From IMG/VR virus record IMGVR_UViG_3300050821_013430, positions 124,001 to 188,000 of that record: DNA of 64,000 nucleotides; one strand, written 5' to 3'. Below the pieces are notes generated by a model, which made no database searches, was not told where the DNA came from, and worked only from the letters and a program-made list of their open reading frames with translations. Shown here piece after piece: positions 1 to 64,000 of this stretch. How positions within the stretch are numbered: the first letter of the stretch is position 1; each line of letters opens with the position of its first letter. The translations under genes were made by a program, and so were the position numbers.

Positions 1-237
1 TTCAATATATGGTAATTGTTCTTCACCTGACAATTGTCGAAAATCGTCAGGAGAACCACGAAAGCCTACTCCGCGTAAAGAACTGGGTAAAAATTGCGTC
101 AAACCAACCGCCTTAGATGGTACTTGTGGATTAAGGCCAGACTCCAACTGCATAATAGCCAGTACATCCTCTGGTTTTAGGCCTAAAGAATTGCTCATTT
201 GAGCTAATTTAATGTAGAAGTTGGGGCCTAGGGCCAT
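1..237 (-). CDS. Lytic transglycosylase (SLT-like) domain protein, partial (runs off the window edge)
   Basis: Not in the ORF track. Manual translation from ATG at 237 gives MALGPNFYIKLAQMSNSLGLKPEDVLAIMQLESGLNPQVPSKAVGLTQFLP..., with SLT motifs ES(G) and AxGLxQF. Confidence 0.75.
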   Translation of the reverse strand, partial: MALGPNFYIKLAQMSNSLGLKPEDVLAIMQLESGLNPQVPSKAVGLTQFLPSSLRGVGFRGSPDDFRQLSGEEQLPYIE

Positions 238-238
238 T

Positions 239-1321
239 TTATCCTTTTAATATAACTTTGGCTATCAATTGGGCTATAATCGGCTTTGATGTTTCAGTTT
301 TAGCCGATGGATTAAATGGTGGCTTAAAAGGAGGTTTAACTTCCTTAGATGATTCTGGTTTAGCTGGTGGATTATTTTGAATGTATTCCTTGAGAGACTC
401 TATTTTAGCAGATTCTTCCGGAGAAACTGGAGCAGGAATTGGTTTTGAAATAGGTAATCCTGGATACGGTTTGGTAGGAGTAGAAGATGGTTTACCAGAA
501 GAAGGGGACGACGGTCCTCCGACAGTCGAAGCGGGGGCGCCTGGAAGTACCCCTCCTACACCGAGAGCTTTGGACTTAGCCTCTTCTGCTGCTTTTTGAG
601 ATTCAATATAACTTTTAACATATTTGTTGTAAAAATCATTGAAAGACTTATTATAGGCACGATATTTATTGTTGATGCCTGGCAACAGTCGAACATAATC
701 TTCAATTTTACGACCTACCCGATATTTACCTAATTGTTTAAGTAAATTAAGGAAGGTCGATGATAATGCCTTGCTCTTGTTAAGCATATTGTTAGTTTGA
801 TTTTTTAATTCTCTAGCTGTTTGTGGAAAACGCTTTTCCCATTGTCGCAGCCCTTTGCCACGATCAGTGGTCATTGAATACCACCAATCAGATAGCCCAG
901 CCTCTTTAACACTAGCAGTTTTAGTAGGAGCGCCTTTGAACCATTTAGGCATCTTTTCCATCAGATACTCTTTTTGATTCGGATCTAAATCTCCAAATAA
1001 AAAAGCATGATGATGTTTATGTACTACATCATTGAGGCCTTGGAAGGCTGTCATAATTTCTTCCATCTTCTCGTGAAATTTAGCCAAATAAGAAATAGCA
1101 AACATATACTCGCGACGATTGAAATTAGATTCCGCTATTTTGAGATAATCTTTAAGCTCAAAAGCCTTTTCACGAACTTCGTCATCAACACTAATCAGTT
1201 TGTCGATAATTTCTCGATACTCATCAGACCCTAAAAAATCGGTCTTTAGATCTTTCAATTTCCCAAAAGTTTTTTCTTTGGTACGTTGAAGCCAATTGAG
1301 TCGTTGTGCAATCTTATCCAT
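239..1321 (-). CDS. Hypothetical protein, probably virion-associated; Pro/Ser-rich C-terminus
   Basis: 360-aa ORF directly downstream of the portal; contains KIAQ and KTAS motifs. Confidence 0.6.
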   Translation of the reverse strand: MDKIAQRLNWLQRTKEKTFGKLKDLKTDFLGSDEYREIIDKLISVDDEVREKAFELKDYLKIAESNFNRREYMFAISYLAKFHEKMEEIMTAFQGLNDVVHKHHHAFLFGDLDPNQKEYLMEKMPKWFKGAPTKTASVKEAGLSDWWYSMTTDRGKGLRQWEKRFPQTARELKNQTNNMLNKSKALSSTFLNLLKQLGKYRVGRKIEDYVRLLPGINNKYRAYNKSFNDFYNKYVKSYIESQKAAEEAKSKALGVGGVLPGAPASTVGGPSSPSSGKPSSTPTKPYPGLPISKPIPAPVSPEESAKIESLKEYIQNNPPAKPESSKEVKPPFKPPFNPSAKTETSKPIIAQLIAKVILKG

Positions 1322-1361
1322 ATTTAGCCCTCTATGTGTGAGAATGCCATTTTATCGCCTA

Positions 1362-3242
1362 TTAGGCTGGCGGAGCCGCTGGTGGCGGGCCACCTGCTGG
1401 AGGAGGGGGTGGGGGAGGTCCCCCTGCGCCACCTGCTGGGGGTGGTGAGGGCAGAGGGGGTGGCGATCCACTACCACCTAGGCCTGGGAGACCGCTCATC
1501 GGAGGCATTCCTCCTCCCGCAGCCTCTTCTCCGGCTCCCGTTTCGCCTGGAACTGGTGCTTCCTTGGCATCCTGAGTATCGGGCTCTGGAATTTCATTAT
1601 CCTCACCATCACCCAAAGAACGAAGAGCGTTAAGCGGCATTTTCTCGAGAGAGGCCGCTTCTTTAGTTTCAATAGCGGCCTGAATCATTTCTTTGCGTTT
1701 CTTACGAACTTCATCTTCCCATTCCAAACCCATCGCACGATAGAGAGAGTGAAGGGAGGCTCGTTTTTCTTCACCCTTGCCGCTAGTCAGTGTGACTAAA
1801 TTCTGGATATAATCAGCGGTATCGAAGAGAGACATATGATTCCAATCAATTTCTGGAACAATCAGTCTCTTTTTCTTATCCTTGTATTCGTAAAAACCTT
1901 GTATCTTAGATATGGGGGCGAAGATTTTGTTTCGTAACCAAGAACCTAACATATTTCGGAATTGCATATACCGCTGACGAAGAACATCCAAAGCAACGCC
2001 ACCGTTGGCATAAGTGGTATCAGCTCCGCCATCCATCAATACTTGTGGAACCTGCAAACCAACATAGATTTCTTTCATCAATTGAGTAATATCGCCAGAA
2101 ATATCGTAGATGCCCTGATTCCATCCAACACGCTCAACCGCAACGCCTTCGTGAGTAAAAATCTTGAAATCCTGATCGTACTGAGCCGCTTCAAATACAT
2201 TGCGCCAAGCTTCCAAATCTAAATGAGTTGGCTTATAATCAGCCGATCCTATCTTTACGATAGTCATTGGATTGATCATATTTACGGCTTGTACATACTT
2301 AGCTTCTCTTAATTGATCGAACAACATTAGCTGTCTAAAAATACAAACTGGCAAACCCGTTCCACGAATTTCATATGGGCTAATTTTACGCGCTAAGTGA
2401 TGAATATGGAAATTATCCAATACAATATTTTCTCCGCGTTTTACCGCATCAATAATATATTGATTGAGCTGCTTTTTTTGTTCTAAATCTGCTGGACGAT
2501 TTGAATTAATGATACGTTTCAAATTTTCGTCAGGCCGCATCATAATAATAGGCTCATTGGCTACTACAGTGCGTTTTACAATCATATAGTCTGGATTTTC
2601 AATTAATAACCGACTCCACATACCTTTAGTATTATCTAATTCACCATAAACAAAGGCTTCACCTAAAAGAAAATATTCCTGAGCAATTTGAGTACAAATA
2701 TTGATCAAATCCAAATTTTCAATCATTTCATCAAAGAATTGTTGGATTTCTGCATTTTTACATTTGATATTTAACTTACTAATTGGGTAAGTACTGTGCA
2801 AATTAATCGCATTATGCACGAAAGGGTTTAGCGCATAGAAACTACGACACCAAGCATTGATGGTGACACGATCTCTCGGTAAATTAAGATTGCTGTTCAA
2901 CCATAGTGGTGAATAAACTTGTGGGACTTGTTTGACTGAATCGCCCATCCCACCCCTATAATTAGAGCCCGGACCGACGCCCCCATCTAAAAACTGCCCT
3001 CCGCTTAACACCTGGGCATGCTTAGCTATACGCACCGAAGCCACTACATTAGCGTTAGCAGTCTCACCAGATGCTAAATTGGTGGAACTACCATCCCGAT
3101 AAATTCCGGATGCTACATCATCGGCCAACATATTGCGACGTTCCTCAGAAACTGAGGAAGCCACCAGAGCACTAATCTGAGGCGGTTGCGAGGATTTGGC
3201 TTCCAAATATTTCTCTGAATTTGACTTGACGAACTTATTCAA
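1362..3242 (-). CDS. Phage portal protein
   Basis: 626 aa, directly downstream of the terminase. Portal-like segments (NPFVHNAINLHSTYP, YFLLGEAFVY, HLARKISPYEIRGT, VGLQVPQVLM). Acidic and Pro/Gly-rich C-tail. Confidence 0.8.
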   Translation of the reverse strand: MNKFVKSNSEKYLEAKSSQPPQISALVASSVSEERRNMLADDVASGIYRDGSSTNLASGETANANVVASVRIAKHAQVLSGGQFLDGGVGPGSNYRGGMGDSVKQVPQVYSPLWLNSNLNLPRDRVTINAWCRSFYALNPFVHNAINLHSTYPISKLNIKCKNAEIQQFFDEMIENLDLINICTQIAQEYFLLGEAFVYGELDNTKGMWSRLLIENPDYMIVKRTVVANEPIIMMRPDENLKRIINSNRPADLEQKKQLNQYIIDAVKRGENIVLDNFHIHHLARKISPYEIRGTGLPVCIFRQLMLFDQLREAKYVQAVNMINPMTIVKIGSADYKPTHLDLEAWRNVFEAAQYDQDFKIFTHEGVAVERVGWNQGIYDISGDITQLMKEIYVGLQVPQVLMDGGADTTYANGGVALDVLRQRYMQFRNMLGSWLRNKIFAPISKIQGFYEYKDKKKRLIVPEIDWNHMSLFDTADYIQNLVTLTSGKGEEKRASLHSLYRAMGLEWEDEVRKKRKEMIQAAIETKEAASLEKMPLNALRSLGDGEDNEIPEPDTQDAKEAPVPGETGAGEEAAGGGMPPMSGLPGLGGSGSPPPLPSPPPAGGAGGPPPPPPPAGGPPPAAPPA

Positions 3243-3290
3243 CTAGATTACCTCTTACAAAATGCCGCAAGAGCCCTATATCCAAAGTGA

Positions 3291-5165
3291 TCAAAATTTT
3301 CTGGAAATATAGGCCCCAACTACAAGGGGCTGTTCTTTTTGACCCGGCATAAGATTACCGACCATACCTTTGGTTGTAAAACCTTTAGTAATATGAAATT
3401 TGTAAGCAAGGTATGCATTTAATAGCGCGGCTAACCCATCGTTCGGGCTACTACCTTTTACATAATGAATTTGAGGGTCACCAGATCTAGAAATAGATGG
3501 TTTAATATCCATACTAGAACAATGTTGAACTAACCAAGCAATTTTTTCATAACTACCATAGGGAAATTTTACCTCTCCTCGTTTTAATTTGTCAAATAAT
3601 TCGGCCAGATAAAAATCTTTCTCAAAAATGATTTCTTTTGGAAATGTATCTTTACTGAACTTAACTTTGTCATTAATTTTGTTATGAGCTCTAGAAACTA
3701 GATAACGATCCCCATAAATGTTAGCAAGAATTTCAGAAAAATCATTTGAATATCCAATATCTCCGACCGCCAATCTAACATTGTATCGACGCATAATTTG
3801 ATCGATAGCCGCTTTCTTACTTTCTACATCATTGTACCTAAATTTGGTAGCATATTCGATAGAAAGAATAGTTGGAGTACGTGGTACAATTAAAACTGCA
3901 CTGCTAAATGATTGACCCCTATCTTTATACTTTTCTGGATTTGCAATGGCTTCCAAATCTGATTTGGCACCATAGTCAATTCCTAAAAAAGCAACCATTT
4001 CATCAGCAGGAGTGATTTGATTCCGCATCTTTCTACCGGGCTCACCGCACTGCTCTCGAATTTCCTCAGCAGTAATTGGAGTTGAATCGCCGTGATAAAA
4101 CTCCCCCAATACTTCATTTTTATATGCACGTTCGGTTTGAGTAGGATGAATGCCTGGCTTATTAGCCAAAATCTTTTCTTTAGTTAGATAAGGCATGAAT
4201 AATTGATTAATATGAAAACCAACATATAAACATTCATTAGAGTCTTTAGTGGAAACCCATTTTCCTCTTTCAGCGGACTCTCTCTTATCTTGTTCATGAT
4301 TACAGTGCGTACATTTTACAATGTAATCATAGAGCCAAATTTTTTCCCAGTCATCATTTTCCGGCGTACAAAGAGGAAAATGTTTTTTACAAGATTCACA
4401 TCCTAAATAATAATATTGTTGAGAAGACGCCAACCATCGTTTATGGAATGATGAGCCTTTTCTCTTGGGAGTACCAAAATATACTTGTACCCCTATACCT
4501 TCAGGACCATATTTAGAAGCGGTAAGGATTTTGACAGCATTATTGATGGCTTCATCAGTCATATCTTGCACTTCATCAAAAAAGAAAAAATCAGCAGTAC
4601 GTCCGCGAAGTCTATCAGCATCAATACCGGTTGAATCAATACGAATACTATTGCCATTAGAAAATTGTTTGAAACCTAATGAGTCTCCAGAATCACTATT
4701 TTTATCCAATAAACATTGCATATATGATTCTAAACGTTTAGCCTTTTTATCTGGATTTGTAATAATAGAGCCACTAATCATTGGATTAAGTTTAGTTTTA
4801 GTGTAATCGGCAGCCATTGCCAATTGAGGAAAAGCATGAATAATACGAGCGGGAGGCTTATCGCCGAATCCGAAAAGACCAGAGCCTGTAAAATACATTT
4901 CTAGGACCGCAGCCATAATAGTTCCACCTACCTGACGTCCCTTTACTAGTACTACCGGTTTTGCATCTTTTTCTAAAGCCTTAATGCCAATATAGCGATA
5001 AATATCCGCAAAAGGTTTAAATCCATTAGAATGAAGCCGAAAAGGCGAGCCCTCTAGAGTCAAATATTTTTCTGCAAAACCAACGGGGTCTAATTTGAGA
5101 ACATTTTCCTTGAAAAGAGAAAATAATTCTTCCTTGGGTGTCAAATGAGATGAATGAACCGGCAT
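3291..5165 (-). CDS. Terminase large subunit (GpA-like with Zn ribbon)
   Basis: Walker A-like VKGRQVGGT, Walker B FFFFDEVQD, coupling motif GTP, CxxC...CxxC, RNase H-like GIDYG and C-terminal PNDGL. Confidence 0.9.
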   Translation of the reverse strand: MPVHSSHLTPKEELFSLFKENVLKLDPVGFAEKYLTLEGSPFRLHSNGFKPFADIYRYIGIKALEKDAKPVVLVKGRQVGGTIMAAVLEMYFTGSGLFGFGDKPPARIIHAFPQLAMAADYTKTKLNPMISGSIITNPDKKAKRLESYMQCLLDKNSDSGDSLGFKQFSNGNSIRIDSTGIDADRLRGRTADFFFFDEVQDMTDEAINNAVKILTASKYGPEGIGVQVYFGTPKRKGSSFHKRWLASSQQYYYLGCESCKKHFPLCTPENDDWEKIWLYDYIVKCTHCNHEQDKRESAERGKWVSTKDSNECLYVGFHINQLFMPYLTKEKILANKPGIHPTQTERAYKNEVLGEFYHGDSTPITAEEIREQCGEPGRKMRNQITPADEMVAFLGIDYGAKSDLEAIANPEKYKDRGQSFSSAVLIVPRTPTILSIEYATKFRYNDVESKKAAIDQIMRRYNVRLAVGDIGYSNDFSEILANIYGDRYLVSRAHNKINDKVKFSKDTFPKEIIFEKDFYLAELFDKLKRGEVKFPYGSYEKIAWLVQHCSSMDIKPSISRSGDPQIHYVKGSSPNDGLAALLNAYLAYKFHITKGFTTKGMVGNLMPGQKEQPLVVGAYISRKF

Positions 5166-5171
5166 AAATAA

Positions 5172-5834
5172 TTACTTTACTTTGGATGGCATCAAAATAT
5201 GCCACGCGTCTCGATTAGAAGCATCTATATCCTCTTCATCGAAGTGATGTAGCTTACCTAAAGAATCGGCATTTGATTCGGCATCTGGATATTTACGCTT
5301 AACCTCTATATTTTTGTCATTAAGATATTTGAGAAAATTAGGATCATCCCAGTCTGCATCACTAGCATCCGACCGATGAATGGCTTTTATTCTTTCAATA
5401 ATTGATGGGATGGGCAAATTTCCACGACTATCTTCTATACAATTATTAGCGGTTGATTTAACCTGAGGACATTTTCTAAAAAGAGCGATTGGCTCTGACG
5501 AATCATTGGCTTTTTTGATTTGCTCTGCGCGCGCTTTTACCTGCTTCCAATAAGCACTAATACCGCTTCTTTCTTGCATATCTTCTACCGCAGCCTCAAC
5601 AGTAGGATATTTCGATTTATTCCCCATGATGGAAGAAATCTGATCATAAAGAGAACGTTGTTCTACATCTTTTCGAGACTCTACGCTGCTTTTTTCTAAA
5701 TTTTTAGCAAAATCGCGAAGCCAAGAAGGTTCTGTTGAAGAATCTTCTACCGAATAAGATTCTCGTGTAATGAGTGGTAAGGTGCGATAAGAGTATTTTT
5801 TCATTGGGATTAAACTTGAAAATTTGGCATCCAA
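5172..5834 (-). CDS. Hypothetical protein (morphogenesis block)
   Basis: 220-aa ORF upstream of the terminase; the true start may be the second Met (MKKYSY). Confidence 0.55.
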   Translation of the reverse strand: MDAKFSSLIPMKKYSYRTLPLITRESYSVEDSSTEPSWLRDFAKNLEKSSVESRKDVEQRSLYDQISSIMGNKSKYPTVEAAVEDMQERSGISAYWKQVKARAEQIKKANDSSEPIALFRKCPQVKSTANNCIEDSRGNLPIPSIIERIKAIHRSDASDADWDDPNFLKYLNDKNIEVKRKYPDAESNADSLGKLHHFDEEDIDASNRDAWHILMPSKVK

Positions 5835-6775
5835 TCGTAATTTTCTGGCGATCTCTGATCGACCGTCGCCGTATCAGTTGAAAATCCACGATCTTGACGA
5901 AAATAGTGTCCCATATCTTCGAGGAGTTGAATCAATTCCGCCTGTTCTCTTTTATCTAAATCATATTCCTTTACTTGTCTGGCAAAAAGTTCTTCAATAT
6001 CTTTACCGGCTGATACTGCACCATTGGCACACACTCTTGCGATTCTAGAAATAAGAAGAGGAACTGTAATTACAATGCCATCAATACGAGTAGCTTTTTG
6101 ACCTTCTTTGACTAAGCCAAAGAGTTCTTCAGCTCTTTTCTTTTTCTTATTTTTCTTGCTTACAATTTTTTCATAACGATCGTATAGTCTTCCCTTACCG
6201 TCATCAATCTTAGAACGAATTTCTTCGATTTTGTTGGCATCTAGTTTGCCATCCAAGTCTGCGCACATTGCATCGGAAATACCATCATCAGCTTTCTCGA
6301 AATATTTAATACATCGTTCAATACCACTTTCATCATAACCAGAATGTTTTGGCACTCCGTCTAAAAGTTCTTTGATTCTGGCAACTACCGCATCAGTGCC
6401 GTGCTGAATAAGATGTTTCAGATCAAACTTATCTTTTTCTTTTTCTTTGGGCTTTGATTTTGATAAATTATTGGCGTCAGAAGATTCCATTGTTGAAGAA
6501 TTATCTTCTGAAACTTCTAATTCCTTTTCTCGTTCTGGGTCCAAATGATCAACACCGGGTAAATCTTGTACTACGATTTCTAGATCGTGAGGCTCTTCTA
6601 AAGATACTTCATGAGCATGATCATGCATTTCGGGTTCATGCATCTCTAAAACCAATTCTTTACTAGGCTCCTCAGAATAAAAAACGATTGGTTCTGCTTT
6701 ATTTTCTGGCGCTAAATGCAAAGATGGTGAATCTTCAACCAAAATATCGCTTAGGGCCTGTGCAATTGATTCCAT
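5810..6775 (-). CDS. Hypothetical protein with acidic N-terminal half
   Basis: 321-aa ORF with GAGG SD upstream. Confidence 0.6.
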   Translation of the reverse strand: MESIAQALSDILVEDSPSLHLAPENKAEPIVFYSEEPSKELVLEMHEPEMHDHAHEVSLEEPHDLEIVVQDLPGVDHLDPEREKELEVSEDNSSTMESSDANNLSKSKPKEKEKDKFDLKHLIQHGTDAVVARIKELLDGVPKHSGYDESGIERCIKYFEKADDGISDAMCADLDGKLDANKIEEIRSKIDDGKGRLYDRYEKIVSKKNKKKKRAEELFGLVKEGQKATRIDGIVITVPLLISRIARVCANGAVSAGKDIEELFARQVKEYDLDKREQAELIQLLEDMGHYFRQDRGFSTDTATVDQRSPENYDWMPNFQV

Positions 6776-6800
6776 ATAAAACCTCTGATATTATGTCTTG

Positions 6801-7238
6801 TTATGCAAGGGGTATCTGATCCTTATGTTTTGATTCGGATTTTTCCGATGAATCTTCTTCCGATTCTTCCTGTATTTCTCCGTCATCTGCTGGAAACCAA
6901 TGGGTGTCTGTTACCCCATAATATAGATTACCCGATGGCTTATTTTCCAAATCTTCCTGAGGGTATATTCCATCCGTTATTCCCATAGGGGAAATTTCTG
7001 CTGGATTATATGGCGGATTGAAAAATTCTTCGGTTGGATCAACCAAAAAATTCTTATCCGAAGTTTGCAATAAAATATTCAACATAGATTGACGTCGTTT
7101 TTGTTGTTTTCTTTTCTTTTTACGAAAGTCGGAAACACTTTTATATTTTGTCATATCCTGATACAAACCTTTACCAGGTCCGCTCGGATCATTTACATAA
7201 TCGTAATTCTTAAAAAAGACAAAAGGTTTTTTGGGCAT
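6801..7238 (-). CDS. Hypothetical protein
   Basis: Likely start is MPKKPF at 7238, a TAATG overlap with the upstream stop. Confidence 0.5.
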   Translation of the reverse strand: MPKKPFVFFKNYDYVNDPSGPGKGLYQDMTKYKSVSDFRKKKRKQQKRRQSMLNILLQTSDKNFLVDPTEEFFNPPYNPAEISPMGITDGIYPQEDLENKPSGNLYYGVTDTHWFPADDGEIQEESEEDSSEKSESKHKDQIPLA

Positions 7239-7993
7239 TATACCACCAATCTTTTGCGATAATATGGATATAACGCCTCTGATATGGGCACATATTTCCA
7301 TAATCCCATTTGATCAAGCAGATATGCCGTTCGATCGGCATCAAATTCTATAGCTTTGTCTAATTTTTCCTGTAAGGCGTGTTCAGAAGAAATTTTGATT
7401 GATGCTGGATTTTTCTTTATCCATTCCATCAAAGATGGCTCTAACTCAAAATTGAGTTTTGCAGCTAAATATATAGCTCTAACTACTCTATTCTTATTGG
7501 TGGTTAGGGTAATTTCTGGTGGCAAATTGGTTCTAATTATCTTGTTTTTGATATCTTTGGCGCCCATTCCGGTAGGATCTAATACTCTTTCAAGATCAAA
7601 AGAAAGTAAAAGACTATTACAAGTAAAATCTCTGCTGAAAAATTCTCGTTGTAGATTGGTTGGATTTTTGATGCCTAACTTTTGGAGAATTTCAACAATA
7701 TTTGGAATAGTAAAATTTGATGAAAAATCTAATTTAATATTTCCAAAAAATATAGAAATGTGTCCATCATCCATAATTTTGGTTTTGATATCAAAATGCT
7801 TACTCAAAAGAATAGATACTTCTTTAGCCAAATTATGAACAGTCTTATCACCAGTGGCAATATCCAAATCGCTTAAATTGTTAGCTCGATCTAAAATTAC
7901 ATCTCTAGGAACTCCTCCACACAAAAAAGGTTTGGAAGTTCCCGCCTTTTTCTGTATGAATTCAATAATACGAAGGAGCTCTCGAAGTTTCAA
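7238..7993 (-). CDS. Class II nucleotidyltransferase (CCA-adding enzyme / poly(A) polymerase family)
   Basis: GGxxRD (CGGVPRD), DxD (DLDIAT), RDFTxN (SRDFTCNSL), DPTGMG..DI, RVVRAI. Confidence 0.85.
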   Translation of the reverse strand: MKLRELLRIIEFIQKKAGTSKPFLCGGVPRDVILDRANNLSDLDIATGDKTVHNLAKEVSILLSKHFDIKTKIMDDGHISIFFGNIKLDFSSNFTIPNIVEILQKLGIKNPTNLQREFFSRDFTCNSLLLSFDLERVLDPTGMGAKDIKNKIIRTNLPPEITLTTNKNRVVRAIYLAAKLNFELEPSLMEWIKKNPASIKISSEHALQEKLDKAIEFDADRTAYLLDQMGLWKYVPISEALYPYYRKRLVV

Positions 7994-8002
7994 TCAGCCC
8001 CC

Positions 8003-9730
8003 TTACCGTACGGGAGCAGGAGGGGGTGCTGGAATGGGTGGAGCTACTGCTGGAGTGGCGGTAGAAAGATCTTCCGCTACTTCTAATTCAGGAGTTGGCT
8101 TTGGTTGCTCAAATGATTGTTCTTGAACATTTTTTCTCATTTGTTTGCGAGCTTTTTCTTTATCCTGACTGTCTTGTAATTGTTGTTGATTTTGCTGCAT
8201 TTCTGATGTTGGCGGAGGCGCTGCCTCATTGGTAAGATCAAGTTCTTTTGTTTTAGAAACTCCACGTAATCTAGAAAGAACTTGTTCAACGCGAATATTT
8301 ACATAATTATTGGATTCTAATGATTTATTAATAGCTTCGCTAAGTTCTGGGAAAAAAGTCGCCAATCCCAATCTATCTAACATCATATCAACAATAGACA
8401 GTTGGCGTGGGACTTCTCTTACCTTGAAAATTTTGGCAACATCCTCAAGCTTAGAAATAGCATCATCAACAGTCAAATTAGCAAAAGCATCATCAATAAC
8501 TTTATCAAAATCCTTGCCAGCTACTACTTCCGGATCTTCCTGAGGTAATTGATCTGGCGTTGGCTCCTGTACTTCTAATTCAGTAGGTTCGGGAGTCGGA
8601 GAAGCGACTTGCGCCTTTGTTAATAATTCTTCAGATACTTCTAAATCATCACTATTAGATTGATCTAGCCCTTCTAGAAACTCTTCCATTCCCTTTGACG
8701 GAACCGGCGTGGCTGGAGGGGCCAAACTGACGCCTGCCGCGTCATTAGGCGCGTCATTGCGGGGTGCTCCGGCATGACCAGGGGCACCAACGGGTCCCGC
8801 GTCTACGGGGCTACCAGGCAGCCCTTCGTTGGTAGTGGGATTATTGGGTTGAGCCGGAGTGAGAGCAATATCCTGAGCAACCTTTTGTAATACCTTAGAA
8901 GACTCAACAAAACCACGATGATTGAGAATATTAGCTTCTCGCACAATCATGTCCTTATACAAACGAGTAGATGTGCTTATTTTATTGACAGTATTGATCT
9001 TATGTTTCAATTGATAAATTACATGCATCAATGTATCAAATTCTTTACCAGCGAAAAATTGACCTTCCGAAGAACGTAAAAGTTTTTCGGCCGAATCTAA
9101 ACGACTAATGATCTTCTGGCGTTGCTGTTCAATTCTTTCTCTTTTTTCCTCTTCCATTACATCCGGATGAGTTGTTGGATTATGAAACTGTTGAATTTGT
9201 TGAGTAGCAGGAAATGAGGGATTCATTGGGTGTTGAGATTGGGGTAAAGGTAAGGCATAGCCCGGCTTGTCTGCTGGCTCCCAATAAGAAACTTGAGCTG
9301 TTTTATATTTCAAATGATCTCCTGATTGATAGTATCGCATCCAATGCTCAAAATCTAACTTTTCCATCTCATCCCAGCCCTTAGTGGCTCGTTCTGTAGC
9401 GTTTTTTCGATCTTCTCCCTTATAGACTTGATATTGAATACTTCGCATGGCTTGAAGCCATTTATTCAGATCGCGTGGTTTTTGATATATACCCATATCT
9501 GAATAATTAGGGTAAGCCGTTTTCTCTTTAGAAATACCGAATAATGCCGTTTCTGGCCTATCGGTTAGAGCCCCGTACTCTGACAAGAATTTAGCATCCT
9601 GCAATAATTTACGGCGAACGGCCGGGGGCAAATCTTTAGGCAATTTTCCCTTATGTCTTCGGAAAAAATCCTCTAGAGAAATTTCCTCAAAAATCTGCTC
9701 AACTTGTGGATATTCTAAACCTTTAGCCAT
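8003..9730 (-). CDS. Hypothetical virion-like protein
   Basis: 575-aa ORF with several KTA/KVAQ motifs and Pro-rich linkers. Confidence 0.6.
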   Translation of the reverse strand: MAKGLEYPQVEQIFEEISLEDFFRRHKGKLPKDLPPAVRRKLLQDAKFLSEYGALTDRPETALFGISKEKTAYPNYSDMGIYQKPRDLNKWLQAMRSIQYQVYKGEDRKNATERATKGWDEMEKLDFEHWMRYYQSGDHLKYKTAQVSYWEPADKPGYALPLPQSQHPMNPSFPATQQIQQFHNPTTHPDVMEEEKRERIEQQRQKIISRLDSAEKLLRSSEGQFFAGKEFDTLMHVIYQLKHKINTVNKISTSTRLYKDMIVREANILNHRGFVESSKVLQKVAQDIALTPAQPNNPTTNEGLPGSPVDAGPVGAPGHAGAPRNDAPNDAAGVSLAPPATPVPSKGMEEFLEGLDQSNSDDLEVSEELLTKAQVASPTPEPTELEVQEPTPDQLPQEDPEVVAGKDFDKVIDDAFANLTVDDAISKLEDVAKIFKVREVPRQLSIVDMMLDRLGLATFFPELSEAINKSLESNNYVNIRVEQVLSRLRGVSKTKELDLTNEAAPPPTSEMQQNQQQLQDSQDKEKARKQMRKNVQEQSFEQPKPTPELEVAEDLSTATPAVAPPIPAPPPAPVR

Positions 9731-10511
9731 TAAGAGGCTCGCTTAATTTTTGAGAGATGGTTTCATTCAACAGTTTGACTTCGGCAGTTTTTTGTTCTTG
9801 TGTCAATTTAGCTTCGGTTGGTAGCCTAAGTTTGGCTATTTTTTCACTGAAAATATCCATAAAATAAAGAGAAGTCTCCAAATCCATTTGAGATAATGTT
9901 TCTCGTATTGCCTCGTAAATGACCGAAACATATTGATCTAAATTATTCTGAATATTAACATTGTGTTGTATGATCTGATCGGGGCCTTCGTGTGTGAATT
10001 TATGCCAACGCTCTAATGAGCTACCTAATACCTCAAACCATTCAATTAATACTCGTTCAGTTCGAGTATCAATTTTACCAGAAGCCTGTATTTCATCATA
10101 AAATTGAGCGGTTTTATTTTCAATCCCTTTAATCATACCAGCTAAAATTCTTTCAACATTAACGGCATTTCTTATTTCTGTATCTGCAATACCCATTACT
10201 AAAGATTTATAGTTAGGGTTATCAGATACTGATAAACGTAACTCTTTATCCAAATCCTGCATTTGGATAGCGGTTTTACTTTTTAAGACATCATCTCTAA
10301 TTTGCTGATAAACGTCTAAATAATTCTCTTGAAATGATTTGATCGTTTTTTCAGAGATTACAAATTTACGTTCAGCAACATCTGAATATTTAGCCGAAAG
10401 CCATTCATTGATTTCTTTGGGGGATAAGCCTATAATACTCTTGCTGATAAGCTCATCCTTATCTGGATGTTCAAGAAAGCGTTTGAGAGAGGTGTTGGAT
10501 ACAGAGGCCAT
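9723..10511 (-). CDS. Hypothetical protein (N-terminal HTH-like region; small terminase is a possibility)
   Basis: 262-aa helical ORF in the morphogenesis block; function is only a guess. Confidence 0.45.
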   Translation of the reverse strand: MASVSNTSLKRFLEHPDKDELISKSIIGLSPKEINEWLSAKYSDVAERKFVISEKTIKSFQENYLDVYQQIRDDVLKSKTAIQMQDLDKELRLSVSDNPNYKSLVMGIADTEIRNAVNVERILAGMIKGIENKTAQFYDEIQASGKIDTRTERVLIEWFEVLGSSLERWHKFTHEGPDQIIQHNVNIQNNLDQYVSVIYEAIRETLSQMDLETSLYFMDIFSEKIAKLRLPTEAKLTQEQKTAEVKLLNETISQKLSEPLNG

Positions 10512-10517
10512 TTTTCA

Positions 10518-11237
10518 TTACTTATTATATCCGTGCAGTCGCTCTTCTCTAGTATTAAAGATTGCATGAGTTTGATCGAGTTCGGAGGCTGGCCCCTGCA
10601 ATGCAACTGATCCGCCTGGGACACGCTCTCCCCGTTCGGTAGTGTATCCAAGAGCATAATTATATACTTTACCATCTAATGAGCATTTCCATATTGAATC
10701 ATCTACTCTTTGCATTTGCGCACCAGCATGATCTGGGCACGATCTTGTTTGTAATGGGGCTTCCATAATTCGGTATGCTTTACTAAACGGGCTTTTTTCA
10801 ATTGCCTTTTCTGCCTCTGCAACATGATTTACTTCATGAAGTTGTTCTCTTGTTGATTGATAATTATTTTTGATAGAATCTATTTTTCCATCTTGTTTTT
10901 GTTTGAATTTTTTAGCCCAATCTGGCGGAGCCGCAACAGTCAACAAAAGCTCATCAATTACGGAAGCCGCTTTTTTCAGATCTACATCGCCAGACATATC
11001 AAGAGCGGTAGTCATCGTATTCAATTGATCCAAATTTTCTGTAGTAAGAATCGATTCTGCTTGCGGCTCTAGGTGTTCTAATTCCTCGGCCCCTTGACGT
11101 AAAATAGTAGCGGCCTGAACACAAACCTGAGCCGCTTTGGTTAGGCAGGCTTCATCGTATTCGGCTAACATCAGAGCCTCATTATCGGGACTTTCTAGCC
11201 AACTGGCAACTGCTGCTAAAAATTCTGCAATTCTCAT
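10518..11237 (-). CDS. Hypothetical protein with C-terminal Cys/His motif
   Basis: 239-aa ORF; CPDH...C motif. Confidence 0.55.
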   Translation of the reverse strand: MRIAEFLAAVASWLESPDNEALMLAEYDEACLTKAAQVCVQAATILRQGAEELEHLEPQAESILTTENLDQLNTMTTALDMSGDVDLKKAASVIDELLLTVAAPPDWAKKFKQKQDGKIDSIKNNYQSTREQLHEVNHVAEAEKAIEKSPFSKAYRIMEAPLQTRSCPDHAGAQMQRVDDSIWKCSLDGKVYNYALGYTTERGERVPGGSVALQGPASELDQTHAIFNTREERLHGYNK

Positions 11238-11884
11238 TTGATTTCCTTTTTGGTAAGTCTTTGTTCTTCCTCTTGAATTTCTTTATCAAGTCGATTTAGC
11301 AAAGAACGTAAAACGGAAGGACGTTTTATTCGGCCTTTGACCGGACTTTCTATGGGCCCGTAGTGCCAAGTGGGGATTGTTTTTTGCTGTAAAATGGCGT
11401 TTGCTTCTGGCGTATCCAAACCAACTCCTCGTAAGTCGTGTACATTAATCAATGCCTTAGTATGCTTCCAAATGTACTCTTGAATGCTCTGAATCGCCTC
11501 ATCAAGACGATACATTTTGTCTCTTGGATACTTCATTTTGATAATAACATTGCGAAGATCATTGAGAGCATCAATGATTTTCACCGAATAATTGAAATTC
11601 TCTTTTAGAGTTTGTCCTTCTATATTGGCCACATATAAGTCTATTAGCGATTTGAAAACCTTGAAAAGGTGATCTTTGCCCAATTCATTATTTATTTCAA
11701 TAAAAGAGGGTAATTGAGTGATATTTTTGGCTAATCGATCATAAACTAAAATCAGACGATCTTTTAATAATCTAGTCTTTTTGGCATTTATAGGCACACC
11801 AAATGAGGTATCCGCTCCCTCAGAATCTGGAAGCTCCTGAGCATACTTGAAGGATAGCTTGGCAGCAAGAGAGGATAAACTCAT
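11234..11884 (-). CDS. Hypothetical protein
   Basis: 216-aa ORF; short N-terminal leader ending in KYAQ. Confidence 0.55.
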   Translation of the reverse strand: MSLSSLAAKLSFKYAQELPDSEGADTSFGVPINAKKTRLLKDRLILVYDRLAKNITQLPSFIEINNELGKDHLFKVFKSLIDLYVANIEGQTLKENFNYSVKIIDALNDLRNVIIKMKYPRDKMYRLDEAIQSIQEYIWKHTKALINVHDLRGVGLDTPEANAILQQKTIPTWHYGPIESPVKGRIKRPSVLRSLLNRLDKEIQEEEQRLTKKEIK

Positions 11885-11890
11885 TCATTG

Positions 11891-13501
11891 TTATCCGAAA
11901 ATTTTTGTATGCATCATATATAATTCTTCAGTAGTTTCATCCATTCCCTTCCGATACATTGGATGACAATTACCAAACTTATCAACATAAATTTTATGTA
12001 GAGGAAGTCCGGTATGACCGCAAAGAGGATATTTGCTGGTTTTGCTCTGAATTACTAAAGAACATTGCTCTTCTTTAGAAGCAACTTTCTCCAAAGAAAG
12101 ACCATCTTTGTATAGATTGAAAGCGATGGCATATGCTTTGATATCTCCGGAAGTATGAAGAATATTAAGGGCGTCTTCTGCCTTAGATAGATTCTTTTCG
12201 GACATTGCTTGACGAACATTTTCAATTAATTCTGATGGTTTCAGTCCATATTGCGGAGAAGTAATGGCCATCGCGCGAGTATCTGTCTTCTCTTCTGTCA
12301 TTGCTCTTTGTAATTCTTTGACAGTAAGGCTTGAAATTGATCCATTACATAGGAAAAGATCAGGAGATTGCACGCGATTATTAACCATCTTAACTGGCAC
12401 TTTAATAGCCAATTGGCCATTATGAGCCGAAACAGCATAGAAAATAGTATTTTCAGAGCAGTCTGCTACTTTGACAATAACATGAGAAATGCCTAGTTGG
12501 GCTAAGATGCGACGGACAGCATCTGATCCCAGGGCCACTTTATCACGACCAAAGTGTAATTCTGCAGCACCTTCGGGTGTGCTGAATTTCTCGGCAAAAC
12601 TTTCAAATTCAGGTGATTTAGGCATCTGCACTTCGGTAGGCAAAGTATCTAAACTTTGCCCTAATATCGAATTGGTATGATATTCTTGTTGAGGAGTACG
12701 AGAAGCATTGATCTTAGTAAGTGCCATTTCTACTTGGCTTACTTCTGTTTTGGGATGTACCGCTGAAGCTAGTACCTGTGCTACGTCAGTAGACCTAACC
12801 TTGAGGGTTTGGCCTGCTTGCGAAAGGATATAATCTTTCAAATTTGAGTGATTTAACTCAAAAGGCCCTGCATTTCCCATAAAAAAGGTTGGCTCTAATA
12901 CTTTATTTTGATTAACTTCTACTGGCACTAAAACGGAAGTTGTGCCCTTGGGAGTATCGTAATCGGCTCGTACTACAATGAAATGCTCATTGCCACCATC
13001 AATTGAAAGTTTGCTTGCTTTAAGATTCCAAGCATCTAGATTCTGATTGACAACTAATTGGGCCCTATCGGCGTGTTGCTTAGCGAATGGTTTGAATGGA
13101 ATAGAGGCATCAAAAGCAGTAGCTAGAGCATTAGAAAGCACCGGGTCAGCCACTGATTCGTGCAGATTGGCGAGAGGTAGGTCTTGTTTGGGTTGGGGTG
13201 CAACCTGTTCAACTACTACTTTTTCTCCCAGCTCATTTTGGAAAAAATGAGCAAACTTAGTATTACGAGTGTAAAAACGCGTATAAATATCTTTCAATTC
13301 TGCGCGAGTAATTAACATTTTATTGTTGCTTTCCGCTTTGGAAAGAATTTGAGTAACCGCTCCGATAGTGCTATCATTAGGATATTCAGATGCTAATTTT
13401 TGTAATTTGACATTGAGAAGCGAGAGTGAAAAACTTTCGCGTCGATCTAATGTTTGTGAAACGGAAGAGACTAATTTATTCAGGCTGTGATTATGGTTCA
13501 T
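11891..13501 (-). CDS. Hypothetical virion-like protein with internal duplication
   Basis: 536 aa; two similar segments (VLVPVEVNQNKVLEPTFFMGNAG / IKVPVKMVNNRVQSPDLFLCNGS). Confidence 0.6.
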   Translation of the reverse strand: MNHNHSLNKLVSSVSQTLDRRESFSLSLLNVKLQKLASEYPNDSTIGAVTQILSKAESNNKMLITRAELKDIYTRFYTRNTKFAHFFQNELGEKVVVEQVAPQPKQDLPLANLHESVADPVLSNALATAFDASIPFKPFAKQHADRAQLVVNQNLDAWNLKASKLSIDGGNEHFIVVRADYDTPKGTTSVLVPVEVNQNKVLEPTFFMGNAGPFELNHSNLKDYILSQAGQTLKVRSTDVAQVLASAVHPKTEVSQVEMALTKINASRTPQQEYHTNSILGQSLDTLPTEVQMPKSPEFESFAEKFSTPEGAAELHFGRDKVALGSDAVRRILAQLGISHVIVKVADCSENTIFYAVSAHNGQLAIKVPVKMVNNRVQSPDLFLCNGSISSLTVKELQRAMTEEKTDTRAMAITSPQYGLKPSELIENVRQAMSEKNLSKAEDALNILHTSGDIKAYAIAFNLYKDGLSLEKVASKEEQCSLVIQSKTSKYPLCGHTGLPLHKIYVDKFGNCHPMYRKGMDETTEELYMMHTKIFG

Positions 13502-13510
13502 CTGGTTGCC

Positions 13511-13978
13511 TTATGAAAGTTCCGGATATTTAGCTAACAATTGAGCTTTGGATTCGGATTTCAAATGAGAAAGTAATGCCGAGACCAAGTTTTTATTTTG
13601 CGAAAGACGGGCGGGAAGATATCGCTTTGCCAAGTCTATTTCATTTTCCGGAATGCCCAATTGACTGGTTGCTAGTTTGACTACCGGCTCTCCTTTATAG
13701 AAGAAATTGAGAGTTTTGCTAGTATTGGAAGCAATAACTTCCCAAGACAAGCTCGCAGTTTTGGTATTCTCTTCTTCCCGATCTTCATAGAGAGAAACGA
13801 TATAATCACCATCTTCAGCGCTTTGTACTTGCCAAAGTGCAGCTCCTTTATCGCCATCTTTGAAACGAACGATATCAAACGCAACGCGTTCTAATTGGTC
13901 TTTCACTTCGGAAAGACGGTATGACTTTTTGAGGAGCTTATCCTCTAACTTTGCGTAATCGACGGTAAAATCTCTCAT
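13511..13978 (-). CDS. Hypothetical protein
   Basis: 155-aa ORF with AGGAG SD; KTAS motif. Confidence 0.6.
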   Translation of the reverse strand: MRDFTVDYAKLEDKLLKKSYRLSEVKDQLERVAFDIVRFKDGDKGAALWQVQSAEDGDYIVSLYEDREEENTKTASLSWEVIASNTSKTLNFFYKGEPVVKLATSQLGIPENEIDLAKRYLPARLSQNKNLVSALLSHLKSESKAQLLAKYPELS

Positions 13979-14029
13979 ACTCTATCTCCTACTGGGTATG
14001 GCATAATATTCCCCGCATATTACTAGATA

Positions 14030-14866
14030 TTATGGCTCTTTCTTTTGATCCCAATATTGACTACGAGCTTCCGACATCTTATCCTTGGTCTCTTCAGAAT
14101 GCCGCTTGCCAGCCCATTTGGTATAATTATTGAGAAGGGAGATATTATTACGTTCCAAAATTCGATAGATTTTACCGTTGCCACCGATATTGAATTGTTT
14201 TTTGATTTGATTGATGGTAGCACCGTCGAGATAGGCTTGAATGATCTGATTTTGGATTTCTTGTGGCAGCATCCGAGACTTGATGCGTTTTTCGATGGTT
14301 TCATCGGATTGTTTTCGACCAACTAATTTATCACTCATAGCTTGTTTAGATTCTTCGGTGTGATGCTTGCCTTGCATCGGATGACCTTGTTCCTGATGGC
14401 GTTGGATCATAAATTCGGAATTTTGATGTTTCCATTCTTCGGTATGAGGAGGTTTTGGTATTCCGGCATGAATTTTGGAAATTTTTTCTCTGGTTTCTTC
14501 GGAAACTTCTCTACCCATTAGAGCTTGAGAAATTTTTTGCTTACTTTCTTTAGAGTGCCTCCCATGACTTCCACCATCTTTTAGATTATAACCAATATCC
14601 GGATTTTTACTATTATACTGTTCTATATATTGGTCTTCTAACTTATCTGCAGTTTCTTGATCTGCGCACTCATCTAATATGCTATACTCAAAATTTTCCG
14701 ATCCATATTTACAAATAGCAGAATAGAGGTGATGAGAATTTTTATAGCCAATTCCATCTTTACCCATACGCTTATCAAAAGTCAGCCAAGTTTGTCCTAT
14801 ATAAACTTTACCATTGATTTTATTGATTAGTTTATAAATATTACACGTCATTTTACCATTTGTCAT
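14030..14866 (-). CDS. GIY-YIG homing endonuclease with NUMOD3 repeats
   Basis: IYKLINKINGKVYIGQT, GYN motif, repeated HSEESK/HTEESK NUMOD3 units. Confidence 0.9.
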   Translation of the reverse strand: MTNGKMTCNIYKLINKINGKVYIGQTWLTFDKRMGKDGIGYKNSHHLYSAICKYGSENFEYSILDECADQETADKLEDQYIEQYNSKNPDIGYNLKDGGSHGRHSKESKQKISQALMGREVSEETREKISKIHAGIPKPPHTEEWKHQNSEFMIQRHQEQGHPMQGKHHTEESKQAMSDKLVGRKQSDETIEKRIKSRMLPQEIQNQIIQAYLDGATINQIKKQFNIGGNGKIYRILERNNISLLNNYTKWAGKRHSEETKDKMSEARSQYWDQKKEP

Positions 14867-15299
14867 CTTTTAGGTCTCGAATTTTCTTCAGAATTTCAGA
14901 GATTTTTGGATCTTCTTCAATAAGTTTGAGCAATTTCTTTTTTGATCCTCCATATACACTTCTTGTTCCATTCTTATAATCTACGTTCCCATTGAGCGAC
15001 TTTGTGATCGACGACTGATTCACTTGTAATATCTTTGCTATCTCCATTTGTGTTTTCCCCTCCGCATACAACCTAATCACCTGCCGCTGCCTCTTAGTTA
15101 GCAATGTATTTACAATTCTCCAAAATTCCTTCTTCAATTCATCTTCTAGCATTAAAATATCTTCATTATAATCAAACGGGTTCAGACGACCATAAATACT
15201 ATCTTCATTAGAAAATGATTCCAACATTTCATTTGAGTACAGCGATTCGTGAAAAATTTGTTGATAATGATCCGAACGATTGGCGCGTTTTTCCATTGA
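14853..15299 (-). CDS. Sigma-70 region 4-like HTH protein (putative phage transcription factor)
   Basis: LTKRQRQVIRLYAEGKTQMEIAKILQVNQSSITKSL; likely start at MEKRAN. Confidence 0.7.
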   Translation of the reverse strand, partial: SMEKRANRSDHYQQIFHESLYSNEMLESFSNEDSIYGRLNPFDYNEDILMLEDELKKEFWRIVNTLLTKRQRQVIRLYAEGKTQMEIAKILQVNQSSITKSLNGNVDYKNGTRSVYGGSKKKLLKLIEEDPKISEILKKIRDLKDDKW

Positions 15300-15318
15300 G
15301 TATCCTTGTAGGTAAGTA

Positions 15319-16098
15319 TTATACGCTGACATTTGTCTTGTCTAACAGACTAATTGAATCGTGATGACGAAGATATTCATCCAGGTCTTTATAGCCTTTG
15401 GGTAGGTATTGATTGTAATTAATTTTTACACCATGCTCAATTGTATCTAATCTTTTAGCAACTGACTTACGACCTTGTTCTCCGGCATCATCATTGTCAA
15501 AAAGTAGAACAATTTTATTGGTATATCTTGCAAGAAGAGAGAATTGATAAGAAGTAAGAGTAGAGTTGCCAACAGCAACAATATTATAAATGCCTTTCTC
15601 AAAAGCTTTGATTACATCAAATTGGCCCTCCACCACATAGACAAAGCCTTCTGATAGGATATAAGATTTAGCCTCAAATAGACCAAATAAATGATTACCC
15701 TTGAGAAAGGAAGTATTTCTATACTTTTCAATGCCTAGATTTTTACGATCTTTCTCGGAAAGAAGAGTACGACCAATCAAAGCAATTACGTTGCCATAAA
15801 TGTCTCGATAAGGCATTATTAGTGGGTGACGTTCAAAAAAGTTGAAATTAGCATTACGAGTAGAACTGGAATCATAAATCCGCCAACCATACAATAAACC
15901 TAATTTTTTAAGTATCTCTTCCCCAACCAAAGAAGATAGTAGTGTAAGAAATTCTATACTTGGAAAATATCCAAAGGCAAACAATTTTTGCATTTCATAG
16001 CTAAGCCGAGAATTCAAATAATTTCTACACTCCTCGGCTTGAGGGGTTTCTTGAAGCAAAAACTGGCATGGTTGTAAAAGAGATTGAAAATCTGTCAT
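15319..16098 (-). CDS. dnaG: DNA primase, DnaG catalytic/TOPRIM domain only (no Zn finger)
   Basis: YLNSR, IGR, KYRNT, VVEGQFDV, LFDNDDAG, KDLDE motifs. Confidence 0.85.
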   Translation of the reverse strand: MTDFQSLLQPCQFLLQETPQAEECRNYLNSRLSYEMQKLFAFGYFPSIEFLTLLSSLVGEEILKKLGLLYGWRIYDSSSTRNANFNFFERHPLIMPYRDIYGNVIALIGRTLLSEKDRKNLGIEKYRNTSFLKGNHLFGLFEAKSYILSEGFVYVVEGQFDVIKAFEKGIYNIVAVGNSTLTSYQFSLLARYTNKIVLLFDNDDAGEQGRKSVAKRLDTIEHGVKINYNQYLPKGYKDLDEYLRHHDSISLLDKTNVSV

Positions 16099-16653
16099 TT
16101 AGAGGATCTTTTTTAGAATATCCAAATTCCGCAAGTCTTCAACAGGTACACAATATTTGTTAGGATCATAAGGCCAGCGTTTGGTTACATATTCGTTGGC
16201 ACACCATCCGGCCAATATTACCTTTTCTATTTCCCGTCGAGTTTTACCTATTGAAAAGGCACATACATAAATCATATCTTTATGAAATTCTCTTTCCGGA
16301 ATTACTAAATTGAGACGTGGTATTTTCTTTTCATCTGTCACATGACTAGTTTTTACATCTACTAAACGTGTTTTAGAATTATGAATGATTTTGTCATCAT
16401 AACCATCATCTCCCTTACGAGTAGGCCTTAGAGTCTCAAATTTGTAATCTAAAAGTTTTCCTAACTTTTCTAGGCTTTGATAGCGATATAAATACCAAGC
16501 ACCCTCACCATAAAGTGCGGTATATTGATAGTCTAGTCTTGTTGCTTTAGCAAGATCAATAGTGGCTAAATTGGAATATCCTCCTATATCTTGTTGAATG
16601 GCGTACTTTTCTGTAAGATTTATCAAATCTTCATTTATTTTTATTTCAATCAT
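16099..16653 (-). CDS. Putative PD-(D/E)XK nuclease-fold protein
   Basis: GE...GDDGYD...VDVKT pattern. Confidence 0.45.
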   Translation of the reverse strand: MIEIKINEDLINLTEKYAIQQDIGGYSNLATIDLAKATRLDYQYTALYGEGAWYLYRYQSLEKLGKLLDYKFETLRPTRKGDDGYDDKIIHNSKTRLVDVKTSHVTDEKKIPRLNLVIPEREFHKDMIYVCAFSIGKTRREIEKVILAGWCANEYVTKRWPYDPNKYCVPVEDLRNLDILKKIL

Positions 16654-16753
16654 TATTTATTATTCTTTCATATCTTTTGTTATTATTGATGATTTGCAAT
16701 AATCATAAAAATGATTATGAATTTCATTGAATTGGCCTATATATTTTTCTAAC

Positions 16754-17089
16754 TTATTCACTATCAATCTTTTTCAATTGTTGAAGCAATAAATTCTTGA
16801 AAGTCGGAGTTAATTTTTCTAATGGCTTCTTACAAACACCACATAATAAATTTTCTCCTGAAATAATTGGCCTTTCTTCTTTTCCACACTTATCGCACTT
16901 AGTAGCAAATGATTTTTTGCTTTTTGGTCTATATTGTTTGAGACTTTTCATTTGTTGTTTAGCAAATGGAGTAAGACCAGTAATAGTTTTATCACACATA
17001 GAACAATAAACCTCATTAGTTTCTTGATCTAAATATGGTGACTGAAATTGTCCGCATCCTTTATTGGTGCAGTTTATGAGAAATGGCAT
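16754..17089 (-). CDS. Zinc-ribbon protein
   Basis: Four Cys pairs (CTNKGC, CSMC, CDKC, CGVC). Confidence 0.6.
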   Translation of the reverse strand: MPFLINCTNKGCGQFQSPYLDQETNEVYCSMCDKTITGLTPFAKQQMKSLKQYRPKSKKSFATKCDKCGKEERPIISGENLLCGVCKKPLEKLTPTFKNLLLQQLKKIDSE

Positions 17090-17090
17090 T

Positions 17091-18074
17091 TTATTTTTCC
17101 TTGAGAGATTGGATTAATTGATCTGTATCAGATGGATATTCCACATTCACTATAACCCGTTGCGATCCCTTTTTACCTACTCCTAAATTTGGAATAGCAA
17201 CCTCTTCCTTATTTCTAATTTTAGCAGGGATTGTTATATCTTTTTCTCCGTCAATAGTATTGACTTTTTTATCGCAGCCCTCTAAAGCCTCTAATAGAGA
17301 GATCGTAATTTTAGAAACTACATCTTGACCTTGAATAGAAAGATCAGAGAATGAATTTACTTTGATTGACAGGTATGCATCAGAATATTCATCTCCAAAA
17401 ATAGATGAACTAATAAAATTTCCATGTCCGGACAAACGGAGCACCGTATTATCTGGTGTTCCGGGATCAATTGAAACATTACCTTCGGACTCTACTTCAA
17501 TTTGGCGGGCACCCTTGCATCCTGTACAGTGTTGCCTCTGCGTTTTACCACCACACGCGTCACATTGTTGAAAAACAACAGTATTGCCACGACGAATTTC
17601 TACTTTTCCCTTGCCATGACACTTAGAACAATTATCGATCAATTTTCCGCCTTGACCATTACATTCTTGACATTTTATTTTCTTTTTGTATTTGATCGAA
17701 ACTTGGCATCCTAAAACTGAATCACGAAAAGAAATTATAGTATCTAATCGAATGTCTTGACGGGCGACCCTAGAATTAGAACCAGAAAATGGATTAGCAA
17801 AACCAAAAAAATCTCCAAAAAGATCTCCAAAATTAACCCCATGAACACCCGAAGAATGATTTGACCAGGGCGATGCGGCGACATGTTCATCTGAGTTTTT
17901 GCCGGATTCAATTAGTTGAAATGCCTGATTGATCTTCTTAAATTTGGCTTCATTGCCGGTTTCTTTGTTGTCAGGATGTAAAGATGCAGCAAGTTTACGA
18001 AATGCTTTCTTAGCTTCTTCTTTAGAAGAACCTTGCGGAATTTCTAATACCTCAAACGCTTCTTTGAGTTTCAT
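17091..18074 (-). CDS. dnaJ: DnaJ chaperone
   Basis: J-domain with HPD, G/F-rich region, CxxCxGxG-type repeats, C-terminal LLEALEG motif. Confidence 0.92.
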   Translation of the reverse strand: MKLKEAFEVLEIPQGSSKEEAKKAFRKLAASLHPDNKETGNEAKFKKINQAFQLIESGKNSDEHVAASPWSNHSSGVHGVNFGDLFGDFFGFANPFSGSNSRVARQDIRLDTIISFRDSVLGCQVSIKYKKKIKCQECNGQGGKLIDNCSKCHGKGKVEIRRGNTVVFQQCDACGGKTQRQHCTGCKGARQIEVESEGNVSIDPGTPDNTVLRLSGHGNFISSSIFGDEYSDAYLSIKVNSFSDLSIQGQDVVSKITISLLEALEGCDKKVNTIDGEKDITIPAKIRNKEEVAIPNLGVGKKGSQRVIVNVEYPSDTDQLIQSLKEK

Positions 18075-18670
18075 TTATTTTTCTTGTTCTTTCTCTTTTG
18101 CTTCTTTTTGATTTTTAGGATTTTTTGTCCCGTGAGTATCATAGCGTAATACAAAGACACCGCAATTCCGTCACCCTCGTCAAAACTTTCAGTTTTGGCT
18201 TCGCCACTCTTCTTGTAGTCATAGGGGAATGTAATACCTAATCGTTGGGCGACAAGCTCTGGTATGTCGGATTTATTAGGCAAGTCCGCATTCAATTTGA
18301 TTCCGTGTCGGATGGCTAAAACATTGAAAAGAAGGGGAAGGGTGGGCTGTCCGTGCTTGACAGAAAGAAAATCAAAAGCCAACATGCCCAAAACACGATT
18401 GAAAACGGCCAGAGAAATCACCGTATTTGCACTAGTCTTGCCTGGCATAAATTGAACGATATCTTCAATGCCTATAAAATCTGGCTGGTGTTTTTGTAAA
18501 ACCATCTCGACTTTGCGACGAGCATCTTCTAATCGATCAAAAATCGTTCCTTTTTTCGAAGGTTTTATCCATCCACTATCAATGTAATCTATTTTATATC
18601 CATCGATACTAAGAACGCCATAACCCACGGTCGAGCTAGATATGTCGAGACCCAAAATTTTTTTGGACAT
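18071..18670 (-). CDS. ruvC: RuvC-like Holliday junction resolvase
   Basis: ILGLDISSSTVGYGV, IGIED, DEGDGIAV. Confidence 0.85.
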   Translation of the reverse strand: MSKKILGLDISSSTVGYGVLSIDGYKIDYIDSGWIKPSKKGTIFDRLEDARRKVEMVLQKHQPDFIGIEDIVQFMPGKTSANTVISLAVFNRVLGMLAFDFLSVKHGQPTLPLLFNVLAIRHGIKLNADLPNKSDIPELVAQRLGITFPYDYKKSGEAKTESFDEGDGIAVSLYYAMILTGQKILKIKKKQKRKNKKNK

Positions 18671-18689
18671 ACCCGTAATATATCGGGAG

Positions 18690-18727
18690 AAAAAGAAAGG
18701 CCCAAGTCGCTAAACCCGGGCCTTTCT
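18690..18727 (-). terminator. Rho-independent terminator after the SSB gene
   Basis: Minus strand reads AGAAAGGCCCGGG-loop-TTGGGCCTTTCT followed by a T tract. Confidence 0.75.
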
Positions 18728-18746
18728 AATCTAATTACTGATATTA

Positions 18747-19493
18747 TCAGTCAGCATTATACGAGGGAAAAATATCCTCAATGCTGTCTTCTGCATCCAC
18801 GCTCATATCGACTGCGGGAACCGTTACCTTACCATTTTTGATAGTAGGAGCGGTCTTATCCTTGTCGAATTTGCTGGGCGGAGGTGGTGCTAACTTACCA
18901 TCACCAACAATATTAGCAATTCGCTTTTCAACGGTTTCTAGCGTGGGTGGCTGCACCCGGCGCTTCAATTCTTCCAAATCAGCCTGATCACGAATTGATT
19001 GGTCGGTAGCCGAAAGAGGTGTCTTGGGACACGGTTGAACCGTATACCACTCTTGCGGAGTCCGGGCTTTACTATTCTTGATGATATTAATATCATAAGA
19101 CTGAGGATCGCCCCACTTCTTATTAGTATTCAACGCTCTAATCTGTTGATACACCATATAAGAAATATCTAATATCTTAAAGGCATTGGAGGCCCGATCA
19201 ATTACGCCAAGAAACCAGCGAGGTTGTACATGATAACTTGCATCACATAGGGGGCAGCTGCCGTGAACAATAGAGCATCCTACCTTCTGGCCATAGCCCT
19301 TATTATCTCCCTCTTTCTTGATCTTGGTATGGGTCATGTATTGGTGGGGGCGGGTCACCAATCGCATTTCATTATCGCCATCTTTGAGGCGAAGCCATAA
19401 ATCCTTACCATTTGTTGAGAACTTTTTGTTATTTGTTTCACGACCAAAATTGAGATCGTCTTCCCACGAAACTTCACCGAATGTTGTTGTCAT
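18747..19493 (-). CDS. Single-stranded DNA-binding protein (gp32-like)
   Basis: WLRLKDGDNEMRL, C..HGSCPLC, WGDP..YDI, acidic C-tail (DAEDSIEDIFPSYNAD); located near RecA. Confidence 0.7.
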   Translation of the reverse strand: MTTTFGEVSWEDDLNFGRETNNKKFSTNGKDLWLRLKDGDNEMRLVTRPHQYMTHTKIKKEGDNKGYGQKVGCSIVHGSCPLCDASYHVQPRWFLGVIDRASNAFKILDISYMVYQQIRALNTNKKWGDPQSYDINIIKNSKARTPQEWYTVQPCPKTPLSATDQSIRDQADLEELKRRVQPPTLETVEKRIANIVGDGKLAPPPPSKFDKDKTAPTIKNGKVTVPAVDMSVDAEDSIEDIFPSYNAD

Positions 19494-19541
19494 TGTTTTT
19501 CCTTTTACTAAACCAGATATTTATTTGTTGCTAACAACACA

Positions 19542-19841
19542 TTAGCGTGTTGAGAAAACAACCAATCTTGTCCTGGCATGATCTGTCGAACGAGTAAAGC
19601 GGACACGAATGCCTGCATTACGCAAACGATTTACTACTTGATTGAGAGTAACTCGAAGGGCACTTGGAGAACCTGGCCAATTTTGAGGAAGTTTGCTCAA
19701 GCGATCTTGGAGGGCCTCATCTAAAAGAGTCATAGTTCCAACCCAGGGGGTAGCTCTACGTCTTACCAAGGTTTTCACTCCTGAAACAAGAGTATCGAAA
19801 ACCTGTGTTTTCTTGCTGTTTTGCTTACTATTTGATGTCAT
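19542..19841 (-). CDS. Hypothetical small basic protein (winged-helix-like)
   Basis: WVGT...WPGSPSAL...LRNAGI pattern. Confidence 0.5.
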   Translation of the reverse strand: MTSNSKQNSKKTQVFDTLVSGVKTLVRRRATPWVGTMTLLDEALQDRLSKLPQNWPGSPSALRVTLNQVVNRLRNAGIRVRFTRSTDHARTRLVVFSTR

Positions 19842-19874
19842 TTTATGCCTTGCTTTCTTTACTATTTATTGAAA

Positions 19875-20183
19875 TTATTTGCTGTATTTTGGTAGTCCGC
19901 TCACGCTATGAACGCGGCACCAGGGGTAATATATAACCCTAATCTTACTCTTGTCAATGGCTTCGTGAAGTGAGACATAATCTTTGATTACAGATTCCTC
20001 TGAGGCTTCGGTCAAAAAACCTTTCACTTCAATGTGAGAGGATTCAAACTTAGGCACATCCAAAGCAACGAATCTTTCAGTTTCAGTATCAGAGAATCTG
20101 ACCATATAACAAGGCTTGACTAAAGCTTGTCGTCCAGTTGGAACATTGCTAGTGGCTGTTACTACGAAATCTTTTTCTGACAT
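19875..20183 (-). CDS. Hypothetical protein
   Basis: 102-aa ORF translationally coupled to RecA. Confidence 0.55.
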   Translation of the reverse strand: MSEKDFVVTATSNVPTGRQALVKPCYMVRFSDTETERFVALDVPKFESSHIEVKGFLTEASEESVIKDYVSLHEAIDKSKIRVIYYPWCRVHSVSGLPKYSK

Positions 20184-21385
20184 TAGGAGGCCTTTCTTGA
20201 TTTTTTGGACTTATCAGTTTCTGTTTCAGCAGTTTCGAGCTTCAATTCCTCAGTAGTAGAAGAAAGTTTTTCTTGTTCAGCCCTTTCTCGATCCCATTTG
20301 GTATCACGGGCTTGAGCAACTTTGGCTACCAACTCTTGGGCCAATTTAGAATCGGCCGCGATGGCTTCACAAAAAGCTGGCATTCCAACCCATTTACGAT
20401 CTTCATAAACATAGGAAACATTACTTGGCTTGCTCACAACATCATAAGCGAGCGCTAATCCTGCAATTTCAGATTCTTGTTCTACAATGCCTTTAGTAAA
20501 TTCAATCTTGAACTCACACTTTCTTGGCCAAATTCCAAATTTAGATTTTTCTATAGTCGCACGGAGTGCTTGACCAATCTTATTCTCTTTTTCATCTACG
20601 ATACGAGAATCCTTCGCATTGATGGCTTCGAAATACACATTGGCACTAAGAAAGTGAGAATAAGTATTACCACCAGAATAGGTATGATCCCCACTGTAAG
20701 GGTCCATATTTGCTTTCTTATGGTTGATGATGATGAAAGGGATACCAGCCTTATTGACTTCTAACGAAACTTTCTTTAGAGTGGTTGCTAAAAACCGGGC
20801 CAGTAATGAAATATTCATCTTACCTACCGCTGAAATATCTTCACCAGGAGGAATAAGTGAGCCCAATGAATCCAAAACTATAATATTGATATTAAGTTCC
20901 TTGGAAGCGATCTTGTCAAACAAGCCTTCCTTAGACTTGCCCTTATAGATATGGGTTTTGGCCTCTTCTTTGGGAACACCTAGGAGCATCTCGAAACATT
21001 TGCGTCCATTGACTGCGGTATCACCATCGACTACAATTACCTTAGAAAGATTGAGGCCGAGCTGACGAGCCCAGGTAGGGCTGAAAGTCTGCTCCGCATC
21101 AATAAATACCTGTTGTGCTGTGGGGTCTAACTTCTGTGCCTCTAACATCGCGATCATAGCCATTAGAGTTTTACCAGAACCAGGCGGGCCATAATATTGG
21201 ATTAGACGTCCGCAAGGCAAACCACCGCTAGAAAGCGCATCGTCCAAGGCCAATGAGCCGGTAGGAATAACTTTTACTTTCTCAGCCAAAACTTCGTGGG
21301 CTCGATGAAAATCTAATTCCTCTTCACTATCTGCGAAGCTCTTGAAAAATGCTTCGAATTTATCATCCTTCTTCTTATCACTCAT
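20183..21385 (-). CDS. recA: RecA recombinase
   Basis: IPTGSLALDDAL..GGLPCGR, Walker A GPPGSGKT, FIDAEQ, VLDS, KSK. Confidence 0.93.
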   Translation of the reverse strand: MSDKKKDDKFEAFFKSFADSEEELDFHRAHEVLAEKVKVIPTGSLALDDALSSGGLPCGRLIQYYGPPGSGKTLMAMIAMLEAQKLDPTAQQVFIDAEQTFSPTWARQLGLNLSKVIVVDGDTAVNGRKCFEMLLGVPKEEAKTHIYKGKSKEGLFDKIASKELNINIIVLDSLGSLIPPGEDISAVGKMNISLLARFLATTLKKVSLEVNKAGIPFIIINHKKANMDPYSGDHTYSGGNTYSHFLSANVYFEAINAKDSRIVDEKENKIGQALRATIEKSKFGIWPRKCEFKIEFTKGIVEQESEIAGLALAYDVVSKPSNVSYVYEDRKWVGMPAFCEAIAADSKLAQELVAKVAQARDTKWDRERAEQEKLSSTTEELKLETAETETDKSKKSRKAS

Positions 21386-21395
21386 ATTCTTTCCT

Positions 21396-21890
21396 TTATT
21401 CCCAACCTGTTTTTTCTTGTGTTAGCGCACTATATCCAAGGATGCCGCGCTTGAACCCTGCGGCAATATCTTTGTAATGATGATGGCTCTTGATCAAAAT
21501 ATCGTATTTCTTTTCAAGAAGAGATTTACTTCCCTTAGCGCGGGCCAAGCGGATAGCTAAGTCTTCTACCTCTGGTGAGGATTCTGCTGCAAATTTTCTC
21601 ATCTCCATTGTAGCACGAGAGCCATCTGGCGCTGTATAGCCTAATGCCACTCGATTTTTGGTAGCATTTACCTGAGACTCTAAATAACTAACCGTTTTGA
21701 TTAGACGCGCCAAATACTCAGAGAGTGTATCTGCTGCGGATAGAGCGCGCTGTTGCTGCAACTCCGCATGAGCCAGGTCGATAGCATCCGTATCTCTTAG
21801 TTTGATGAGAACTAGTTGAATTTCCGTCAGATCAAACTTGAGAAATTCATCTTCTAATTCAGAGCCAATTAGTTGCTCTAATGTGGTCAT
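21396..21890 (-). CDS. Coiled-coil protein, possible UvsY-like recombination mediator
   Basis: Helical 164-aa ORF immediately upstream of recA. Confidence 0.4.
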   Translation of the reverse strand: MTTLEQLIGSELEDEFLKFDLTEIQLVLIKLRDTDAIDLAHAELQQQRALSAADTLSEYLARLIKTVSYLESQVNATKNRVALGYTAPDGSRATMEMRKFAAESSPEVEDLAIRLARAKGSKSLLEKKYDILIKSHHHYKDIAAGFKRGILGYSALTQEKTGWE

Positions 21891-21932
21891 TTAGACTCTC
21901 CGTCTTTGTTCGATGCAAGTAAGATAAATCTA

Positions 21933-22280
21933 CTACTTGAGCTTGTCAAGCGTTTTCAATTCTTCTAACTTTTGATCTAACAACTTAGATTTCTCTTCCA
22001 AGCGGGCGCAGAGATCATCGACCCGACTATGAGATAATCTCAAATTTTGATTGATTAACGTGTTCTGCAAAAACATCAAAATTTCGAAACTGGTATGACG
22101 CATGGTGGGCGGGCGTAAAAATATAATAAGACCTTGTTCATTTGTTTCAAATAATCCAATAAATAGGTCTTCGCCCTTTTGGTACGGCGGAGTCGTGTAG
22201 CGGGCTACTATTTGTTGATAGAGATTCCATTCATCATTCGTAAGATCAATGCGCTTGTTATCAATAATGTGTATCGTCAT
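21933..22280 (-). CDS. Hypothetical protein
   Basis: 115-aa ORF ending in tandem TAG TAG. Confidence 0.55.
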   Translation of the reverse strand: MTIHIIDNKRIDLTNDEWNLYQQIVARYTTPPYQKGEDLFIGLFETNEQGLIIFLRPPTMRHTSFEILMFLQNTLINQNLRLSHSRVDDLCARLEEKSKLLDQKLEELKTLDKLK

Positions 22281-22281
22281 A

Positions 22282-23112
22282 CTATTTTCTTTTTTTGTGT
22301 CTTTTTCTTGTGGATCCGTCTAATATATTTTGCTTGGCATTTAATGGCCTTAGATTTTCGAGAGCCCAACATTTCTTAAATTCTTCCTCTTCTATCGATT
22401 CATAATAAAAATCAGATTGCGGAATAATATGATCAAGACTCCACTTCCAGGTAGTTAGATCATTATCATCCCAGTCTTTTTTCTTATATACTCCCCAATT
22501 TCCCCAGTTCATCCAAGGCTCAAAAAGATCCTCAATATGAGCTCGGAAGTCTTCTATTGAATAAGATAGATATGGGATAAAAGATTTTCCTTCTTTGGAA
22601 GATCCGTTTCGTTTAAGAGTTATTCTGATAAGGGAAGACACATTTGATCTGATTAAAAACCCTATATCATCTCTTCTTTTTATTTTATTATAATCCTTAA
22701 AATATTCTTTTAATTCTTCTTTATGCTCTTCCCTGTATTGTTTTTGGTAAGACTTTATTTTCTCTTCATTATTTTTAGCATAAATCTTTGTCTTTTCTGC
22801 TATTTCTTTTTTATTTTCTTCATAATATATTTTTTGTTTTTCTAATATTTTTTCTTTATTATCTTCATACCTCTTTTTATTTTCTTCTTGTAAATATTCC
22901 TTGTTTTCTTCGTAATATTTTTTACCATATTCTTGTTTTTCTTCCTTGTGTTCTATATAATATCGTTGAAAATATGCTACTTTCTTTTCTTTATTTTTCT
23001 CCCTGTACTCTTTATCATAGTTCGACGCACAATTTTTACATAAATTTGTATTCGTTCGAAATTCTTCTATATTTTTTACAATTTTACAAACTCTGCAAAT
23101 TTTAGTTTCCAT
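22282..23112 (-). CDS. HNH homing endonuclease with charged YxExNKE repeats
   Basis: CRVC/CKNC, YYEENKE repeats, WSLDHIIP...NLRPL...N. Confidence 0.85.
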   Translation of the reverse strand: METKICRVCKIVKNIEEFRTNTNLCKNCASNYDKEYREKNKEKKVAYFQRYYIEHKEEKQEYGKKYYEENKEYLQEENKKRYEDNKEKILEKQKIYYEENKKEIAEKTKIYAKNNEEKIKSYQKQYREEHKEELKEYFKDYNKIKRRDDIGFLIRSNVSSLIRITLKRNGSSKEGKSFIPYLSYSIEDFRAHIEDLFEPWMNWGNWGVYKKKDWDDNDLTTWKWSLDHIIPQSDFYYESIEEEEFKKCWALENLRPLNAKQNILDGSTRKRHKKRK

Positions 23113-23113
23113 A

Positions 23114-23917
23114 CTAACCTCGTCGAACGATTCCGCCCGATCCCTTCCCCTTAGCTTTCTGCATCATCCGTTGTTGGGCCGCTAAATCTTTAGCATTATA
23201 GTCTGTGCTTGCATTAGCGCCACCGGATGAGAAGGCTAAAACTGCAGCAGGAATATCATCTTCATCTTCTCCGCCACCGCCGAAAACCGAGCTGACCTCT
23301 GGGGCCCCTCCGGTAATCATCTGCTCCCATTGTTCAATTTCTTCTGGATCAGCGTGAGCCATCATTTCAGGAGTGATATTCATCTGCCCACCATCAGCAT
23401 TACTACCAACAGAACCTCCCTTCTTGATTTGTTTGACGATATCTTTCAGATGTTGGTTGCGATTCATAATCTTATCGGCTTCGGCATTCTTGAAGAATTT
23501 GCTAGTTTGAGCCTGATCTTGAATAGCGGGGCCTTGAATTTGATTTCCCTCTGCATTCACTGCCACCTCACCTTCTTGTAAGGGGGTGGGCTGAGTATCA
23601 TCTTTGGTAATAACCTTAGGCACTCGGGCTGCGGCCAACTTCTTAGCCCGTTCTTCTACCTGAGCTTCAACTTGAGCGGAGGCTTCTTTCAATTTGTCAT
23701 CTAATTCAACACTAGTTAGCAAACCGAAATTAGATTTGAGCCAATCGAAAATTTCGACAGGATAGGTATCAACTACTGTCATTGCTTCTCGAAGATTATT
23801 GAGAGCATCTTTCAATTCCTCATCAATAATCTCTTGTCCGCAAAATGGACAAGCGTTGGTAGAAAGGGCATAAGCAAATTTCGAACTAACTTCTTCCTGG
23901 CAACTTTTACACTTCAT
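23114..23917 (-). CDS. Hypothetical protein with N-terminal Zn ribbon
   Basis: CKSC...CPFCG. Confidence 0.6.
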   Translation of the reverse strand: MKCKSCQEEVSSKFAYALSTNACPFCGQEIIDEELKDALNNLREAMTVVDTYPVEIFDWLKSNFGLLTSVELDDKLKEASAQVEAQVEERAKKLAAARVPKVITKDDTQPTPLQEGEVAVNAEGNQIQGPAIQDQAQTSKFFKNAEADKIMNRNQHLKDIVKQIKKGGSVGSNADGGQMNITPEMMAHADPEEIEQWEQMITGGAPEVSSVFGGGGEDEDDIPAAVLAFSSGGANASTDYNAKDLAAQQRMMQKAKGKGSGGIVRRG

Positions 23918-24885
23918 TAGCGTTTCCTTGATAATTTCTTGGGAGTTTTCTTAGCGGCTTTTTTCTTTTTGACCGTAGATTTAGGCTTACTAACTTTCTT
24001 GGGTTTCTTAGTCTTAGGTAATTTGGGATTTGGATTGTCAATAGCTTCGAAAATTTTCGCGTCAATAGCCATTTGTTCGGTAAATTCCTGCGTTCTTCGT
24101 CGTACATTGATTCTATCCGCGGCGTGTTCTGGTTCGCTCATTTCATCGAGCATTTTCTCAAACTTTATTGAGGCCAGTGTAAATGGCTTACCATCATCGG
24201 TAATTGTAAGATCTGCTTCTGGTTTGATATCAGTTAGAATTTGCTGGGGTGGGGTCTGCCAATATTTTTTCCGATCCTCTTCTATCTTTTCCATTTCAAT
24301 AGCAGTTGGTTGAACGCGCTTGATTCTCCCTACTTGACTTGTCGTTTTCATCAATTCAGTAAGTTGATGAGGTCGCATCAAATAACGAACTGCCCAATCA
24401 GGCAGTTTTTTCTCGGCTATTATTGAAAGCATTTCGTCTGCTGCTGATGGGAATGAGGTAAAAGTTTCTGGTTTTGGCGCCATCCAAACTCCTATACGCA
24501 TCATAGTATCAATCACACCAACAAACGGTTTGGTGCAAAACAATAGCGATGGTACCAGCCACCCCTTGAATCGGGAAAGAAAAGTATTGCTATACAAATT
24601 ACTCAGTTTCAATTCTTCGGGCGAATAATAACCCCCAATAATTGATGCCGGTTTTCTTCCTTTATTTTGAGCGCTATGATAGACTCCACCAAAAAATGGA
24701 ATATATGTTGCAAACAACAATTTCTGAACACTGACACTTGGATTGAAACCAGCAACAATGACTGCCCAACGCATTAGTGTTTCAACCACACTTACTAATG
24801 GCTGAATAAGGAGGACTAGCATCCAAATAATATACTGCTGAATAATTTTAGATACTCGCTTGAAAAATTGTCTAATTACTTTCAT
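23917..24885 (-). CDS. Hypothetical protein with hydrophobic N-terminal repeat and Lys-rich (histone H1-like) tail
   Basis: Internal repeat (QPLVSVVETLMR / KPFVGVIDTMMR); tail PKTKKPKKVSKPK... Confidence 0.55.
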   Translation of the reverse strand: MKVIRQFFKRVSKIIQQYIIWMLVLLIQPLVSVVETLMRWAVIVAGFNPSVSVQKLLFATYIPFFGGVYHSAQNKGRKPASIIGGYYSPEELKLSNLYSNTFLSRFKGWLVPSLLFCTKPFVGVIDTMMRIGVWMAPKPETFTSFPSAADEMLSIIAEKKLPDWAVRYLMRPHQLTELMKTTSQVGRIKRVQPTAIEMEKIEEDRKKYWQTPPQQILTDIKPEADLTITDDGKPFTLASIKFEKMLDEMSEPEHAADRINVRRRTQEFTEQMAIDAKIFEAIDNPNPKLPKTKKPKKVSKPKSTVKKKKAAKKTPKKLSRKR

Positions 24886-25169
24886 TATTTTGCTTTCACC
24901 AAATGATAGTTGCTGAGAATATATCCGGAGAAATCTTCTCCTGTAATCTCCGAATTTTGCAGTTGAGAAACTTTCCGTAGAAAATCCGCGATGACTTCCG
25001 GATCGTTATGAAACTGCTCTTGCTTTTCCTGTACCATAATAGTACCGGAAGCGGTTTGATGCACCGAGGATACCGAGGGGTGTTTTTCTAATTCCCCAGA
25101 ATGGAACCATCGGTATGCGGTAGGCATAGAGATGTTATGTTTCTTGGCAAAATCGGCGAGCTTCATCAA
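24885..25169 (-). CDS. MerR-type HTH protein resembling the N-terminus of IS607 TnpA, without the serine-recombinase domain
   Basis: MKLADFAKKHNISMPTAYRWFHSGEL...QTASGTIMV. Confidence 0.6.
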   Translation of the reverse strand: MMKLADFAKKHNISMPTAYRWFHSGELEKHPSVSSVHQTASGTIMVQEKQEQFHNDPEVIADFLRKVSQLQNSEITGEDFSGYILSNYHLVKAK

Positions 25170-25199
25170 CTATTATCTTTCATTATCGCCTATGAACCG

Positions 25200-26411
25200 T
25201 TATCGGTATTTAGCCGATGACTTCTTGCGTCTACGATCCGTCTTGCCCTTAGCCTTTTGCTTAGGGGTAGAGGACGATATCTCGGCAAGCGCTTCGGGCA
25301 GTTCCTGCCCTGTATTTGACCTAATAAGGCCAAACTTCTTGATGTTGATGGCCGCATTGACATCGCGGTCGTGCTGTGTATGGCATTCCTGACAAGTCCA
25401 AGAACGGACATCCAAGGTCAGGTTTGGGTTTTTCCATCCGCAGCAAGAGCATAACTTGCTGCTTGGATCGAACCGACCGATCTTGATCAGGTTTTTGCCA
25501 TACCACTCAGCCTTGTAGGTTAGGAGACGAACAAACTCTCCCCAACTGACATCGCTGATGTTTTGGGCGAGACAATGGTTTCTCAGCATTCCCGCTACAT
25601 TCAAGTCTTCCAAGATGATCGTTTGGTTCTCACGAATCAGTTTGGTCGAGAGTTTGTGTAGGAAGTCAGAACGCTGGTTTGAGATTGTCTCATACAGTCT
25701 TGCTACTTTGAGATTGGCCTTTCTTCGGTTGTTGGAGCCTTTGACCTTGCGGCTGGCTCGGCGTTGTAAAACATTGAGGCGGTCTAAGAGTTTAGATAGG
25801 AAACGAGGATTTGGTACTTTGGTGCCATCCGAAAGGATGGCAAAGTGAGTAAGCCCGAGGTCAATACCGATGGCACCGTCTAAGATGATGGGAACCTTAG
25901 ACGGTAAGGTTTGGTCATTATCGACCAAGATAGAGATGAAGAACTTCCCTGTGGGCGTTTTCGATACCGTGCAGGTTTTGATCTTGCCATCGAACTTTCG
26001 GTCAAAAACGCAGAAAACCTCTCCGACTTTGGGAAGTTTGACTTTGCTACGCTTGAAATCAACTGAAACTTTCTGTGGATATTGAATTGATCCGCGACCG
26101 TTCTTCTTCTTGAATGTTGGAAACTTACTTTGCTTACGAAAAAAGCGTGTAAAGGCATTATCCAAATTACGTAATGCCATTTGTAATGATTGAGCATTTG
26201 GAACCATCAACCATTCATTAGTTTTCTTTTCTTCGAGTAAGAAGCCATTAGCTAAACAAAAATAACTAAGCGTTTCCCCCGTTTGCTCATAACATTTGAT
26301 CTTAATTTCCAATCCTTTATTATAAATATAGCGCACGCATCCCATCGCCTGGACGAAGTGGTGCTTTTGGGCATCGGAAGGATAGATACGATATTTATAG
26401 GCTTTGAGCAT
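25200..26411 (-). mobile_element. tnpB: TnpB RNA-guided endonuclease (IS200/IS605/IS607 family)
   Basis: KAYKYRIYP N-terminus; RuvC I GIDLG, RuvC II ILEDL, Zn finger CSCC/CQEC, RuvC III DRDVNAA, all intact. Confidence 0.95.
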
Positions 26412-26461
26412 AGTCTATATTTATATCAGACTATGCCCAGATCTCAAAATTATATCGCGGT

Positions 26462-29400
26462 CTAATCATCTTCGTCGTTCAGATCTAATAATCCTTCTTC
26501 GTATAACTCATCCTCAATCTGATCGAATAGCTCTTGAGCTGAGGCCTTTTTTACATCAATCTTTTCTTTTGCACTTTTGAGACTAACTTTTTTAGCTTTT
26601 AGATCAGACGGACGTTGGGGTGGTGGCTGATACAAATAAATACCATCCAACACTAAACCAATTTCATCTTCATACACATTGACGCTACCGCCAAAATGAA
26701 CGGCCCCACCAACCTCAAACTCAAATTTAGAATTGTAAAAATCCTTTATTTGCTGCTGAACCTTTTCCCATCCGTCTGGAAAGATCGTCAGACCACATTG
26801 ATCTCCCTTGACGTCTTGTAAAATTGCCTTGATCATTGCTTTACCAAAATACTTGCTAGTTTCTTTTTTTACTCTAAACTCAAAAATATCTTGAATTACC
26901 CCCTTGAATGACTTGAAACGACTACGATCTTGCATTTTTCGTATTTGTTCAATACTGGTAGATAATTGTTGATCCTTGAAAAAAGCACCATAAGCCTCCT
27001 TATAGCCACAACAAAACGCATCACCCAAATAATATTGCTCTAAAGCATATAGATCCGGAGCAGACCACTCAGGCTCCTTAGGCCATGGATAGATAAATTT
27101 TTCTTTTTCAGGATCATGAGTTTTGAGCCATACTTGTAGTTTCTTCCGATAATCAGAACAATAGAAGAAAATAGAACGACGAGTCAAATCAAAATCATCT
27201 AGACATCCTGCGGCCGCTAATGCTTGAATGGCGTTAGCTCTTACATTCTTGGAAGAAATCCTTACCATAAAATCGAAGAAATCCTTGAATGGGCGCTTCT
27301 CAATAATATCCCGAATAGCATCTTCACCGACAAATTTTAGAGCATCCAAACCAGTGATAAGCCTATTCTCAATCAATGTATAGCTAAGTTGTGATTGATT
27401 AAGATTAGGGGGGATAATTTTGACTTTATGCTTCCTAATCTCTTTCTTGATTTGGGCAATATTACCTTTGGCATCCGGAGTATTAGAATTTATTTCAGCC
27501 ATCAAATTGGCCAGCAAAAATTCGATTGGATAATGGGCTTTTAGATAAGCAGTTTGGAAACTGATCATAGAATAGAGGACGGAGTGGCTAAGATTGAATC
27601 CATAACCTCCGAACTTATCTACAACTTCATCCCAAATTCTTTTAGCAATTTCTTCATTGACTCCTTGTGCTACTGCATCATTGATGAACTCCGTTCTCCA
27701 TTGTTGCACCTTCTTAGGATTTTTGCCCTTGTCCTTGGTCAATTTTCGGAGGCGGTCAGCAGAATGCAAGCTCCATCCAGCAACATCTTGCGCCAGATAC
27801 ATTAATGATTCTTCATATAGACCGAATCCGAAAGTACCTCCGAAAGCCCGTTGCAAATTTGGATGCAAAAGAGCGACCGCCTTCTTTCCTTCCTTGGCAG
27901 CAACGAAAGCGCTTCTGATTTCTCTGGCTGAGGGACGGGCCAGAGCGTTGATATGGCTAATGTCTTCGATGGATTTGGGCTTGATCTTTTTGCATAAATC
28001 AATCGTGCCTGAGGAAGTGCCTAACTGAAATACGCAGAAAGTATCGCCGGAAGAAATCAAATCATAAGTGGCTTGATCTTCCATACCATAATCAAACGGC
28101 TCGGGAGGTAATGCCTTACCGGATTGTTTGATGAGTTGTAAGGTAGTGTTCATAATATCTAGCGTGGATAAACCTAAAATATCCATTTTGACCAAACCAT
28201 TTTCTTCTGCCTTTTCCTTATCATATTCTAAGGCTAAGGTGCCATCCTTATCTTTCCGAAGTGGAATAAGGCCGGTCAATGGTCGCTTAGAAATGACAAT
28301 GCCACCGGCGTGAGTACTCCATGCCCGATATTTACCGTTGATAGCCATATACTGTCTTAGAGCGGTATATCGTTTAGCATACTCATCAAATAATGGAGCT
28401 TTTTCCAAAGCAGACTCAACGGTAGTAATTTCCTTAGGAATAGAATCCGCAATATCATTACCAATTTGGACTGCTTCTTCTCTATCTCCACCAAATTCGC
28501 AAGCTCTTGCGATATCTCTAGCATACACCTTGGGCGTGATGGTATTGACGTTGGAAACGTGAGCCACGTGTTCCTCGCCATATTTTTGGCGAAGATATTC
28601 TTGAATTTTTTCTCGTCCTGACGGAGCAATATCCTGGTCAATGTCCGGGAAGGCTGACTTTTCCTTGTTATGAAACCTGGCAAAAATCAAACCATACTTG
28701 ATCGGATCGGCCTGGTGAATATTGAGTAGATACGCGATAAGTGAGCCACCAACACTACCTCTTCCTGGTCCTACCAATATGTTGTTGCGCCGAGCCCAAC
28801 TGATGTAATCCGCCACAATCAGCATATAACTAGAAAAACCGTGAAACTCCAATACGTCTAGCTCTTCTAATACACGCTCACGATACTGAGGAAATTTTTC
28901 TTCGGCTACCTTGCCAACTATTCTCTCCTCAAAACTTCTTTCACACTTGAATCGAAGATATGTCTTATCTTCATCTAAGACCTGTAATTCTTGCGTTTGC
29001 TTGTTTTTCCACTCTATAAATTCTGAATAATCGGATTCATTCTTCACTGGGAAAATTGGCAATTCTTTTCCGGTTGGATTAGAAAACTTAGGGTCTATCC
29101 ATTGAGGATCCTCACAACGATTGGCAAAGAATAATGTATTGGAACATAATTCTTCTGCTAACTCACCATAATTACGCTCAAAAAATGATTTGACTTCCTC
29201 GCCTGTTTTTAGATAAAACTCTGGGCATTCATATTTCAATCTGAAATTAGAATACACCGGTTGGTGAGAACCTACCGCCAATAAAACATCATGAGTTTCC
29301 GCTTCTTCTTTTTTGCAATAATGCACATTGGCCGTGGCCACGGCACGAACATTATATTTCTTACTCAATTTGATTAGCTGAGCATTGACAAAAACTTGTT

Positions 29401-30001
29401 CGATTGATTCACTATAAGGGGTGGCAGGACGGTGCAGAGTATTAGCCTGCACTTCTAAACCCAAATCATCGCCAAAAATATTTTTCAGTTTCAACAACTG
29501 AGTTTCGGCTTGCTCAAAATTCTTGTTCATCACCAATTGTGCAATGATGCCATTACTACAAGAAGTAAGACAAATCAAACCTTCCGAATGTTTTTCTAAT
29601 AATTTCCAATCAATTAGCGGATAAACTCGCTTGGTAAAAACGGCTCGATGATCAAAGCCCTTCTTATTTAGAGTGAGTAGATTAGAATAGCCAGCTGCAT
29701 TTTTGGCAAGTAAGATGATATGACGAAATTTTACATCCTCAATTTGAGATACATCGTCAACAAAATACATTTCGCAACCAGCAATCAATTTGACACCAGA
29801 TTCCTTGGAAGCTTTGAGTGCGTCCCAGACGGATGCCATTGATCCATGTTCAGTGATGGCCAATGCTGTCTGACCTAACTCCTTTGCTCGCTGAAATAAC
29901 TCTTTGGGGGTGGCAAGGGCGTCGAGAAGTGAAAAATGCGTGTGTGCGTGTAAATGAACGAAATTAGTCATGATAGTTTCCTTTTGTGCTATTAGCATCA
30001 A
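26462..30001 (-). CDS. dnaE: DNA polymerase III alpha subunit
   Basis: PHP domain HLHAHTHFSLLD, GPGRGS, FPDIDQD, KMDILGL, YGFNLSHS, C-terminal OB fold. True start is probably MTNFVH. Confidence 0.97.
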   Translation of the reverse strand: MMLIAQKETIMTNFVHLHAHTHFSLLDALATPKELFQRAKELGQTALAITEHGSMASVWDALKASKESGVKLIAGCEMYFVDDVSQIEDVKFRHIILLAKNAAGYSNLLTLNKKGFDHRAVFTKRVYPLIDWKLLEKHSEGLICLTSCSNGIIAQLVMNKNFEQAETQLLKLKNIFGDDLGLEVQANTLHRPATPYSESIEQVFVNAQLIKLSKKYNVRAVATANVHYCKKEEAETHDVLLAVGSHQPVYSNFRLKYECPEFYLKTGEEVKSFFERNYGELAEELCSNTLFFANRCEDPQWIDPKFSNPTGKELPIFPVKNESDYSEFIEWKNKQTQELQVLDEDKTYLRFKCERSFEERIVGKVAEEKFPQYRERVLEELDVLEFHGFSSYMLIVADYISWARRNNILVGPGRGSVGGSLIAYLLNIHQADPIKYGLIFARFHNKEKSAFPDIDQDIAPSGREKIQEYLRQKYGEEHVAHVSNVNTITPKVYARDIARACEFGGDREEAVQIGNDIADSIPKEITTVESALEKAPLFDEYAKRYTALRQYMAINGKYRAWSTHAGGIVISKRPLTGLIPLRKDKDGTLALEYDKEKAEENGLVKMDILGLSTLDIMNTTLQLIKQSGKALPPEPFDYGMEDQATYDLISSGDTFCVFQLGTSSGTIDLCKKIKPKSIEDISHINALARPSAREIRSAFVAAKEGKKAVALLHPNLQRAFGGTFGFGLYEESLMYLAQDVAGWSLHSADRLRKLTKDKGKNPKKVQQWRTEFINDAVAQGVNEEIAKRIWDEVVDKFGGYGFNLSHSVLYSMISFQTAYLKAHYPIEFLLANLMAEINSNTPDAKGNIAQIKKEIRKHKVKIIPPNLNQSQLSYTLIENRLITGLDALKFVGEDAIRDIIEKRPFKDFFDFMVRISSKNVRANAIQALAAAGCLDDFDLTRRSIFFYCSDYRKKLQVWLKTHDPEKEKFIYPWPKEPEWSAPDLYALEQYYLGDAFCCGYKEAYGAFFKDQQLSTSIEQIRKMQDRSRFKSFKGVIQDIFEFRVKKETSKYFGKAMIKAILQDVKGDQCGLTIFPDGWEKVQQQIKDFYNSKFEFEVGGAVHFGGSVNVYEDEIGLVLDGIYLYQPPPQRPSDLKAKKVSLKSAKEKIDVKKASAQELFDQIEDELYEEGLLDLNDEDD

Positions 30002-30073
30002 AATAGAGCCGGTCGGTTTGACTGAGCAAATTCAACTTGTGAATTTGGGTCTGTTTGTGCTAGGGAGCAACGG

Positions 30074-30745
30074 TTAGATTAAATTGAAAATGTGTCTTAG
30101 ATCGCGATCCTTAAAATGTGATTGAGGGTCATATATCTTGCCAAGAACGCGAAATCGTTCTTTCCAAAATGATTTATTAGGGGATTTTCTTGTAAGCAAA
30201 TTTTTTAGGTCATCAAAGGATAATTTATGTTTGTCATAAAGAGCGTGAGCAACCAAAGTAATATCTTGCCAATAAGTTTCCACGGTTTGGGCCGTTTGTT
30301 TCAATAACTTTTGCTTATAGGTATATCGTTTTTGTCCAGGAGGAGCTAAATTGTATTCTTTGATCAAATCAGTAGAAGTATCCATATCTGAAAATGATCC
30401 TTCTTTTAGAACCATTGGTAATGCGTCGCCACCACAAATATGGCGATAAAGATTTTTCTCCGCCACTGAACCAGCATAATTGAGGACAACCTCACCTTTT
30501 ACTAAGAAAGAGATAACATCACTATCCTTGATGGTAAAACCTCTATCGTCGGTAAATCCTACGATATCATAATGAGTGAATCCTTCACCACGTCCTTCCT
30601 CAGTACGAAAGATTTCAACCGGATCAATTTTGATAAAATTGAGAAGTCCAATAATAGTATGTCCGGCTTCGTGCTGGGCAGCGAAGATCATCTCGAATTC
30701 GAGGGATAGCTTTTGTATGTCGATTCGATCGCTGGACTGAACCAT
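30074..30745 (-). CDS. Peptidase M41-like (FtsH protease domain-like) zincin
   Basis: AQHEAGH, AGSVAE, GSFSD; no AAA domain. Confidence 0.65.
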   Translation of the reverse strand: MVQSSDRIDIQKLSLEFEMIFAAQHEAGHTIIGLLNFIKIDPVEIFRTEEGRGEGFTHYDIVGFTDDRGFTIKDSDVISFLVKGEVVLNYAGSVAEKNLYRHICGGDALPMVLKEGSFSDMDTSTDLIKEYNLAPPGQKRYTYKQKLLKQTAQTVETYWQDITLVAHALYDKHKLSFDDLKNLLTRKSPNKSFWKERFRVLGKIYDPQSHFKDRDLRHIFNLI

Positions 30746-30749
30746 TTCA

Positions 30750-31037
30750 CTATCCCATTTGCGTTAGTAATTCCTCGAACTTGCTGAGGTGATTTTGACA
30801 ATCATCGGTCTTACATTTTGCTTGCAAAGTATTACTGCCAAACATCCCTGTCGCTACTAACCCGGCGTTTTCTATATAGAAAATTCCGGAATTAGTGAAA
30901 TGCTTACTTTCTTGAAAACCATTACTCACAAAGTATGGCAAAAAAGTCTTAGACAGTGGTGCCCCTAACCTGAAAGCAATGGACAGTTTGCCACAAACGG
31001 CACAATTTGTTTTATTAATGAACTTTTCAATTTTCAC
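30750..31037 (-). CDS. Hypothetical protein
   Basis: 95-aa ORF with Cys pairs. Confidence 0.5.
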   Translation of the reverse strand: MKIEKFINKTNCAVCGKLSIAFRLGAPLSKTFLPYFVSNGFQESKHFTNSGIFYIENAGLVATGMFGSNTLQAKCKTDDCQNHLSKFEELLTQMG

Positions 31038-31044
31038 AATAAAA

Positions 31045-31338
31045 TCATCGCGTTAGCGAAACTCCACGCTCTTCTAATATGTGCAAAGCATATTTGATCT
31101 TAGCCGTAAGTAAAGTCTTCGTTTCACGGTAAGAAGCTCCGTATTGTTTTACGTTTTCTTTTGCTGAGGCCAATTGAGTATCGCTTTCTTTGGCCTTTTC
31201 CACCTCATTGATATCACTTTCACAAGAAAGAATTAGCTTTTTAAGCTCATCATCTTTCATCGAAAGGGCCCCCTCTGTAAAAGTAGGCTCCACTTTAAGA
31301 GCATTTGTATATTTTTTAGGAAATATAGTATTTGACAT
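31045..31338 (-). CDS. Hypothetical coiled-coil protein
   Basis: 97-aa ORF with AAGGAG SD. Confidence 0.55.
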   Translation of the reverse strand: MSNTIFPKKYTNALKVEPTFTEGALSMKDDELKKLILSCESDINEVEKAKESDTQLASAKENVKQYGASYRETKTLLTAKIKYALHILEERGVSLTR

Positions 31339-31350
31339 AATTCTTTCTCC

Positions 31351-32592
31351 TTATTCAACTATCTTGCAGGATTTCATTAAGAAATCTATTGTGTATTCAT
31401 TTTTAATTCTCGCCACTAATGCTTCTAAATAACCTCGTTTATTGATATTTTGCGTGATTTCTGATGCATTTTGCCCCATCGAAGTCAATTGTTGTTGAAT
31501 TGTTTCAATACAATCTGCTTCTGAAAGAGCCGCTTCAGGCTCTACTTCCCGCACGGCCTCTAAAATAAAAGAGGTTTTTACCTGTCTTTCGGCCATATTG
31601 ATATAACTTTCCCTATCAATATCGCTCAAATTATCCCATTTCATTTGAGATGATGCGGCCAAATACTGAGCTTCCATAATAATCAACCATTGCGGCACTT
31701 GAAACTTATGACTTTCATACAATCGAGCCAACAATTGATGTGTAAGTGCATTTTTTTCTAACTTAGCTATATCTTGCGATGCTTGGCCATGAATTGCCGC
31801 TCTCAACTCGTCAAAAGAATTGAATCCTGCTTTCTTGGCCAACTCGTCATTGAGTGGCATTGGCATTACTTTTGAGCCAACCTTGAAAGTAGTTACAAAC
31901 TTCAACGTTTTATTAGCGAGAGAAGGAAGAGCTGAGCCCGGCATTTGGAGAACGATTTCACGAGTTTCACCCAATCGCATTCCCAAAATAGCATCATCTA
32001 ATCCTGGCACCTCACTTTTCCCAACAACTAAAAGTTCATCTTTGACGCAAAGATTGGATAACTTTTCATCCCCATCAAAAGCCTCATAATCAACAATAAT
32101 ATGATCGCCTGATTGGACAAAATCAGTTTCGGTAAATAGAACGCTTTCGGCAAGTCTAATTCTTAATTGTTGCATCTGTTGTTCTGCGGTAATTTCAACC
32201 GTGGTTTCCAACTTAGGCTTAGGTAAATCCATCTCTTTATATTGTTGTAATTCAATTACTGGACGCGTTGAAATTGAAAAATCGCATTCAAACTTACCAT
32301 TAGTAAGTAACGTAGAAGAGAATTCCGGCTGACCAAAGGGTTTGAGATTTTTCTCGAAAAGAGTATTACGATACGCCTCGTCCGCGAGAGCGCGTTTTAC
32401 ACCATCATCAATTTCACGTTTGTAGTACATCTTGATTGCATTGAGAGATGCCTTACCAGGACGGTTTCCTGGTACGGGCGCCCTCTTAAATTGTGAAAGC
32501 ACTTCCAATCTCTTGTCCTCAATTAACGTCTTATCACATTCACAATGTACGGCATACTTACAATATTCTAATTCTTTTAGCGCAATTTGCAT
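31351..32592 (-). CDS. tig: Trigger factor
   Basis: VPGNRPGKAS ribosome-binding-loop variant, FKBP domain (GDHIIVDY...VPGLDDAILGMRLGE), C-terminal helical domain. Confidence 0.85.
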   Translation of the reverse strand: MQIALKELEYCKYAVHCECDKTLIEDKRLEVLSQFKRAPVPGNRPGKASLNAIKMYYKREIDDGVKRALADEAYRNTLFEKNLKPFGQPEFSSTLLTNGKFECDFSISTRPVIELQQYKEMDLPKPKLETTVEITAEQQMQQLRIRLAESVLFTETDFVQSGDHIIVDYEAFDGDEKLSNLCVKDELLVVGKSEVPGLDDAILGMRLGETREIVLQMPGSALPSLANKTLKFVTTFKVGSKVMPMPLNDELAKKAGFNSFDELRAAIHGQASQDIAKLEKNALTHQLLARLYESHKFQVPQWLIIMEAQYLAASSQMKWDNLSDIDRESYINMAERQVKTSFILEAVREVEPEAALSEADCIETIQQQLTSMGQNASEITQNINKRGYLEALVARIKNEYTIDFLMKSCKIVE

Positions 32593-32604
32593 AATTATTT
32601 TCCT

Positions 32605-33387
32605 TTACCAGTCTATTTCTCCGTAAATACCTTTTCCGAAACCCTTTGTTCTACCCTCGACACATTGGGATTGAAAATCACAAAAATTACATAATGCGGT
32701 AGGATTGGCGGGAAATTCCTTCTCACCCAATATATCCTGAGCATATTGAATATATTGCTCCTTTACCGCTTTAATTTGAGCAACATCAAACTCAGTAGTA
32801 ATATACTCAAAATTATGACGTAAGAGAATATAAGAAACTCTAATCTTTTCTAAGTCAGGATTATCCTGCAAAATGACATAAGCATATGTCAATAATTGAA
32901 GCCAATCATTTTTGAGATACTTTTTATTTTTTGTACTCTTATAGTCCGCAAGATGTAAAACACCATCCGAATCAATTTGTACTCTATCAATCATTCCAAT
33001 CAAACCGACCTTATCAGTTAAGGGAAACTCAAATTCCTTTTCTACTGCCAAAATATTTGATAGGCCTTTTTCACTTACCAATTTGAGATAACCATTGATC
33101 ATTTCCCAACATTCATCAACCATTTCTTGAGTCATTTTGGGTTTGTAAATGCTTAGGGCAGTCTTGAAAGATTGCCCCATTATTTTATGAAATGGATCGG
33201 ATGAATTGATCCCACCCAAATAATGTTGGTGAAAATCCTCTAAAACTTTATGGACGAATTTGCCAACGATATGATACGTAGCTTCTTTTCTGGGAAGCTT
33301 CAGGATGTAAGCAAAATGAAACTTTTTCTTGCAGTCGCTAAAAGTTTTGTATTTGGATACGGACAAGCGTATATTTTCGTCGGGCAT
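32605..33387 (-). CDS. PD-(D/E)XK exonuclease (Cas4/RecB-like)
   Basis: LSVSK...C, G.FVHKVLE, GMIDRV, DYKS, QLLTY, CNFCDFQSQC. Confidence 0.85.
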   Translation of the reverse strand: MPDENIRLSVSKYKTFSDCKKKFHFAYILKLPRKEATYHIVGKFVHKVLEDFHQHYLGGINSSDPFHKIMGQSFKTALSIYKPKMTQEMVDECWEMINGYLKLVSEKGLSNILAVEKEFEFPLTDKVGLIGMIDRVQIDSDGVLHLADYKSTKNKKYLKNDWLQLLTYAYVILQDNPDLEKIRVSYILLRHNFEYITTEFDVAQIKAVKEQYIQYAQDILGEKEFPANPTALCNFCDFQSQCVEGRTKGFGKGIYGEIDW

Positions 33388-33549
33388 CGATGTATGATAT
33401 ATCCCATACTTTTGAGTGGCAAGGGGTAAGGAAAACTAAGGATACGATTGTTGCACCTGTATGGTTCAATGTCGGGCACTAAGACGTTCATACGCTGGTA
33501 CTCGTAAATTACGGTATATTTGTTTCTACCTATTTTACAAATAAAAGTA

Positions 33550-34566
33550 TTATAGAAATGTATTTCCCTTGAACGGAATCCATTGCATCACCTTCGCTGA
33601 ACCGGAACTTCTTCCATTACCCATTTTAGTTTCTGCCCAAAGATTGGGGATACTTCCAAGAGGAACCTTAGTCTTACTTATTATCCATTTATTTGTCCAC
33701 GTATCTATATAATAATATGTCGTCGTCCCATCCGTTGGATTAAAATGCTGTCGTAAAAAAGTGCCCGAAGGAGGTGGAACCCCATCTTGATTTGTACTAT
33801 AATACAAACTTCCCTGCCGAGTTTTTTGTTCATCTTCTAAAAAGAAAGACATTCGATTGACCGTCACTGGCAAGGATGGATCCGGGGGCTGAGTAAAATC
33901 CTGATATACTACCATCGCTCTTGGGTCAAAGAGCGCGTCGTCCGTGCTGGAAGTCTCTGGTGGGGCTGGTGGGGTCAGCGGAGTGTATTGCGGCAGCGTT
34001 CCGATGCCTCGGCCCATCATACCTTCTGCGTCTTGATCCGAAAGTTGGATTGGAAATCTTTTGGCCGGAATACCGATAAAAGGATAATTTGATTGTGGGA
34101 TGGAGTTGCCATTAGCATCAAAGGCGGTATAATGAATCTTATGAGCCGGGTCATTGACATTGAAACCTGCGTCGCCGGGATTCTTGAATTTTTGTGGGGG
34201 GTGAAGCATAGCCTCAGGATCACCAAAAGGATATGGATCGATTAGTCCTTGCGTACCGTCTGCCTCGGCATTGGTACCTGCGTGCGGAAGACGAACATTA
34301 CCATCTACTTCGTCAGTTTCGTAAATAGTTGTGATAACGGGAGAGGTTTGCGTTCCGTCGGTAGCAAAGACATTGAAAGCAATTGATAAAGCTCCGAGAG
34401 GCAGTTGGATAGGCCCCGTATAAATAGGGGAAAAAAGAGTGGGAGTGCTTCCGTCGAGTGTATAGAATACGGTGCTCGGAATATTTGTAGTCAGAGTGAT
34501 AAACCGCGGAATCCCTGAAACCACTTCTTCCTTAGAAGCGATAATGCAAATACTTAAAACGGTCAT
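33550..34566 (-). CDS. Fn3-like/chitobiase C-terminal domain protein (possibly structural)
   Basis: TVFYTLDGSTPT..SPIYTGPI motif. Confidence 0.6.
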   Translation of the reverse strand: MTVLSICIIASKEEVVSGIPRFITLTTNIPSTVFYTLDGSTPTLFSPIYTGPIQLPLGALSIAFNVFATDGTQTSPVITTIYETDEVDGNVRLPHAGTNAEADGTQGLIDPYPFGDPEAMLHPPQKFKNPGDAGFNVNDPAHKIHYTAFDANGNSIPQSNYPFIGIPAKRFPIQLSDQDAEGMMGRGIGTLPQYTPLTPPAPPETSSTDDALFDPRAMVVYQDFTQPPDPSLPVTVNRMSFFLEDEQKTRQGSLYYSTNQDGVPPPSGTFLRQHFNPTDGTTTYYYIDTWTNKWIISKTKVPLGSIPNLWAETKMGNGRSSGSAKVMQWIPFKGNTFL

Positions 34567-34886
34567 TACATTACCAACTGTAGAAATCGACTACTTTTTC
34601 GAGTCAAACCTTTTTTGTGCGCTAAACGATACAATTTATGAGCTGCACGACGAAAAACTTTTGATAAGGCTAAATGTACATCCTGACCTTCTTGACGGTA
34701 AAGAATCAGTAATCGTTCCGAAAGATCGAGGTATTGAATGTCGGGGCGATCAGATTTACCACCATTTCCGAGATTGATTTTTACTAACTGTTTGACACCA
34801 GCGCTCAATAATAGATGGTAAAATACCATCTCCCCATTTTTTTGGAAAGTTTCAACTAAATCAACCTTTAGGAGGTCGTTTGACAT
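34566..34886 (-). CDS. Hypothetical protein
   Basis: 106-aa ORF coupled to the next gene. Confidence 0.5.
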   Translation of the reverse strand: MSNDLLKVDLVETFQKNGEMVFYHLLLSAGVKQLVKINLGNGGKSDRPDIQYLDLSERLLILYRQEGQDVHLALSKVFRRAAHKLYRLAHKKGLTRKSSRFLQLVM

Positions 34887-34900
34887 ACTAAGATGCCAAA

Positions 34901-35536
34901 TTATAGCCGAATTTGATCTATTTGTTTCGTGAGATTTTCTAAGGTGCTGTTATTGTCTATAACAAGATCAAATTCATCATCTCTGATTTTTTCTTGTTCA
35001 GTTTCGGTACCGTGATTGATAACCTGATCAGTATCACGAAGAAGTCTGATAATAAAGAAACCTTTGGATTTGAGATATTCCATTTCATTGACGAAACGAA
35101 GATCAGTAATGACAAGTGCCTTGATAGGTCTGTATCCACAACCACTAAAATCCTGTAAGATAATAGATCGATCTTCCGAAAGATTTTTGATTCTATTATC
35201 CATATTATCAATCCAAATATCTGACTTATAGGATCGTCCTAAAGTACCGATATCAATGAGCGCCTGACGATAAGTCAGTGGTGCGCCTTGTTTATTGATG
35301 GCGCGGGGAATGATATTATTTCGCAATTTAGAAGGGCCATAGAGACATTTTTTTTCTGCCCATGGAAATAATTCTTCCACCATTCTCTTTATCGGATCGG
35401 CGAAGGCAAGCATATCGTATGGCTCATCTTTTCCTGAACAAAGATGTTCGGCAAGTAAATTAGCGGCAGTATTTTTACCTACGTTCGCCCGCCCCGAAAG
35501 AGCGACTTTTTTCAAATCTTTTCTATTCAAATCCAT
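34901..35536 (-). CDS. Deoxynucleoside monophosphate kinase
   Basis: SGRANVGKNT, AFADPIK, RQALIDIGT, ITDLRFVNE, H.TE, IDNN. Confidence 0.85.
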   Translation of the reverse strand: MDLNRKDLKKVALSGRANVGKNTAANLLAEHLCSGKDEPYDMLAFADPIKRMVEELFPWAEKKCLYGPSKLRNNIIPRAINKQGAPLTYRQALIDIGTLGRSYKSDIWIDNMDNRIKNLSEDRSIILQDFSGCGYRPIKALVITDLRFVNEMEYLKSKGFFIIRLLRDTDQVINHGTETEQEKIRDDEFDLVIDNNSTLENLTKQIDQIRL

Positions 35537-35543
35537 ATGAGCC

Positions 35544-37739
35544 TCATAGAGAAACTATCTTAGCAGTAGAAATCATATTCGCATCTTGTTGAACTAAGAT
35601 GCCAGTTCCAAAACGATCCTTCAATCTATCATTGTGGGTAATAACAAGAATAGTATAATCCTTGGCGAAGAAACGGATGATTTCAGCATAAGTATCCACC
35701 TTAGCCGGAGCAAGGGGGCGATCTACCTCGTCCAATAAAAGTAATTTGATATTAGTGCCCATCATTTTAGAAAGTAGAAATGATAGCCCCATTTTTAGAC
35801 TAAACATCACCATTATTTTCATAGCACTAGATAACAAGCCGTAAGACCTCTCTTTGCCATTCAGATAATATTTGATATCTAAGGTTTCATCTTGTTCCCC
35901 GTCGCTACGGGTTTTTTCGATCTCAAATTTCAATTGGAGGCCCGGCTTCAATTGTCCCAAAAGATTATTAGACTCCAATTGCAAATCATCCAAGATATTT
36001 TGGATAATAAGATTAGGGATACCTTTAGAGCTAAAAGCCTGAGAAACTAATGGATAGGTAGCATACTGAGATTCTAATTCGGTAATCTTATTTTCTAACT
36101 CTCCCTTGAGAGATAAATCTTTTTTCTTATTTTCTAATTGATTTTTGACAACCGCCATTTTATTGGTTATGATTTGTAATTCTTGCCTATAAGCAAGGAG
36201 CTTCCTCTTAGCGGTATCAAATAATGCTTGTATGGAAGCGATTTTTGCTTTCAATTCATCTAATTGATGAGAATTGGCTTGCTGTAATAATTCTTCAATG
36301 GAAGCAAGTTCTGCATTTTTCTTCTCAATACTTTCTAAATGAACATTAAGTAATAAGGAATATTCTTCAAATAAAGACTTTTTAGCAGTCAGTTCCTGCT
36401 CTTTTGTAGATTTGTCTTGCTGATATCTAAGAGAATCCTGTTCGATTTTTTTGATCCGAAGCAAATTTTCATTGATACCCGTGCGTCCAGTTTCAGTAGT
36501 TTTTACTTCTTGCGAAAGAGAAAGAATTTGTTCAGTGATGTCAGCGATTTGCCGATCGATTACGGCTTGGCAAACTTTCCGGTGTTCCTCGGTAAGCGGT
36601 TGTCTGCAATGCTTGCAAACGGCGTCGTTAGGCATTGGAACTTTCAGTTCTTCCAAAATTTGGATTTTATTCTTTCGTTCTGCTTGTAATTGAGATGATT
36701 TTTCAATCAAATTAGAAAGATGCTTTTCTAATTCATCCTTATTAGGCATAGACAAATCAATAATTGGTTTTTTAAGTTTATTCAATTGGTCGGTAAGGTA
36801 CTTAGCGTCTTCCAAGAGCCGCTTCCGTTTAGAGGAAGTAATTGTCTTTTGACCATCCAAATCGGTAATTTCTTTCAATAGACTTGATTTAGATTTGAGC
36901 AAAGATTGTAATTTTAGTTCTACAATATTATATTGTTTAGACGCTTCTACTTGTTCTTGTTGTAAAGCGTCTGCCTTTTCTTGTTGATTATTTATTTCAG
37001 AATTTTTTGAGACCAATAATTTTTCCAATTCGACCTCTTGCTCTTGCAAGGCAGTCAAATCATTAGATGGGTCTCCTAAATTGGTTAGGATCAATTTTTG
37101 TTGCTCTAATTCTTTTAGTAAAGCGGCTGATTTTTTGTTAGCTATTTTTTCTAATTTAGCATACAAAAGTAGTTGTAAACTTTCCTTCAATACTTGCTTT
37201 CTTTTTTCAGGAGGCAAGGCGGGAAGTCCGCCCCTTTCGTCTTCTGAAAAATGTTGAGTATTATTGAATGCTCGATAGGTGATTTTGGTAATTTTGAATA
37301 GATCTTCTTCGGTGTCTTGCGCACGACGACTAGATATGTTTTCCCAAAATAATTTCTCTACTTCTTTTGGCAAAGAAGCTGAATGAGGATTATATTTTTC
37401 ATTTTGATAAGCGGTTCTCTCAAAAAGAGAGAAATCGGGAGTGCCTTTTTTAGTACGAGAGCGGGAAACTCTATATGTTTTCCCATCAATAAAAAAGTCA
37501 AAAATCACTAAACATTTTTCGGTACCATCTCGGATTACTTCTTCCAAATTGGCATCACGCACCTCATTAAAAAGTACATATTCAATAGCCCTAAATATTG
37601 TACTCTTACCCGCTCCGTTGGAATCTAATTCATTGCCATCGATGCTTCCCATTATGAGTGCTAACCCAATAGATGATAAATCCAATTCTGTTTGGACAAA
37701 ACACATAAAATTTTCAATGTAAAGATATAACGGCTTCAT
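35544..37739 (-). CDS. sbcC: SbcC/Rad50-like SMC ATPase
   Basis: NGAGKST, coiled coil with CKHC Zn hook, LSSA signature variant, LLLDEVD, ITH. Confidence 0.9.
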   Translation of the reverse strand: MKPLYLYIENFMCFVQTELDLSSIGLALIMGSIDGNELDSNGAGKSTIFRAIEYVLFNEVRDANLEEVIRDGTEKCLVIFDFFIDGKTYRVSRSRTKKGTPDFSLFERTAYQNEKYNPHSASLPKEVEKLFWENISSRRAQDTEEDLFKITKITYRAFNNTQHFSEDERGGLPALPPEKRKQVLKESLQLLLYAKLEKIANKKSAALLKELEQQKLILTNLGDPSNDLTALQEQEVELEKLLVSKNSEINNQQEKADALQQEQVEASKQYNIVELKLQSLLKSKSSLLKEITDLDGQKTITSSKRKRLLEDAKYLTDQLNKLKKPIIDLSMPNKDELEKHLSNLIEKSSQLQAERKNKIQILEELKVPMPNDAVCKHCRQPLTEEHRKVCQAVIDRQIADITEQILSLSQEVKTTETGRTGINENLLRIKKIEQDSLRYQQDKSTKEQELTAKKSLFEEYSLLLNVHLESIEKKNAELASIEELLQQANSHQLDELKAKIASIQALFDTAKRKLLAYRQELQIITNKMAVVKNQLENKKKDLSLKGELENKITELESQYATYPLVSQAFSSKGIPNLIIQNILDDLQLESNNLLGQLKPGLQLKFEIEKTRSDGEQDETLDIKYYLNGKERSYGLLSSAMKIMVMFSLKMGLSFLLSKMMGTNIKLLLLDEVDRPLAPAKVDTYAEIIRFFAKDYTILVITHNDRLKDRFGTGILVQQDANMISTAKIVSL

Positions 37740-38929
37740 TCTTTTCCGGTCAAAAATTCTTGATATATTTCCCTAGAAAGTGAAATAAAATTATCTTGTT
37801 TGTCCTTATCTACAAAGGCATCGGAATACATTTTGATGCTTGACGAAACGTCCATACTAACGTTGATAATTTTTTGGCTTTCTGATTGTTTGATTAGAGC
37901 AATCTTTTTAGACTGTGAAATACCAGCAACGCTAAAAACTCCTTTTTGGTAGAGAAGTTTCTCTATTAGAGAACGATCTACATCCAACAAATCTATTGAG
38001 ACTAACTGAATTTCAACTTTGACAATAGCCTTATCTAGATCGGTATGTTTTTCAATTTCTTCTTTTACGAATTGAGTAGTATCTTTAGTATTCTCCGGAA
38101 TTAAAATATTGATCTTTCTTAGGGAGCGGGTAGGGATTAGAATTTCTTGAAAAAATTTGGGATTGGATGAATCGATCAGTACCAATATTTTCTTTTGGTC
38201 TGTCTCCCCAAAATTAGAAATATCCATACTGCCGATATGAGCTACATAAGGTTTGCGAGACATCACTTGCGGTTTATGCACGTGGCCCATCCAAACATAA
38301 TCATATCCAGTAAACATCTCTACTGGGCAAAAAAGTTCATTGGACAAATCATCGATTTCATCACCGACCGGAATAGATCCCTCGATGGCTAAATGTCCCA
38401 CTACAATTTTAGTGAAAGGCATTGGGATCAATGATAATTCATAAACCAAATTATCTTGAAGAAGAGCAATAGCCGCAGCATTAGAATCTACATTGAAAGA
38501 CTTACGATCTCTGAACGGAATTAGAGTAAAAGCAAGACTGTCGATGAAAATTGTATCGATCGAATTATAGACATTGATATCTTCCATTTCGCACTCAGTC
38601 AGTACATCCAGCGGCGATGTATAGAAATTTCCACTGCGAAGCAGATCGTGATTACCAACTATGATATGTAATTGGATTCCATTGGCTTGACATTTCTTTA
38701 CCCATCCAATAAATAAGGCAAGTAAGGAAGGATGTGGTTTGGGATCCTCGAAAATATCTCCGGTAATAATAACGTGTGAGGCCTGATGTTCAATGGCCTG
38801 CTCTAAGGTATAATCCAATAAATTAGATTGATCAATTACACGACTATTGAGAGCCGAACCAATAGTGGCACGAGATAATACTGACGATTTACCAATATGC
38901 GGATCACCAAGAATTATGATTTTAGACAA
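37736..38929 (-). CDS. sbcD: SbcD/Mre11-like nuclease
   Basis: GDPH, TGDIF, GNHD, GHVH motifs. Confidence 0.9.
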   Translation of the reverse strand: MSKIIILGDPHIGKSSVLSRATIGSALNSRVIDQSNLLDYTLEQAIEHQASHVIITGDIFEDPKPHPSLLALFIGWVKKCQANGIQLHIIVGNHDLLRSGNFYTSPLDVLTECEMEDINVYNSIDTIFIDSLAFTLIPFRDRKSFNVDSNAAAIALLQDNLVYELSLIPMPFTKIVVGHLAIEGSIPVGDEIDDLSNELFCPVEMFTGYDYVWMGHVHKPQVMSRKPYVAHIGSMDISNFGETDQKKILVLIDSSNPKFFQEILIPTRSLRKINILIPENTKDTTQFVKEEIEKHTDLDKAIVKVEIQLVSIDLLDVDRSLIEKLLYQKGVFSVAGISQSKKIALIKQSESQKIINVSMDVSSSIKMYSDAFVDKDKQDNFISLSREIYQEFLTGKE

Positions 38930-39530
38930 GTTGTTCTTGCAGCCTTTCTATCAGACTTTTTAGAGCTTCATTATCCAAACGATGTTTCGTATTCATCTGA
39001 TCAAACACTTGTGTTAGTTTTTCAATTCGAGAAATGACGTCTGCATCATTTTTGTTTATCTGAATCAGATTACGAATAGTAGAAGAAAAATTCACCAGTA
39101 ATTGTAGCCTTTCATTTTGACTAATTTGTACAATACTCTCAAAAAGATCATCTCCTTCGGAGATCAAATCGAGAATCTTATAGGCAGCTTTGGCAACTGG
39201 AATATCTTCCAAATTAATTACCAAATCAATTGGGCTACGACCCGTCTTACAACCAAAACACCAAAAACTATTAGTTTCGGGATAATACCAAAACGAAGGT
39301 GTACTCTCTTTTCCTCCCTTATGCTTTGAGAGGGGACAAGTAATTTTACGATTATATTGATCTAAATGAAGTCTGTAATACTTGAAAAGAACGGTAATAG
39401 GAACTGAATTTGCTTTACAAATTAGCTCTTTATAGTGCTGTTTTCTTGTAATAGTTGCCTCAGAATCTGAATTTTGGTTTCGTGTCGAGCCGTAGCTACC
39501 ATATCCGGTTGTATCTGATAATGCGAACAT
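38922..39530 (-). CDS. Stand-alone CHC2 zinc-finger (primase zinc-binding domain) protein
   Basis: CPLSKH...ESTPSF...FWCFGC. Confidence 0.8.
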   Translation of the reverse strand: MFALSDTTGYGSYGSTRNQNSDSEATITRKQHYKELICKANSVPITVLFKYYRLHLDQYNRKITCPLSKHKGGKESTPSFWYYPETNSFWCFGCKTGRSPIDLVINLEDIPVAKAAYKILDLISEGDDLFESIVQISQNERLQLLVNFSSTIRNLIQINKNDADVISRIEKLTQVFDQMNTKHRLDNEALKSLIERLQEQLV

Positions 39531-39607
39531 AATTGTGAATAATTACTAAATTTTTCTTTTTCTTCAGTGATTAGGGCTAAAAGGCGTTCTTTAGTTAACA
39601 TCACCAA
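39422..39607 (-). CDS. Small hypothetical protein overlapping the start of the CHC2 ORF
   Basis: 61-aa helical-looking ORF that fills the gap after 39610. Confidence 0.35.
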   Translation of the reverse strand: MVMLTKERLLALITEEKEKFSNYSQLCSHYQIQPDMVATARHETKIQILRQLLQENSTIKS

Positions 39608-39609
39608 GC

Positions 39610-40095
39610 CTATACATCTAATTTATTGGCGTCAATCGTTGAAACTGATTTTTTCATTGCCAACAATTCCGTTTCCATTTCTTTCATTTTTCTAGTCAAT
39701 TGTTCTAATGTATATTCTAAAAAATTATTTCTATCTCGAAGAGTTAATAATTGATTCATTACTAACGCCTCAATCCCAATTGAACCCATACCATCTTTTT
39801 CATATTCATCGGTATTGATGTCAATAGCCAACTGCATTAGATTGGTAATAATTTCTCGTTCTAATTCCCTGGACAAAACATTTCTGTTTTGCGGCAAAGT
39901 AGCATCATTCATAATACGACGGAAATCAGTAGCCAATTTGAGCGCGCGGTCATTGTAAGAATTGAGCGTTTCATTGACTTTTTTAGCTTCTGCCTCAAAT
40001 TCCTTTTTGGAAGGAGTGGTGGGCAAAGCATTAGCAATCGATGCGTCGTTATTGATTTTTAGTCCCTTCTTAGGGCTTTTTTTATTATCGTCCAT
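39610..40095 (-). CDS. Hypothetical coiled-coil protein
   Basis: 161-aa ORF. Confidence 0.55.
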   Translation of the reverse strand: MDDNKKSPKKGLKINNDASIANALPTTPSKKEFEAEAKKVNETLNSYNDRALKLATDFRRIMNDATLPQNRNVLSRELEREIITNLMQLAIDINTDEYEKDGMGSIGIEALVMNQLLTLRDRNNFLEYTLEQLTRKMKEMETELLAMKKSVSTIDANKLDV

Positions 40096-40354
40096 TTATG
40101 GCCTTACTTTTCTCTGAAACAATAATATATTTGCCTTCAGTCTCAAAACTGAGCTTATCTCTCATAATTTCTTCTAATAGCGGCAAAGCGGATCCTGTAT
40201 TACAAACAAGATACAAACGATCCGTCTCTACTTGTAGAGGGGAAAAGAATTTAGAAACTAATTGATCGGGAAGAGCAAATAAACCTAAATCAACATTTTT
40301 GATTGATTCCCAAATTGATTCTGATTTTGTGAGTGTTTTTTCTTGATCTGTCAT
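40085..40354 (-). CDS. Hypothetical protein
   Basis: 89-aa ORF, coupled to its neighbours. Confidence 0.5.
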   Translation of the reverse strand: MTDQEKTLTKSESIWESIKNVDLGLFALPDQLVSKFFSPLQVETDRLYLVCNTGSALPLLEEIMRDKLSFETEGKYIIVSEKSKAINGR

Positions 40355-40677
40355 TGTATTACCTTATTTGTTTTGTTATATATCTTCTCAAAAACATCTT
40401 TGATCTCATTTGTAGAATGAGTACCAATTATTTGTTTCAATTTTTTACCTTTTCGATTAAATAATAAAATTGTTGGTAAAGAATCTATTTTATATTTTTT
40501 GATTAGAGTTGGAAAATTAGATAAATCTAAAGCAAAAAAACTAATTGTTGGATATGTTTTTTCAATTATCGCTAAAGAACTTATGAATTTAGTATGAAAT
40601 ATTACCTCCGCTGTATAAAAATACAACGCATTGATCTCAGTCAATTGAACTTCTGATGAATCGGTAATAAAAATCAA
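40351..40677 (-). CDS. Thioredoxin-fold protein lacking CxxC
   Basis: LYFY...LIKKYKIDSLPTILLF..GK thioredoxin pattern; no cysteines. Confidence 0.65.
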   Translation of the reverse strand: MIFITDSSEVQLTEINALYFYTAEVIFHTKFISSLAIIEKTYPTISFFALDLSNFPTLIKKYKIDSLPTILLFNRKGKKLKQIIGTHSTNEIKDVFEKIYNKTNKVIQ

Positions 40678-40681
40678 TCAT

Positions 40682-41248
40682 TTACCTGCCACAACATTTC
40701 TTGTATTTTGTTCTATTGCCAGTTATTGGATTTATTTTTCCACAATAGCAAGGATCATTTGGCCCTAATTTCACTTCTATCTTCTCTGCTTTACGAATAA
40801 CTGGAGCCGCTCTATCGAACATCAACACTTGATTGAGGTGATCTAATTCGTGTTGGATGCAAACAGCCAACAATCCGGTAGCAACAAAATTGGTAGGAGC
40901 CATAAGATTATCGGATACATGTACTTCTTGATACCGAAGCGTGTTCTCTGCCCTTGAGGGGAAGCTCAAGCAACCCTCTCCCTGCACCATTACCTGATCG
41001 TAGCCGTGCTCAATTTTAGCATTGACTAAATCTAAATTCAGATCGGGGTAGCCTTTATGACCTAATCTAACAATGGCCATCTTTTTAGGGATGCCCACTT
41101 GCGGCGCGGCCAAACCAATTCCAAACCTACCTAATCTATTAGAGTTGTCTAACTCGGCCTCTAACACCATCCGAATGGTGTCGATTTCATCTGGCAAAAC
41201 TTCTTCGCACTTGACGCGCAGTAATTCTTCATTATTGGTGATAATCAT
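40682..41248 (-). CDS. def: Peptide deformylase with C-terminal SEC-C motif
   Basis: GIGLAAPQ, EGCLS, QHELDH; GPNDPCYCG...KYKKCCG. Confidence 0.93.
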   Translation of the reverse strand: MIITNNEELLRVKCEEVLPDEIDTIRMVLEAELDNSNRLGRFGIGLAAPQVGIPKKMAIVRLGHKGYPDLNLDLVNAKIEHGYDQVMVQGEGCLSFPSRAENTLRYQEVHVSDNLMAPTNFVATGLLAVCIQHELDHLNQVLMFDRAAPVIRKAEKIEVKLGPNDPCYCGKINPITGNRTKYKKCCGR

Positions 41249-41296
41249 TGATGTAATACTCCTGCCCTCACTATATCGGGACAGTCTACAGCCTAA

Positions 41297-41509
41297 TCAT
41301 CGGCCACAAGAACTGCAACCAAATTTTCTATTAGAAAAAATTGAAGCACCGGCCGGATTGATTTTCTTTAGGCAGGCGCTGCATAACTGATTGGTAGAGG
41401 AACAGGCATCGCAAATAATTGACAAGGCCCAAAGCACCGCCCCCTGGCATCTGAGACATGATTTGTTAATGGGAGTCATGGCCAATTTGGAACAATTAGA
41501 GCAAAGCAT
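41297..41509 (-). CDS. Cys-rich small zinc-finger protein
   Basis: Five CxxC pairs in 70 aa. Confidence 0.55.
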   Translation of the reverse strand: MLCSNCSKLAMTPINKSCLRCQGAVLWALSIICDACSSTNQLCSACLKKINPAGASIFSNRKFGCSSCGR

Positions 41510-41535
41510 TTCATCTAATATTCTTACATATTGGT

Positions 41536-41820
41536 ATGTCGCCAGAAGAACTCATCAAGTTAGCCGATCTATTTAGCCAAGAGGCTGAAAAGGGAAAACA
41601 GCGTATCCAATACGCCCCATTACCAAAAGGTAATTTGGCTGTCCTAGATAGGGTAAATAAAATAATTTCTCAACTAAATAAGATCAAATATTCTATTCAG
41701 CACGGATCGATCGAAATAGGGTGGTGGAAAAAATTATTGATGAGCGGCTCTCTTGGTGGGATTGAAGATGAGGTTGATGATTTATTGAGCGATATCAATA
41801 AATACGATATTAAAAAATGA
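41536..41820 (+). CDS. Hypothetical protein
   Basis: 94-aa ORF on the opposite strand; N-terminus LIKLADLF resembles that of 53650. Confidence 0.5.
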   Translation: MSPEELIKLADLFSQEAEKGKQRIQYAPLPKGNLAVLDRVNKIISQLNKIKYSIQHGSIEIGWWKKLLMSGSLGGIEDEVDDLLSDINKYDIKK

Positions 41821-41981
41821 TGCTTCCACAATTCTTCTATGAGAAGCAGAAGAAAGAAAAGCGAAAACAACCAATTCAACTACCAATTGAATTGGATCAG
41901 CCTCTTCCGCAAGAAAGGCCCAAGAAAGAGGAAGAAGAACCAAGAATAGTGATTATTGAGTTATTTGACAAACGAATTTAG
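41817..41981 (+). CDS. Small hypothetical protein (54 aa)
   Basis: ATGA overlap with the previous ORF; MMLPQFFYEKQKKEKRKQPIQLPIELDQPLPQERPKKEEEEPRIVIIELFDKRI. Confidence 0.45.
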   Translation: MMLPQFFYEKQKKEKRKQPIQLPIELDQPLPQERPKKEEEEPRIVIIELFDKRI

Positions 41982-42662
41982 GGCGTCTCGAATATCTTTA
42001 CCATCAATTTCGTTGCCAAAACAATTCCAACCCGCACGTTCTCGACGGGCAAAAATTTCCATACGCTTGCCTGCAGTTGTAGGAAACATCGCTTCCAATT
42101 TATCCTGCAATACTTCCGGCTTTTGAGAGTGTTTCAAATTGGGAGCGAAGAAAACGGTGCGTTGAGACTTATCTTCCAATTTGTCGTAAATTTTCCCCCG
42201 CACACCTATCAAAACAATTTCATGCGCATTCCTTCCGAGCCTACCCATACCAAAAGATAGAATGCTATCCTCCTTAGAATTGAAATCAAATCTATCGACA
42301 AATTGTAATGCTTCATCAATTTTTTCCGGCTTCTTTTTAGCGACCTGTAATGTCTTACGCAAATCCTCGAAAGGATCGATTTTGGTTTTAGCCCATACCC
42401 AAATTTGTTTTTGCTCAAAACCCCAAGCAGTCATCAATCGAATCCCGTCAGCAATCATAGATGACGGTACCCAAAGAGCTAATAAACTACCTGCTGGATC
42501 AGCAATATCCGCAATAGGAAGTTTAGCCAATTCTTCAATGGTAAGAGTGGGGTAGTTGGCCTCAGCGCCTCTGGGGACATCCGAGTTTTGTAATTTATCA
42601 GAAAATTCATATGGCGGATCACACACAACTACCTGCATTTTGTCTTTCATAATAATCACCAA
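41961..42662 (-). CDS. MT-A70 family N6-adenine methyltransferase
   Basis: DPPY, LALWV, WVWAK, HSQKPE, EIFARR..GW..FGNE. Confidence 0.9.
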   Translation of the reverse strand: MVIIMKDKMQVVVCDPPYEFSDKLQNSDVPRGAEANYPTLTIEELAKLPIADIADPAGSLLALWVPSSMIADGIRLMTAWGFEQKQIWVWAKTKIDPFEDLRKTLQVAKKKPEKIDEALQFVDRFDFNSKEDSILSFGMGRLGRNAHEIVLIGVRGKIYDKLEDKSQRTVFFAPNLKHSQKPEVLQDKLEAMFPTTAGKRMEIFARRERAGWNCFGNEIDGKDIRDALNSFVK

Positions 42663-42679
42663 TACTAAATAAGATCGTC

Positions 42680-43456
42680 TTACTTGACGATCAATGTTTC
42701 GATTTCTTGCGGAACGGAACGACCGTCCACCGTAATTTCTTGCTTGATTTCTAATTTTTCTTTCAATGAGTTTTGGCTTTTCTTGACCAAAATTTGATAC
42801 TTACCAGGCTTGAGGGATGCTTGCCATTTACCGGACGCACCTGTTCTAGTCTTAGACTCTAAAAGATTCATTTCATTATACACTTCGATATCTGCCAAAA
42901 ATACTGCCTTGTTATTCTTATCGACGATTCTTTGTATAACTGGTATTTTACTATTAGTTAATTCAGGAGATGGAAGCGTTTCGGTCGGAGGCTTGAACTT
43001 GACTGAAACATTAGGAGATGGCATAGCAGGTAATTGAACTACCGCTTCTTCAACTTTCGACTTCTGTCGTTCTGGGAATCGATGTTCAGGACTGAAAGTT
43101 TCAGGACGAGAATTTCGTGTAAAACCTTTTGGATTTGTTTCTAACGTCAAATTGGTTTCTGGCATAGTCAAATCAGGAGGTAGCGCCAGATTATGAGGAT
43201 TATAGATTTGAGATGGTAAAACATTGATAGTAGTTTTACCATTGGTACCCATAGGATATCCACTTGCCTCAACTGTTGGTCTAGGGATAGAAACTTCTTG
43301 TTTGGATGGAAGAGTATTTAGAGTATCCAAAAGCTGACTAAGTTTATTGGACAATACATTGATGTTTAGATTTTGAGCACGAACAATCCCAAGAAGAGCA
43401 TCTACTTTGGATTCCAACTCTAATAAAACTTCAGTCGCTTTTTTCGGCTCTGTCAT
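42680..43456 (-). CDS. Hypothetical protein with C-terminal carboxypeptidase-regulatory-like beta domain
   Basis: TRTGASGKWQASLKPGKYQI pattern. Confidence 0.5.
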   Translation of the reverse strand: MTEPKKATEVLLELESKVDALLGIVRAQNLNINVLSNKLSQLLDTLNTLPSKQEVSIPRPTVEASGYPMGTNGKTTINVLPSQIYNPHNLALPPDLTMPETNLTLETNPKGFTRNSRPETFSPEHRFPERQKSKVEEAVVQLPAMPSPNVSVKFKPPTETLPSPELTNSKIPVIQRIVDKNNKAVFLADIEVYNEMNLLESKTRTGASGKWQASLKPGKYQILVKKSQNSLKEKLEIKQEITVDGRSVPQEIETLIVK

Positions 43457-43464
43457 AGAATATC

Positions 43465-44118
43465 CTAACTACTAATGAAAACTCCGGCTTTTACTTCCAA
43501 TCGTCGTAGAACGATCAAATCATCCATACTTTTCTGTTCTATGCCGGAAAACTCACCGAACAAAATTGCTTGCACTGCTTCTTGCACCTCTTCTTGAGAG
43601 CCAACAACCACAACATCGCCATCAACTAATAGTACAAATTCTCCTATAGAGATAGCGATCTCATCCGATTTAGTTTCTGATTGCAGATCATCAACTAATT
43701 GATTATCGAGTTTGGTTGACATCTGTAATGATTGAATATCCACAAATTCATTATTATCAATCACTTCAGCAATATCCGATAATTGAACAACATCCTCTTC
43801 TTCTAAAACTTCACCATTCCAAGATTGTTCAATGTTATTCCCATTATTAGGGAGAGGAATAAACCCGGACGTCGGGGGAAGATTGGCATATGGCACATTC
43901 CTTGGAACAATAGTAGGAGTAGTGCGTTGCGGGCCCGGAATCGCAGCAATAATATTGACTCGATTAGGAGTAGGGTTGCTCTTATCACTAACCTGCGCTC
44001 CACCTACTTCTGCAGGATGAATGCCTTGCGTTTGATAATGCGGAATGTATGGTGTATATGGCTTTTCTGGAACTTTGCGTAGCGGATTAGTAAAATACTT
44101 TGGTTTTGTATCAGTCAT
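43465..44118 (-). CDS. Hypothetical protein
   Basis: 217-aa ORF. Confidence 0.55.
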   Translation of the reverse strand: MTDTKPKYFTNPLRKVPEKPYTPYIPHYQTQGIHPAEVGGAQVSDKSNPTPNRVNIIAAIPGPQRTTPTIVPRNVPYANLPPTSGFIPLPNNGNNIEQSWNGEVLEEEDVVQLSDIAEVIDNNEFVDIQSLQMSTKLDNQLVDDLQSETKSDEIAISIGEFVLLVDGDVVVVGSQEEVQEAVQAILFGEFSGIEQKSMDDLIVLRRLEVKAGVFISS

Positions 44119-44437
44119 TGGTTTCTCTTTGCTTGCGATATTTCTTCATACGAGCTTCTTTATTTTCTGCTTCGAAAGCCTTGCGACGTGATTCTGCCTG
44201 CTTACGACGTCTCTTGACGGAAGGCTTTTCATAAGATTGTCGTTCCTTATATGTAGAAAGGACTCTCTCTTTTTGTACAATAGCTCGAAAGGCTTTTAGG
44301 GCACGATCGAAATTATCACCGCGTACGATGACTTGTAAATGTTCAGCTTGAACTGGCACATGCTCATTTGTATTTTCACCTCCATTCAGACCGAGCTTAG
44401 CAAATTGTTTTGTTTCAGTTTGATTATCGCGTGTCAT
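44111..44437 (-). CDS. rpsU: 30S ribosomal protein bS21 with N-terminal extension
   Basis: VIVRGDNFDRALKAF...KERQSYEKPSVKRRRK. Confidence 0.88.
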   Translation of the reverse strand: MTRDNQTETKQFAKLGLNGGENTNEHVPVQAEHLQVIVRGDNFDRALKAFRAIVQKERVLSTYKERQSYEKPSVKRRRKQAESRRKAFEAENKEARMKKYRKQRETND

Positions 44438-44509
44438 AAAAAATATCTATCCTCGTTTGGGAGAAACTCTCCCATCGACCAATGATATATCCGTCTCTTC
44501 CAAAGATTT

Positions 44510-46318
44510 TCAGAAAGCCCGTTCTGTTATTGTTTTGATATTACGGCACGATGGAAACCCAGTGCAGCCGAGGAATTTCCCACCACCATCTCGAATAGTT
44601 TTGACTACCATTGGACTATTACACTGCTCGCAAATTTGCGCTCCAAAAGAAACATAAGCTTTATTCAGCTGCTCCTTGAACGGGACGAAAAATTCTCTTA
44701 GCATTTGGATATGATCTTGTTTCCCTTCTGCGATTTGATCCAATTTGTTTTCTAATTCGGCGGTATAATCAAACCGCAAAAAGTCAAAAAATTGAATGAG
44801 AGTATCAGTAATTTTCTTACCTAATTCAGTAGCATGAAATACACTACCCTGTTTTTCTACATAATTACGGGCGGTAATTTTACTCAACAATTCCGCATAG
44901 GTGCTGGGACGCCCAATATTCTTATTATCCAATTCCTTGATCAATTTCTCTTCGGAGTAGCGAGGCGGGGGCTGAGTAAATTTTTGTTCTGCTTGCACCG
45001 GCTTCTTGCCAAAAAGATATAGCCGCTCTCCGACCGAGAGTTGAGGTAAATTCAATTCACCAGTTTCTGCCTGAACGAAATTCAATACTTCCAAAAATCC
45101 CTTAGATTTTAGAGCTTTGCCAGTAGCTTTGACTTGTAATTCCGGCTTCCCCTCTACTTGAGCTAGAATTTTCATCGTATCAAATGCGGCTGGGATCATT
45201 TGGCTGGCAATAAAATGCTTCCAAATAACTGCATACACCTTTTGTTCGATGGGATCGACCATTTCCACATTATCATCCGGATGTAGTGAAAGATCAGTTG
45301 GACGAATGCACTCATGGGCGTCTTGGGCTGAATTTTTATTCTTGAACGTATTAGCTTTGGAAGGCATTGATAAATTATTAGTTTTGAGCCAATTCCTCGC
45401 CTCATCAATAGCTTCTGGCGCGATGCGCGTTGAATCCGTTCTAATGTAAGTACAATACCCACTCTCATATAAACTTTGAGCTGCATGCATTGTTTGTCCG
45501 GCTGAAATGCCAAAAGTTTTAGACATTACTCGTTGTAGAGTGGAAGTAATCATCGGCGGAGGTGCGGATTTCAATTCTTCCTTAGCTTCTACTTCGGAAA
45601 CTATGTATTCTTTTCCTTCCAATTCGTATTTGATTTTCATCGCATCGAGCTTATTGGTAATTCTACTTGAACAATATTTGGCCAAGAAATTGGTCTTCTG
45701 AATTACCTTGTCCTTAGTAAGATTGGTAGTCAGTGTCCAAAATTCTTCTGGCTTGAATTGTTCTATTTCTCTTTCCCGATCAATGACCATTCGTACAACG
45801 ACCGATTGGACACGACCGGCCGAAAGGGTTTGGTTATAAGCATTACATAAAAATGGTGAAGCGGTAAACCCTACAAGACGATCTAGTATACGACGGGCTT
45901 CCTGAGAGTGAAATAAATTGACATCCACACCACGAGTCTTTTTGATGGCCTGTTGAACGGCCTTTTTAGTGATTTCATTGAAAACTATTCGTTGAATGGG
46001 TTTGCCCAAATCTTTGAGCCGATCTTGCAAATGCCAAGAGATGCTCTCGCCTTCTCTGTCCTCGTCTGAGGCTAAAAGAATTTGATCGCATTGCGTGGCC
46101 GTTTCCATAAGACCAGCTAAAATTACTACTTTGTCATCTTGCAAAACATATTTGGGGCGAAAATTATTCTTGACATCTACGCCAAGTCCATGTTTACCGC
46201 CCTTAGCAAGATCAGTGATATGTCCTTGACACGCTTTGACAATATAATTCTCATTGAGAAATTTACCAATAGTCTTGGCTTTTTTAGGACTTTCTACAAT
46301 CACTAATGTTTTATTCAT
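44510..46318 (-). CDS. topA: DNA topoisomerase I (type IA)
   Basis: LVIVESPKKAK, DEDREGE, SAGRVQS, catalytic TYIRTDS, AHECIRPT, GRPSTY, C-terminal Zn ribbon. Confidence 0.96.
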   Translation of the reverse strand: MNKTLVIVESPKKAKTIGKFLNENYIVKACQGHITDLAKGGKHGLGVDVKNNFRPKYVLQDDKVVILAGLMETATQCDQILLASDEDREGESISWHLQDRLKDLGKPIQRIVFNEITKKAVQQAIKKTRGVDVNLFHSQEARRILDRLVGFTASPFLCNAYNQTLSAGRVQSVVVRMVIDREREIEQFKPEEFWTLTTNLTKDKVIQKTNFLAKYCSSRITNKLDAMKIKYELEGKEYIVSEVEAKEELKSAPPPMITSTLQRVMSKTFGISAGQTMHAAQSLYESGYCTYIRTDSTRIAPEAIDEARNWLKTNNLSMPSKANTFKNKNSAQDAHECIRPTDLSLHPDDNVEMVDPIEQKVYAVIWKHFIASQMIPAAFDTMKILAQVEGKPELQVKATGKALKSKGFLEVLNFVQAETGELNLPQLSVGERLYLFGKKPVQAEQKFTQPPPRYSEEKLIKELDNKNIGRPSTYAELLSKITARNYVEKQGSVFHATELGKKITDTLIQFFDFLRFDYTAELENKLDQIAEGKQDHIQMLREFFVPFKEQLNKAYVSFGAQICEQCNSPMVVKTIRDGGGKFLGCTGFPSCRNIKTITERAF

Positions 46319-46343
46319 TCTAATACTCTTTCTGCATTATACA

Positions 46344-46760
46344 ATGGAAACTTACTCTAAACTCTCTGAGTTTTTCGAGAAAGTATTGCAAGGCCTACAA
46401 TGCCAACAATCTACACGTGCTTATTTGATTGGTTTATATTCTCAATACCGAATTTCTGATTTTGATCTTTCTAAGGAAAGTATCACGCTACAATTTATAT
46501 CAGCAAAAGAAAATCAAAATTTCGCTACTTATCAACAAGTAGCAGATTGGATTATGTTTTGCCAAACTGTTGTACCACAACATTTACATAATGCTTCTTC
46601 TGATTATTACCGAACTCTTGCCCAACTCTCTTATTATTCTTGCTATCGATTGATAGATCGCAAGTGGCAACTTTATGAGGAATTGGCGGATAGATTTATT
46701 CCTATTGAAATACAAATCAAAACTCTTCTGACTCAGCACTCCATTGATATTGGACATTAG
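46344..46760 (+). CDS. Hypothetical protein
   Basis: Likely start METYSK at 46344; lone plus-strand gene between topA and ftsK. Confidence 0.55.
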   Translation: METYSKLSEFFEKVLQGLQCQQSTRAYLIGLYSQYRISDFDLSKESITLQFISAKENQNFATYQQVADWIMFCQTVVPQHLHNASSDYYRTLAQLSYYSCYRLIDRKWQLYEELADRFIPIEIQIKTLLTQHSIDIGH

Positions 46761-47733
46761 CACAAATTTCGTCTGCCGTAGTATAAGCTACTTGAAATCT
46801 TTCTAGATCATACATTTGACTTTTGATAAGAGCATCGCCCGCTCCTAACAAATTTTGGGCACCCGTCGTATCTAAAATGACTTTAGAATCAATTGATGTT
46901 GCCACTTTACAACTAATGCGAGTGGGAAAATTTGCTTTGATACTACCATTGACAATATCAACTGATGGTCGTTGAGTGGCCAAAATTAGGTAGATTCCGG
47001 CAGCTCGACATTTTTGAGCCAAACGACACATTGCGTGTAAAAATTGATGATCGGAATCTTGTAAGATTAGATCGGCAAATTCATCGATCACTAGCACCAT
47101 TGGTGGAAAATCTTTTATTGTAGATCCATACATACGCATCTGCATGAATCGTTCTTCCATATGTTCTGAAACTAATTGTAAAGTTTTTAGTGAGTCTTGA
47201 TAGCCGGTTTGGACTACCACATTGGGATACTGGCTATATTGATAATATTCGGTATTTTTAGGGTCCAAAATATATAGATGGGATTGTTGATAGCGATGTA
47301 GTAAATTACCAATAATCGTATGTAATAAACTACTTTTACCTGAACCAGTACAACCCGCTACAAGCAAATGCGGCGATGCTGCAAGATCTAGCCACATTGG
47401 ATCTCCAATTAGAGTTTCTCCGATCAAACAAGATAATGTTCCATCGATTGTAGGAAGATGCCACATCGAAGATAAACGCAACATATCGGTACGAGGAGCG
47501 ACAAATTCTACACGGATCTGCCCCTTATCCGGAAGAGGATAAATTGTTGGTTGGCTAGATGCTCTCAACAATAAAGCTATTTCGGCGGAAAATTTCTCTA
47601 ATTGTTTTATGCGCCCGCCGGACTTCAATTCTACATCATAAAATTGAGCGTTTTTATATTCACTATAATCAACGCAATATGCAGGAATCTTGAACGAAGA
47701 TAAGATATTGTTAAACTTTTGGATTTCAATCAT
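46717..47733 (-). CDS. FtsK/SpoIIIE motor-domain protein (no membrane anchor, no gamma domain)
   Basis: PHLLVAGCTGSGKS, LDPK, LVIDEFADL, RAAGI.LILATQRPSVD, LLGAGD. Confidence 0.9.
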   Translation of the reverse strand: MIEIQKFNNILSSFKIPAYCVDYSEYKNAQFYDVELKSGGRIKQLEKFSAEIALLLRASSQPTIYPLPDKGQIRVEFVAPRTDMLRLSSMWHLPTIDGTLSCLIGETLIGDPMWLDLAASPHLLVAGCTGSGKSSLLHTIIGNLLHRYQQSHLYILDPKNTEYYQYSQYPNVVVQTGYQDSLKTLQLVSEHMEERFMQMRMYGSTIKDFPPMVLVIDEFADLILQDSDHQFLHAMCRLAQKCRAAGIYLILATQRPSVDIVNGSIKANFPTRISCKVATSIDSKVILDTTGAQNLLGAGDALIKSQMYDLERFQVAYTTADEICANVQYQWSAESEEF

Positions 47734-47784
47734 TTCGTAGATAGTATCATAATCAAAAATAATAAGAGAGTCAATGACTCTAAA

Positions 47785-48540
47785 TTAGGCGGTAATCAAT
47801 TTGATTCGATCGCCGATTGTAATGTTTTTGGCCTTGCAAGTGCCGTAAGGAAATTCAATTACTAAATCAGAAGGAACATGATCGCCGATCAATTTGGTAG
47901 AATATGGCTCGCCCTTCTGAATCGAAGTAATTCGACCAGCTAAACAAAAAACAATGTCTAACGGACTTATAGTATTTTTCATCCAATATTTTTGCAAACG
48001 AGGCTGATCATATACGAAAGACATTACGGGTGGTGGCCAAGCCACACCCATCAGACCTTGCTCTTGTTCCTGGGCGGTGATAGCTAAAAGCGTAGGAATT
48101 TTTTCTTTCCCAATTAGAAGAAAAGATTCTTGTTTTATAGAAGCCGTGGCTATTTTTGACGCTGCCTTAGGCGTCTCAGCCAAAGGTCCTTTGGCTGGTT
48201 TGCGACGATGTTCTGCATAATATGCTTGTTGTTGAACAATACGATTAGCCTCTTCGGCAAGTTGCTGAAAATTACTGGAAAGTTCCGACAAAAATGTTCC
48301 AATCTCAGCTGGCAACGGTTCGTGAATTTTGGAAATTGGAAGGCCATACCTAGCATCTCCACGTCCGTTCATGCCGCGCTTGAATGCAATTAGTCGGGAA
48401 ATCAACTCTTTGGCTGCTAAATTCCATCGGTCTTTCGCTTCTCGAAGCTGCTCCTGAACGGGATCAGCGCTTCGTTTTCTAGCTATGATTTCCATCAATA
48501 CAAATGCGAAGTTATTGACCTTAGACAATTTCTTCGACAA
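47785..48540 (-). CDS. DUF192-family domain fused to an N-terminal helical domain
   Basis: C-terminal EQEQGLM...YWMKNTISPLDIVF...VIEFPYG...GD; true start may be MEIIAR. Confidence 0.7.
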   Translation of the reverse strand: MSKKLSKVNNFAFVLMEIIARKRSADPVQEQLREAKDRWNLAAKELISRLIAFKRGMNGRGDARYGLPISKIHEPLPAEIGTFLSELSSNFQQLAEEANRIVQQQAYYAEHRRKPAKGPLAETPKAASKIATASIKQESFLLIGKEKIPTLLAITAQEQEQGLMGVAWPPPVMSFVYDQPRLQKYWMKNTISPLDIVFCLAGRITSIQKGEPYSTKLIGDHVPSDLVIEFPYGTCKAKNITIGDRIKLITA

Positions 48541-49147
48541 TAGAATCAGCTAGGTTATATTTTACCGCCTGCTCGGCGGTAAAAAACATATCCGTCTTAC
48601 AATCTTCTTTTAGCTTCTCCAAAGTTTGTCCGGTATGTTTAGATAATAAACGAATAAACATATCATTATGTTGCTTTATGAAATCTAAGTAATTTTCTGA
48701 ATCTACTTGAGTATCTCCTACCATTGGGAAAATACATTGAATGCCATGAATCATAACTTCGGCATGCTTGAAAATAAATCTCTTTCCTTTAGCACCAGTA
48801 GCTAAAAGCACGGCACCAGCCGAATAACATTTTCCAAGACAAATGGTTTTGACTGGTGCAGAAATCATCTGCATCACGTCATAAATATGGGTCAACGCAG
48901 CGACATCGCCTCCGACCGAATTGATGAAAATAGTAATATCTTCTTTTGGATCTAAATGATCATAATAAAGTAGCCATGCGGAAAGAGCGGATGAGACCTC
49001 AGTAGTAAAATCTTCATTGAGAAAGATGATTCGATCTTCTGCTAATTTGATGTAAGACTCAAAATATTTGGAAGGATGTAAATTGAATAATTTTTCTAAT
49101 CCTGGTGGAAGAAGAGGTAGGGGCGGTAATGGTACGGCTTTATTCAT
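48521..49147 (-). CDS. clpP: ClpP protease subunit (catalytic triad intact)
   Basis: DRIIFL, INSVGG, catalytic Ser in CYSAG, His in MIHG, Asp in KTDMFF, YNLAD. Confidence 0.9.
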   Translation of the reverse strand: MNKAVPLPPLPLLPPGLEKLFNLHPSKYFESYIKLAEDRIIFLNEDFTTEVSSALSAWLLYYDHLDPKEDITIFINSVGGDVAALTHIYDVMQMISAPVKTICLGKCYSAGAVLLATGAKGKRFIFKHAEVMIHGIQCIFPMVGDTQVDSENYLDFIKQHNDMFIRLLSKHTGQTLEKLKEDCKTDMFFTAEQAVKYNLADSIVEEIV

Positions 49148-49762
49148 TTATGATCTCTTTCCTAAAATTACACGATCAATAAGCCCAAAACTTTGAGCCT
49201 TCTTTGGTGTATAAAAAACTTTATGCTCAAATTCCGCCATTACTTTTGTAATTGAATTTTTACTATGTTTAGCCAATAATTCCATGAAATCTTTATTATC
49301 AGCTTGAAATCTTTTCATTTCAGTTTTAGCATTACCAACGGTAGAATAAAATCCACCTTCATGAGTAAGTTGCGAAGGACTAATCACCGCATTCGCGGTT
49401 GCGTGCCTAAGGCCTGGTGTCCCGGCCGCTAAAAGCAACACTGCTTCATTTTGCGCCATTCCGACACAATAGGTTTCAATTTGAGAACGAACTAATTGCA
49501 TCATATCATAAATCATAAATGTATTCCGAATATCTCCTCCATCTGAATTGATAAAAAGAGAAATTTTTTGAGTAGTATCCTCAAAATCTCGTAATAAAAG
49601 AGTTGCAATCGTATCTGTCGCCATCTGATCATCAATACGACCATTGATGAAAAGAATTCGATCGTTTGCTAGCTTGGCGAAAATATCGATAGGTACCACA
49701 CCCATTTCAGTCTGTTCAGCGGTTATAGTATTCAAATAATTATCGCGCTCCTCTCTTTGCAA
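49148..49762 (-). CDS. ClpP-like subunit, catalytically inactive (ClpR-like)
   Basis: DIFAKLANDRILF, INSDGG, FGLID present; Ser position reads AQNEA and His position reads SPSQL. Confidence 0.8.
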   Translation of the reverse strand: MQREERDNYLNTITAEQTEMGVVPIDIFAKLANDRILFINGRIDDQMATDTIATLLLRDFEDTTQKISLFINSDGGDIRNTFMIYDMMQLVRSQIETYCVGMAQNEAVLLLAAGTPGLRHATANAVISPSQLTHEGGFYSTVGNAKTEMKRFQADNKDFMELLAKHSKNSITKVMAEFEHKVFYTPKKAQSFGLIDRVILGKRS

Positions 49763-50087
49763 TCATTTCTTGTTCTTCTGCACATGAAATACATAAAGTA
49801 AAATATGGATTAGTTTCTAATCTTTTTTCATTGATTTGATCCGAACACTCTTCACAAAATCCAAAAGTATTATTCTGAATTTTAGTTAGAGCGTTTTCTA
49901 TTTTTTTCATTTTTTCTGTATCTCTATAATTCAATTGACTTATCAAAGCAACTAATATATTTCCTTGAATTTCATCAGTTTCATCTCCATCCACATCAAT
50001 TTCATTATCCCGATGCGGTTTAGAAAGTAAAAGATTTTTTTGATTTATAAGACTCTTTTTGATTTTTTCGATTACTGTTTTTCTCAT
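49740..50087 (-). CDS. dksA: DksA/TraR C4 zinc-finger protein
   Basis: Coiled-coil tip GDETDEI; ALTKI...FGFCEECSDQINEKRL..P...CISC; likely start MRKTVI. Confidence 0.85.
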   Translation of the reverse strand: MRKTVIEKIKKSLINQKNLLLSKPHRDNEIDVDGDETDEIQGNILVALISQLNYRDTEKMKKIENALTKIQNNTFGFCEECSDQINEKRLETNPYFTLCISCAEEQEMIAKRGAR

Positions 50088-50094
50088 TGAACGC

Positions 50095-50436
50095 TCAATT
50101 CTCCTTAGTTTGCGTCTCGCTAAAAGTTTTGTCAATATCCAAATTACTGGTCAAAATACGACTGATCGCTTTGGACAATTTGAATCTTACTGCACGATGA
50201 CCTCGTGTTATATCCATTTTTTTTGTTGAAATATTGACGTGTCGTTTATCTGGTAATTTTTGATAATGAAAGTCACCAAAATTACCAATTTTGATTTCAC
50301 CTGTTTCCAACAATTCATCTCGTAATTCTTCTAAGAGAATAGAAATTACACCACGAACATGATATACTGGAATAATTCCTTTTAGTTTTTGAGATACAAT
50401 TTTGTATAATTTGCTGGGAAAAATTTTATCATTCAT
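50095..50436 (-). CDS. HU/IHF-like DNA-binding protein
   Basis: GEIKIGNFGDF...VRFKLS; likely start MNDKIF. Confidence 0.8.
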   Translation of the reverse strand: MNDKIFPSKLYKIVSQKLKGIIPVYHVRGVISILLEELRDELLETGEIKIGNFGDFHYQKLPDKRHVNISTKKMDITRGHRAVRFKLSKAISRILTSNLDIDKTFSETQTKEN

Positions 50437-50935
50437 TTGATGACACTTTCGAATCACTATATTGAATAAATGATTTCATTTTATCAATCAAATAAGGCTT
50501 CGTGGCGGGAACCCAAGGCTGATGAAAATCTTTCAAATTTTCCATACCAGCTAAAAAAGTAGCTTGCAAATAAGTGCTCGTTTCTAACCATTTTCCATTA
50601 GTAAAAAATGCTAACAAACCATCAAAAGATTCTTTACTGGAATTATCAAAACATAAATAACAACCATAAGTGGGACATTTTTCCAATTCCACTATCACCG
50701 CATATTCTGAATTAGATTTCACACTAAAATCAGCGCACAATATTTTCATTACTGCGCCAATATTAGCCTGAGCTGACCACAAAGAAGCCGTATATTCCCC
50801 CTCCTCATCGGAAAACAAAAGCCCCTCTTTCAAATGAAAAGCATCAGTGGTAATGGGCGATAGTATTTTTTTGGTCAACCCGAGATTGCCATAGATATGA
50901 TCCAAAATTTGGTTGAGTAATTTTTGATTAGTCAT
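50429..50935 (-). CDS. Hypothetical protein
   Basis: 168-aa ORF. Confidence 0.55.
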   Translation of the reverse strand: MTNQKLLNQILDHIYGNLGLTKKILSPITTDAFHLKEGLLFSDEEGEYTASLWSAQANIGAVMKILCADFSVKSNSEYAVIVELEKCPTYGCYLCFDNSSKESFDGLLAFFTNGKWLETSTYLQATFLAGMENLKDFHQPWVPATKPYLIDKMKSFIQYSDSKVSSNE

Positions 50936-51249
50936 TTTGTTCTAAGTTTTCCTAAAAGCGATCCGAAATCTTTGAGATCAATTTTGAGTTTAGGAAGCGC
51001 GGCGAGTTTATCGTTGATGTATTGTTCATAAGCAAAAGAATCACTATTACTCCTACGTTTGGCTAATTCTTCCATTGCTAACTTAGCAAGTTCAGCATAC
51101 ATTCCTAAATATCTTTGGGCGACAACAAGATCAGCTAATTTAGTATTAGGTAGTTCTGGTATGCGTTGAATAATTTCTTCTTCGGAAAGAGATTCTCCTT
51201 CGATCTCGTCGGGAAGAAATTCTGAAATATCATAAAGTCCTTTGATCAT
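50932..51249 (-). CDS. Hypothetical protein
   Basis: 105-aa ORF. Confidence 0.55.
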   Translation of the reverse strand: MIKGLYDISEFLPDEIEGESLSEEEIIQRIPELPNTKLADLVVAQRYLGMYAELAKLAMEELAKRRSNSDSFAYEQYINDKLAALPKLKIDLKDFGSLLGKLRTK

Positions 51250-51596
51250 CTTAGTCCCTCGACAGTTTTCATTTTTATTTTGACTCCCGTAGTTATCTCG
51301 CCTTTTCGATGATAAAACTCACTAAGTAAAGGACGTCTATAAAAGAATAGAATCATTTTCTGAAATAGTTTAGGAAAATATAACATCTTCCCCAAAATCA
51401 ATAATTCTCGTATTGTCTGAAAGGTATATTTGATTATTAGTGCTACGTCGCTTTTAGGAATCAATGGGTACCGGGCAGACACTCGGTCAACCAATTTATC
51501 AGTTTTCATTTTGATAGGATATTCTTGATCTAAAACACGCACTAATTCTTCTGCTGAAATATCTACAAAATCAAATTGTTGATGATATTTTTTCAT
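51246..51596 (-). CDS. Divergent HU/IHF-like protein
   Basis: LVDRVSARYPLIPKSDVALII...IRELLILGK resembles HU/IHF N-terminal helices. Confidence 0.5.
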   Translation of the reverse strand: MKKYHQQFDFVDISAEELVRVLDQEYPIKMKTDKLVDRVSARYPLIPKSDVALIIKYTFQTIRELLILGKMLYFPKLFQKMILFFYRRPLLSEFYHRKGEITTGVKIKMKTVEGLR

Positions 51597-51599
51597 TAT

Positions 51600-51950
51600 C
51601 TAATCAATTATATCAGTACTTTCCTTGATTTCCAATTCAACATTCTTTTTGATCATTCGTTGATAAAAATCACAATCCAATTTCTCTTCATCGGTCGCGC
51701 ATTCTAAATGCCAACCCCTACCATTTTGGCAAAAAATAAAATCTCCCGGCAAATAAACACGATTACATTTTTCACATTTACCACTAAATTTTGATGGAAG
51801 GTAAATGATTTTACCATCATTCCGAGGAGTACATTTTAGTTTGCCATCTCGGATCATTTTGGCGATCTCGACCGCCGCGCCCGGGCTACCGTTCTCGTTG
51901 AAACAGTCCAAATAATAATTGAAAGCGTTTTGAATTTTGTTGTTGATCAT
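51600..51950 (-). CDS. Hypothetical protein with Zn-binding motif
   Basis: SKFSGKCEKC...PGD.I...WHLEC. Confidence 0.55.
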   Translation of the reverse strand: MINNKIQNAFNYYLDCFNENGSPGAAVEIAKMIRDGKLKCTPRNDGKIIYLPSKFSGKCEKCNRVYLPGDFIFCQNGRGWHLECATDEEKLDCDFYQRMIKKNVELEIKESTDIID

Positions 51951-52324
51951 TCTGGGAAGGGATGAGGGAGTATAATTGGGGGCCCAAAGAGTGTCAAGAG
52001 CAAACTATATTCTAATCAATTTGGAGATCTAAAATACATTATGACATTCTTACTATTTACATATTTACATTTCTACATGTATACATTTCGCCCGCGCGTA
52101 TATAATGTGTCCATCTTTTGGAATATAAGAGGCGCGCTCCTATACGCCTCTATAAAACGTCGGAGGGGTAGGGGCGGTCTCAGGTCGTTCTAAATATTTG
52201 GATTCGATACGGGTCAACCTCGTGCCAATACGGGCCTACCCAGCCCTCCCACCGGGTGGCCTAACCCCCGCAGGAATATCACCCTTGCTCAGGGAGGCGG
52301 ATATAGTCGGGCCGGAGTCAGCAT
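51951..52324. other. Largest non-coding region at a divergent strand switch, with ACAT repeats (candidate origin or regulatory hub)
   Basis: About 370 nt with no ORF; six ACAT cores (mostly TACAT) in 52031-52090, followed by a GC-rich tract. Confidence 0.4.
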
Positions 52325-52930
52325 ATGAAAATCACCAAACTCAATTTGACCAATCAGACCATTCTCGCTATTAGCCCACTTTACGATCAGATCGACAAAC
52401 TGCATCAAATCAAGACGTTATGTACCGAACAAACCGTTGTTGTCTTTATGGGAGACATTTGTTTTCCCTACAAGCAAACTTATGAGATTGTCCCTCGGGT
52501 CAATATTTTGCAAGCGTTTATGGAGGACAAATCAGCCCATTTTGTCGTCGGAAATCATGACCTGATCTATGCTGCCAAATGTGCCAATATTCACGCTGAT
52601 ATTTGTGAGTGGATGCATCTCCAACCACGTGTTCTAAAAATTAGTTATTCCAATGGCTCTAATTACCTTTTTCTACATGGTGGAATCAAACCTGACCATA
52701 AAACATTAAACGATTTGGAAAACGATTTGGAAGTTTCATTTTTGGAACAATGGCATTCCGATTATGATGGTCGATTTGGGTTTGTAGTAGCCAGTCATCC
52801 TACCCAAGAAAATCATCAAATTCAGAAATATCCCCATTCACTTAGTTTGGATACCTCGGCCCATCAGAATAAAAAAGTGGCTATACAAGAAATTACGGCG
52901 CAAGGATTGGGAAAAGTGGTATATTACTAA
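52325..52930 (+). CDS. Degenerate calcineurin-like metallophosphoesterase
   Basis: FMGD, GNHD, HGG, LDT present; the first DxH motif is replaced by SPL. Confidence 0.65.
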   Translation: MKITKLNLTNQTILAISPLYDQIDKLHQIKTLCTEQTVVVFMGDICFPYKQTYEIVPRVNILQAFMEDKSAHFVVGNHDLIYAAKCANIHADICEWMHLQPRVLKISYSNGSNYLFLHGGIKPDHKTLNDLENDLEVSFLEQWHSDYDGRFGFVVASHPTQENHQIQKYPHSLSLDTSAHQNKKVAIQEITAQGLGKVVYY

Positions 52931-52963
52931 TATCGCATTTGTCCATACTCCTAAGGATTTACA

Positions 52964-53641
52964 ATGACTGTCAATAAAACTGCCCAAGCCGTAGACCCCC
53001 AAATTGCCTCTTATTTGGCCCGCGCCCTCTCTACGGCCGTAGCCAACGCCTCCGCTAAGGTAGGCCCAATCAAAAGCTCCTTTGCTCCATATACCCACAT
53101 GGAAGGCGAGCGTTTTATTGTCATCGCAGACTTCAATCCGCCCCTAAGCGATCCGCAAAGAGAAGCGGTCTCGGGTAATTTTACTGCATACTTGCAGGCT
53201 AACAATCCTCAATTAGCCAGCAAAGTCGTTCTTCAATTCTCTCAATCAGGAAAAACTGCCATGGACAATAAAACCGCAACTCTCAAACTTTTGGCTGTCG
53301 TCAAAAAGCAACAAGCAATGATTGAGAAGTTAGCTCAATCGGCTCCGGTTCATCCGGCTGCTCAAACACCAGCACCACAACATATGGATCCCGTCAATCC
53401 TTCTAAACGAGAAGCGGAGACAATCCTCAACGCTCTATCTGCCAATGTTCGTGCGTTGATTGCCAATTTAGAAGTACATCCAGGTGCTGGTGGCAAAGAG
53501 GTAAAAGTTTTCGCAAAACCAGGGCAGCCTGATCATGCTCTCGATGTAGTACAAAGGGCGGTACAAAATACCGTGGCCAGCCTTGCTCAAAAGAATATGC
53601 TTCCCCCTCCGGCCGCATATAAAGTTCAAGTCCAAGGCTAA
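52964..53641 (+). CDS. Hypothetical protein, putative head-internal protein; internal module shared with 54105
   Basis: KTAQ, KTAM and KLAQ motifs; internal MDNKTATLKLLAVVKKQQAMIEKLAQ. Confidence 0.55.
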   Translation: MTVNKTAQAVDPQIASYLARALSTAVANASAKVGPIKSSFAPYTHMEGERFIVIADFNPPLSDPQREAVSGNFTAYLQANNPQLASKVVLQFSQSGKTAMDNKTATLKLLAVVKKQQAMIEKLAQSAPVHPAAQTPAPQHMDPVNPSKREAETILNALSANVRALIANLEVHPGAGGKEVKVFAKPGQPDHALDVVQRAVQNTVASLAQKNMLPPPAAYKVQVQG

Positions 53642-53649
53642 GGCCAAGA

Positions 53650-54108
53650 ATGGATCTCGAACGACTCAATAAACTCGCCGCGGTTTTTTGCAAAACGGCC
53701 GATGAGGTGGATTCGACCAATTTGGGATTTACTATTCGTCCTGTTGTTGAAAAGTTCTTGCCGCAATTGAAAGCGGTAGTATCAAAAATCGTGCAACAAG
53801 TTGCCTCAAAAAATACCGATCTAAGCGGAGATATTATGGTTGGGAAAGCCTTTTTTACTAATGCTAAAAAAGAAGGCGACAATTGGACGGTACTACAAAC
53901 TCAAATCAAAGCGGATGGTAGTCTTCTACAAGACAAACGAGTGGGGCCAGCCATCGAAGCCGTAATCAATCAATTCAACAATCAGATCAAAATTCCTGTC
54001 CAAAAAGAAATCAATCGGATGAAAAATAGTTTGGGCGGGGGAGAAACCATTACCAATCACGAGACCGCAGTCGCCAGTTTTTCTTTTGGCGTAGGAGATG
54101 CTTCATGA
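53650..54108 (+). CDS. Hypothetical protein
   Basis: 152 aa; N-terminal leader ending in KTAD. Confidence 0.55.
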   Translation: MDLERLNKLAAVFCKTADEVDSTNLGFTIRPVVEKFLPQLKAVVSKIVQQVASKNTDLSGDIMVGKAFFTNAKKEGDNWTVLQTQIKADGSLLQDKRVGPAIEAVINQFNNQIKIPVQKEINRMKNSLGGGETITNHETAVASFSFGVGDAS

Positions 54109-54485
54109 ACGACAAAAATACAACACTCAAACTTTTAGCCATTGTCAAAAAACAACAAGCGATGATTGAAAGACTAGCCAATTGGTCAGGGGCGGTTAGT
54201 CCTGCCTCGGTATTACAAGCAAATACTCCTAATAGTGCTGGCAGTATGGCTGGGGCACCAGAAAGCGCTAAACAGCGCATCCAAGCCATGATTATTCCAA
54301 TGAAGTTGGAAATTATTGATTTGGAATGGGGCACACTTCCAAAAATAGTACTGCAAGGCCAAAAAGTAGATTATCCAAGACCGCATGCTGATCAAGATTT
54401 GGTTGCTCGCTTGAAACCACGCCTTTCTACAATAATGGATGACTATCAAAAACACGGTATTGTGCTTAGCATTCAACTTGTTTAG
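54105..54485 (+). CDS. Hypothetical protein with N-terminal module shared with 52964
   Basis: MNDKNTTLKLLAIVKKQQAMIERLAN; AGGAG SD. Confidence 0.6.
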   Translation: MNDKNTTLKLLAIVKKQQAMIERLANWSGAVSPASVLQANTPNSAGSMAGAPESAKQRIQAMIIPMKLEIIDLEWGTLPKIVLQGQKVDYPRPHADQDLVARLKPRLSTIMDDYQKHGIVLSIQLV

Positions 54486-54510
54486 CTTCAAATTCGAACG
54501 GCATTTAATA

Positions 54511-55197
54511 ATGAAAGATGTTTGTACAATCTATATTATACAAAATAATTTCAATGATAAAGTTTATATTGGCCAAACTTGGCAACCCGTCAATAAGCGT
54601 TTCAATGCACATCTAAAAGATAAAAAAGGCTCCTGTCGTAAGTTATTCAATGCTTTCAATAAATACGATCGCGCGAATTTTTATATCGCGGTATTAGCGG
54701 TTTGCAATACACAATCAGAAGCAGATTGGCTGGAAACCTGCTGGATAGATATTTTCGATAGTCGTATAAATGGATACAATCTTAGAAGTGGCGGATCACG
54801 CGGCAAACATTCAGAAGAAAGCAAACAAAAGATGAGCACCGATCGAAAAGGCAAAATGCTTGGAGAAATACATCCAATGTATGGCAAGCATCATACCGAG
54901 GAAACTAAAGCCAGAATGTCAAAGTCCAAAAGAGGAAAGGTTCAATCCGAAAAAAGCAATCATAAAAGATCAGAAGCATTGAAGGGACGATCGATTCTTA
55001 CGGAAATTCAAGTTCAGCAAATCCGGGAAAGCCACATGCAAATGAAAAGTTATCGTACATTAGCTAAAGAATTTGATATATCTATAACTACAGTGGAACG
55101 CGTGGTAAAAAAGAAAAGTCCATATAATAAACCGCTTACTGATGAAGCAAGCATAGCAAGACAAAATAATAGCCAGTCTAAACTTTTTGGTACTTAG
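54511..55197 (+). CDS. GIY-YIG homing endonuclease with NUMOD3 repeats and HTH
   Basis: IYIIQNNFNDKVYIGQT, GYNL, HSEESK/HTEETK; start at MKDVCT. Paralogue of 14030-14866. Confidence 0.88.
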   Translation: MKDVCTIYIIQNNFNDKVYIGQTWQPVNKRFNAHLKDKKGSCRKLFNAFNKYDRANFYIAVLAVCNTQSEADWLETCWIDIFDSRINGYNLRSGGSRGKHSEESKQKMSTDRKGKMLGEIHPMYGKHHTEETKARMSKSKRGKVQSEKSNHKRSEALKGRSILTEIQVQQIRESHMQMKSYRTLAKEFDISITTVERVVKKKSPYNKPLTDEASIARQNNSQSKLFGT

Positions 55198-55507
55198 TCG
55201 ATAGTTCTAGTATCTTGATTTTCTCTACCGCCAGTTGTAGGGCAGTAAATGTATTGATGTTGTCCTTGTAAGATAATTGGGTCATAGTCAAAAGAATACT
55301 GCCCATCCAATTCTCTTTCAATTTGTTTTTGGCTTCAACGGGAGCGGTACTTTCATCGATAGCGCGGTAGGCGCTCATCTGAGTAATAAGTTGTTCTGTT
55401 AGGTCTTTGACTGAAAGGGAGGCAGTTTCCCTTTGGAGTTGTTGCTCGGCCGATTCCCATAAATTCTCAAAATGAATTTCACTCATCTTTTTTGTCCATT
55501 GGGGCAA
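55178..55507 (-). CDS. Hypothetical protein
   Basis: 109-aa ORF; true start probably MSEIHF. Confidence 0.5.
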   Translation of the reverse strand: MPQWTKKMSEIHFENLWESAEQQLQRETASLSVKDLTEQLITQMSAYRAIDESTAPVEAKNKLKENWMGSILLTMTQLSYKDNINTFTALQLAVEKIKILELSTKYQKV

Positions 55508-55667
55508 TTTGAATTTGTTCAGAGCCCAATTCCGATACGAAACAAATCAACGCTATCCCATCTCTACAATCAATCATCATTGGCGCTTTCAATTTACCGA
55601 TGTAATAGGTGCGGCCCGCGCTGTCTTTTCTGGGGTTTAGATCGATACATAAATTATTATTTGCCAT
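55479..55667 (-). CDS. Small hypothetical protein
   Basis: 62 aa with AAGGA SD. Confidence 0.5.
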   Translation of the reverse strand: MANNNLCIDLNPRKDSAGRTYYIGKLKAPMMIDCRDGIALICFVSELGSEQIQIAPMDKKDE

Positions 55668-55720
55668 TACAATTCCTTACTAATCAAAAATTAGAGACTG
55701 ACCTCTCTATATCTCGTCAG

Positions 55721-56185
55721 TCAAGAATGTGGCAAGATCAATTTTTCAACATCAATTCCAAAACTTTTCAACAAGGATACATCTAATGCCCAATGAAAGT
55801 GGCTGCGTTGGCTCCAAATCTGAAACTCGTGGTGAATATAATCCTTGGCCTCTTGTTCCGGTATCTCATTGACTTTCATTAGATGGTGTAGGGCGTCCTC
55901 ATATTTCCCGGCGGTCATCGCATAACCCATATGTTTAGTGAGATGGCAGGCGGGACATAAGGCCATCATGCATTTTAGTTTTTGGATATGTCGATGATCA
56001 TCATATGACCAAACTTCGTGGCAATGCAAGGCAACATTGGTAGTGCCGCAAACTTCGCAAGCGTTGTAGGCGTTGCTATAAATTTGCTTTCTAAGTATGT
56101 CCCATTGAGTTTGAGAAAGGATAGCACGAAGACTCTTGCCCCACGCATTTAAAGGGACGAGTTCAAGTATTAGGCGCATCGACAT
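55721..56185 (-). CDS. HNH endonuclease-like protein
   Basis: WDILRK...CEVC...LHCHEVW...LCPACH..KH; AGGAGG SD. Confidence 0.75.
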   Translation of the reverse strand: MSMRLILELVPLNAWGKSLRAILSQTQWDILRKQIYSNAYNACEVCGTTNVALHCHEVWSYDDHRHIQKLKCMMALCPACHLTKHMGYAMTAGKYEDALHHLMKVNEIPEQEAKDYIHHEFQIWSQRSHFHWALDVSLLKSFGIDVEKLILPHS

Positions 56186-56255
56186 CCTCCTACGAATGAA
56201 ATTTAGTGCTTCATTGAAAACAATACCGCATTAGCCCTAATTGGGCAAGAAAAAG

Positions 56256-56332
56256 TGGTGTCCCCGGCGAATTAACAGCTCGCATCATTTTCGTTTTAGG
56301 GACGAACGCTCTTGTTTTTGAGCTACGGGGAC
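56256..56332 (-). tRNA. Atypical tRNA with CUA anticodon (putative amber suppressor)
   Basis: GTCCCCG TA GCTC-AAAAACAA-GAGC G TTCGT-CCCTAAA-ACGAA AATGAT GCGAG-CTGTTAA-TTCGC CGGGGAC A CCA. Full cloverleaf with encoded CCA; anticodon CTA at 56297-56299; C33, no D-loop GG, no TTC. Confidence 0.75.
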
Positions 56333-56337
56333 AAAAT

Positions 56338-56394
56338 TGGTAGGGACGGTAGGACTTTCACCTACGTTAGGGCCTGTTGCGCCCAGTCATCCCC
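56338..56394 (-). ncRNA. 57-nt mini tRNA-like RNA (acceptor stem + one hairpin + T-arm + ACCA)
   Basis: GGGGATG ACT GGGC-GCAACAG-GCCC TAAC GTAGG-TGAAAGT-CCTAC CGTCCCT A CCA. Confidence 0.55.
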
Positions 56395-56399
56395 ATAAG

Positions 56400-56732
56400 T
56401 CATTTGATCCATTCATCTGGCACAATCGCGTGGGATTGACACCATTCATCGAGGTCTTGGTTTTCCATCCACATAAATACACCATAATCTTCACCACCAA
56501 AATACTCATCGATATGAATATCGATATCCTCTAATTTTGCTCCTTTGAGAAACTCAACAACGATATGGGCAGCCCAAATAGCATAGGCTTTGCGCCCATC
56601 TGTAAGTTTTTGGTAGAGGTTTTTAGCGACAGTATGTACATCGCCTAATAAATCTTCTGGATCGACAAACCATCCTTTGGATGTATAGAGATACTTGCCA
56701 GTTTTCCAATTATTGATTACATATTGGGCCAT
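56400..56732 (-). CDS. Hypothetical protein
   Basis: 110-aa ORF directly after the PTH2-like gene. Confidence 0.55.
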   Translation of the reverse strand: MAQYVINNWKTGKYLYTSKGWFVDPEDLLGDVHTVAKNLYQKLTDGRKAYAIWAAHIVVEFLKGAKLEDIDIHIDEYFGGEDYGVFMWMENQDLDEWCQSHAIVPDEWIK

Positions 56733-57068
56733 TTATTTTCCTTTCAATGCCAGTTTCAGATGTTGGCATAATCTTTTGCTTTTCTCACCGGGCGCCAATG
56801 CTATCGCAGTGAGTTCGTCTTCCAAATCCGGCTCTCGAAATAATGTTCGTTCGATGTTTTGTTCTCTGGCTTGTCGAGCAAGCTCCTGCAAGTCAAATTT
56901 ACTTTCAGTTCGCAACACCACAATATAGTTTGAGGTCGTTAGCCAATGCTTTGCACTCTCAGGATGTTCGATCATAAAAGTGGTAGCGGCGTGGCAGGCC
57001 TGAGCGATTTGTAGTCCTGGTGCGAGATCGCCCCGCACCACGATGTAGAGTTTATCAATCTATGACAT
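56733..57068 (-). CDS. PTH2-family (peptidyl-tRNA hydrolase II-like) protein with in-frame UAG at codon 3
   Basis: ATG TCA TAG ATT GAT AAA CTC TAC ATC GTG GTG CGG = MS*IDKLYIVVRGDL; then AQACHA, IVVL, FREPDL..ELTAIAL. The ATG overlaps the upstream TAA (TAATG). Confidence 0.8.
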
Positions 57069-57484
57069 TAGAGGCCCAGCACTTTCAATATCTTGCCAAA
57101 AACGGTATGGGCGATTTGGTTGGTGGCTGGCATGGCAGCAGGTTTAGCAGCGGGCAGTGATTCGTCTTGCAGCCAAGCCTTCACTCTTTCCAAAGTCCAG
57201 ACGCCGGGGACGTTATGGGCCTCGATGATTTGCAATATAAGCCCCGCTGAGGGCTTATTGTCGATCCGACATCTAGGCTCCAAGACCTTGTAGAAAACGC
57301 CTCTAAGGGCTGCGTAAGCGAGCAAATGATGTCTTGATTGACTTCCGACGGAACGCTTGATAGAGCAAAGCGACCAAGCCTTCTCATCCTTTTTGGCTTT
57401 TTTGATTTGGGATCGGAGTTGTTGAGACTTGTCCGAGAGTCCGTTGATTTTTGCTACTAAAAAATGTCTATAATATTTATTCAT
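57068..57484 (-). CDS. Hypothetical protein (RHHLLAYAALRG motif), first gated gene of the amber operon
   Basis: 138 aa; AAGGAG SD 7 nt upstream. Confidence 0.7.
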   Translation of the reverse strand: MNKYYRHFLVAKINGLSDKSQQLRSQIKKAKKDEKAWSLCSIKRSVGSQSRHHLLAYAALRGVFYKVLEPRCRIDNKPSAGLILQIIEAHNVPGVWTLERVKAWLQDESLPAAKPAAMPATNQIAHTVFGKILKVLGL

Positions 57485-57569
57485 TAAGTTTCTCCTTGTA
57501 AAATTGTTTGGTGAATTGGATTGAAAGAAGCCAATCCCAAGGAGGATCGCGCGAACGAATAGTAATCTA
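57477..57569 (-). promoter_or_regulatory. Putative amber-readthrough translational attenuator (UAG + RDPPW + anti-SD/SD stem)
   Basis: After the TAG the frame stays open as ITIRSRDPPWDWLLSIQFTKQFYKEKLNE-TAA. CTCCTTG (57544-57538) is complementary to the SD CAAGGAG (57498-57492). Inner hairpin GGATTG/CAATCC. Confidence 0.65.
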
Positions 57570-57764
57570 CGAATAGGTCATTAGTTCGGTTTCTGAAATT
57601 TCGGTCAAAAATTCTTCATTAGTGGTTTTGATTTTATAGGTAGGCACACCATTGATGAATACATTATCAAAACCTATAATAGTGGCAGCCACTTCGTAAT
57701 CACCAACCCAGGGATTGTATCTTTGGATTTTTACTCTTTGTCCAATTGAGAATTTAGCCTTCAT
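57567..57764 (-). CDS. Small KOW/SH3-like protein that also serves as the leader ORF ending MTYS-UAG
   Basis: KFSIGQRVKI...YKIK...ISETEL; GGATATA motif 9 nt upstream. Confidence 0.6.
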   Translation of the reverse strand: MKAKFSIGQRVKIQRYNPWVGDYEVAATIIGFDNVFINGVPTYKIKTTNEEFLTEISETELMTYS

Positions 57765-57781
57765 CTCTAACTATATATCCT

Positions 57782-58135
57782 TTATTTAGCAGCCAATTGT
57801 CGAAATACTTCGGTGGCCCACTCGTTCAATGCAGCCAAAATGAAATCCCAATCCGCTTCCGTCAAATCCTCATTGTTTTGCATTTTAGTATCTAACTGCA
57901 AAAGATAGAGCAGTTGATCGGTGAGATGATTGCTCTTCTCGTGCATATACTGCTCAAATAGGAAGAAAATTACCTTGCCGCTATCTTCCGAGCCGGGGTG
58001 GTAATTGATCGAGAAAAGTTCTTTGACCCAAGCCATATCCTCTTCGGAAGGTTTGACGCCCTCGTCGCGTAGGAAGCAGATGATGACGCTTAGCCGGGTG
58101 TAGCAGGAATGTAGATGTATGTTTTCAGGTGCCAT
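57782..58135 (-). CDS. Hypothetical protein
   Basis: Start at MAPENI (58135); the longer call overlaps the tmRNA 3' end. Confidence 0.55.
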   Translation of the reverse strand: MAPENIHLHSCYTRLSVIICFLRDEGVKPSEEDMAWVKELFSINYHPGSEDSGKVIFFLFEQYMHEKSNHLTDQLLYLLQLDTKMQNNEDLTEADWDFILAALNEWATEVFRQLAAK

Positions 58136-58154
58136 TGTCTTTCTCTGTAAATTT

Positions 58155-58506
58155 TGGAGCTGCCGAGCTTCGATGCCCGGGTCTCCCACACTCAATCCTA
58201 AAACTCATTCACAAACTTAGCAAGTGATATTAGCATTTGCACTAATCGAAGAGTTTTAGGTTCTTCGCGACCGATCTACTGTTGATTTCATTTGAGGCCC
58301 CGTAGCCAAACATCAAACTATTTTTCGTGGGTTAGCGTTCCTTTGACTACTAAAAATACCTCATCTCGGAACGTATGGGGCCCTTAGGCTGCCATAGCGA
58401 ATACTGTTTCGTCAGCGTTCAAACGTTGATCACTTTTTGACGAGGAGCAATCGTCCCCGGTTTGCGTTTTAGTTTCTCCTGCGAGATCGAAATCCAATTC
58501 AGCCCC
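58155..58506 (-). ncRNA. ssrA: tmRNA, tag (A)ADETVFAMAA
   Basis: 5' GGGGCTGAATTGGATTTCGA and 3' CAGCTCC-A give an acceptor stem with G3:U70. Tag frame GCT GAC GAA ACA GTA TTC GCT ATG GCA GCC TAA at 58416-58384. Length 352 nt; CCA not encoded. Confidence 0.92.
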
Positions 58507-58522
58507 GTTATCCTATGTAATT

Positions 58523-58786
58523 CTAATCCCCTAATGCCTCAAACAATTTTTCCAAATCTTTTTTGTCATACAAGCCACCACGGGGCTTTTGGCCCACATA
58601 CAACACAAACTTTCCATTTCGTCCAAACGAATGGTCGAAAGAAATTTCATTTATTTGAGCAAGGTCGCATATGCTTTGGACGCCGGTTTGTTTATTCAGA
58701 AATTTCAATAAGGAAGAGCCTTTGACGATAGAGGCTTCTGAATCCTTATCATCGTTGAATTTGATATCTTCGGCAATATTCTTCAT
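58523..58786 (-). CDS. Hypothetical protein
   Basis: 87-aa ORF. Confidence 0.5.
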   Translation of the reverse strand: MKNIAEDIKFNDDKDSEASIVKGSSLLKFLNKQTGVQSICDLAQINEISFDHSFGRNGKFVLYVGQKPRGGLYDKKDLEKLFEALGD

Positions 58787-58805
58787 TCGTGCTTTCTCAA
58801 TATAA

Positions 58806-59351
58806 TCACTTGGAATTAGGTGTCAATTCCGAAGTTTCTCCGTTGATCACATTCATAAGATTTACTTTACCCTCTTGGCTCTGGATGGCCCTGTTCATAA
58901 TGTCAGCCTTATTCACTTCATTTTCCATCAAATGAGCCTGACCACATTGAGGGCATACCTCTGGTTTTAGATTATTGATGCTCTTTTTGACATTGGAAAT
59001 CTTGCACGACCAAGTTTTTCCACATTCCTGGCAAATCATTCCGAGACGAAGTTCTGCTGGGCGATCCGCCCAAAGGATACACGGCACTTCGTGAGTGAGT
59101 CGATGTTTAGAGGCATCTTGGGTCATAGCGACAAAATCATCCCAATTGTCGCTGGCCACGATATCTTCATGCGCCACAATCAATGTTTTGAGCAGTGAGG
59201 ACAATTCGGTAGAAACCTCGCTCATCGGCTTGTTGAGGGCATCCGCCACCTTGGTTAGTTTCTCGAACGCTTCTGCATACTCAGGGTCTATTGATGTTTT
59301 TAGAACGCTATCTTGTAGTTCTTGTTTGAAATTGATTTTTTCGTCAGTCAT
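58806..59351 (-). CDS. Hypothetical protein with Zn-ribbon motifs
   Basis: CQECG, CPQCG. Confidence 0.55.
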   Translation of the reverse strand: MTDEKINFKQELQDSVLKTSIDPEYAEAFEKLTKVADALNKPMSEVSTELSSLLKTLIVAHEDIVASDNWDDFVAMTQDASKHRLTHEVPCILWADRPAELRLGMICQECGKTWSCKISNVKKSINNLKPEVCPQCGQAHLMENEVNKADIMNRAIQSQEGKVNLMNVINGETSELTPNSK

Positions 59352-59398
59352 TATTCTCTCGCTTTCAATGAGAGATTATATCGACACTTCCGCGTTTA

Positions 59399-59740
59399 TC
59401 AATCGTATTCCAACCAAAAATAATGAATGAAATATGCTACATCGTTAGGGTCATACCAATCGAGATCGCCGTAATGCTTTACGAAATCCTTGATGGCGTT
59501 ATGGGGTAGGTTATGTTTGATTTCCTCGAAGGCTCTGGCCTGCGACATTGGCGGTTCGTTGCCTTCGTCCAACGGAGTGGCGGTTGGGTCATCCCACGGC
59601 TCTAAGGGCTCTTCTTCGGGCTGGTCTAACTGCTCGCGCCGGATGCCCTCAAACATTCCTTCTTGGGCAAGTTTCTCAAAAATAATACATCGAGTGCGTA
59701 AATTACCGTATGCCATAGAAATAATGTTGAAATATGCCAA
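59399..59740 (-). CDS. Hypothetical protein
   Basis: 113 aa; FEKLAQ motif followed by an acidic region. Confidence 0.5.
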   Translation of the reverse strand: MAYFNIISMAYGNLRTRCIIFEKLAQEGMFEGIRREQLDQPEEEPLEPWDDPTATPLDEGNEPPMSQARAFEEIKHNLPHNAIKDFVKHYGDLDWYDPNDVAYFIHYFWLEYD

Positions 59741-60505
59741 TCAGTGTTTTTTGATGATATCTTGGAGAAATTCCTTTTCCGAAGTGAAAATCGGAACATC
59801 GGTATTTAGAGCCCAACGCTCTTTTACAATATCCTCGCCGTTGTAATTGATCGTCTCCGGGCGTCGGTAGCACACTACGCCTCTCCTAAATTCGACCGGA
59901 TACTCATAGAAATCAATTCCCGCTTCTTCTTTCAATAGTTTGATCTTCTCTTCCAAGGAAGTATCCATCAGCATCTCTTCGATTTCGTGTTTCCTATACT
60001 TCTTGATCAATTCATAGAAACAAGCCAGCCTAACTGCAATTTGGTGGGCTCGTTGCTGATGATATACCATAACATTTACTGCCTCAGTAAGATTAGGGAC
60101 GGTAAAAATCTTGCTCAAAAAGATGGGGTCGCCCGACAAATTTACTTCCAATTCTGCTGCAGCATCATTGAAATGGAGCGTGGCAAGAGAAGAAGCGGCA
60201 GAAATAATTTTGGAAACGGAATTATCATACCAAGGCTGAGTATCCAAAGTTTGATCGTTTCTTACAATTATTGTAATTTCATCGTTGAACGAATAAGCAA
60301 AAACTGCTCCCTCAATTTCTTGAACGAGATCGGCCATCGTGGCATAGAGGCATTGTCCAAGTTCCAAAGAAAATGGTTTTGGTAGCAAGGAAGTGATCTT
60401 GCTGAAATTTCTTCCGTTGAGATTGATGATCAGCGGCACTCGGGGCATCAGTCTCGGGTCGCAAATATCCTCATAACTTGTAATTCTGGCTTTCAGTGGC
60501 TGCAT
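59741..60505 (-). CDS. Thg1-like protein (tRNA-His guanylyltransferase / 3'-5' polymerase family)
   Basis: YE...P.II.LNGRNFS.T...KPF, YSFNDEI, SKIISAASS, FRRGV. Confidence 0.85.
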   Translation of the reverse strand: MQPLKARITSYEDICDPRLMPRVPLIINLNGRNFSKITSLLPKPFSLELGQCLYATMADLVQEIEGAVFAYSFNDEITIIVRNDQTLDTQPWYDNSVSKIISAASSLATLHFNDAAAELEVNLSGDPIFLSKIFTVPNLTEAVNVMVYHQQRAHQIAVRLACFYELIKKYRKHEIEEMLMDTSLEEKIKLLKEEAGIDFYEYPVEFRRGVVCYRRPETINYNGEDIVKERWALNTDVPIFTSEKEFLQDIIKKH

Positions 60506-61120
60506 TTATTTTGTCTTTATTTGTCGTACTATATCGAGAAGAACGGTTCTAATGTTGCCACCAACCTTACTATACAGCGTGGCATTTATCGCACCGTCAG
60601 GAATTGCCGGAGATTGAATTTGATTTGTCAAAATGCTAACGGTTTGCATTCGATTAGCGGTAGGAACGGGAGCGGCGAAATCATAACCATTATTTTTGAT
60701 CATCCTACGAAAAACTAATTTTCCAAGATTGGCCAAGGCACTAACCAATGGTGTATAAGCGCTCGTGTCAATGCCGAAAGACTGATCGTAAAGTCTTGCA
60801 AAATCCAGTTTGCCATTAGAAGTAATGTAGATGGCCTGATTGAGCGCATTGACTAATTGACGAATGAAATTGAGATTGTTGGCACCCCATCCTAAAACCA
60901 AGGTCGGGGAGACGGTAGCAGGATCAAAAGGTCGTGGGGAGCCAGAAACAACGGTCGGAGTAGTTGATGTAGCGGTAGAAGCGGGCGAGGACGGAGCAGC
61001 GGGAGCGGCGGGAGTTGCTGCTTGTGCCAGTCGAAATAATGTCCTAAGTCTGCCGTTCATATAAGAAATGTCGGAAAAACGCCTTCGTCTTTTCGGATAT
61101 AGGGACTGGTATGAAAACAC
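60506..61120 (-). CDS. Hypothetical virion-like protein
   Basis: RLAQ followed by an Ala/Pro/Thr linker; true start probably MNGRLR. Confidence 0.5.
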   Translation of the reverse strand: MFSYQSLYPKRRRRFSDISYMNGRLRTLFRLAQAATPAAPAAPSSPASTATSTTPTVVSGSPRPFDPATVSPTLVLGWGANNLNFIRQLVNALNQAIYITSNGKLDFARLYDQSFGIDTSAYTPLVSALANLGKLVFRRMIKNNGYDFAAPVPTANRMQTVSILTNQIQSPAIPDGAINATLYSKVGGNIRTVLLDIVRQIKTK

Positions 61121-61461
61121 TTACGATCGCCGTGGATATTGATCACACCCTTATTGACTCGTCAGACAATGTTTATACTTTCGAACCGAAGCCAATTCAA
61201 TCGATGATTGAGTTTGTCAATCAATTATACGATCAAGGACATACTATAATTCTCTACACTGCCAGGGGGATGGGTAGTATGGCCGGTCAGGCTCATTTGA
61301 TCCCACACGCTTTCTATGAGAAAACCAAGAAGCAGTTAGACGAGGTGGGCGTTAAATATCATCACCTGGTCTTCGGAAAGATTCACTACGACTATTTTAT
61401 TGATGACAAAGCGTGGAATGTAAAAGATTTAGATTTGCTGAAAGAGAAGTTACTCAAATAA
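61111..61461 (+). CDS. HAD-superfamily phosphatase (capsule biosynthesis phosphatase-like)
   Basis: DIDHTL, YTARG, FGK, IDDK. Confidence 0.85.
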   Translation: MKTLTIAVDIDHTLIDSSDNVYTFEPKPIQSMIEFVNQLYDQGHTIILYTARGMGSMAGQAHLIPHAFYEKTKKQLDEVGVKYHHLVFGKIHYDYFIDDKAWNVKDLDLLKEKLLK

Positions 61462-62347
61462 CTGATCTATAATAAAGAAATTCCAAAGTATTAGTAAATG
61501 TTTCAAAACAAAAACTATTTTGATAATCAAATCCAATATCATCAGTGATATCAAACTGAGAAAAATCTATCATTTTAATATTTTGCACTTTTTCGTTTTG
61601 AAAATTACTTATGTTTAATAGACTTTGTAATTTGATATTAGACGGAGTCAAAACAAAAATGAATGGAGAAAATGATATTTCTCCATACCAAACATTAGCA
61701 TTATTTGCTGCTATAGATTTTATACCAATTCTACGAGATAATTTGCTATTATATATTCCTATCCATAAATTTATGTTGTCTGGTATCCAAAATTTGTTAT
61801 TTCCCTTATCAATAATATAATTAGTAATATTTTCTCTATATTCTTTCAAAAATTGATCTGAACAATTTACCAAAAACATAGACAGAATCTGTTTTACAAA
61901 TCCTATAAAATATTTATTTGGAAAACAAAGTTTTGAATCACATAATTGTTTTGCTAAATTGGCACAAATTTTGTAATCTTCCGCATAATTCTTACTTTGA
62001 CAACTTGTACATAGTCGTTTTTCAACTACACCATCGGAAAAAATCTTACCATTTTTGATAAAATCAAGATTTTTTGTTCTATAACCTTCAGATAATGCTT
62101 GAGCGGCCAGGCATACAACTCTCTTCATATTTGATGAAGAAAAGGGAGGCAGATGTTCATTAGTCAAAATTTGATCAGGTTTTAAACAGAAAAAGCATGT
62201 ACCCCTGATTTCTTTGTTTTCAATAAATTTATTTTTACTAAAAGAGTTCCATTCATATCCATCTGGTACAGATATATTACATTCATATAACTTATGCGCT
62301 GGCAAAAATTCCGTATTGCCATACCTTTGATCATATTGGGAATGCAA
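61454..62347 (-). CDS. HNH-like protein in an AT-rich insertion
   Basis: CFFC...EHLPP...LCTSC; start uncertain. Confidence 0.5.
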   Translation of the reverse strand: MHSQYDQRYGNTEFLPAHKLYECNISVPDGYEWNSFSKNKFIENKEIRGTCFFCLKPDQILTNEHLPPFSSSNMKRVVCLAAQALSEGYRTKNLDFIKNGKIFSDGVVEKRLCTSCQSKNYAEDYKICANLAKQLCDSKLCFPNKYFIGFVKQILSMFLVNCSDQFLKEYRENITNYIIDKGNNKFWIPDNINLWIGIYNSKLSRRIGIKSIAANNANVWYGEISFSPFIFVLTPSNIKLQSLLNISNFQNEKVQNIKMIDFSQFDITDDIGFDYQNSFCFETFTNTLEFLYYRSVI

Positions 62348-62508
62348 TTTTTTACTAAATTCAGTATAAATGTATGAATTAGGAATTAATATTCCGCTAG
62401 AATTCAGAATCCATTTATGTTTTTTTAAATAGTGATATATTTTTTGCCTATCTATATTAGTATTATAAAAATAATCTGCTACTCTAATGTTTTACTCCAT
62501 ATAGATAA

Positions 62509-63513
62509 TTATTTATTATCTAATAATAGTTTTTCTTTTTTCGCTTCTTTCATGTCATAAGCCATCATCTCATCTACCAACGCATTAAAATCATATTTGG
62601 GCTCCCATCCAAGTTCTTTCCTAATCTTTGACGCGTCTCCGCATAACGCATCCACTTCGGAAGCACGATAATACTTTGGATCAATTTCAACATAATCTCG
62701 ATAATCCATATCGAGTTTGCTAAAAACTATCTCAACAAATTCTCTTACTGATCTCATCTCCCCGCTTGCGATAACGAAATCATCTGCTCGGTCTGCCGTA
62801 GCGATAAGATACATGGCCTCTGCCATATCGGCAGCGTGCGACCAGTCTCGTTTCGCTTCCAAATTACCAAGATACAATTTCTCTTGCAATCCAAGTTTGA
62901 TTCTGCAAGCAGCGGCGGTGATCTTTTTTGAAACGAAGTTCTCGGATCGTCTATATGACTCATGATTAAATGCTATACTGTTAGAAGCATGTAAATTATA
63001 TGCCTCTCTGTAATTTACTGTTGTATGATACGAAGCGATCTTTGCTGTCGCGTATGGGCTTCTTGGATGGAATAAACTTTTTTCACTTTGTAAAGGTGGG
63101 GTCGAGCCAAACATTTCGGATGAAGATGCTTGTAAGAAATGAGTTTTTGGGCTTGTCTTTCTGATTGCTTCTAATACTCTAACCGTTCCCGTTCCCACAA
63201 CATCCATAACATATTCTGGTATTTCAAAAGAAATTTTCACGTGAGACATCGCTGCCATATTGAAAAATAGATCGGGCTTAATATCTCCTATCCAACTAAA
63301 TAACGAAGATGAATCGCCCAAATCACCATAAGTGAGTTCGAGATTTTTCTTCTTCTCTGGTTCGAGTTCGATATGATCAATTCGTTCGGTGTTAAAAACA
63401 CTCGATCGTCGTTTAAGCCCACAAACCTTATATCCTTTGGATAATAGGAGATCGGTTAAAAAACTTCCCGTTTGTCCGGTGATACCAGTGATACATGCTG
63501 TCCCGATAGTCAT
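62509..63513 (-). CDS. gmd: GDP-mannose 4,6-dehydratase
   Basis: ITGITGQTGS, AAMSHVKISF, QASSSEMFG, PRSPYATAK, FNHES, LGNLEAKRDW. Confidence 0.95.
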   Translation of the reverse strand: MTIGTACITGITGQTGSFLTDLLLSKGYKVCGLKRRSSVFNTERIDHIELEPEKKKNLELTYGDLGDSSSLFSWIGDIKPDLFFNMAAMSHVKISFEIPEYVMDVVGTGTVRVLEAIRKTSPKTHFLQASSSEMFGSTPPLQSEKSLFHPRSPYATAKIASYHTTVNYREAYNLHASNSIAFNHESYRRSENFVSKKITAAACRIKLGLQEKLYLGNLEAKRDWSHAADMAEAMYLIATADRADDFVIASGEMRSVREFVEIVFSKLDMDYRDYVEIDPKYYRASEVDALCGDASKIRKELGWEPKYDFNALVDEMMAYDMKEAKKEKLLLDNK

Positions 63514-64000
63514 TTAATTTCCTTCCGTATTTCTTTCCAATCATTTTCCCAAATAGTAATTATGTTATATCCCGCTTCTTTTAACAAAATTTCTCTTTGC
63601 TTAGTATTTTTAAATAACTCACCAAATGAACGTTTGTTGGATAAGTTTGTTTCATTTTCTGAAAAGACTTTTGGATTACCATGCCAATAATCGCCATAAA
63701 ATTCATAAATAGTATTTGTATGAGGATCAAACGCATCTGGTTTAATAGTTTGTTTTCCTATTTTCATCTTTTTAGGATGGCGATATTCTTGCGGAATATT
63801 TAAATAATCTAACCATTCCATTTCTATTTTAGAAATATTTGAAAAACATTCGGGACATCCAGTTCCACGCAAATGATTGTACGGGGCTTGTGAAAAATCG
63901 CCATGTTTAGGACATATTATTATTACGTGTTCATGAGAATGAGTATAAATTGCTTTACTATATAAGTAGTAATCGTTATGTCTGATATTGGCTTGTTCAA
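63510..64000 (-). CDS. Homing-endonuclease-like protein (Zn-ribbon repeat + Vsr/DUF559-like nuclease), 5' partial
   Basis: ICPKHGDF...HLRGTGCPEC...PDAF...YEFYGDYWHG...GY.IITIWE; the ORF extends beyond the window. Confidence 0.75.
   Translation of the reverse strand, partial: EQANIRHNDYYLYSKAIYTHSHEHVIIICPKHGDFSQAPYNHLRGTGCPECFSNISKIEMEWLDYLNIPQEYRHPKKMKIGKQTIKPDAFDPHTNTIYEFYGDYWHGNPKVFSENETNLSNKRSFGELFKNTKQREILLKEAGYNIITIWENDWKEIRKEIK

What the first reader, a model, noticed from the sequence alone, without database searches (positions are those of the whole stretch)
56256..57780. Amber-readthrough-gated operon: two Ser-UAG-Ile gates, a PTH2-like gene and a CUA tRNA in one unit
Seen in sequence, minus strand, in order: GGATATA promoter-like motif; 65-aa ORF ending ATG ACC TAT TCG TAG ATT; 138-aa gene; PTH2-like gene beginning ATG TCA TAG ATT; 110-aa gene; mini tRNA-like RNA; tRNA with CUA anticodon. 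Both UAGs share the context TC(G/A)-TAG-ATT, and both lie a few codons after a TAATG. Elsewhere the genome uses TAG as an ordinary stop (dnaE at 26462; ORFs ending 22282, 23114, 30750, 39610, 43465, 55178, 58523), and long genes have no internal TAG, so this is not genome-wide recoding. Inference: the operon is switched on only when UAG is read through, either by the co-encoded suppressor-like tRNA (feedback/timing switch) or when RF1 termination is impaired (for example by a host anti-phage defence). It would then produce a peptidyl-tRNA-hydrolase-like rescue factor. I do not know of this architecture as a described system.
Basis: partly seen in the sequence, partly recalled or inferred. Interest (0 to 1): 0.92.

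Follow-up and report, generated by a model that had tools for sequence, protein, structure and literature searches.

The report
Suppressor-tRNA-gated phage PTH2 operon
A giant phage and dozens of relatives put a UAG stop codon two or three codons into a peptidyl-tRNA-hydrolase-like gene, and another inside a ribosome-stalling leader peptide, right beside their own UAG-reading tRNA, so these genes can apparently be translated only when UAG is read through; I found no paper describing such a natural switch.

Summary
On the minus strand the window carries, in order:
- a GGATATATAG motif;
- a 65-codon ORF ending in UAG;
- a 138-aa gene;
- a PTH2-family gene that starts ATG TCA TAG;
- a 110-aa gene;
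- a cloverleaf RNA with anticodon CUA.

Among 80 related viral loci, 54 PTH2 genes (44 unique) start ATG + 1-6 sense codons + TAG. The K-L-Y strand behind the TAG is conserved at the amino-acid level. Usually no start codon lies between the TAG and that strand. 37 of the 44 unique gated genes have a CUA tRNA within 3 kb. One relative has a TAA gate beside a UUA tRNA. Another has a TGA leader and UCA tRNAs.

The first "gate" turned out to be more than a stop codon. In all 17 relatives of the 138-aa gene, the frame behind the leader's stop codon encodes R-(A/G/D)-P-P, a known ribosome-arrest motif. Its Pro codons (CCUCC) pair with the downstream Shine-Dalgarno sequence in four of five predicted folds.

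The window shows no general TAG recoding. Portal, terminase and dnaE have no in-frame TAG.

Best reading: a translational gate that depends on a suppressor tRNA, plus an arrest-peptide sensor. I found no prior description. Nothing has been tested experimentally.

The parts
57771..57780 (-). GGATATATAG motif. Its TATATA core ends 7 nt before the ATG of the leader ORF. Possible -10 element of a leaderless or near-leaderless transcript (inferred).
   Evidence: One search shows the motif. The same motif sits at the same 7-nt distance before leader ATGs in L007, L018, L022, L030 and L047. It also precedes the gated ~190-aa gene in L025, L027, L028, L032 and L037. It is not enriched elsewhere in the window. 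The sigma-70 consensus scan does not call it.
57570..57764 (-). Leader ORF of 65 sense codons, ending M-T-Y-S. In most relatives the equivalent is a 3-7 codon mini-ORF ending (Y/F)-(L/S).
   Evidence: It is 88% identical in L007. No Pfam hit.
57567..57569 (-). UAG gate 1, the stop codon of the leader ORF.
   Evidence: A stop is conserved at this place in 15 of 17 unique leaders (TAG in 13, TGA in 2).
57540..57566 (-). Readthrough segment I-T-I-R-S-R-D-P-P. The RDPP arrest-type motif is at 57540-57551. CUCCUUG at 57538-57544, which overlaps the Pro-Pro codons, is an anti-Shine-Dalgarno sequence.
   Evidence: R-(A/G/D)-P-P is in frame behind the stop in 17 of 17 unique leaders. RAPP, RGPP and RxPP are published arrest motifs (PMC10951233, PMC12992588). 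RxPP is absent from all long ORFs of the window.
57477..57539 (-). Rest of the leader: an internal hairpin, the Shine-Dalgarno AAGGAG (57492-57497), and the TAA of the readthrough frame (57477-57479), which overlaps the start of the 138-aa gene.
   Evidence: The minimum-energy fold pairs 57538-57544 with 57492-57498. The same pairing appears in L009, L012 and L018 but not in L007. In L009, L018, L030 and L073 the readthrough frame ends in an ATGA overlap with the downstream start.
57068..57484 (-). 138-aa gene (p138 family), the presumed output of the leader switch. It is a helical protein of unknown function.
   Evidence: Homologues occur in 32 loci, next to PTH2. AlphaFold gives pLDDT 85 and a long helical hairpin. 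No PDB fold or sequence match was found.
57060..57068 (-). ATG TCA TAG: the start codon (overlapping the TAA of p138), one sense codon, and UAG gate 2.
56733..57059 (-). PTH2-family coding sequence behind the gate (108 codons plus stop).
   Evidence: Pfam PF01981 at E 9.6e-13. The family profile matches solved Pth2 structures, e.g. 2zv3 at E 5.7e-11. K-L-Y upstream of the first GTG is conserved with synonymous codon variation.
56400..56732 (-). 110-aa gene. Its ATG directly follows the PTH2 stop (TAAATG), so it is probably translationally coupled. Function unknown.
   Evidence: It is found only in the closest relative (90% identity; loci L007 and L008).
56338..56394 (-). 57-nt 'mini tRNA-like' element (7-bp acceptor-like stem, two hairpins, ACCA end). 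Unsupported.
   Evidence: The fold z-score is only -1.9. It has no relative in any locus.
56256..56332 (-). Cloverleaf tRNA gene with anticodon CUA (56297-56299) and an encoded ACCA end. Its D and T loops are non-canonical and it has C33. Presumed amber suppressor.
   Evidence: The minimum-energy fold is a cloverleaf (z -3.6). 83 of 84 stem positions stay paired across window, L007, L009 and L013, with two-sided changes in 13 pairs. ARAGORN and Rfam miss it. Relatives have ARAGORN-called CUA tRNAs at the same place.
55721..56185 (-). 154-aa Cys/His-rich gene (p154 family). It is a conserved neighbour downstream of the tRNA and is not gated.
   Evidence: Homologues occur in 28 loci. No gate lies upstream. 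Pfam gives only a weak HNH hint for the L025 homologue.
59741..60505 (-). Thg1-like gene (tRNA 5'-end repair or maturation). Context only.
   Evidence: Pfam Thg1 at E 1.8e-18. It is also present near the module in L007 and L009.

Best explanation
This is a small phage translation-control module. Its regulator is its own amber-suppressor tRNA (anticodon CUA), and its targets carry a UAG placed where it costs almost nothing.

Target A is the PTH2-like gene. It starts AUG-UCA-UAG. RF1 termination there releases only a dipeptide. If the CUA tRNA decodes the UAG, the full enzyme is made, and with it probably the translationally coupled 110-aa protein.

Target B is the 138-aa gene, controlled through a leader.
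- The leader ORF ends in UAG.
- A ribosome that reads through translates seven more codons into R-D-P-P, an RxPP arrest motif, and stalls there.
- The two Pro codons (CCUCCU) are also the anti-Shine-Dalgarno strand that otherwise pairs with the AAGGAG of the 138-aa gene.
- The stalled ribosome therefore frees the ribosome-binding site. If it escapes the stall, it terminates on the start codon of that gene.

The tRNA lies at the 3' end of the same gene string. The result would be a coherent feed-forward (AND) gate: protein appears only when the operon is transcribed and its tRNA is processed, charged and able to out-compete RF1.

Shown here: the anatomy, its conservation, the link between gate and tRNA, and the predicted pairing. 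Inferred: that decoding and stalling really happen, which amino acid is inserted, and what the module is for. My guess at its purpose is upkeep of tRNA and ribosomes (PTH2, nearby Thg1) once suppression is active.
For: 1. The TAG is conserved. Relatives L007, L009, L011, L012, L013-L017 and L018 all have ATG + 1-3 codons + TAG. So do 54 of 80 IMG/VR loci. So do the GenBank huge-phage genomes LR756500, LR756501 (735 kb) and LR745206.

2. The segment behind the TAG is translated. K, L and Y are invariant while their codons vary synonymously: AAG 18 / AAA 17, six different Leu codons, TAT 27 / TAC 8. In 27 of 35 unique genes the first ATG, GTG or TTG after the TAG lies downstream of the invariant Tyr. 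Ungated homologues have an ordinary M-x(2-10)-KLY N-terminus.

3. The codon after the TAG is not a conserved start codon (ATT, GTT, AAC, GTA, GGT and others). The base after the TAG is a purine in 47 of 49 unique gates and never T. True terminal stops in the window favour T. From memory of the E. coli literature, a purine there favours suppression and U favours termination.

4. The gate is linked to the tRNA. 37 of 44 unique TAG-gated loci have an ARAGORN-called CUA tRNA within 3 kb on the same strand, against 5 of 18 ungated loci (Fisher p 4e-5, not corrected for phylogeny). One of the seven 'misses' is the window itself, whose CUA cloverleaf ARAGORN cannot see.

5. Stop type and anticodon change together. 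L021 has ATG GCT TAA and an adjoining UUA tRNA. L073 has a TGA leader and two UCA tRNAs.

6. The window's tRNA is under structural selection.

7. The leader is conserved. 15 of 17 unique leaders read mini-ORF, stop, 5-8 codons, R(A/G/D)PP in frame. The other two also have RGPP. Folds pair CCUCC with the Shine-Dalgarno sequence in 4 of 5 leaders. RAPP and RGPP give robust arrest that EF-P does not relieve, and RxPP alone is reported as sufficient (PMC12992588; PMC10951233).

8. There is no general recoding in the window.
Against: - There is no experimental evidence of any kind.
- The window's own tRNA lacks U33, G18-G19 and the T54-Psi55-C56 loop. Neither ARAGORN nor the Rfam tRNA model recognises it, so it may decode poorly or do something else.
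- L007, the closest relative, lacks the CCUCC:SD pairing and has a second TAG right after RGPP.
- The window has RDPP rather than the tested RAPP or RGPP, and the nascent chain in relatives would be only about 12 residues. Published work says residues upstream of RxPP can abolish arrest.
- Only 64 kb of a 221-473 kb genome was seen, so recoded genes elsewhere cannot be excluded.
- Seven of 44 gated loci show no CUA tRNA within 3 kb, and five ungated PTH2 genes do have one. The linkage is strong but not absolute.
- The loci are phylogenetically related, so the counts overstate the number of independent events.
Confidence: 0.7

Rival explanations
1. RF1 or termination sensor. The gates report how well UAG is terminated, not the presence of the phage tRNA. 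When RF1 is scarce or inhibited (host shut-off, a defence system or a phage factor), ribosomes pause at the early UAG and are read through by near-cognate tRNAs. At the leader, a ribosome pausing on the UAG, or one that reads through, would free the Shine-Dalgarno sequence. The PTH2-like protein would then act in a loop like the one that regulates RF2.
For: - A stop codon as a sensor of release-factor level is an established principle (prfB autoregulation, from memory).
- The leader architecture would respond to anything that lets a ribosome pass the stop.
- Seven of 44 gated loci have no detectable CUA tRNA.
- The window's tRNA looks sub-optimal.
Against: - The matching-anticodon tRNA sits next to the gate in 37 of 44 unique loci, and its anticodon changes with the stop type.
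- In the commonest leaders CCUCC lies 15 nt after the stop, at or beyond the edge of a terminating ribosome's footprint. The conserved in-frame RxPP only makes sense if the ribosome reads on.
- This rival is partly compatible with the main model, because suppression is a competition with RF1.
Confidence: 0.12
2. Ordinary stop-codon recoding. The phage belongs to the TAG-reassigned (code 15-like) phages. The two TAGs are just two of many recoded codons elsewhere in the genome, and the CUA tRNA serves those genes.
For: - Recoded phages with CUA suppressor tRNAs are well documented, including huge phages (bioRxiv 10.1101/2021.08.26.457843; PMC13037316).
- Only 64 kb of the genome was examined.
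- Some low-GC relatives may well be recoded.
Against: - In the window, portal, large terminase, dnaE (1178 aa), topoisomerase, SbcC, UvsX and others have no in-frame TAG.
- TAG-joined ORFs are not in excess: 7, against 13 for TAA and 12 for TGA.
- 13 of 77 long ORFs end in TAG.
- Treating TAG as sense gives no special gain in coding density in the loci.
- Random recoding would not place the TAG at codon 3-4 of the same gene in 44 lineages, nor exactly 5-8 codons before an RxPP motif.
Confidence: 0.08
3. Upstream mini-ORF with re-initiation. ATG-NNN-TAG is a true two-codon ORF, like a lambda bar minigene. It couples translation to the preceding gene or titrates ribosomes. PTH2 itself then starts at a downstream non-AUG codon or at the GTG.
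For: - ATG overlaps the stop of the upstream gene (TAATG or ATGA), the classical coupling arrangement.
- Gene callers do start the gene at the GTG.
- The ~190-aa family has an in-frame ATG 6-7 codons after its TAG.
- Two-codon minigenes are known to provoke peptidyl-tRNA drop-off, which Pth relieves (from memory).
Against: - There is no conserved start codon between the TAG and the conserved K-L-Y strand. In 27 of 35 unique genes the first ATG, GTG or TTG lies beyond the invariant Tyr, in some cases more than 40 codons beyond.
- K-L-Y shows purely synonymous variation and aligns with the first strand of solved Pth2 structures.
- This rival does not explain the tRNA linkage or the matching of stop type and anticodon.
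Confidence: 0.05
4. Artefact or decay: a sequencing or assembly error, or a private nonsense mutation in a dying gene.
For: None beyond the prior that early stops are usually errors or pseudogenes.
Against: - The sequence is identical in two assemblies from different samples.
- The TAG is conserved in 44 unique PTH2 lineages and the leader stop in 15 of 17 unique leaders.
Confidence: 0.01

Closest known systems
Stop-codon-recoded phages with suppressor tRNAs (crAss-like, Lak, Jade, Agate and others; Borges et al., bioRxiv 10.1101/2021.08.26.457843)
   Same: A phage-encoded suppressor tRNA is proposed to make translation of certain phage genes conditional on the tRNA and so to time their expression. 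The 'code-change' genes are clustered.
   Different: - In those phages, dozens to hundreds of in-frame stops are scattered through structural and lysis genes, and the stop is rarely used as a terminator.
- Here TAG remains a normal terminator.
- Only two or three genes right beside the tRNA are affected.
- The stop sits at codon 3-4 or inside a leader peptide.
- The targets are a PTH2-like enzyme and small unknown proteins, not lysis genes. That paper does not mention a hydrolase.
RAPP/RGPP ribosome-arrest leader peptides (ApdA, ApdP, ApcA; SecM with RAGP) that regulate a downstream gene
   Same: A small upstream ORF has R-x-P-P near its C-terminus. The motif is conserved. The downstream ribosome-binding site is sequestered in a structure that a stalled ribosome would open.
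   Different: - The known examples are monitoring substrates. Their arrest is released by secretion or membrane insertion, and they have signal or transmembrane segments.
- Here the arrest motif is separated from its start codon by an in-frame stop, so only readthrough ribosomes reach it.
- The peptide is about 12 residues in most relatives.
- The Pro-Pro codons themselves form the anti-SD strand.
- Arrest has not been tested.
Synthetic suppressor-tRNA feed-forward 'leak dampener' (PMC7969014)
   Same: The target gene carries early amber codons and is co-induced with a suppressor tRNA. This gives an AND gate with a very low off state.
   Different: That circuit is engineered in E. coli. The module here is a natural, conserved phage arrangement with an added arrest-peptide branch.
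PTH2 genes inside tRNA clusters of cluster C mycobacteriophages (Myrna gp84, Catera gp153) and in jumbo phages (Iyer et al. 2021, PMC7824862)
   Same: Same PTH2 subfamily: 44-50% identity over 97% of the protein. The gene is embedded among phage tRNA genes. Thg1 is also noted in jumbo phages.
   Different: The mycobacteriophage genes have ordinary ATG starts 7 codons before the K-L-Y strand and no gate. The review does not mention suppressor tRNAs or early stops.
Orphan CUA suppressor tRNAs of Xanthomonas jumbo phage XacN1 (PMC5852040)
   Same: A standard-code jumbo phage has two CUA tRNAs. Its authors read through all 18 terminal TAGs and found no target. Its ORF364 is a fusion of the ~190-aa family with this PTH2 subfamily. 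It is preceded in frame by ATG AAG TAG.
   Different: In XacN1 an ATG follows four codons after the TAG, so gating is ambiguous. The tRNAs lie in the terminal repeats, far from ORF364. Its other PTH2 (ORF295) is of the canonical type and is ungated.
prfB (RF2) autoregulation and lambda bar minigenes
   Same: prfB uses an early in-frame stop to sense the decoding state of the cell. The bar minigenes are AUG-XXX-stop ORFs whose effects depend on peptidyl-tRNA hydrolase. Both comparisons are from memory.
   Different: prfB uses a +1 frameshift at codon 26 and senses its own product. The bar minigenes are toxic decoys, not gene starts. No frameshift signal is conserved here.

Membership tests
PTH2 peptidyl-tRNA hydrolase (Pfam PF01981) | Sequence match above the curated threshold over the whole domain | tested here: met
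   48.8 bits against a cut-off of 23. Residues 3-103 match profile positions 2-114 of 115.
PTH2 peptidyl-tRNA hydrolase (Pfam PF01981) | Homology to solved Pth2 structures | tested here: met
   The family profile hits 2zv3 (E 5.7e-11), 1q7s (human Bit1), 1wn2, 1rzw and 1rlk.
PTH2 peptidyl-tRNA hydrolase (Pfam PF01981) | Catalytic residues (from memory: the Lys of the G-K motif after the first strand, plus an Asp and a Thr near the C-terminal part) | tested here: inconclusive
   D78 and T84 are invariant in 18 sequences. The position aligned to the canonical K-G-K is P-G-(L/Y/M), with a two-residue deletion in the phage subfamily. The residue assignments come from memory.
PTH2 peptidyl-tRNA hydrolase (Pfam PF01981) | Hydrolysis of peptidyl-tRNA | not testable with these tools
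   An enzyme assay is needed.
Amber suppressor tRNA | Cloverleaf with a 7-nt anticodon loop carrying CUA at positions 34-36 | tested here: met
   Minimum-energy fold. Arm-by-arm comparison with L007, L009 and L013 shows compensatory changes.
Amber suppressor tRNA | Recognised by tRNA detectors or models | tested here: not met
   ARAGORN finds 0 genes in the window. Rfam gives no tRNA hit at E up to 10. Homologous tRNAs in L009, L011, L012 and L013 are called.
Amber suppressor tRNA | Canonical tertiary nucleotides (U33, G18-G19, T54-Psi55-C56) | tested here: not met
   The anticodon loop is CCCUAAA (C33), the D loop AAAAACAA and the T loop CUGUUAA. C33 recurs in otherwise canonical CUA tRNAs of L036, L059 and L091.
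Amber suppressor tRNA | Aminoacylation and decoding of UAG | not testable with these tools
   In vitro or in vivo suppression assays are needed.
RAPP-type ribosome arrest peptide | R-x-P-P near the end of a small ORF upstream of the regulated gene, conserved among homologues | tested here: met
   17 of 17 unique leaders have it: RDPP in the window and L018, RGPP in 10 leaders, RAPP in 5.
RAPP-type ribosome arrest peptide | Downstream ribosome-binding site masked by a structure that a stalled ribosome would open | tested here: inconclusive
   The predicted minimum-energy fold pairs CCUCC with the SD in window, L009, L012 and L018 but not in L007. Fold z-scores range from -1.3 to -4.3.
RAPP-type ribosome arrest peptide | Uninterrupted ORF from the start codon to the arrest motif | tested here: not met
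   An in-frame stop lies 5-8 codons before RxPP in 15 of 17 leaders. This is the feature that makes it a new variant.
RAPP-type ribosome arrest peptide | Demonstrated translation arrest | not testable with these tools
   Toeprinting or detection of peptidyl-tRNA is needed.
TAG-recoded (code 15-like) phage | Many conserved genes interrupted by in-frame TAG, with TAG rarely used as a terminator | tested here: not met
   Tested for the window only. The rest of the genome was not seen.

The most novel reading that the evidence does not exclude
Many standard-code jumbo phages carry a self-contained 'suppression regulon'. The suppressor tRNA is not there to change the genetic code. It acts as a trans-acting translational activator of a few neighbouring genes: PTH2-like, an HD-like ~190-aa protein, and p138. 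These genes are read through gates of the form AUG-N(1-3)-UAG, or through a leader in which a stop codon interrupts an RxPP arrest peptide. That leader would be a ribosome-based sensor of the ratio of suppressor tRNA to RF1. This would explain the 'orphan' suppressor tRNAs of phages such as XacN1. It would also be the first natural arrest peptide whose input is stop-codon decoding.
Probability: 0.5. Interest if true: 0.92.

Novelty: new variant of a known kind. Interest (0 to 1): 0.85.

Why it matters
1. It offers a concrete, testable answer to a stated open question. The authors of the XacN1 genome could find no targets for its suppressor tRNAs (PMC5852040). They looked behind terminal stops. 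The targets may instead sit at the very 5' ends of genes, where gene callers silently move the start downstream.

2. It would be a natural counterpart of the engineered amber-codon/suppressor-tRNA AND gate. It would also show a new input for ribosome-arrest leaders: readthrough of a stop codon.

3. It links peptidyl-tRNA hydrolase to nonsense suppression in phage biology, which hints at a cost of suppression that the phage must manage.

4. On the practical side, current annotation mis-starts these PTH2 genes. The proteins in public databases begin at V-V-R or M-V-R. The homologues of Rak2-like phages are split into two CDSs.

Tried and rejected
- DNA similarity search of the region against GenBank phages: no match.
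- tblastn of the 138-aa protein against phages: no match.
- Pfam and PHROGs for the 65-, 110-, 138-, 154- and ~190-aa proteins: nothing significant.
- AlphaFold model of p138 (pLDDT 85), Foldseek against the PDB, and a profile search of PDB sequences: only coiled-coil noise, so its function stays unknown.
- Scan of the window for other ATG-N-TAG gates: none convincing. Counts equal those of the TAA and TGA controls.
- The TAG-joined pair at 51600 is two ordinary adjacent genes.
- Coding-density comparison with TAG, TAA or TGA treated as sense: not discriminating.
- Test for back-up stops behind terminal TAGs: median 6 codons against 9, too few genes to tell.
- TTCGTAGATT as a repeated motif in the window: a single exact copy, no enrichment.
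- GGATATATAG as a window-wide promoter motif: not enriched.
- Reading TAGATT as a -10 box: rejected, because the gate's position relative to the coding frame, not relative to a transcript start, is what is conserved.
- Extended anticodon-loop/mRNA pairing beyond the codon: none seen by eye.
- Genome-contig scan: only two metagenome-bin contigs, which gave no information about the host.
- The second tRNA-like stretch of L011 could not be folded into a clean anticodon arm and was left out of the comparison.
- The leaders of L082 and L090 do not fit the simple scheme. Their RGPP is in a different frame from the nearest mini-ORF. I did not resolve them.


Full report
WHAT IS THERE

The window is part of a jumbo phage. 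Nearly all genes lie tightly packed on the minus strand. They include portal, large terminase, UvsX, SbcC, topoisomerase, a dnaE-size polymerase, a trigger-factor homologue, a TnpB and a Thg1-like gene. The region is 100% identical to two IMG/VR contigs of 473 kb and 221 kb from different samples.

The piece of the PTH2-like gene behind the TAG hits Pfam PTH2 at E 9.6e-13, and the match starts at its third residue. The GTG start that ORF finders choose would therefore cut off the first beta-strand.

ARAGORN finds no tRNA in the window, and Rfam gives no tRNA hit. Even so, the 77 nt at 56256-56332 fold into a perfect cloverleaf as their minimum-energy structure (z -3.6). CUA sits at the anticodon position, and the 3' end is an encoded ACCA.

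IS THE TAG IN THE PTH2 GENE REAL AND CONSERVED?

Protein searches found relatives at 97%, 84%, 55% identity and lower. Many of these database proteins begin at V-V-R or M-V-R, as if truncated. I fetched their contigs and read the DNA. Every one has a ribosome-binding site, ATG, one to three sense codons, TAG, and then one to four codons followed by (D)K-L-Y-(I/V)-(V/I)-(V/T)-R.

A scan of IMG/VR with the family alignment returned 80 loci, many from contigs of 200-675 kb.
- 54 loci (44 unique) have ATG + 1-6 sense codons + TAG, with no ATG between the TAG and the conserved strand.
- One locus has a clear ATG-x-TAA gate (L021), and L065 looks similar.
- The rest have ordinary starts.
- The same gate is present in the GenBank huge-phage genomes LR756500, LR756501 (735 kb) and LR745206.

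The segment behind the TAG is under protein-level selection. In 35 unique genes the Lys codon is AAG 18 times and AAA 17 times. The Leu uses all six codons. The Tyr codon is TAT 27 times and TAC 8 times. In 27 of the 35 genes the first ATG, GTG or TTG after the TAG lies beyond the invariant Tyr. Homologues without the gate have M-x(2-10)-K-L-Y. The strand also aligns with the first strand of solved Pth2 proteins.

Translation must therefore pass through the TAG. Error, a private mutation, and re-initiation at a downstream start are all excluded or very unlikely.

IS THERE A tRNA TO READ IT?

In L009, L011, L012 and L013, ARAGORN calls a CUA tRNA directly downstream of the PTH2 gene.
- Over the unique IMG/VR loci, 37 of 44 TAG-gated genes have a CUA tRNA on the same strand within 3 kb. 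Only 5 of 18 ungated genes do (Fisher p 4e-5; the loci are related, so this overstates independence).
- One of the seven gated loci counted as lacking a tRNA is the window itself.
- Most of these tRNAs are canonical, with GG in the D loop and a GTTCGAATC T loop.
- The window's tRNA belongs to a diverged branch. An arm-by-arm comparison of window, L007, L009 and L013 keeps 83 of 84 stem positions paired, with two-sided changes in 13 of the 21 stem pairs. Between the window and L007 alone, three pairs of the anticodon stem and one pair of the T stem are compensatory. It is thus a selected structured RNA, although it lacks U33, G18-G19 and the TTC loop.
- The stop type and the anticodon change together. 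L021 has ATG GCT TAA with an adjoining UUA tRNA. L073 has a TGA in its leader and two UCA tRNAs.
- The base after the gate TAG is A in 34, G in 13, C in 2 and T in 0 unique contexts. Genuine terminal stops of the window most often have T there. From memory of the E. coli literature, a purine there favours suppression and U favours termination.

THE LEADER GATE IS AN INTERRUPTED ARREST PEPTIDE

The 138-aa protein has homologues next to PTH2 in 32 loci. Upstream of them the same layout recurs, in this order:
- a GGATATATA-type motif, which ends 7 nt before an ATG;
- a mini-ORF of 3-7 codons ending (Y/F)-(L/S). In the window and L007 this is extended to 65 codons;
- a stop codon;
- a CCTCC box;
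- a hairpin;
- a Shine-Dalgarno sequence;
- the start of the gene.

Reading the frame behind the stop gave the key result. In all 17 unique leaders, CCTCC encodes Pro-Pro and is preceded by Arg-(Ala/Gly/Asp). In 15 of the 17 this R-x-P-P lies 5-8 codons behind the stop of an AUG-started mini-ORF. The window reads M-T-Y-S, stop, I-T-I-R-S-R-D-P-P-W.

RAPP and RGPP are published ribosome-arrest motifs. [quoted passage not shown] EF-P does not relieve the arrest. They are avoided in proteomes and are used in leaders that regulate downstream genes. RxPP alone is reported to be sufficient, although upstream residues modulate it (PMC10951233; PMC12992588). In the window, RxPP does not occur in any long ORF (0 observed, about 1.6 expected).

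The minimum-energy folds of the leaders of the window, L009, L012 and L018 pair the Pro-Pro codons with the Shine-Dalgarno sequence of the 138-aa gene. In the window this is 57538-57544 paired with 57492-57498. L007 does not show the pairing. A ribosome arrested on CCU-CCU would occupy the anti-SD strand and free the ribosome-binding site. In four leaders the readthrough frame ends in an ATGA overlap with the downstream start, and in the window it ends 5 nt after the start. A ribosome that escapes arrest would therefore terminate on that start codon.

A THIRD GATED FAMILY

In many relatives a ~190-aa protein lies between p138 and PTH2. It has an H...HDxGKP motif, and my reading of it as HD-like rests on that motif alone. 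It is absent from the window. In 20 of 21 unique loci it is preceded by ATG + 1-6 codons + TAG and then six codons (N-x-L-I-x-D) before an in-frame ATG. Because of that ATG its gating is ambiguous.

This family also exists in cultured phages.
- In XacN1 it is fused to this PTH2 subfamily (ORF364) and is preceded by ATG AAG TAG.
- In Ralstonia phage RsoM2USA it is preceded by ATG AAA TCG TAG.
- In Serratia phage BF and other Rak2-like phages it carries an internal TAG at codon 47 and is annotated as two genes.

IS THIS JUST A RECODED GENOME?

Not in the 64 kb seen.
- Long genes, including late ones (portal, terminase), have no in-frame TAG.
- TAG-joined ORF pairs are fewer than the TAA and TGA controls, and the one candidate is two normal genes.
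- 13 of 77 long ORFs end in TAG.
- No other ATG-N-TAG gate stands out.
- The rest of the genome could not be read.

MECHANISM PROPOSED

The CUA tRNA is the module's activator. PTH2, and probably the coupled 110-aa gene, is made only when UAG at codon 3 is decoded. The 138-aa gene is switched on when a readthrough ribosome reaches RDPP, stalls, and frees the ribosome-binding site. The tRNA closes the same gene string, so this would be a feed-forward AND gate with a very cheap off state, because termination releases only a di- or tetrapeptide.

The anatomy, its conservation and the gate-tRNA linkage are shown. Decoding, arrest, co-transcription, the promoter role of GGATATATAG, the amino acid inserted and the biological purpose are inferred. 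RF1 level must influence the gate, since suppression competes with termination.

COMPARISON WITH WHAT IS KNOWN

Each ingredient is known separately:
- PTH2 in jumbo phages and in mycobacteriophage tRNA clusters (PMC7824862);
- regulation by stop-codon recoding through suppressor tRNAs;
- RAPP arrest leaders;
- a synthetic feed-forward circuit built from a suppressor tRNA (PMC7969014).

Six full-text searches found no paper that connects PTH2 or an arrest leader with suppressor tRNAs or with early in-frame stops in phages. The XacN1 paper states explicitly that no targets of its CUA tRNAs could be identified. I therefore rate this a new variant of known kinds. It is conserved over at least 44 phage lineages and is of high interest, but it rests entirely on comparative sequence evidence.

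Noticed in passing
L107 (XacN1, AP018399 243732-244595): In the cultured Xanthomonas jumbo phage XacN1, ORF364 is a fusion of the ~190-aa family with the phage PTH2 subfamily. It is preceded in frame by ATG AAG TAG. The published genome paper found no targets for the phage's two CUA suppressor tRNAs.
   Followed up: partly
L108 1462-2028 (Serratia phage BF gp515/gp514): The homologue of the ~190-aa family is annotated as two CDSs because of an internal in-frame TAG at codon 47. The same split annotation appears in GAP32, CBB, fHe-Yen9-04 and the Erwinia pEa_SNUABM phages. I did not check whether these Rak2-like phages encode a CUA tRNA.
   Followed up: partly
L068, L073, L082, L090 (leaders upstream of p138 homologues): In the higher-GC relatives L068 and L073 the leader mini-ORF ends in TGA instead of TAG, while their PTH2 genes have ordinary starts. 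L073 has two UCA tRNAs. In L082 and L090 the RGPP frame does not follow from the nearest mini-ORF (CTC TGA A), and this is unresolved.
   Followed up: partly
window 55721-56185 (-): A 154-aa Cys/His-rich protein (CxxC ... HCH ... CPACH) is a conserved neighbour downstream of the suppressor tRNA in 28 loci. There is no Pfam hit for the window copy, only a weak HNH hint for a homologue.
   Followed up: partly
window 31351-32592 (-): The phage encodes a trigger-factor homologue (Pfam Trigger_N at 1.4e-19, Trigger_C at 5.6e-10). This is another translation-associated function in the phage.
   Followed up: no
window 25200-26411 (-): A TnpB / OrfB_IS605 gene with a Cas12f-like TNB domain lies inside the phage genome, next to the dnaE-size gene.
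   Followed up: no
window 54439-55197 (+) and L009 1387-2184, 6178-7047: GIY-YIG/NUMOD3 homing-endonuclease genes flank the module on the opposite strand in the window and in L009.
   Followed up: no
window 59741-60505 (-); L007 1773-2537; L009 2507-3304: A Thg1-like gene (3'-5' nucleotide addition, tRNA 5'-end repair) is conserved about 2-3 kb upstream of the module.
   Followed up: no
window 57532-57549 (-): The consensus scan calls a weak terminator-like hairpin (GAUCC/GGAUU plus a U-rich tail) that overlaps the Pro-Pro codons. A transcription-attenuation version of the switch is therefore conceivable.
   Followed up: no
L024, L025, L032, L059, L091, L100; L011 5308-5461: Many relatives carry two different CUA tRNAs in tandem, about 80 nt apart. 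C33 in the anticodon loop recurs in several otherwise canonical ones (L036, L059, L091).
   Followed up: no
L038, L049, L051, L075 (~245-codon ORFs upstream of PTH2): A second, longer PTH2-like paralogue (I-x-x-K-L-I-(I/V)-I-T-R-R-D-L ...) also starts with a short ATG-led stretch ending in TAG (ATG ACT TAG in three loci, ATG TAG in L075).
   Followed up: no

What the first reader, a model, noticed from the sequence alone, without database searches (positions are those of the whole stretch)
56733..57068. PTH2-like gene whose conserved first beta-strand lies behind an amber at codon 3
The ORF caller starts at GTG 57041, which truncates the family's N-terminal K-x-x-I-V-V-R-x-D-L strand (here KLYIVVRGDL) and has no clear SD. 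The natural start is ATG 57068, coupled to the upstream stop by TAATG, giving MS*IDKLYIVVRGDL. Full-length protein therefore needs UAG readthrough. The canonical GKxAAQ lysine is replaced (GLQIAQACHA), which is more like the PTRHD1/PTH2-like subgroup, so hydrolase activity is not guaranteed.
Basis: partly seen in the sequence, partly recalled or inferred. Interest (0 to 1): 0.75.

Follow-up and report, generated by a model that had tools for sequence, protein, structure and literature searches.

The report
Amber-gated phage hydrolase with own suppressor tRNA
A jumbo phage's peptidyl-tRNA-hydrolase-like gene has a stop codon (UAG) as its third codon, and a previously undetected suppressor tRNA that can read UAG lies 400 bases downstream; many other phages keep the same gene-plus-tRNA pairing, which gives these puzzling phage suppressor tRNAs a concrete target.

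Summary
On the minus strand the sequence reads ATG(57068)-TCA-TAG-ATT-GAT-AAA-CTC-TAC-ATC-GTG(57041). The ATG overlaps the stop of the upstream ORF (TAATG). The residues after the TAG (KLYIVVR) form strand beta-1 of a Pth2 fold.

The interpretation that the full protein needs UAG readthrough is supported. The means of readthrough appears to be encoded nearby. Window 56332-56256 (minus strand) is a 77-nt tRNA with anticodon CUA that ARAGORN and Rfam both missed. It folds as a perfect cloverleaf, has compensatory changes in a relative, and scores 46.6 bits (E 7e-11) against a model built from other phages' CUA tRNAs.

The phage otherwise uses the standard code. The gene is under strong purifying selection (dN/dS 0.075).

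Of 69 distinct phage homologues, 33 have ATG, then 1-7 sense codons, then a stop that is always TAG, just before the conserved strand. Of these 33, 28 have a tRNA(CUA) gene in the flanks. Many homologues with an ordinary start also sit beside suppressor tRNAs.

A conserved unknown gene lies directly upstream, and a tmRNA gene lies 1.1 kb upstream.

Best reading: a suppressor-tRNA-gated PTH2-like gene that is part of a conserved translation module. What the enzyme does to or for the suppressor remains an inference. I found no published description of this arrangement.

The parts
56733..57068 (-). PTH2-family (PTRHD1-like) gene read from ATG 57068, with UAG as codon 3 and stop TAA at 56735-56733
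   Evidence: Searches give the sequence. Pfam PF01981 scores 48.8 bits. The AF2 model has pLDDT 95. Foldseek TM is 0.77-0.82 to archaeal Pth2 and human Bit1. dN/dS against L003 is 0.075.
57066..57068 (-). ATG start codon overlapping the TAA stop (57070-57068) of the upstream ORF, which suggests translational coupling
   Evidence: Relatives have the same kind of overlap: TAATG in L003 and ATGA in L005 and L007.
57060..57062 (-). In-frame amber codon (TAG), codon 3
   Evidence: It is conserved as TAG in all 33 distinct amber-type homologues and in huge phages LR756500/01/04 and LR745206.
57039..57041 (-). GTG chosen by ORF callers. It lies inside strand beta-1 (Val7).
   Evidence: Many amber-type homologues have no canonical start at this position.
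56256..56332 (-). Amber-suppressor-type tRNA gene (anticodon CUA at 56299-56297) with non-canonical features: C33, a D loop without GG, a T loop CUGUUAA, and 3' ACCA encoded and followed by a T run
   Evidence: The MFE structure is a perfect cloverleaf, -25.3 kcal/mol, z -4.0. Consensus folding with relatives gives 16 of 21 pairs with compensatory changes. It is the only perfect cloverleaf in the 472-kb genome. Model R1, built from other phages' CUA tRNAs, scores 46.6 bits, E 7e-11. ARAGORN and Rfam both missed it.
56400..56732 (-). 110-aa ORF between the PTH2-like gene and the tRNA; function unknown. It is specific to this lineage; in relatives L005 and L007 the tRNA follows the PTH2-like gene directly.
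   Evidence: dN/dS against L003 is 0.054. No Pfam or PHROG match.
57068..57484 (-). 138-aa helical protein of a conserved family that lies directly upstream of PTH2-like genes in 32 loci; function unknown
   Evidence: BLAST clustering of neighbouring ORFs and alignment A3. The AF2 model has pLDDT 86 and a long helical hairpin. No Pfam, PHROG, PDB or fold match.
58152..58506 (-). tmRNA gene (tag reading frame approximately ADETVFAMAA, stop UAA)
   Evidence: Rfam RF00023, 71 bits against a gathering score of 47, full model length. A tmRNA is also upstream of the PTH2-like gene in L003 and L050.
59741..60505 (-). Thg1-like tRNA-His guanylyltransferase (tRNA 5'-end maturation or repair) in the same gene cluster
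   Evidence: Pfam PF04446, E 1.8e-18. Thg1 is also found near the gene in L003 and L005.

Best explanation
The gene starts at ATG 57068, which is translationally coupled to the upstream conserved 138-aa ORF. Its third codon is UAG. The full-length PTH2-like protein, with an intact beta-1 strand, is made only when that UAG is decoded. The decoder is most likely the phage's own tRNA(CUA), encoded 400 nt downstream on the same strand (56332-56256).

Without suppression, RF1 ends translation after Met-Ser. Production of the enzyme is therefore gated by, and roughly proportional to, suppressor-tRNA activity relative to RF1.

The gene, the suppressor tRNA, the conserved upstream gene and (in some lineages) a tmRNA form a conserved phage translation module.

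Shown here: the sequence anatomy, the fold, purifying selection, the standard code of the genome, the tRNA gene, and the conservation of both the early TAG and the tRNA linkage.

Inferred: that the tRNA is charged and decodes this UAG, and what the enzyme then does. My preferred reading of the function is that it hydrolyses ester-linked products connected with suppression. These would be either peptidyl-tRNAs that drop off after readthrough or the suppressor's own acylated forms. The amber codon would then act as a sensor tying enzyme level to suppression level.
For: (1) Anatomy.

(2) The stretch after the TAG is coding. KLY(I/V) is kept through synonymous changes in L003, L005 and L007. It is beta-1 of a confident Pth2-fold model.

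(3) Of 69 distinct homologues, 33 have ATG, 1-7 sense codons, then a stop just before that strand. The stop is TAG in all 33, never TAA or TGA. Normal-start homologues have TGA, TAA and TAG as the first upstream in-frame stop in comparable numbers. The label needs at least 6 changes on the tree and spans deep branches.

(4) SD-like motifs sit 4-8 nt before the ATG in many of these, for example AAGGAG in L007, L050 and LR756501.

(5) The TAG aligns with a sense position of normal-start homologues (MS*IKEGDKLY against MATIKMGDKLY).

(6) Window tRNA(CUA).

(7) Linkage: 28 of the 33 amber-type loci carry a tRNA(CUA) in the flanks, often 2-100 nt after the gene. Overall, 49 of 69 loci carry a suppressor-type tRNA, and in 35 it is the only tRNA nearby.

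(8) The genome uses the standard code. 93 of 492 long ORFs end in TAG, coding density is 0.88-0.95 under table 11 and does not improve with TAG read as sense. The ATG-x-TAG motif is not general in the genome.

(9) dN/dS is 0.075 at dS 0.90, with the TAG retained.

(10) In the 735-kb phage LR756501 the gene has two in-frame TAGs while four neighbouring ORFs have none.
Against: There is no direct evidence of translation, of aminoacylation of the tRNA, or of which residue is inserted.

The window tRNA is unusual. It has C33 instead of the near-universal U33 and non-canonical D and T loops. It fails both ARAGORN and the Rfam tRNA model, so it could decode poorly or have another role.

In this lineage two GTG codons follow the TAG and could give an N-truncated protein.

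Five amber-type loci and three huge-phage loci show no CUA tRNA within the fetched flanks.

The catalytic Lys of Pth2 is absent, so hydrolase activity is not assured.

The suppressor must coexist with about 16-19% of phage genes ending in TAG. Backup stops after TAG are no closer than after TGA.
Confidence: 0.72

Rival explanations
1. The ATG-TCA-TAG is a two-codon upstream mini-ORF (start, one sense codon, stop). It only delivers ribosomes by coupling. The enzyme is initiated after the stop, at GTG 57041/57038 or at the non-canonical ATT 57059, by reinitiation. The neighbouring tRNA(CUA) has nothing to do with this codon.
For: GTG GTG follow within 6-7 codons in the window, L003 and L005. The codon after the TAG is most often ATT, ATA, GTT or GTA, which are near-cognate starts. 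Gene callers pick the GTG.
Against: At least 15 distinct lineages have no ATG/GTG/TTG between the TAG and the invariant Arg. The codon after the TAG can be AAC, GGT, GGA or CTT. The I/V after the TAG is a conserved family residue in normal-start homologues, which explains the ATT/GTT preference. A reinitiation device would work with TAA or TGA, yet all 33 cases are TAG. A GTG start removes four of the seven residues of beta-1. The co-location with CUA tRNAs would be left unexplained.
Confidence: 0.12
2. UAG is read through at a low level by host near-cognate tRNAs, or when RF1 is limiting, without any need for the phage tRNA-like element. That element is non-functional in decoding or serves another purpose. 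The early amber would then simply throttle expression or sense RF1 activity.
For: The window tRNA has C33 and non-canonical elbow loops and fails the standard tRNA detectors. The base after the TAG is A or G in nearly all cases. From my recollection of classical E. coli context studies, not tested here, that context favours readthrough. Some amber-type loci show no CUA tRNA nearby.
Against: The tRNA is conserved with compensatory changes between the window and L003. It is homologous to L005's tRNA(CUA), which passes the Rfam threshold. 28 of 33 amber-type loci carry such a tRNA. That degree of linkage is hard to explain if the tRNA were irrelevant.
Confidence: 0.1
3. The phage reassigns TAG to an amino acid throughout its genes (genetic code 15, as in crAss-like and Lak phages), so the in-frame TAG is unremarkable.
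For: A suppressor tRNA is present. Recoded phages are known (PMC9523058, PMC10879173).
Against: 93 of 492 long ORFs end in TAG. Table 11 gives 0.88-0.95 coding density in and around the window, and reading TAG as sense does not raise it. ORFs of up to 1931 aa have no TAG. Lak-A1, a phage reported to be TAG-recoded, has no early TAG in its homologue. In amber-type genes the TAG sits at one special position rather than being scattered through the gene.
Confidence: 0.03
4. The gene is a decaying pseudogene that acquired a nonsense mutation.
For: There is an in-frame stop at codon 3.
Against: dN/dS is 0.075 at dS 0.90 with the TAG kept. The same TAG is present in dozens of deeply divergent lineages. 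There are no other stops or frameshifts.
Confidence: 0.02

Closest known systems
Archaeal/eukaryotic peptidyl-tRNA hydrolase Pth2 (PF01981; e.g. PDB 2zv3, 3erj, 1wn2, human Bit1 1q7s) and PTRHD1
   Same: Same fold (TM 0.77-0.82). The Pfam match is above the cut-off. The R-x-D-L ... Q..HA and T-A-I-A motifs are shared. The presence of PTH2 in jumbo phages has already been noted (PMC7824862).
   Different: The 'GMGKGK' loop is shortened to 'PG' and the Lys aligns with Leu16. The 'DAG' motif is replaced by E76-P77-D78. Sequence identity is highest to PTRHD1 (30-32%). Activity is untested. No cellular Pth2 is known to me (from recollection) to carry an early in-frame stop.
Stop-codon recoding in phages with suppressor tRNAs (genetic code 15; crAss-like and Lak phages)
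   Same: A phage-encoded tRNA(CUA) allows translation of phage genes that contain in-frame TAG, and gene expression is gated by the suppressor (PMC10879173, PMC9523058).
   Different: Here the genome otherwise uses the standard code. TAG is a normal stop for 16-19% of genes. The gated gene is a single specific family, with the TAG at a fixed place (2-8 codons after the ATG) and physically linked to the tRNA gene.
Orphan suppressor tRNAs of standard-code jumbo phages (e.g. Xanthomonas phage XacN1; Agrobacterium phage Atu_ph07)
   Same: These are standard-code jumbo phages that carry CUA or UCA suppressor tRNAs together with tRNA-processing genes and peptidyl-tRNA hydrolases (PMC5852040, PMC6102473).
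   Different: [quoted passage not shown] Here a target is seen at the 5' end of a gene. The XacN1 homologue I checked (ORF364) is a fusion protein without an early TAG, so the XacN1 case itself is not resolved.
Autoregulatory recoding of translation-factor genes: prfB (RF2) +1 frameshift at an in-frame UGA; ArfA control by tmRNA (from established knowledge)
   Same: In each case a translation quality-control or termination factor depends for its own synthesis on how an in-frame stop or non-stop event is resolved, so the gene senses the activity it relates to.
   Different: This is readthrough by a dedicated tRNA rather than a frameshift. The sensed quantity would be suppressor tRNA against RF1. 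A feedback loop is only inferred here.
Lambda bar minigenes (two-codon ORFs AUG-AUA-stop whose expression is toxic when Pth is limiting; from established knowledge)
   Same: Without suppression, ATG-TCA-TAG is a two-codon mini-ORF. It is physically tied to a peptidyl-tRNA hydrolase function.
   Different: Here the mini-ORF is in frame with, and continuous with, the hydrolase gene. Only TAG is used. No toxicity or drop-off has been shown.

Membership tests
PTH2 (Pfam PF01981) | Sequence match to the family profile above the curated cut-off | tested here: met
   48.8 bits against a cut-off of 23, profile positions 2-114 of 115. A profile of the family hits PDB Pth2 chains, 2zv3 at E 2.9e-10.
PTH2 (Pfam PF01981) | Pth2 alpha/beta fold | tested here: met
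   The AF2 model has pLDDT 95. Foldseek matches 2zv3, 3erj, 1wn2, 1q7s and 1xty with TM 0.77-0.82, probability 1.00.
PTH2 (Pfam PF01981) | Conserved Lys of the G-K motif in the loop after beta-1 (reported as catalytic in archaeal Pth2; from recollection) | tested here: not met
   The HMM alignment to 2zv3 puts Leu16 at that Lys, and the loop is two residues shorter. The position is L/M/Y/S/A/V across the phage subfamily.
PTH2 (Pfam PF01981) | Acidic residue of the D-A-G-x-T motif | tested here: inconclusive
   It is replaced by E76-P77-D78. E76 and D78 are invariant and P77 is nearly invariant in the subfamily, and T84 is kept. An acid is present but the local geometry differs.
PTH2 (Pfam PF01981) | Hydrolysis of peptidyl-tRNA | not testable with these tools
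   Needs an enzyme assay or complementation of a pth(ts) strain.
Amber suppressor tRNA | Cloverleaf with 7/4/5/5-bp stems and a 7-nt anticodon loop carrying CUA at positions 34-36 | tested here: met
   The MFE structure is this cloverleaf. A custom scan finds it as the only perfect one in the genome. The consensus structure has 16 of 21 pairs with compensatory changes.
Amber suppressor tRNA | Recognition by general tRNA models (Rfam RF00005, ARAGORN) | tested here: not met
   ARAGORN finds nothing in the window. Rfam gives no match at E up to 1. A model built from 31 other phage CUA tRNAs does match: 46.6 bits, E 7e-11.
Amber suppressor tRNA | U33, G18-G19 and the T-Psi-C loop | tested here: not met
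   The loop reads CC-CUA-AA (C33). The D loop is AAAAACAA and the T loop is CUGUUAA. L003 has the same features, and L005 also has a non-canonical T loop.
Amber suppressor tRNA | Aminoacylation and decoding of UAG | not testable with these tools
   Needs acid-gel northern blots or tRNA-seq and a readthrough reporter.
Stop-codon-reassigned phage (genetic code 15) | Many genes carry in-frame TAG, and coding density rises when TAG is read as sense | tested here: not met
   The early ATG-x-TAG motif occurs at chance level elsewhere in the genome.
tmRNA (Rfam RF00023) | Match above the gathering score over the full model, with a tag reading frame | tested here: met
   71 bits against 47, model positions 1-374. 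The tag ends ...AMAA followed by UAA.

The most novel reading that the evidence does not exclude
The PTH2-like enzyme, the suppressor tRNA and the conserved upstream protein form a self-contained, self-regulating circuit found widely in large phages. The enzyme can only be made when the suppressor decodes its early UAG. The enzyme in turn acts on the suppressor's acylated or peptidyl forms, or on the peptidyl-tRNA and stalled-ribosome by-products of readthrough, alongside the phage tmRNA. The phage would thereby set and tolerate a controlled level of nonsense suppression in a standard-code host. This would give a function and a target to the 'orphan' suppressor tRNAs of standard-code phages.
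Probability: 0.25. Interest if true: 0.9.

Novelty: new variant of a known kind. Interest (0 to 1): 0.8.

Why it matters
Suppressor tRNAs are common in large phages that otherwise use the standard code, and their targets have been an open question. The authors of the XacN1 paper state that they could not find any (PMC5852040).

This locus shows a conserved, position-specific UAG at the very start of one gene family, and that family is physically linked to those tRNAs. The question therefore becomes directly testable with a reporter, a tRNA plasmid and an enzyme assay.

There are practical consequences for annotation. Gene callers systematically truncate these genes, and tRNA finders can miss the non-canonical suppressor.

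If the enzyme acts on the suppressor or on the products of readthrough, this would be a natural circuit for controlling stop-codon readthrough. That would interest work on recoding and on genetic-code expansion.

Tried and rejected
1. Non-canonical ATT start at 57059. Rejected as the general answer, because other lineages have AAC, GGT, GGA or CTT after the TAG, and the I/V is a family residue.

2. Genome-wide TAG reassignment. Rejected.

3. ATG-x-stop as a general start-region motif of this genome. Rejected: it occurs at chance level for all three stop codons.

4. A canonical suppressor tRNA in the genome found by ARAGORN or Rfam. None was found. A permissive ARAGORN run gave hundreds of meaningless calls. 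The odd tRNA-like element at genome 359398-359481 is not a CUA tRNA.

5. Other readthrough targets. TAG-terminated genes show no excess of long open extensions and no closer backup stops. An apparent homology running through stops upstream (window 58063-57557) is only nucleotide conservation seen in all frames.

6. Scan of metagenome contigs with alignment A1.

7. Function of the 138-aa upstream protein. No Pfam, PHROG, PDB-sequence, Foldseek-PDB or convincing AFDB match. The best was a 'transposase'-named cluster at TM 0.53-0.56, E 0.014, and the Atlas hits were weak.

8. Complex prediction of the 138-aa protein with the PTH2-like protein. No answer (score 0.00); this is evidence neither for nor against binding.

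9. XacN1. Its homologue ORF364 is a fusion without an early TAG. I did not locate ORF295, the gene annotated as peptidyl-tRNA hydrolase.

10. Literature. Nine searches found PTH2 in jumbo phages and suppressor tRNAs in phages, but nothing on an early amber codon in PTH2 or on a PTH2-suppressor linkage. The searchable library is incomplete, so prior description cannot be excluded.

Full report
**Origin of the window**

The window is bases 124001-188000 of a 472,749-bp virus record, a jumbo phage rated 100% complete by CheckV. The sequence is found in soil metagenomes. Genes are densely packed on the minus strand.

**The observation**

On the minus strand the 138-aa upstream ORF ends in TAA at 57070-57068. 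The last A of that stop is the first base of ATG 57068-57066. The sequence then reads TCA, TAG (57062-57060), ATT GAT AAA CTC TAC ATC, GTG (57041-57039), GTG CGG, and stays open to TAA 56735-56733.

Read from just after the TAG, the protein matches Pfam PTH2 over profile positions 2-114 of 115 (48.8 bits, cut-off 23). Read from the GTG it matches only positions 7-114.

An AlphaFold model built on an alignment of 15 homologues has pLDDT 95. It places strand beta-1 at residues 3-9, KLYIVVR. Its best structural matches are archaeal Pth2 and human Bit1, with TM 0.77-0.82. Among Swiss-Prot models PTRHD1 gives the highest identity, 30-32%.

This includes the missing lysine: in a profile alignment to Pth2 structure 2zv3 the 'GMGKGK' loop is shortened to 'PG' and the Lys aligns with Leu16. 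The 'DAG' motif becomes E76-P77-D78.

**Is the TAG real and selected?**

The same ATG-TCN-TAG is present in a second IMG/VR contig. It is also present in an 84%-identical relative assembled independently in ENA and Logan (L003/L004; TCA is TCG there), and in a relative in a third soil run.

Between the window and L003, dS is 0.90 and dN/dS is 0.075, and the TAG is retained. The gene is therefore functional and not decaying.

**Is the genome recoded?**

It is not. Of 492 non-overlapping ORFs of at least 100 aa, 93 end in TAG. Table 11 gives 0.88-0.95 coverage in and around the window. Reading TAG as sense does not raise that figure. The motif 'ATG, 1-4 codons, stop, then an ORF' occurs at chance level for all three stops elsewhere in the genome.

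**Relatives**

The first surprise was that gene callers also truncate the relatives P0002, P0003, P0004, P0009, P0011 and P0012 at 'VVR' or 'MVR'. Their DNA shows why:
- L005 (55% identity): ATG ACA TAG GTT TCC AAG TTA TAT GTT GTG
- L007 (49% identity): AAGGAGaaacaATG ACA TAG GTA AAT GAT AAG CTC TAT ATT GTG
- L008-L011: ATG TGC TCG TAG AAC GAT AAA CTT TAT ATT
- L012: ATG CTT TAG GGT GAC AAA TTG TAT

A scan of IMG/VR with the family alignment returned 80 of 211 relatives. I walked upstream in frame from the invariant Arg. After removing duplicates there are 69 distinct genes. They fall into two types:
- 33 are 'amber-type'. They have an ATG, then 1-7 sense codons, then a stop, then the conserved strand, with no ordinary start in a position to include that strand. 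In all 33 the stop is TAG.
- The other 36 have ordinary starts upstream of the strand, for example MATIKMGDKLY. Their first upstream in-frame stop is TGA, TAA or TAG in comparable numbers.

The TAG aligns with a sense position: MS*IKEGDKLY against MATIKMGDKLY. The I/V that so often follows the TAG is a family residue, which removes the argument for an ATT start. At least 15 lineages have no ATG/GTG/TTG at all between the TAG and the invariant Arg. Many have an SD-like motif 4-8 nt before the ATG.

On a maximum-likelihood tree the amber label needs at least six changes and covers deep branches.

Four of the huge phage genomes in GenBank are also amber-type: LR756500, LR756501 (735 kb), LR756504 and LR745206. 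In LR756501 the gene has a second in-frame TAG, while four neighbouring ORFs have none.

**The suppressor tRNA**

I checked tRNAs in five amber-type phage records. An anticodon-CUA tRNA lay right beside the gene in three of them.

Running ARAGORN over all fetched loci showed that this is the rule:
- 28 of 33 amber-type loci have a tRNA(CUA) in the flanks. It is often 2-100 nt after the stop on the same strand, for example L005 at +8 and L007 at +2.
- 12 normal-type loci also have a tRNA(CUA).
- 8 have tRNAs with irregular anticodon loops containing UCA.
- 2 have UUA.
- In 35 of the 69 loci the suppressor-type tRNA is the only tRNA nearby.

For comparison, whole phage genomes with 22-62 tRNAs have only one or two suppressors. 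These tRNAs pass the Rfam tRNA gathering score.

In cluster C mycobacteriophages the gene has a normal GTG start with a proper SD, directly after an in-frame TAG. The neighbouring CUA tRNA is annotated as Ser in Myrna and Arg in Catera.

**The window's own tRNA**

ARAGORN and Rfam report no tRNA in the window. However, a translated comparison with L005 lined up L005's tRNA(CUA) with window 56338-56288.

Window 56332-56256 (minus strand) reads as follows:
- acceptor stem GUCCCCG/CGGGGAC
- D stem GCUC/GAGC with loop AAAAACAA
- anticodon stem UUCGU/ACGAA with loop CC-CUA-AA
- T stem GCGAG/UUCGC with loop CUGUUAA
- then ACCA and a T run

Four lines of evidence support it as a tRNA gene:
- The minimum-free-energy fold is exactly this cloverleaf (-25.3 kcal/mol, z -4.0).
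- The L003 copy has compensatory changes in the anticodon stem (UCUUU/AAAGA). In a six-sequence consensus, 16 of 21 pairs show double changes.
- A strict cloverleaf scan of both strands of the whole genome, for any anticodon, finds only this element. Shuffled genomes give 0-1 hits.
- A covariance model built from 31 CUA tRNAs of other phages, with this lineage excluded, finds it at 46.6 bits, E 7e-11. It is the only significant hit in the window.

In this lineage a 110-aa ORF has come to lie between the gene and the tRNA.

The tRNA is atypical. It has C33 and lacks the G18-G19 and T-Psi-C loop motifs, so its decoding efficiency is an open question.

**Other members of the neighbourhood**

The 138-aa ORF whose stop overlaps the ATG belongs to a family found directly upstream of the PTH2-like gene in 32 loci of both types. 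Its model is a long helical hairpin plus small helices (pLDDT 86). It has no informative sequence or fold match.

A tmRNA gene lies 1.1 kb upstream on the same strand (71 bits). A tmRNA is also upstream of the gene in L003 and in the distant L050. A Thg1-like gene lies further upstream.

Consensus scans suggest a promoter-like site before the tmRNA, and the T run after the tRNA could act as a terminator. These are pattern matches only.

**How it most likely works**

Shown:
- The gene's conserved N-terminus lies behind a UAG that selection keeps as UAG.
- Ribosome loading is at the upstream ATG, by coupling or by an SD.
- A cognate suppressor tRNA gene is linked to the gene in this phage and across the family.

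Inferred:
- The tRNA is charged and decodes the UAG, so that enzyme output follows suppressor activity relative to RF1.

The linkage to suppressor tRNAs persists in homologues that have no early stop. The functional tie is therefore probably deeper than gating. The enzyme probably acts either on the suppressor's acylated or peptidyl forms (negative feedback) or on the by-products of readthrough (rescue). The nearby tmRNA fits the second idea. I cannot decide between these two.

**Rival explanations**

The rivals considered are downstream initiation, readthrough independent of the phage tRNA, general recoding, and a pseudogene. They are weighed in their own sections of this report.

**Novelty**

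PTH2 in jumbo phages is known (PMC7824862). Suppressor tRNAs and TAG recoding in phages are also known (PMC10879173, PMC9523058). Orphan suppressors in standard-code phages have been reported without targets (PMC5852040, PMC6102473).

I found no description of the early amber codon in PTH2-like genes or of the PTH2-suppressor linkage.

I rate this a new variant of a known kind: suppressor-gated phage gene expression, here as a dedicated gene-tRNA cassette in a standard-code genome.

Noticed in passing
window 58152-58506 (-): A full-length tmRNA gene (Rfam 71 bits) that the ARAGORN-based tool did not report. The mechanical ORF 57782-58195 overlaps its 3' end.
   Followed up: partly
genome G000 bases about 250000-425000 (outside the window): A 175-kb block with GC 0.47-0.56, against 0.38-0.40 elsewhere. 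Long-ORF coverage under table 11 is only 0.63-0.75 and rises most (to 0.80-0.90) if TGA is read as sense. All canonical tRNAs of the genome lie in this block. It could be many small genes, a different code block or a chimeric assembly.
   Followed up: no
genome G000 359398-359481 (-): A tRNA-like element (Rfam tRNA 39.7 bits) with an enlarged anticodon region. ARAGORN reads it as tRNA-Ser(CGA) with a 10-nt insertion.
   Followed up: partly
window 51246-51950 (-): Two adjacent 116-aa ORFs in the same frame, separated only by TAG plus one codon before the next ATG. This is a possible readthrough fusion now that a suppressor tRNA is known.
   Followed up: no
window 57567-57764 (-): A 65-aa ORF in the same cluster ends in TAG, and the frame stays open for 29 more codons through otherwise unassigned sequence up to the start of the 138-aa ORF.
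   Followed up: no
window 54439-55197 (+) and 55721-56185 (-): A GIY-YIG/NUMOD3 homing endonuclease and an HNH endonuclease (phrog_5200) flank the module. Relatives have GIY-YIG genes nearby too.
   Followed up: no
L126 (Myrna 33522-33593) and L127 (Catera 91379-91450): In cluster C mycobacteriophage records the tRNA next to the PTH2-like gene is annotated tRNA-Ser or tRNA-Arg. For Myrna (IMG/VR copy L021) ARAGORN reads a 72-nt tRNA with anticodon CUA at the annotated position. For Catera I read the CUA in Bxz1-like IMG/VR relatives (L081/L083) at the matching position, not in Catera's own record. The gene's GTG start directly follows an in-frame TAG, itself preceded by ATG or GTG.
   Followed up: partly
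L024, L025, L030, L040, L041, L068, L071, L074; L018:1218-1456: Normal-start PTH2-like genes of high-GC phages sit beside tRNAs with irregular 6- or 8-nt anticodon loops containing UCA, UUCA or UCUA. L018 has a cluster of three odd tRNAs, one containing UUUA. These may be opal, ochre or quadruplet-type suppressors.
   Followed up: partly
L129 (LR756501.1 686665-689973): In the 735-kb phage the PTH2-like gene carries two in-frame TAGs (codon 3 and about 34 codons later), while four neighbouring ORFs of at least 120 aa carry none.
   Followed up: partly
L094 (Xoo-sp13), L128 (XacN1 ORF364) and Rak2-like phages: A separate subfamily has the PTH2-like domain at the C-terminus of an approximately 280-aa protein annotated as hypothetical.
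   Followed up: no

Follow-up and report, generated by a model that had tools for sequence, protein, structure and literature searches.

What might prevent the Shine-Dalgarno (SD) sequence of a small gene of unknown function in a huge phage from being used, and what might release it? The locus in question lies on the minus strand of a 64,000-nt (64-kb) stretch of IMG/VR record IMGVR_UViG_3300050821_013430, hereafter the window. A preliminary description of this sequence had proposed that codons located just behind an amber stop double as an anti-SD, and that a ribosome reading through the amber codon would pause on an R-D-P-P-W motif, melt the stem and couple translation to the next gene, thereby acting as a stop-codon-readthrough sensor. 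We found every coordinate given for this arrangement to be exact, and the features of the leader and of the gene it precedes are as follows:

57772..57780, minus strand: conserved GGATATATA box, 7 nt upstream of the ATG of the leader ORF, promoter-like
57570..57764, minus strand: leader ORF, here expanded to 65 codons, whose last four codons, M-T-Y-S (57581-57570), correspond to the 3-8-codon mini-ORF of relatives
57567..57569, minus strand: invariant amber codon (UAG)
57552..57566, minus strand: five in-frame spacer codons (I-T-I-R-S) between UAG and the candidate arrest motif
57540..57551, minus strand: R-D-P-P (CGC GAT CCT CCT), a RAPP-class arrest motif
57538..57544, minus strand: anti-SD CTCCTTG, made of the Pro-Pro codons plus the first two bases of the next codon, and the exact complement of the SD
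57517..57537, minus strand: inner hairpin in the spacer (GGATTG, 57537-57532, an 8-nt loop and CAATCC, 57522-57517; or alternatively GGATTGG / CCAATTC)
57492..57498, minus strand: SD CAAGGAG of the 138-aa gene, predicted to be sequestered
57068..57484, minus strand: putatively regulated gene (ATG at 57484), encoding a 138-aa protein of unknown function
57477..57479, minus strand: TAA that ends the read-through frame, 5 nt into the 138-aa gene

To decipher whether the SD is likely to be masked, the segment was folded with RNAfold, which places the anti-SD:SD helix and the inner hairpin in both the MFE and the centroid structures, with ensemble probabilities of 0.97-1.0 for the seven anti-SD:SD pairs, although the whole 131-nt segment is not unusually stable (z = -0.88). 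Taken alone, however, the pattern in the window is near chance. One TAG-(0-8 codons)-R[AGDS]PP occurs in the 64 kb against 0.34 expected, and two of 29 SD-bearing genes have a perfect 7-nt upstream complement of their SD. R[AGDS]PP is absent from the 84 proteins of the window, but only 0.4 occurrences were expected. The observation becomes far more than chance only through its conservation in related leaders.

The 138-aa protein belongs to a phage-only family of at least 290 members, many of them on contigs of 0.2-0.5 Mb. AlphaFold2 predicts a helical hairpin plus a small domain (pLDDT 86), yet we found no fold match in the PDB and no Pfam, PHROG, NCBIfam or PDB sequence match, and the ESM Atlas gave only sub-threshold leads. 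DNA and protein searches of the GenBank phage collection, as well as a metagenome scan using window-specific peptides, found nothing, and a scan of GTDB genomes found no relatives, so no host could be named. Nevertheless, we recovered 36 distinct upstream regions of this family (individual leaders and their loci are denoted below by L numbers), 31 of them retrieved through the protein and the others being L020, L039, L064/68, L065 and L066. In 36 of 36, from genomes of 39% to 63% GC, an ATG-initiated mini-ORF ends in TAG, never TAA or TGA, followed by 1-6 in-frame codons, the motif R-[A/G/D/S]-P-P about 58-72 nt before the main ATG, and the SD about 45 nt further on. The spacer between TAG and Arg is always a whole number of codons (three codons in 28 of 36 leaders) and never contains a stop. 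A scan for the leader motif itself found it only in front of this gene family.

The codon pattern of these leaders shows selection at both the peptide and the RNA level. The motif is RAPP in 16 leaders, RGPP in 15, RDPP in 3 and RSPP in 2; Arg is encoded by CGT, CGC, CGG, CGA, AGA and AGG, while Ala and Gly each use all four of their codons. In contrast, the Pro codons that supply the anti-SD are almost fixed, with CCT used for the first Pro in 29 of 31 leaders and for the second in 26 of 31, against 30% CCT use in the adjacent genes (binomial 1e-13 and 6e-10, not corrected for relatedness). The four x residues observed are exactly those reported as strong (RAPP, RGPP) or partly permissive (RDPP, RSPP) for ribosome arrest, and arrest of this class is reported to be refractory to EF-P (PMC12992588). 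The stall is therefore best read as a RAPP/RGPP-class arrest, with the RDPP of the window as one of the weaker variants, and not as an ordinary EF-P-dependent polyproline pause of the kind suggested by the DPP and PPW contexts invoked in the preliminary description. The Trp that follows PP in the window is not conserved.

In the MFE of 30 of 31 leaders the PP codons pair with the SD zone, and cognate arm pairs are more stable than non-cognate ones (-15.2 against -11.4 kcal/mol, and -6.7 against -3.9 for the flanks alone, with 0 of 5000 permutations doing as well in either test). The helix is also register-specific, with 81.5% of cells paired against at most 54% when slid. On the other hand, base-by-base covariation in the anti-SD:SD helix is not significant (55 of 500 shuffles), because its core never varies, and RNAalifold on a MAFFT alignment predicted no consensus structure, because the spacer aligns poorly. 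The closest relative with DNA, L005, has a degraded SD (CAATGAG) and no predicted anti-SD:SD pairing. The exact inner hairpin is not conserved outside the clade of the window and L005, where a G-to-A change in L005 better fits the alternative register. The stall geometry is taken from PMC10951233. When ribosome footprints were modelled, the median probability of the SD being unpaired was 0.004 for free RNA, 0.003 with a ribosome at UAG and 0.38 with a ribosome arrested on RxP/P (0.00, 0.00 and 0.23 in the window), so that modelled accessibility rises only when a ribosome sits on RxP/P.

Coupling of the read-through frame to the next gene, as envisaged in the preliminary description, is not universal. 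Ending at the start of the next gene is seen in only about half of the leaders: the arrangement of the window occurs also in L046, seven other leaders end in an ATGA overlap with the main start, three are in frame with the main gene, and twelve of 31 have a stop directly after PP. At the other end of the leader, the GGATATATA box occurs only once in the window and is thus not a general promoter motif there, but the same box lies 5-7 nt before the mini-ORF ATG in most relatives, and where it lies further away an SD-like element usually intervenes. We infer that it could be a promoter, which would make the leader ORF (near-)leaderless. The 65-codon ORF itself is 89% identical in nucleotide sequence to that of L005, against 65% for the adjacent gene, with 11 synonymous and 8 non-synonymous codon differences; it has no Pfam or PHROG match, and no homologues were found beyond its own cluster.

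What, then, might cause UAG to be read as sense? The preliminary description did not see the likely input, which lies within the surrounding cluster of translation-related genes:

58152..58506, minus strand: phage tmRNA gene upstream of the leader (Rfam RF00023, 71 bits, E = 1.7e-26)
56733..57041, minus strand: PTH2-type peptidyl-tRNA hydrolase, the next gene in the cluster (Pfam PF01981, E = 1.8e-10, 41.5 bits against a cut-off of 23)
56400..56732, minus strand: 110-aa ORF of unknown function abutting PTH2, with no family match
56256..56332, minus strand: atypical tRNA-like gene with anticodon CUA (anticodon loop CCCUAAA, C33)

The PTH2 gene is syntenic in relatives, in which tmRNA and a tRNA-Thr array lie upstream of the leader. 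A tRNA(CUA) gene lies on the same strand 0.4-3.3 kb downstream in 15 of 20 loci with at least 2 kb of downstream sequence, and atypical tRNA(CUA) genes add the window, L005, L058 and L026, giving 19 of 20; the divergent members L064, L065, L066 and L068 have one too. The tRNA-like gene of the window folds as a cloverleaf with a 7-bp acceptor stem and an encoded ACCA end, the L005 copy keeps the fold through four compensatory pair changes, and nhmmer finds relatives in many related loci, all with a CUA anticodon. However, it has C33, lacks GG in the D loop and the T-Psi-C motif in the T loop, and is missed by both ARAGORN and Rfam, so its suppressor activity is uncertain. No canonical tRNA was found within the 64-kb window, which is the only part of the 472-kb genome that could be examined.

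Together these findings support, with the corrections given above, the proposal of a readthrough sensor, and we consider the following explanation likely, although it rests on sequence anatomy, conservation, codon-level signatures and predicted folds, with no experimental evidence for readthrough, arrest or regulation. In the OFF state, ribosomes would translate the leader ORF and be released at UAG, leaving the Pro-Pro codons (CCU CCU) and flanking bases paired with the SD of the 138-aa gene, which is then not translated. In the ON state UAG would be read as sense, most plausibly by the tRNA(CUA) encoded a little further down the same gene cluster, in competition with RF1. The arrested ribosome would cover the anti-SD arm and free the SD, such that other ribosomes start on the 138-aa gene, probably followed by PTH2, and output would report whether amber suppression is working in the infected cell. 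One reservation is that in ApdA and ApdP RAPP alone is not sufficient for stable arrest, 10-15 upstream residues also contributing (PMC7897499), whereas here the nascent chain would be only about 11-17 residues in most relatives.

Of the alternatives, the one that deserves most consideration, though we think it unlikely, is that the same leader senses RF1 activity, with near-cognate tRNAs reading UAG when RF1 is scarce or inhibited by the phage or by a host response. The leader can only measure the competition between termination and decoding at UAG and cannot tell a surplus of tRNA(CUA) from a shortage of RF1; moreover, the window and L022 lack a canonical tRNA(CUA) in the sequence available, and the probably co-regulated PTH2 and the nearby tmRNA fit a response to termination failure. 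Yet the linkage of tRNA(CUA) genes to the leader is hard to explain if the tRNA were irrelevant, and the base after TAG is a purine in 30 of 31 leaders, a context that probably favours suppressor tRNAs. It is more doubtful still that UAG is simply a sense codon in a phage with a reassigned code, the leader being an always-translated RAPP arrest uORF that responds to some other signal. Suppressor tRNAs are typical of TAG-recoded phages (bioRxiv 10.1101/2021.08.26.457843) and several tRNA(CUA) genes occur per locus, but within the 64 kb seen TAG ends 13 of 84 well-delimited genes, including a 1179-aa gene, coding density is 93.5% under the standard code, and no TAG-split genes stand out in about 337 kb of related loci, where few candidate TAG-joined ORF pairs appear. 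A mere sense codon would not remain TAG in 36 of 36 leaders; we read the invariant TAG as a deliberate gate. Backup stops after TAG-ending genes are not clearly enriched (median extension of 6 codons, against 8.5 and 9 for the other stops).

Nearly as doubtful is an RNA-only or ordinary uORF device in which RxPP is never translated and the SD is opened by ribosomes translating up to the UAG or by some other factor. CCUCC is inherently complementary to GGAG, and both the lack of significant covariation and the near-chance pattern in the window would be compatible with this view, but it does not account for RxPP being in frame with TAG in 36 of 36 leaders despite whole-codon indels, for Arg switching between the CGN and AGR codon families, or for the restriction of x to four residues, and a modelled ribosome at UAG does not open the SD. 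Initiation just after the TAG was also rejected, because the following codons are ATT, GTT, GTC, AAC or CTT with no SD. Transcription attenuation appears very improbable: a weak terminator-like site lies at 57549-57532 on the minus strand (7 pairs, 3 of them G-C, with the tail GCTTCTTTCA), but this hairpin relies on G-U pairs and is not conserved in relatives, whereas the helix with the SD is.

The closest known systems are the RAPP/RGPP-type arrest peptides ApdA, ApdP and ApcA, and SecM with RAGP (PMC7897499, PMC10951233, PMC12992588), with which the phage leaders share the core motif and permitted x residues, a small ORF just upstream of and co-directional with the regulated gene, and a stalled ribosome expected to open a helix that hides the downstream SD. 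Here, however, the motif lies behind an in-frame UAG and outside any annotated ORF, in phages rather than cells, so that the signal would be stop-codon decoding rather than secretion or insertion force; there is no signal peptide or TM segment, and the downstream genes encode a protein of unknown function and PTH2 rather than Sec/YidC components. In translational attenuation leaders such as ermCL-ermC a ribosome stalled on a short leader ORF similarly remodels a hairpin to expose the next SD, but those stalls need an antibiotic bound in the exit tunnel, whereas here the stall would be intrinsic and access to the stall site would be regulated by a stop codon. The prfB (RF2) gene appears likewise to use an in-frame stop as a gauge of termination efficiency, but that stop, UGA, would lie inside the regulated gene and be bypassed by a +1 frameshift aided by an internal SD, apparently without an arrest peptide or SD sequestration, while in our leaders RxPP is in the zero frame after TAG and the regulated gene is a separate cistron with its own SD and ATG. 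In the mammalian AMD1 C-terminal tail (PMC13025110) ribosomes that read through a stop codon are also stalled by a downstream peptide, although at a second stop 384 nt downstream, and this limits translation of its own mRNA rather than switching on a downstream cistron. Finally, stop-codon-recoded phages (bioRxiv 10.1101/2021.08.26.457843; PMC9523058) also encode tRNA(CUA) genes and manipulate the meaning of UAG, but carry many in-frame TAG codons in late genes, whereas the window uses TAG as an ordinary stop.

Arrest-peptide leaders are known to sense secretion, membrane insertion, antibiotics and metabolites, but in the literature we found there is no description of one gated by a stop codon in bacteria or phages, nor of a sensor of suppression. 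If the leader works as inferred, it would reveal a class of RAPP-type arrest sequences that ORF-based surveys cannot see, because the motif lies outside annotated ORFs, and would offer a compact natural part (about 100 nt) that reports amber-suppression efficiency, useful for genetic-code-expansion work. It is only somewhat more likely than not that huge phages carry a conserved suppressor module, composed of an amber-gated RxPP arrest leader, the 138-aa protein, often an HD-domain protein, PTH2, and one to three tRNA(CUA) genes, in which the leader is a natural sensor of genetic-code state that permits translation of the module's proteins only once UAG is actually being read as sense in the current host. 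The 138-aa family would then be an undescribed factor acting on amber suppression or on its consequences, and is pointed to as a candidate player in suppression or ribosome rescue if the inferred mechanism holds. In that event the leader would show how a standard-code phage that carries amber-suppressor tRNAs monitors and manages suppression, which bears on how phages tolerate and time stop-codon reassignment.

On the minus strand, a 65-codon ORF (57764-57570) ends in TAG at 57569-57567, and the same frame continues as ITIRS-RDPP-WDW... until it reaches TAA at 57479-57477. The sequence CTCCTTG (57544-57538), made of the two Pro codons plus TG, is the exact complement of CAAGGAG (57498-57492), which sits 7 nt before the ATG (57484) of a 138-aa ORF, while GGATTG and CAATCC form the inner hairpin. 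RNAfold placed both the anti-SD:SD helix and the inner hairpin in the MFE and in the centroid, and in the ensemble of the 120-nt leader the seven pairs have probabilities of 0.97-1.0, although the segment as a whole is not unusually stable (z = -0.88). On the window alone, however, the arrangement in the preliminary description is not beyond chance: one TAG-(0-8 codons)-R[AGDS]PP occurs, against 0.34 expected per 64 kb, and two of 29 SD-bearing genes have a perfect 7-nt upstream complement of their SD.

The window is part of a 472,749-bp IMG/VR viral contig, and has 38.8% GC and 93.5% coding density under the standard code. Its 84 genes end in TAA (46), TGA (25) and TAG (13), with the TAG-ending genes including one of 1179 aa, and TAG is thus an ordinary stop here. 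Neither the window nor about 337 kb of related loci show TAG-split genes that stand out. Two adjacent 116-aa ORFs at 51246-51950 (-) do lie in the same frame separated only by TAG-ATT, such that amber suppression would fuse them into one protein of about 234 aa, but they are not detectably homologous to each other and have no Pfam match. The neighbourhood of the leader is rich in translation-related genes, arranged as follows:

59741-60505 (-), a Thg1-family tRNA-His guanylyltransferase-like gene (Pfam E = 1.8e-18)
58506-58152 (-), a phage tmRNA gene (Rfam RF00023, 71 bits)
57764-57570 (-), the leader ORF, followed by the 138-aa gene (ATG at 57484)
57041-56733, a PTH2 peptidyl-tRNA hydrolase gene
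a 110-aa ORF
56394-56338 (-), a 57-nt tRNA-like minihelix directly after the 110-aa ORF
56332-56256 (-), a tRNA-like cloverleaf with a CUA anticodon

The Thg1-like gene lies upstream of the tRNA-Thr/tmRNA/leader region in relatives as well. The tmRNA was detected by Rfam but missed by ARAGORN, and because the 5' part of the listed ORF 57782-58195 (TTG start) overlaps it, that ORF probably starts further downstream; relatives encode tmRNAs with tags such as ANDNAFAPLALAA. Just beyond the tRNA-like genes are a GIY-YIG/NUMOD3 homing-endonuclease gene (54439-55197, +; Pfam) and a Cys/His-rich 154-aa ORF (55721-56185, -) that appears HNH-like by eye but has no Pfam hit. A GIY-YIG gene occupies a similar place in the related locus L022. 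Mobile endonucleases may have reshuffled the tRNA end of the module.

The 138-aa protein belongs to a family of at least 290 proteins, many on contigs of 0.2-0.5 Mb, which is absent from GTDB genomes and from the GenBank phage set. We recovered upstream DNA for family members (loci designated here by L numbers) from viral contigs, by exact-protein look-ups, and by one metagenome scan with a DNA pattern for the protein motif RHHLLAYAF, none of which used the leader itself. These retrievals gave 31 distinct upstream regions, plus those of L020 and the 63%-GC member L039. In every one, the three-frame translation of the 260 nt upstream contains exactly one RxPP, whose nearest in-frame upstream stop is always TAG, 1-6 codons before the Arg. 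The TAG always closes an ATG-initiated mini-ORF of 3-8 codons, or of 60-65 codons in the window, L005 and L061. A later scan of viral contigs with the leader motif itself found only the same gene family downstream, adding three divergent members (L064/68, L065 and L066) and one chance hit. In total this makes 36 distinct leaders, with RAPP in 16, RGPP in 15, RDPP in 3 and RSPP in 2. In many of them (e.g. L007 2893-2905, L024 and L028) the sequence around the amber codon is ATCTATAGAT, a perfect 10-bp palindrome centred on TA/TA, but it is not present in the window or in L008 and is therefore not required for the design.

Two layers of selection are apparent on the same codons. At the peptide level, Arg is encoded by CGT, CGC, CGG, CGA, AGA and AGG, Ala and Gly each use all four of their codons, the TAG-to-Arg distance changes only by whole codons, and the x position is limited to A, G, D and S. 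These four residues are exactly those reported as strongly arresting (RAPP, RGPP) or partly permissive (RDPP, RSPP), and such arrests are reported to be refractory to EF-P (PMC12992588). At the RNA level, the first Pro codon is CCT in 29 of 31 leaders and the second in 26 of 31, whereas CCT makes up 30% of Pro codons in the adjacent genes (binomial 1e-13 and 6e-10, not corrected for shared ancestry). This is what would be predicted if, as the preliminary description proposed, the codons double as the anti-SD.

With regard to the helix, the PP codons pair with the SD zone in the MFE of 30 of 31 leaders. Cognate 5' and 3' arms form more stable duplexes than arms taken from different leaders, at -15.2 against -11.4 kcal/mol overall and -6.7 against -3.9 kcal/mol when the CCUCC/GGAG core is removed, and 0 of 5000 permutations did as well in either test. 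On the alignment, the proposed register gives 81.5% paired cells, against at most 54% when slid. However, the four core pairs never vary, and the two flanking pairs do not reach significance for covariation (55 of 500 shuffles). The helix therefore rests on conserved, register-specific complementarity, on codon bias and on arm-matching energy, and not on classic compensatory changes. We also modelled ribosome footprints by holding nt -12 to +15 around the P-site codon single-stranded. Median P(SD unpaired) was 0.004 for free RNA, 0.003 with a ribosome terminating at UAG, and 0.38 with a ribosome arrested with the first Pro codon in the P site, the corresponding values for the window being 0.00, 0.00 and 0.23. 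The usual three-codon spacer places a terminating ribosome just short of the helix.

Some features are particular to the window or temper the general picture. The window and L005 possess a 65-codon leader ORF instead of a mini-ORF, ending in M-T-Y-S-TAG, which resembles the M-x-Y-L-TAG of relatives. This ORF is much more conserved between the two phages (window 57567-57764, -, compared with L005 4716-4913; 89% nt identity) than the neighbouring 138-aa gene (65%), suggesting either recent exchange of this segment or an extra constraint on it. The motif in the window is RDPP, a weaker variant, and L005 has a degraded SD and no predicted anti-SD:SD pairing. Moreover, RAPP alone was not sufficient for stable arrest in ApdA and ApdP, where upstream residues matter (PMC7897499); the conserved [Y/H/F]-[L/F/W]-UAG-[I/V]-[R/K/Q] context may supply that upstream contribution, although this is an inference. 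After PP, 12 of 31 leaders have an immediate stop, seven end in an ATGA overlap with the main start, the window and L046 stop 5 nt into the main gene, and three are in frame with it. Coupling of readthrough to translation of the next gene, which the preliminary description had inferred, is therefore an option and not the rule. A weak terminator-like hairpin over the PP codons is not conserved.

The likely input is suggested by what lies downstream. ARAGORN found a tRNA with anticodon CUA on the same strand, 0.85-3.3 kb after the start of the regulated gene, in 15 of 20 loci with at least 2 kb of downstream sequence, often in two copies, and the divergent members also have one. The window has no canonical tRNA. 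At the syntenic place (56332-56256), however, it has a cloverleaf with a 7-bp acceptor stem, an encoded ACCA end, and the anticodon loop CCCUAAA, which gives a CUA anticodon with C33, but with no GG in the D loop and no T-Psi-C motif. The L005 copy keeps this fold through four compensatory pair changes. Using nhmmer we found this atypical tRNA(CUA) type in many relatives (L007, L008, L011, L026, L040, L045, L052, L054 and L058), often alongside a canonical tRNA(CUA), and including L026 and L058, which lacked a canonical one, bringing linkage to 19 of 20 loci. The D loop of these genes is AAAGGAA or AAAAGNAA, and a 9-nt T loop of the type GUGUCAGGA replaces T-Psi-C; ARAGORN misses several of them, and whether they act as suppressors or as decoys, and with which amino acid, is unclear. 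The neighbouring 57-nt minihelix (56338-56394, -) has a 7-bp acceptor stem with two G-U pairs, two stem-loops, no D arm and an encoded ACCA end (-23.1 kcal/mol, z = -2.3), and is absent from L005. Gene order is typically leader, 138-aa gene, a 183-188-aa HD-like protein, PTH2 and then tRNA(CUA). The gene for the HD-like protein (L024:2916-3476 and 15 homologues) follows the 138-aa gene in most relatives but is absent from the window. It carries an invariant HD-C-G-K-P motif, gives a weak HDIG hit (E = 0.0055), and has as its best fold match a tRNA-processing enzyme complex (3wfq; E = 0.016, TM 0.57), followed by HD phosphohydrolases, and it may be a tRNA-end repair or processing enzyme.

The building blocks of this leader, namely RAPP-class arrest and SD sequestration relieved by a stalled ribosome, are established. 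To the best of our knowledge, and within the papers we could search, placement of the arrest motif behind a stop codon, in a phage, next to amber-suppressor tRNA genes, has not been described. The nearest analogies are prfB, where an in-frame stop gauges RF2, and mammalian AMD1, where readthrough is followed by a stall (PMC13025110). The leader would work like one of the ApdA/SecM type, but differs in that its motif is not inside an ORF and that it has no monitoring-substrate design.

The mechanism we consider most likely, which is inferred from the sequence comparison and predicted folds and in which we have reasonably good confidence, is that release at UAG leaves the SD paired, whereas decoding of UAG lets the ribosome reach RxPP, where it arrests and covers the anti-SD arm. 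The SD is then free, and the 138-aa gene is translated, probably followed by PTH2. The decoding could be by the module's own tRNA(CUA) competing with RF1. The 138-aa protein itself might promote, limit or merely accompany suppression; its predicted model is confident (pLDDT 86, a long helical hairpin plus a small domain), but nothing in the PDB or the family libraries matches it. The module would make its proteins only when suppression actually works in the cell, and one possible rationale is that PTH2, and the tmRNA nearby, deal with the by-products of reading through stop codons.
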